Notes: generated by a model from the letters alone, not told the origin. 11,979 bases of DNA from Amoebophrya sp. A120 (GCA_905178155.1 CAJINV010000064.1:3346-15324); one strand, 5' to 3'. Counted from the first letter of the stretch, positions 1-11,979 are shown. A program made the numbers and translations.

Positions 1-821
1 ATGCATGGGCCCAACATTGACCCGAGCATCTTTTTCTTCAAAAAGGCGAACATAATTCTATCCGTATATTACAGCTAGAGATGTTGAAGTTGCGGCAAGT
101 AGAGCGCGGCGCGTACTGATGACAGAACAAACCTTGTTCTGCGCTTAGTGAAATCGCACGAGAAAAATATGGACAAAATATTTAAGGAAAGAAGCCGGTG
201 CTGGCACTTATGTGAGGTAAGAAATAAGAAATGAACTAAGTAGAAGACGACCGCGATATTTGCCTCAAAAAGGTGCATAAAACTAAAAGGCTGGCATTTC
301 TGGGGTGTTAAATTCTATATTTGCAAAAGAAATGTCTCATCACACAAAAGCAATTCGTTGAAACAGTGATCTTCACTGCAGGTCCACCCTTGACTGACAT
401 CTCGCGAAAACTTATCGCAAAACGACAATGACAGATCTGCGTATTTTCCTACAGTTCGGTGATGGCGATATCAATCGAAGAAATGATCTCGTCGAGCTCT
501 CGCTCGGGGTTGCTTTGTCCCCCGAAGGAATACCAGGACTTGTACTACTTGACGCGAACAGGATCGAGGTCGACCAAGCACCGCGCCACCTGCGGGAACT
601 GTAGATCCAGCACAACATGGCATACCCAGATGGTCGTCGGCCCAGTGCGTATCAAAGCGTGGCTAGCGGCAGTGGTCAAAAAGATAGTGGCGCATAAGTT
701 CTAGCGAGAAGACGAACGTCGGCGGCACTATTTGTTCCTGGCTGAAATTTATCAGCAGTGTAGCCTACTGATGTGTCATCTAACGTTGTTGTAGAATGGA
801 CTGCACAAAAATAAAATAAGC

Positions 822-842
822 TGCGCGCTGCGCTTGCGCGCA
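822..842. promoter_or_regulatory. Conserved GC-rich palindrome TGCGCGC-TGCGCTT-GCGCGCA (identical copy at 7516-7536); possible cis-element
   Basis: 7-bp stem with 7-nt loop, identical in both duplicates inside an AT-rich, indel-rich spacer. Function is inferred only. Confidence 0.25.
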
Positions 843-1312
843 CGACCCTGAATCAAAATCTTTTGCAATAGCGCTTTAAAATCAAAGTGATGATAAAGTT
901 CTTCCTAGTTGTTGAAGGCTAATGGTCTTTTGTCGAAACCTTTCCCCTGTGCCCCGGCCTTGATGATAGAAGCAAGAACTGGCTTCCTCAGAGTTGCGGT
1001 AAAAAAAATTGTATATGAACGATCACGACAGGACACGACCAAAGAATAAGGCATTCTGCGGTAAAAAATCGTATAGAAAAAGCAGTGTGTAAGTGCATGT
1101 GAAATATCCTAGCTTCGACCATATCTTTTCCGGAAAGATAAGGCCGCCAAACAGAGGTCATTAGCAGCAGCAGACATCACAAGTGATATCATGGCGCAGC
1201 AGGAGCTGGATCTCTATTCAGTCTGACCACGCCGAACTGCATAAGAATGTTATGCTGTCAAAGTCCAAAAGTTCGGCGCACCAAAAAAGGTACCAATGTC
1301 AGGTGGACCGCC

Positions 1313-2793
1313 TTACCCCTGAGACGAGAAAGGGTCGTTGCTGCTGTGCTGACAAATCTGCAGCTTGCATTCCCAATTTTTCTTCGGCTTGCAGCGAATA
1401 TGCGTCATGACCGTCGGCGACTCTACGATGACAAAATGGACTTCCTCGGCGGTAACGTTCAGGAGATCCCGTATGGAAGCGTCAGGTTTGAAATCGACAA
1501 AGTTGAAATGATTTGTCATGCATAAAATGCAAGGCATGACGTACCTGTCTTGCAGGGATGGCAAATGAGGCCGACAGTCAGCCTGTTTGAGGTCTGCGGT
1601 AGGGCTGGTAAAGTAGCACGACAAAAGACGCCTTCTGTCCCTAAACAGCATGACAGACCGGATTTCGACGGTGCCTAAATTTGTCATGCGCCGCTTGAAA
1701 ATTGGGCTTCCAACTGGTATCGATTTTATGCATGACAAACTATTTCAACTTTGACGATCTCAATCCTGACACCCCCATATCCCGTGTGGCGTCGAAGTCC
1801 GTAGTGTAACGCAGGGTATCGGAGCCACTGCTCTATCAATATGAAAAAACCCCCACCCCATTCAAAAAAGGAAATATGAAAAAACCCCCACCCCATGCTG
1901 GATTTCTGTACACAAATCAGCTGTGTATAATTGCGGCAAGAGCGTGAAGGCATAATTTTTCAAGCCTGATTGAGTATGCAAAAGGCTAGCAGCTCGGCAT
2001 GACAGACAGGTGCGCGGTAGGTAAAAGCGCATGACAGATTTGCTGTCGAGTGCGGGATACGGCTCCCATTTGATGCCTCATATGCAAGACGAAGCTGATT
2101 TGTGGTCACAAATCAGCATCACAAATTTCCGTTTTGAGTAGTATGGGGAGGGGGGATTTTTTCTCAGAATATGCTCGAGGTAGAATGAACTCCACCGTCG
2201 CTGTAGGCGTACCGCCCCTGAAATTTTTTCTTGTGCCATATGCATCGCAAAAATGTCTGGGTCTGGAAGGTGGATCCAAACTTGTAATGCTGTCTTTGGA
2301 TTCTCAAAAGATCTGTAGTGCTATGACCAGGAAGAGGAGCCCAGATTGTGCTACGCGGAGAGGGCATTTGCCATGCGGAATAGGCATTAGGATGCCTTCC
2401 AAAAATCTGTGATGCTAAGTCATGCACTACAGGCATCATGCGTCATGCAAAATATGCATGACAAACCTGGCAATCTTCCACACCCAGACATAGTTGCATT
2501 TGATATGCCGCAACGTGATGCGATCGCCCGTCCGGCGGCTGCGACCACGAACAAGAACGTCGGGGTCATAATCGGGGTTCGAAACAAACAACCTCGGGTA
2601 GTACGCACTTGGATTATCCTCTCGCACGACTTGCTCCAGAAAGCGGGCCCGGGAGGTTGCGCTCATGTCTGGCCCATGTAATCCGTCATCTGCCCATACG
2701 TCGTTGTGCACAGCAATGAAGGACTCGCCCTGCGCACTCAGGCTGCCACCGTGTGGAAGGGTGATTCCAGCAGCGCTTGTCGGGGGGCTTTCG
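1313..2793 (-). CDS. 3' part of a hypothetical protein, paralog of the 8176-10525 gene; exons 2793-2506, 2233-2172, 1828-1780, 1466-1313; 5' part lost at the assembly N
   Basis: Removing 272, 343 and 313 nt (element plus one TSD) joins ORFs 2436..2960, 2164..2439 and 1313..1738 in frame: ESPPTSAAGITLP...GDRITLRHKKKFQGRYAYSDGGVHSTSSSGSDTLRYTTDFDATRDLLNVTAEE...NDPFSSQG*. This is colinear with the paralog, with several synonymous changes (GTA/GTT, GCG/GCA, GCC/GCA, ACT/ACC, ACG/ACT, GTC/GTT) and only in-frame indels. Confidence 0.85.
1472..1779. mobile_element. 308-bp TIR element (MITE/introner-like), family B; putative non-canonical intron
   Basis: 57-bp TIRs (49/57 match) TATGG...TTTGTCATGCATAAAAT. 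5-bp TSD TCCCG at 1467-1471 and 1780-1784. The paralog shows the empty site GACA-TCCCG-TGTGG near 8339. Confidence 0.95.
1834..2171. mobile_element. 338-bp TIR element, family C (C-rich TIR); putative non-canonical intron
   Basis: TAT...ATA ends and degenerate TIR (AAAAACCCCCACCCCAT / ATGGGGAGGGGGGATTTT). TSD TGCTC at 1829-1833 and 2172-2176. Empty site CCAC-TGCTG-GAGG near 8388. Internally similar to 5370-5691. Confidence 0.93.
2239..2505. mobile_element. 267-bp TIR element, family A (ATGTCTGGGTCTGGAA TIR), inverted relative to the other family-A copies; putative non-canonical intron
   Basis: ~31-bp imperfect TIRs and TAT...ATA ends. TSD TGCCA/TGCCG at 2234-2238 and 2506-2510. Empty site CCTG-TGCCG-CAACG near 8450. 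Confidence 0.93.
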
Positions 2794-2794
2794 N
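2794..2794. other. Single N: assembly gap or contig junction
   Basis: The left side matches up to 8749 (mid-gene) and the right side abruptly matches 101/6808. ORFs that cross it (2436..2960, 2665..2925) are chimeric. Confidence 0.85.
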
Positions 2795-3208
2795 AGAGCG
2801 CGGCGCGTACTGATGACAGAACAAACCTTGTTCTGCGCTTAGTGAAATCGCACGAGAAAAATATGGACAAAATATTTAAGGAAAGAAGCTGGTGCTGGCA
2901 CCTATGTGAGGTGAGAAAGAAATGAACTAAGTAGTAGACGACCGCGATTTTTGCCTTCAAAAGGTTGATAAAACTAAAAGGCTGGCATTTCTGGGCTGTT
3001 AAATTCTTATTTTCAAAAGAAATGTCTCATCACACAAAAGCAATTCGCTGAAACAGTGATCTTCACTGCAGGTCCACCCTTGACTGACATCTCGCGAAAA
3101 CTTATCGCAAAACGACAATGACAGATCTGCGTATTTGTCCTGCAGTTTGGTGATGGCGGTATCAATCGAAGAAATGATCTCATCGAGCCTTCGCTCGGGG
3201 TTGCTTTG
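2795..3208. repeat. Third copy of the conserved segment 101-517 / 6808-7225
   Basis: AGAGCGCGGCGCGTACTGATGACAG ... CGCTCGGGGTTGCTTTG aligns throughout, with more substitutions and small indels than between the other two copies. Confidence 0.93.
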
Positions 3209-3949
3209 AACTCAGAGTGCCACGGCTTGATGTACTTGGCACGACAACAAAAACACCTGCTTGCTGTTCCTTCAGAACACTCGAAGATTTCCGAGATTCG
3301 AAAGAACGTTTTGCGCATTGATGTATTCCCAAAAGACTGTTCAGCTGAGTTGGAAAATTCAGTTTGTGTTGCATTTTCAGCATGAGAAGGAAAAGTCTCT
3401 TTCTTCCTTTCCTCACTTTTTCTTGCCAAAAAACAACTCATCAGGAAAAAACTCAAAAGACGTTTATCTTGATTCTTCACACGGAATCAATAACTTACTG
3501 TGGCTACACACCGCTATATTCTAAAAAAGAGAAAAGCTGATGTGTATTTACTTCGGTTTTTCACTTCTAAATTTTAATTTTTGTATAGGATCATGATGGT
3601 ATTTTTAGAATTTTCCCTTGGCACAAATATGAAAGAACGATCTTATCATGCTGTTTCGAAACGTAAAATTGTAGTACAGAAGATTTCTACTAACGGTTGA
3701 TAGCTGATTTGAGACCACTTTTCATGGTCTACATTGGCTCAAACAGTGGTCAGGTCGGTGTAAAAACAAAAAAATTATACAGTGACTAGGTGGTAGCACT
3801 TGCAAGTGTAAATTTGTGGCCTTGAATGACAGTTGATCTCATTTTTCTATCATCAATTTGTAACGCTGTTTTGTCACTTAAGTAACCGTTTGATGTACGT
3901 GCACCGTAAGTAACCCGTTTGATGTTCCGGAGAAAAATTGCAGCGACAT

Positions 3950-4348
3950 TCACCGCCGCTGTTGCGCAACCGGTCTTGGCCCAGAGAGCACGAAACCAAC
4001 GTTACGCCAACCCGGACCGGGGTCGTCCTCGAGCGGACCCCAAAAACTTCCCCGCGCCACGTACTTGAGCTCAAATTCCCGCCCACTTTCGCCACGGAAT
4101 CTGAGCCAACCTGTTCGGGCTGTGCGATCATTTTTGAGCACCGCACGATCCTCATCGCCAAGGCTTGATGATGTAAAGTTGAAAATAATGAACACCCGCC
4201 CACGAAGATGTTGAAGCCTCAAATGTATTAAAGCCTCAGTGTCGGTGAGACGTGGTCTGTGTTGCGTCGTCTGCAGGAAAAGCATGTACAACAATGCAAT
4301 AACGACATTTTTTGCCAGGAGGACGATAGCAAAATGCTGTAAATTCAC
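3950..4348 (-). CDS. Possible coding exon of unknown product (most credible over ~3950-4170)
   Basis: GC-rich island in AT-rich flanks with a protein-like translation (SLGDEDRAVLKNDRTARTGWLRFRGESGREFELKYVARGSFWGPLEDD). It is on the same strand as the neighbouring genes and could be a last exon of the 5957-4413 gene. No splice path was established. Confidence 0.35.
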   Translation of the reverse strand: MNLQHFAIVLLAKNVVIALLYMLFLQTTQHRPRLTDTEALIHLRLQHLRGRVFIIFNFTSSSLGDEDRAVLKNDRTARTGWLRFRGESGREFELKYVARGSFWGPLEDDPGPGWRNVGFVLSGPRPVAQQRR

Positions 4349-4412
4349 ATTGATATAAATGCCGTCGAAAAAGTAAAAGTTGTTCTGCCCCTGCCCCTGG
4401 CCACCTGCTACG

Positions 4413-5957
4413 TCAAGAACGCATTAAAGCAAGTTGCGTCCTCATACAGATCCAGTAGAGCTGCGCATCTGTTTCCCAGCAGACCAGTGTCACTTGGTGT
4501 GCCTGATTTGGACACGACAAACTATTTTTATAAACAGCAAATATAGCAAAAAAACCGAGGGCCAGGTGTTTGGTTCCACATGTCATAAGGGACAGCCCAT
4601 CGTCGTCAAGGTCGGTTAGATAGTCGTGCACGATGGTGTATGGATGTGTATACGTGTCTGGTCCTAGAACGAGTCATCCAAGCTGCATTATCAACCGCAA
4701 ATATGTCTGGGTCTGGGAGATTGCGAGATAGAGATTTGTCATGCATGTCTAGCATGACTCTGAACTTTGTATTGCGCGGCCGCAAAGAGCTCCTCTTGCC
4801 TGTCATGCAAACACGCAGTTTCTCATGCGCCGGTGTACGCAACTCAGAACCACGGAAAAACTTGTCATGCTTGGCAGCGCATCAGAGTCTGCTCATCTTG
4901 CATCACGACAAATCTCCAGAACCAGACATATTTGCATTCGATATGCATACGAAATACGCGATGAAATCGCAAGAAGCGCCCTTGTGCCAGGCGACAGTGG
5001 TCGCGTTGACTTGTATACAGAGGTGCCCGTGCGCGTGCCCAAACAAGAAACTATATTTTCCGGCGTGGCGCTCGTGCTGCAAAACAAATTAGAAGCGCTT
5101 ATACTGAAACATCAACGATTACGATGCCTTACTGACCATGACTTTATGCTATAGCCCTTTTCATCATCAGAACTAGGGTCGCCGGGACAAACAAGCAAAT
5201 TCTGCTCGTAGAAAACTCTGCAAATTCAAAAATAAATAGTAAACCCTTCGTCGAATAACGCGCTCAAAGCAATGTAGCTCACATCCCAGACACGTATACA
5301 TGGAACGGTCGATAGCACCTGGATCGGGTGGTCCACGCCTCGCTGCCCCAAACTCACACGAAGTGCAACTATTGAGAGGAAAAAACCCCCCTCCCCATAT
5401 CAAAACGGATTTTGTGATGCTGGATTTGTGTACACAAATCAGCTTTGTATTGCAGGAAGGCATTGCAGCCAGTTCCCCAGGCTAGCTAGGGGCGTGTCGG
5501 TCTAGTTGTTCAGCATGGCAAACGGCCCCCCTTTAGGCCCAACAGCATGACAAATCGCCTCCATAATGGGGGCGAAGCTTTTGCCCTTGTCTTCTTGCAA
5601 GACAGATGTGATTTGTGACCTCAAATCAGCAACACAAATTTTCGGAAACGTGCCTTTTCGATATGGGGAGGGGGGATTTTGCCTCACAATAGCAACATAC
5701 CGAAGTTTATCTGCGACTAACGGAAGAACAACCGGGGCTCGGTCATTCTCATCATAAATGCTTGTTGCATAGAAAAAACCATCTGCTCCCGCCGGTCTAG
5801 CGCTTGCAGGTGAAACCGTCGCCAGAGCTTTCTCGATCCCTGCCAGCATCCACTGAAAGCAAGTTTTCTGACACTCACTCTCAGGCGCGATAAGGTCTTC
5901 TAAACGTGGCAGGCTGACAGAGTTGGGCAGAGAAGCAGCACGGATGAAAGAGGGCAT
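4413..5957 (-). CDS. Hypothetical protein (~176 aa if it ends at 4413); exons 5957-5692, 5364-5315, 4627-4413
   Basis: Removing 327 nt (element 5370-5691 plus TSD) and 687 nt (outer element 4633-5314 plus TSD) joins ORF 5502..6002 to ORF 4413..4631 in frame: MPSFIRAASLP...ADKLRYVALRVSLGQRGVDHPIQVHDYLTDLDDDGLSLMTCG. The start and the true 3' end are uncertain. Confidence 0.55.
4633..5314. mobile_element. Degenerate outer TIR element hosting a nested family-A copy
   Basis: Perfect 15-bp inverted repeat TGTATACGTGTCTGG at 4647-4661 and 5286-5300. Each arm lies exactly 14 nt inside a 4/5 direct repeat, GCACG (4628-4632) and GCACC (5315-5319). The right end is ...GATA and the left terminus is eroded. 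Confidence 0.6.
4689..4943. mobile_element. 255-bp family-A TIR element (nested)
   Basis: TIRs TATCAACCGCAAATATGTCTGGGTCTGG / CCAGAACCAGACATATTTGCATTCGATA. TSD TGCAT at 4684-4688 and 4944-4948. Internally similar to 9674-9929. Confidence 0.93.
5370..5691. mobile_element. 322-bp family-C TIR element; putative non-canonical intron
   Basis: 32-bp TIRs TATTGAGAGGAAAAAACCCCCCTCCCCATATC (3 mismatches). TSD GCAAC at 5365-5369 and 5692-5696. Confidence 0.93.
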
Positions 5958-6275
5958 TACAATGAAAAATGCCCCCAGCCCAGAACTTGGGAGCATTTGC
6001 ATCGCAAACTACCTCTCCAATGGAAATAGTCGCAGTCTTGCATGTATCAGCATCACAAATTTTCAATCGTGAACAGTGCAAATCTGTATTGCAAAAGATC
6101 CCAGCAAGAGCAGGGCTTGTCATGCAAGCGATGCTGTATACGACTACTTAGCACTAGACTCCGCATCAGAAAGATTCATAGTCCTTTCATGCAAGACAAA
6201 GAGTTTTCATTTGGAAACGTCGCATCACAAATTGAAATTATTGCAACTTTCTGGGTGGGTGCATTTTTCACTGTA
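5958..6275. mobile_element. 318-bp TIR element, family D, with TAC...GTA ends and no clear TSD
   Basis: TACAATGAAAAATGCCCCCAGCCCAGAA pairs with TTCTGGGTGGGTGCATTTTTCACTGTA. It contains GCATCACAAAT twice and TTGTCATGC. The flanks GGCAT/AAAAT match only 2/5. It abuts the minus-strand ATG at 5957. Confidence 0.8.
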
Positions 6276-6707
6276 AAAATTCGTGTGCAGCAGCAATGTC
6301 GACAAAATAAAGGTATAAAATTTGAAAAATCAACGGGAGAAGTTTTTGAGAAACTTCGTTTAGATTGTTGAAATGCCTGTTGAAAAATTATGTTGAAAAT
6401 TACACCTGCTTGTTCTGAGCGATAACTTGGCTGCGTCCATCCGATAGGACGAGGAGATCGAGCTACACGCCATTATCACATGGTGACCCCTGCTGCTCTT
6501 GTTCAATTTTCCATTTCATTAGATCCGTACCAAGAACAACCTGCACGGTTTTGGCTTATTTCTGTACATCTTCTTCACAGAATCATTTTTTCTCACCCGG
6601 CGGACAGGCTCGAGGTTGACGCGAACAGGATCGAGGTCGACCAAGCACCATGGAAAAAGATCGGGCCACAGCGTTCGCCGAGTTCCCGCAGGTTGACGCT
6701 GAATAAG

Positions 6708-8749
6708 ATGCATGGGCCCAACATTGACCCGAGCATCTTTTTCTTCAAAAAGGCGAACATAATTCTATCCGTATATTACAGCTAGAGATGTTGAAGTTGC
6801 GGCAAGTAGAGCGCGGCGCGTACTGATGACAGAACAAACCTTGTTCTGCGCTTAGTGAAATCGCACGAGAAAAATATGGACAAAATATTTAAGGAAAGAA
6901 GCCGGTGCTGGCACTTATGTGAGGTAAGAAATAAGAAATGAACTAAGTAGTAGACGACCGCGATATTTGCCTCAAAAAGGTGCATAAAACTAAAAGGCTG
7001 GCATTTCTGGGGTGTTAAATTATATATTTGCAAAAGAAATGTCTCATCACACAAAAGCAATTCGTTGAAACAGTGATCTTCACTGCAGGTCCACCCTTGA
7101 CTGACATCTCGCGAAAACTTATCGCAAAACGACAATGACAGATCTGCGTATTTGTCCTACAGTTCGGTGATGGCGATATCAATCGAAGAAATGATCTCAT
7201 CGAGCTTTCGCTCGGGGTTGCTTTGTCCCCCGAAGGAATACCAGGACTTGTACTACTTGACGCGAACAGGCTCGAGGTCGATCAAGCACCGCGCCACCTG
7301 CGGGAGCTGTAGATCCAGCACAACATGGCATAGTCGTCGGCCCAGTGCGTATCAAACCGTGGCTAGCGGCAGTGGTCAAAATACATAGCGCATAAGTTCT
7401 AGCGAGAAGTAGAACCTCGGCGGTGCTATTTTTTGGCTAAAAGTTACCAGTAGTAGCCTACTGATGTGCTGTCTAAGGTTGTTGTAGAATGGACTGCACA
7501 AAAATGAAATCAAGCTGCGCGCTGCGCTTGCGCGCACAACCCTGAATTATCGAAATTTTTTGCAATATTGCTTTCAAAATTAGCAAAGTGATGATAGAGT
7601 TAAATTTTTTCTATAAGAAGGTGCGGTTGTACATGCTGTTGCAAGGTGCGTTTATGTACATGCTGCTACTCGGGTTTCCAAAAATCGGACCTACAACGTT
7701 GTATCGAAGTATAGTATATGCACAACAGCTACTGCTGCGTCAGCGCCGAACAGCAGCTACTATACTTCGATTAGTTGTTCAAAGCTGTGATAGGTTTTTT
7801 GTCGAAACAACCTTTCCTATGTGCCCCGGCCTTGATGATAGAAGCACGTGCTGGCTTTCCTGCGGTTTAAAGAAATGCACATAGAAACGATCGCGTTCGC
7901 GCCACAATCGAGGAATAAGGCATTCTGCAATAAAAAAATCGTATACGTCGAAAGCTGGCGTGTATGCGTAATCTAATATCCTAGCTGGGATCATATTCTT
8001 TTCCGGAAAGATAAGGCCGCTAGCTGAAGGATATTGGCAGCAGCAGACATCACAAGTGCTATTATCAGGGTCCCGCAGGACCTGCAGCTCCATTTAGTCT
8101 GACCACGCTGAGCTGCACAGCAAATGTTATGCTGTCGAAGTCCAAAATGTAGTCGGTGCACCATCGAAAAAAGGGTCAATTCCTGCCTTGACCCTGCGAA
8201 AAAGGGTCGTTGCTGCTGTGCTGACAAATCTGCAGCTTGCATTCCCAATTTTTTCTCGGCTTGCAGCGAATATGCGTCATAACCGTCGGCGACTCTACGA
8301 TGACAAAATGGACTTCCTCGGCGGTAACGTTCAGGACATCCCGTGTGGCGTCGAAGTCAGTGGTGTAATGCAGGGTCTCGCCGCCACTGCTGGAGGTAGA
8401 ATGAACTCCACCGTCGCTGTATGCGTACCGCCCCCGAAATGTGCGCCTGTGCCGCAACGCTATGCGATCGCCCGTCTGGCGGCTGCGATCGCCCGCGGGA
8501 CGAACACGGGCGTCAGGGTCATAATCGGGGTTCGAAACAAACAACCTCGGGTAGTATGCACTTGGATTATCCTCTCGCACGACTTGCTCCAGAAAGCGGG
8601 CCCGGGAGGTTGCGCTCATGTCTGGCCCATGTAATGATCCGTCATCTGCCCAAACGTCGTTGTGCACAGCAATGAAGGACTCGCCCTGCGCACTCAGGCT
8701 GCCACCGTGTGGAAGGGTGATTCCAGCAGCGCTTGTCGGGGGGCTTTCG
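6708..8749. repeat. Segmental duplication copy B (paralogous to 1-2793); homology probably extends beyond both alignable ends
   Basis: Direct alignment to copy A. It lacks the three elements of copy A and has ~165 extra nt at about 7602-7770. Confidence 0.95.
7702..7772. mobile_element. 71-bp miniature TIR element / hairpin
   Basis: Perfect 14-bp inverted repeat ATCGAAGTATAGTA at 7703-7716 and 7758-7771. Ends are TAT...ATT and the flanks are CGTTG/AGTTG (4/5). Copy A has a single AGTTG near 907 and no insert. Confidence 0.6.
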
Positions 8750-10525
8750 GTCGCCGTTCCTGCCTCGTGACCCTCCAGGCGGGGGCCAACGGTCCCACCT
8801 CGTTCGCGCGCTCCTTGGATGAGCGGCCGGAGCTTTTCGCGCAAAATGTTCGCAGAAAGCCAGCTCGGCATGACGTCGCCGTGGATCATCACTGCGTGCG
8901 CGATCTCGTCGTCCGGAGCCTCTATCCTGAGTAAAAACGTACCCACACCAGAGTTGTAATGCAGATTTGCAAAGACAGGAAGACTTGTAATGCGCATCCC
9001 CATGAGAGCCATTTCCAATCCTGTTTTGGAATTTGTGATGCTGTGAACAGGACGAGCAGATGAATCTGTGATGCGGCTGCACTTGCTGACCTGCACTACA
9101 CTGCATAGTGCAACTTGTCATGCGTGACTCACAAAACTCCTAGGTTTGTGTTGCAAAATCCCCATCCTGACTCTGGTGTGGGTACGTTTTTACTCAGGAT
9201 AGCCTCGGCGAGCAGGTCATAAAAGTCTTCCACCGTACAAGAAAACAGTCCCTCTGCTACGAAAGGATAATGGCCGGGGGCTCTATCGGTGCCAGCAGTC
9301 GCTTTATTGTACCAGTTTTGCAAATAATTCTTCGTCTTATTTTCCACAAACTTCCGACTCGCCTTGCTTGCGGCAGCAAGGCTTGAGGTTGCGTCAGTCC
9401 CCTCTGGGCCTAGACGGTGTTTCCGCTTCAGAACTTTCTGCAGCATGGTGTCTCTCGTCGCGGTGCCAAGATGAGCATCGGTAAGAACAGCTCGGCTTCC
9501 TCGTGTACCACTATCGGCACTGTGGCCAGCAGCGCGCACGATTTCCGCAGCTTGCAGCCACTTCTGAGAAACCGCCGGACGGATTGTGCCCGGGTCGGCC
9601 GCCACCACAGCCGCCTGCTTGGTCTTTGCGTGGTGGCTTTCGAGGTTTTCCACAGTTGCTTTGCGGTCGGCTTTATGGAATGCAAAAATGTCTGGGTCTG
9701 GAAGAGTGCATGTTTGTCATGCTTGGCTGGCATGACTCTTAAATCTGTCATGTACTTTACCCAAGAGCCCCATTTTTCTGTCATGCAGAAACGCAGTTTG
9801 TCATGCAGAAGAGGCAACACCTAGAAGCAAGCTCAAAAACTTGTCATGCTGAGCCAGGACTTGCGGCCTCCTCATGATACGCCACCCAGCATCACAAGTT
9901 TCCAGACCCAGACATATTTGCAATGCATAGGCTTTTTGATCGAAGGAGCCCGACGCGACCCCATTGCCGGCCAAGAACGAATAAACCCGGTCCCAGGCGT
10001 ATCAAATGTGAAAATGTCTGGGTCTGGAAGAATTCATGTTTGTCATGCTTGTCTGGCATGACTCTTAAATCTGTCATGCACGTTACCCAAGAGCTCCGCT
10101 TCTCTGTGATGCAGAAGCGCAGTTTGTCATGCAGAATAGGCAACACCTAGGAGCTCTGAAACTTGTCATGCTGAGCCAGCATTTGTAGCCTCATCATGAG
10201 ACGCTACCCAGCATCACAAGTTCCCAGACCCAGACATTTTTACTTTTGATAAGGCGTAGTCTGGCAGGGGACCTTCCGCGCCGCTCGTGCTGGGTGTCAA
10301 AGAAGTACTGCTGTCGTGTTCGAGGACCACATCGTCGGTAGCTTTGGGAGGTGCGCCTGCACCAGCTCCCGCAAGAGACTCCTGCGCCGTTTGAAGGTTG
10401 TTCACCTGCTGCTGCCCGTCAGTGCTTCTGGTGTGCGACGAGTCGCTGGAGGCCGATGCGGCGACCAGGACAGATTTGGTGCTCCATAGAAGCAGGAGCG
10501 CCCGAGATGCCAGTGCGTGCTTCAT
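8176..10525 (-). CDS. 515-aa hypothetical, probably secreted protein; exons 10525-10252, 9994-9930, 9668-9202, 8917-8176
   Basis: Removing 257, 261 and 284 nt (each element plus one TSD) gives 1548 nt with no internal stop. Junctions read PLPDYA|WDRVYSFLAG, SFDQKA|DRKATVENLES and FYDLLAEA|PDDEIAH. The ATG sits in AAAATAATGA context. The N-terminus MKHALASRALLLLWSTKSVLVAASA is signal-peptide-like. The C-terminal part is conserved in the paralog. Confidence 0.88.
8923..9201. mobile_element. 279-bp TIR element, family E; putative non-canonical intron
   Basis: Perfect 32-bp TIR TATCCTGAGTAAAAACGTACCCACACCAGAGT. TSD GCCTC at 8918-8922 and 9202-9206. Confidence 0.96.
9674..9929. mobile_element. 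256-bp family-A TIR element; putative non-canonical intron
   Basis: 30-bp TIR TATGGAATGCAAAAATGTCTGGGTCTGGAA (3 mismatches). TSD GGCTT at 9669-9673 and 9930-9934. Confidence 0.96.
10000..10251. mobile_element. 252-bp family-A TIR element; putative non-canonical intron
   Basis: TIR TATCAAATGTGAAAATGTCTGGGTCTGG / CCAGACCCAGACATTTTTACTTTTGATA. TSD AGGCG at 9995-9999 and 10252-10256. Confidence 0.96.
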
Positions 10526-11389
10526 TATTTTTGAATCTGCAAGAGACACGGGCTTCAGGCGTGTGTATGTTGCAGTCGAATCAATGATGAAAATGAAATT
10601 GTACGCAGCAAACTACTGGGACTAGTAGATAAAAGGAAAAACAAAATTTTTCAGCAAGGCCGACAAGTTAAAGTTTTCTAAATCAAGTACATTGAATCTT
10701 GATATCGTGTGCGGAAATGTCGAAAATATTGTATCAACTAAGAAGTAGAAATTGCATTGTTTGTAGAGTTTGAAATAAAATATCGTATAAAAAAAACATG
10801 GAAGATGAGGTTGAAAAGCTTCGATGCAGCTAATCTTCGCCTGTTGAAAAAAATATTGCATTTTGACGTTCCAGCACTGGAAACATAAGCAAAAAATCCC
10901 GCTACAACTTCTACACGCTGACCAGCCCATGCTGGCGCTTGTTCCAACTTGCATTTTTGTAGATCCACATCCGTATTTCGACAGCTACAAGCCTGATTGT
11001 GCAGTCTTTAATGAAGTCTACAGTTCCATCTTTATCCCGATGAAAATATTAACCGACGCTTGTTCGTCATGTTGTAGTAGGAGTAGTTTCTTCATGATCT
11101 TCCCATTACTTGGAGGAGTTTCAACCGCATCTAGCGTTTTTACAACGTGCTAGTACAACAACCTCTTCGTTTTGGTTTTTGATCCAGCTTTCGTGATAGG
11201 AAAAGAAACTTTGTGGTACTTCTTTCAGTCGCCGTCACAAAACACAGCGAGCTCGTCGCAACGAGGTGGCTGCAAGCGTGCTGCAGTGGTCCCTCCAAAT
11301 GATAAAAGGGGGCTGTAATAAGAGCTGGCATCTGTATTGCTGATTTGCTTTTCATTGTCCGAAACGGAAACGGTTCTCCTTGATACCAA

Positions 11390-11641
11390 AATGAAATGTA
11401 AAAATGTCTGGGTCTGGAGGACTGCATGTTTGTCATGCTTGTCTGGCATGACTCTTAGATCTGTCATGCACGTTACCCAAGAGCTCCATTTTTCTGTGAT
11501 GCAGAAACGCAGTTTGTCATGCAGAATAGGCAACACCTAGAAGCTCAGAAACTTGTAATGCTGAGCCAGCACTTGTGGCCTCATCATGAGACGCCACCCA
11601 GCATCACAAGTTTCCAGACTCAGACACTTTTACATTTGATA
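11390..11641. mobile_element. ~252-bp family-A TIR element with an altered left terminus
   Basis: Closely colinear with 10000-10251. The right end is ...TACATTTGATA, but the left end reads AATGAAATG instead of TATCAAATG. A direct repeat ATACCAAAATGA lies at 11383-11394 and 11641-11652. Confidence 0.92.
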
Positions 11642-11979
11642 TACCAAAATGACGCAAGGGTCTTTTGCCTTAAGCAGCACGACCAGCTGCAGTGGCAATT
11701 GTTAATAGACTCTCAGTCACATCTACTTCTCAAGGGCAGGATAACATCTCAGCAACTTGCTACTGTCATCCGAAACACAATACATATAAAATTATTGTCG
11801 GTGCAGCATATTAAATAGCCCAGTACGACCTCGTACAAGGGCATATTTTCATCTTGACGTTCAGGTCAGTAAAGACTTCAGCCCCCACTTTGCTGCACCC
11901 GGTTCATGTGCTGATTTTCTATCTGCGCTACCATTTTATTTCCCAGCTTTTCCTCTTCTGGGTTTTTCTCTTCCTCGCG

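What the first reader, a model, noticed from the sequence alone, without database searches (positions are those of the whole stretch)
8176..10525. A gene that reads only if TAT...ATA / 5-bp-TSD transposons are removed precisely: a non-GT-AG introner system
Seen: three TIR elements interrupt the gene, and deleting each with one TSD copy (257, 261, 284 nt; two not multiples of 3) gives an uninterrupted 515-aa ORF. The same rule works for three inserts in the paralog and two in the neighbouring gene, eight in-frame joins in total. The sense-strand TSDs (CGGGA, GAGCA, CGGCA, GAGGC, AAGCC, CGCCT, GTTGC, GGTGC) never offer AG|GT, so precise removal cannot use GT-AG; only 8923-9201 could be GC-AG. 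Known: introners are transposon-derived introns, and Amoebophrya has abundant non-canonical introns with terminal inverted and short direct repeats. Inference: the termini or hairpin, not spliceosomal dinucleotides, define excision here. Removal could be at RNA level or by programmed DNA elimination as for ciliate IESs.
Basis: partly seen in the sequence, partly recalled or inferred. Interest (0 to 1): 0.92.

Follow-up and report, generated by a model that had tools for sequence, protein, structure and literature searches.

The report
Known Amoebophrya transposon-derived introns
Three small hairpin-ended transposons interrupt a gene of the plankton parasite Amoebophrya and are missing, to the base, from likely transcript sequence without normal GT-AG splice signals; this intron class and this gene's exon layout are already published, and the machine that likely cuts them from the RNA is still unknown.

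Summary
Three TAT...ATA elements with 5-bp target duplications interrupt the gene, and removing each with one duplicate gives a 515-aa frame. The window is Amoebophrya sp. A120: public model CAD7975454.1 matches this protein across all three joins. The elements fit the published A120 introner motif (Farhat 2021, PMC7789003). Contigs of four probable RNA runs (one sample, RNA status guessed) skip exactly 284, 261 and 257 nt. A DNA-like run keeps elements 1 and 2 joined to their exons. An open frame alone proves little, since removing any transposon with its duplicate restores the old allele. In a second, related assembly, 105 of 124 copies have exact 5-bp duplications, GT-AG is possible no more often than chance, and both orientations occur. 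So the element ends likely define excision; a U1-less relaxed spliceosome is likeliest (about 0.6), and DNA elimination is unlikely. One listed TSD (GGTGC) was not found. This scan found the same system before on other pieces of this genome (12 notes). Already known; interest low.

The parts
10252..10525 (-). Exon 1 (ATG at 10525) of a 515-aa orphan protein gene; exon edges are ambiguous within each 5-bp duplication
10000..10251 (.). Introner 1, 252 bp, TAT...ATA, TSD AGGCG at 9995-9999 and 10252-10256; 257 nt removed
   Evidence: (joint 9994 to 10252, short side only 23 nt)
9930..9994 (-). Exon 2
9674..9929 (.). Introner 2, 256 bp, same family as introner 1 (88% over 241 nt), TSD GGCTT at 9669-9673 and 9930-9934; 261 nt removed
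   Evidence: (joint 9668 to 9930)
9202..9668 (-). Exon 3
8923..9201 (.). Introner 3, 279 bp, different TIR family, TSD GCCTC at 8918-8922 and 9202-9206; 284 nt removed; the only one that could be GC-AG
   Evidence: (joint 8916 to 9201)
8176..8917 (-). Exon 4 with stop codon; holds the empty sites of the paralog's three inserts
1313..2793 (-). 3' part of a paralog, cut by the N at 2794, carrying three other introners
1472..1779 (.). Introner in paralog, sense TSD CGGGA; ends lack the AAA run
1834..2171 (.). Introner in paralog, sense TSD GAGCA
2239..2505 (.). Introner in paralog, imperfect TSD CGGCA/TGGCA
5370..5691 (.). Introner in neighbouring gene, sense TSD GTTGC
4689..4943 (.). Introner in neighbouring gene, sense TSD ATGCA (not GGTGC); in frame only with two inferred short GT-AG introns (5218-5244, 5104-5136)

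Best explanation
These three inserts are the already described introner elements of Amoebophrya A120: short inverted-repeat transposon copies with 5-bp target duplications that are likely cut out of the pre-mRNA together with one duplicate, probably by a relaxed, U1-less spliceosome guided by the element's own ends. Shown here: the anatomy, the 515-aa frame, identity to the public gene model across the joins, exact skips in probable-RNA contigs, element-bearing contigs in a DNA-like run, and no dinucleotide requirement in the flanks. Inferred: insertion by an unidentified transposase making a 5-bp staggered cut; removal at RNA level; recognition of the symmetric TAT-N7-AAA ends, either as a hairpin that brings both cut sites together or through a bound protein that replaces U1; and catalysis by the spliceosome. 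I put RNA-level introner removal at about 0.92 and the spliceosome as the catalyst at about 0.6.
For: Identity: P0002 (CAD7975454.1, A120) is identical to the in-silico spliced protein at 506 of 515 positions, including all three junction peptides; paralog P0001 is identical at 483 of 515 with no gap at the joins. Motif: the paper gives A120 inverted repeats as TAT + 7 nt + at least AAA, with 3-5-nt direct repeats and mean length 240 nt; 16 of 16 ends here start TAT and 11 of 16 fit the full motif. Removal: joints 8916 to 9201, 9668 to 9930 and 9994 to 10252 appear in 4 of 4 probable RNA runs. One 525-nt X4 contig bridges joint 8916-9201 with 124 nt and 0 differences on the right. Its left-side variants (8765, 8789, 8803, +CCA at 8800) are shared with an X1 contig that runs into the element instead. 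Summed depth on element bins is 5e4-6e5 against 29-165 on other bins in X1, but 2-662 against 13-197 in X3/X4. Ends, not flanks: in a second assembly, 105 of 124 copies delimited by TIR alone have an exact 5-bp repeat and none has 6-9 bp; TSD base use is near even. GT-AG is possible on either strand for 15 of 103 against 10.7 expected, p 0.10. Flank reading frames join in phase in 30 of 45 same-strand pairs out of 73 tested, p 5e-6, and orientation to the inferred coding strand is 14 versus 13. All 8 intact elements fold into long terminal stems (no shuffle control). The paper reports 83 of 89 spliceosomal proteins and U2, U4, U5 and U6 in A120, with U1 undetected.
Against: The RNA status of X3, X4, X5 and X7 is the tool's guess; they are one sample, and contigs rather than reads. 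They also cover upstream and downstream DNA (30 of 30 bins). Joint 9994-10252 has only 23 nt on its short side, under the 31-letter bridging standard. Contigs joined at 9668-9930 and 9994-10252 differ from the window by 8-19 and 9 substitutions, so they come from paralogs; splicing of this exact copy at those two sites is less directly shown. P0002 shares a 3-residue gap with paralog P0001 that the window's frame lacks, so the model may have been guided by a paralog's transcript. Only 15 of 179 joints were shown, so element-less DNA in X1 is not excluded. In one search, 28 of 73 flank pairs gave discordant strands, and the six-frame openness test barely discriminated (68 versus 62-65 of 73). 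Nothing here tests spliceosome involvement; indifference to orientation and dinucleotides fits a non-spliceosomal enzyme as well.
Confidence: 0.9

Rival explanations
1. Same RNA-level removal, but by a non-spliceosomal cut-and-ligate system (endonuclease plus ligase, or a transposase-derived protein) that reads the terminal hairpin, as suspected for euglenid nonconventional introns.
For: No dinucleotide constraint, both orientations used, strong terminal stems, U1 undetected. The paper itself says the mechanism should differ from the ubiquitous machinery (passage).
Against: A nearly complete spliceosome is retained and 35% of A120 introns are GT-AG. Spliceosome relaxation is the reported explanation in Fritillaria and other dinoflagellates (review passages). 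No candidate enzyme was sought here.
Confidence: 0.3
2. The elements are not removed from this copy: it is a dead or disrupted copy, and the joined contigs come from paralogs with empty sites.
For: Precise removal restores the old allele of any insertion. The family has at least three copies with different insert sets. Contigs at two of three joints are paralog-type.
Against: At 8916-9201 the same variant set has the element in X1 and lacks it in the probable RNA runs. Contigs with 0 differences to the window are joined at 9201 (X5, X7) or leave the alignment at 10252 (X4, X5, X7). X1 shows one contig over 9410-9597, and it enters the element. The frame has no stop, and the paper counts 29,850 such repeated introns.
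Confidence: 0.06
3. Programmed DNA elimination removes the elements from a somatic or stage-specific genome, like ciliate IESs.
For: The anatomy (TIR plus one repeat removed) is what a precise excision would leave, and the runs lacking the elements are only guessed to be RNA.
Against: X1 keeps exon-to-element contigs. The paper defines these introns from RNA-seq against genomic DNA. Element-bearing contigs persist in the probable RNA runs, as unspliced RNA would give. No paper in the library holds both 'Amoebophrya' and 'programmed DNA elimination'. I recall no nuclear dualism in this parasite (recalled, not from a call).
Confidence: 0.03
4. Ordinary GT-AG or GC-AG splicing at sites near the TIRs, leaving or removing a few extra codons.
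For: In-frame GT-AG or GC-AG pairs exist within 30 nt of the ends for elements 8923 and 9674; 8923-9201 has an exact GC-AG register.
Against: None exists for 10000-10251. The observed skips are exactly 284, 261 and 257 nt, and 79 of 103 copies in the second assembly have no GT/GC/GA-AG register on either strand.
Confidence: 0.02

Closest known systems
Introner elements / non-canonical introns of Amoebophrya sp. A120 (Farhat et al. 2021, PMC7789003; read abstract, passages, sections 10, 11, 12, 16, 20, 25, supplement text parts 2-3 of 5; figures not visible)
   Same: Same organism; TAT-N7-AAA inverted repeats, 5-bp direct repeats, about 250-340 nt, hairpin fold, no fixed splice dinucleotides; this gene's model with the three joins is public (CAD7975454.1).
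   Different: Nothing essential. The paper gives repeats of 3-5 nt and calls the elements strain-specific; here the repeat is exactly 5 bp for the family tested, and close copies (up to 96%) occur in a second, non-identical assembly.
TIR DNA-transposon introners in general (Gozashti et al. 2025, PMC12130899, passages read; it assigns many A120 introners to TIR DNA transposons)
   Same: Non-autonomous TIR elements with TSD that become introns on insertion.
   Different: In Micromonas the element and TSD supply real splice sites (review PMC11282704, passages); here they do not.
Fritillaria borealis non-canonical introns and euglenid nonconventional introns (known only from passages of review PMC11282704; primary papers not read)
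   Same: TIR/TSD-bearing introns with non-GT-AG ends; euglenid ones pair their ends.
   Different: Fritillaria keeps AG-A(N) preferences and euglenids a pyrimidine|purine rule; no flank rule was detected here.
Ciliate internal eliminated sequences (recalled, no call)
   Same: Transposon-derived inserts removed precisely with one terminal repeat.
   Different: IESs are removed from DNA with a TA repeat; here the repeat is 5 bp of any sequence and DNA-like data keep the elements.

Membership tests
Amoebophrya A120 introner elements | Host genome is Amoebophrya A120 | tested here: met
   P0002, named Amoebophrya sp. A120, identical at 506 of 515 residues
Amoebophrya A120 introner elements | Terminal inverted repeat starting TAT, 7 free bases, then at least AAA | tested here: met
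   16 of 16 ends start TAT, 11 of 16 fit fully; 5 of 6 ends in the three target elements
Amoebophrya A120 introner elements | 3-5-nt direct repeat at the boundaries | tested here: met
   5-bp repeat perfect in 7 of 8 elements, one mismatch in the eighth
Amoebophrya A120 introner elements | Repeated across the genome | tested here: met
   13,102 X1 contigs laid, depth concentrated on the elements; family copies within the window
Amoebophrya A120 introner elements | Absent from transcripts, with non-GT-AG ends | tested here: met
   Exact skips in 4 of 4 probable RNA runs of one sample; no GT-AG register. RNA status is a guess and the third joint has a 23-nt side.
Non-autonomous TIR DNA transposon (MITE-like) | TIRs, fixed-length TSD and empty sites with one TSD copy | tested here: met
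   105 of 124 with exact 5 bp, 0 with 6-9 bp; 3 of 3 empty sites in the paralogous gene
Non-autonomous TIR DNA transposon (MITE-like) | Cognate transposase with matching ends | not tested
   No whole genome held; the paper found no transposase in A120
Spliceosomal intron | GT/GC-AG or AT-AC ends | tested here: not met
   Only 1 of 8 has such a register (GC-AG)
Spliceosomal intron | Lariat with 2'-5' branch, dependence on U2/U5/U6 | not testable with these tools
   No raw reads covering the exons
Ciliate-type IES (DNA elimination) | Element-less DNA in a somatic or stage-specific genome | tested here: inconclusive
   X1 keeps exon-element contigs and none of the 15 joints shown (of 179) is an exon-exon join; one DNA-like run, life stage unknown

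The most novel reading that the evidence does not exclude
The elements are excised from RNA by a non-spliceosomal machine that reads only the symmetric terminal hairpin, works in either orientation and ignores all flanking bases. This would make transposon insertion into exons harmless and let the same element families spread across more than one Amoebophrya lineage.
Probability: 0.27. Interest if true: 0.85.

Novelty: already known. Interest (0 to 1): 0.24.

Why it matters
How Amoebophrya removes tens of thousands of introns with no fixed splice dinucleotides is a real open question: the 2021 paper and a 2024 review leave it open, and searches listed no paper that settles it. This locus is one more instance, already annotated. 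It adds three modest points: the duplication is exactly 5 bp of any sequence, the elements seem to work in both orientations, and close copies occur in a second lineage. These constrain mechanisms but do not make the question much more testable than the published catalogue does.

Tried and rejected
No whole genome was held, and the contigs behind the second-assembly loci were not held either, so genome-wide and transposase searches were not possible. No listed holder run is on record as RNA. The GGTGC element was sought three ways and not found. Pfam gave nothing at cut-off for 4 exon pieces, the atlas had no hit at 0.9 or above, and a protein search with the neighbouring gene's first exon found nothing at similar lengths. 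The host protein's function is therefore unresolved; the N-terminus looks like a signal peptide by eye only. A six-frame openness test was too permissive to use. The fixed cut 'one base before, four after' from earlier notes could not be confirmed. GT-AG at that register was 7 versus 4.3 expected, p 0.12. The window's imperfect TSD at 2239-2505 is compatible with it. In L156 the A120 homolog has K, which needs at most 3 upstream TSD bases kept, where that rule gives R; this is one non-RNA point from another lineage and a conservative change, so mildly against and inconclusive. Table S4's nine commonest A120 motifs all have T second, which fits the rule but may reflect aligner bias. Look-ups of earlier findings by place and by sequence were empty.

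Full report
Observation. A scan for 5-bp repeat + TAT...ATA + repeat found 7 elements, all with terminal inverted repeats (18-30 of 30 bases), and none with 6- or 7-bp repeats. A relaxed scan added 2239-2505 with one TSD mismatch. In 500 Markov resamples the pattern with a TIR never occurred. Removing 8923-9201, 9674-9929 and 10000-10251, each with one repeat, gives a 515-aa ORF (10525 to 8176, minus strand); the 7 other subsets stop early. No element has a GT-AG register for exact removal, and one has GC-AG. The paralog's three joins are in frame. The listed TSD GGTGC was not found. The neighbour's second insert is 4689-4943 (ATGCA), and that gene reads 235 aa only if two short GT-AG introns, which I picked by ORF search, are also removed.

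Why the frame alone is weak. About a fifth to a third of nearby deletions keep the frame (702-1227 of 3721). The paralog's inserts correspond to empty sites with one TSD copy in this gene (3 of 3). That proves transposition with a 5-bp duplication, but it also means exact removal must restore the old frame whether or not the cell ever does it. Transcript evidence was needed.

Identity. The last exon found one longer relative, P0001, named Amoebophrya sp. A120. Its cluster holds P0002 (CAD7975454.1), identical to the spliced protein at 506 of 515 positions and across DYAWDR, FDQKADRK and LLAEAPDD. The gene and its three introns are therefore in the public annotation, which was built from transcript alignments (section 25). 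P0002 shares a 3-residue gap with P0001 and has another C-terminus, so a paralog's transcript may have guided it. Farhat et al. 2021 (PMC7789003) describe A120 introners with inverted repeats starting TAT, seven free bases and at least three A, direct repeats of 3-5 nt and hairpins, 29,850 copies. They report 66,565 RNA-supported introns, over 60% non-canonical, and U1 undetected. Here 16 of 16 ends start TAT and 11 of 16 fit the full motif. The supplement's figures S19-S25, which show repeat positions, could not be seen; only their legends.

Sequencing runs. Eleven runs were listed, none of the holders on record as RNA. In four probable RNA runs of one sample, contigs join 8916 to 9201, 9668 to 9930 and 9994 to 10252, skipping 284, 261 and 257 nt, in 4 of 4 runs. 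Short sides were up to 124, 72 and 23 nt, so the last does not meet the 31-letter standard. Contigs at the latter two joints carry 8-19 and 9 substitutions and belong to paralogs. Contigs with no difference to the window are joined at 9201 (X5, X7) or leave the alignment at 10252 (X4, X5, X7). A further paralog is joined at the same first site. In X1, which looks like DNA (longest contig 95 kb, 13,102 contigs laid), contigs run from exon into element at 8941, 9189 and 9700. The one reaching 8941 shares three substitutions and an insertion with the joined contigs of X3 and X4. Summed depth on element bins is 5e4-6e5 against 29-165 elsewhere in X1, but 2-662 against 13-197 in X3/X4; this is no copy number, only a contrast. 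Against: X3/X4 cover all 30 bins including flanks, only 15 of 179 joints were displayed, and raw run X9 did not cover the exons.

Second assembly. A TIR pattern retrieved 157 loci, all from one assembly. Of 207 anchors, 124 distinct elements had a partner end by TIR score alone. Of these, 105 have an exact 5-bp repeat, none has 6-9 bp, and TSD bases are near even. Copies are up to 96% identical to 10000-10251. One flank encodes a protein only 83% identical to its best A120 match, so this is likely a related lineage; the protein stays collinear across the join. Among the 103 with ATA ends and perfect TSD, exact removal could be GT-AG on either strand in 15 (10.7 expected, p 0.10) and GT/GC/GA-AG in 24. 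With a codon model trained only on the window's gene, 73 elements had 99-nt flanks. In 45 both flanks chose the same strand, and 30 of those were in phase (p 5e-6). Of 27 that could be oriented, 14 lay one way and 13 the other. Strand calls are imperfect (28 of 73 discordant), so this is moderate evidence.

Mechanism. Insertion is likely by a cut-and-paste transposase with a 5-bp stagger; the enzyme is unknown, and the paper found none in A120. Removal is likely from pre-mRNA and takes the element plus five repeat bases. Because flanks are unconstrained and both orientations occur, the signal likely lies in the symmetric ends, which fold into long stems. I favour a relaxed spliceosome in which the paired ends or a bound protein replace U1 (about 0.6), since the rest of the spliceosome is retained and relaxation is reported in other TIR-intron systems (review passages). 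A non-spliceosomal enzyme is the main rival (about 0.3). Empty-site paralogs (0.06) and DNA elimination (0.03) are minor. The cut position within the repeat is not determined here. Earlier notes of this scan claim one base before and four after; my three small checks were neutral, compatible and mildly contrary.

Literature and verdict. Searches listed no paper settling the mechanism or reporting DNA elimination; most subscription papers, including Roy et al. 2023, are outside the library and were not read. PMC12130899, PMC11282704 and PMC11453091 were seen as passages. The scan holds 12 notes of the same system on other pieces of this genome, 8 shown. The feature is real and odd, but already known down to this gene model. 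Interest 0.24.

Noticed in passing
L001-L157: A second assembly carries the same element families (up to 96% identical), yet a flanking protein is only 83% identical to its best A120 match; the paper calls the elements strain-specific.
   Followed up: partly
window 11384-11652: Copy of the 10000-10251 family (92%) with an altered left end (no TAT) flanked by an 11-bp direct repeat instead of 5 bp; possibly an imperfect repair at insertion. Whether it lies in a gene was not checked.
   Followed up: no
window 5957-6276: Decayed TIR element with no recognisable TSD just upstream of the neighbouring gene's first identified exon; informative for the cut rule if it is still spliced.
   Followed up: no
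window 5104-5136 and 5218-5244: Two inferred very short GT-AG introns (33 and 27 nt) in the same gene as two introners.
   Followed up: partly
window 1-2800 versus 6708-8750, and 2795-3208: Recent segmental duplication (1-300 identical to 6708-7007) with an N at 2794; the gene family has at least three copies, and P0001 looks like a mosaic of the two window copies.
   Followed up: partly
all ten elements in the window: A shared internal motif (TGTVATG or its complement) occurs 42 times in 2855 element bases against 7 in 9124 outside, across unrelated TIR families; candidate binding site for a common transposase or splicing factor.
   Followed up: partly
L015, 390 bases beside the match: An element of this family abuts an exon that looks like a SNF2-type helicase C-terminal domain (by eye); a conserved gene useful for junction tests.
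   Followed up: no
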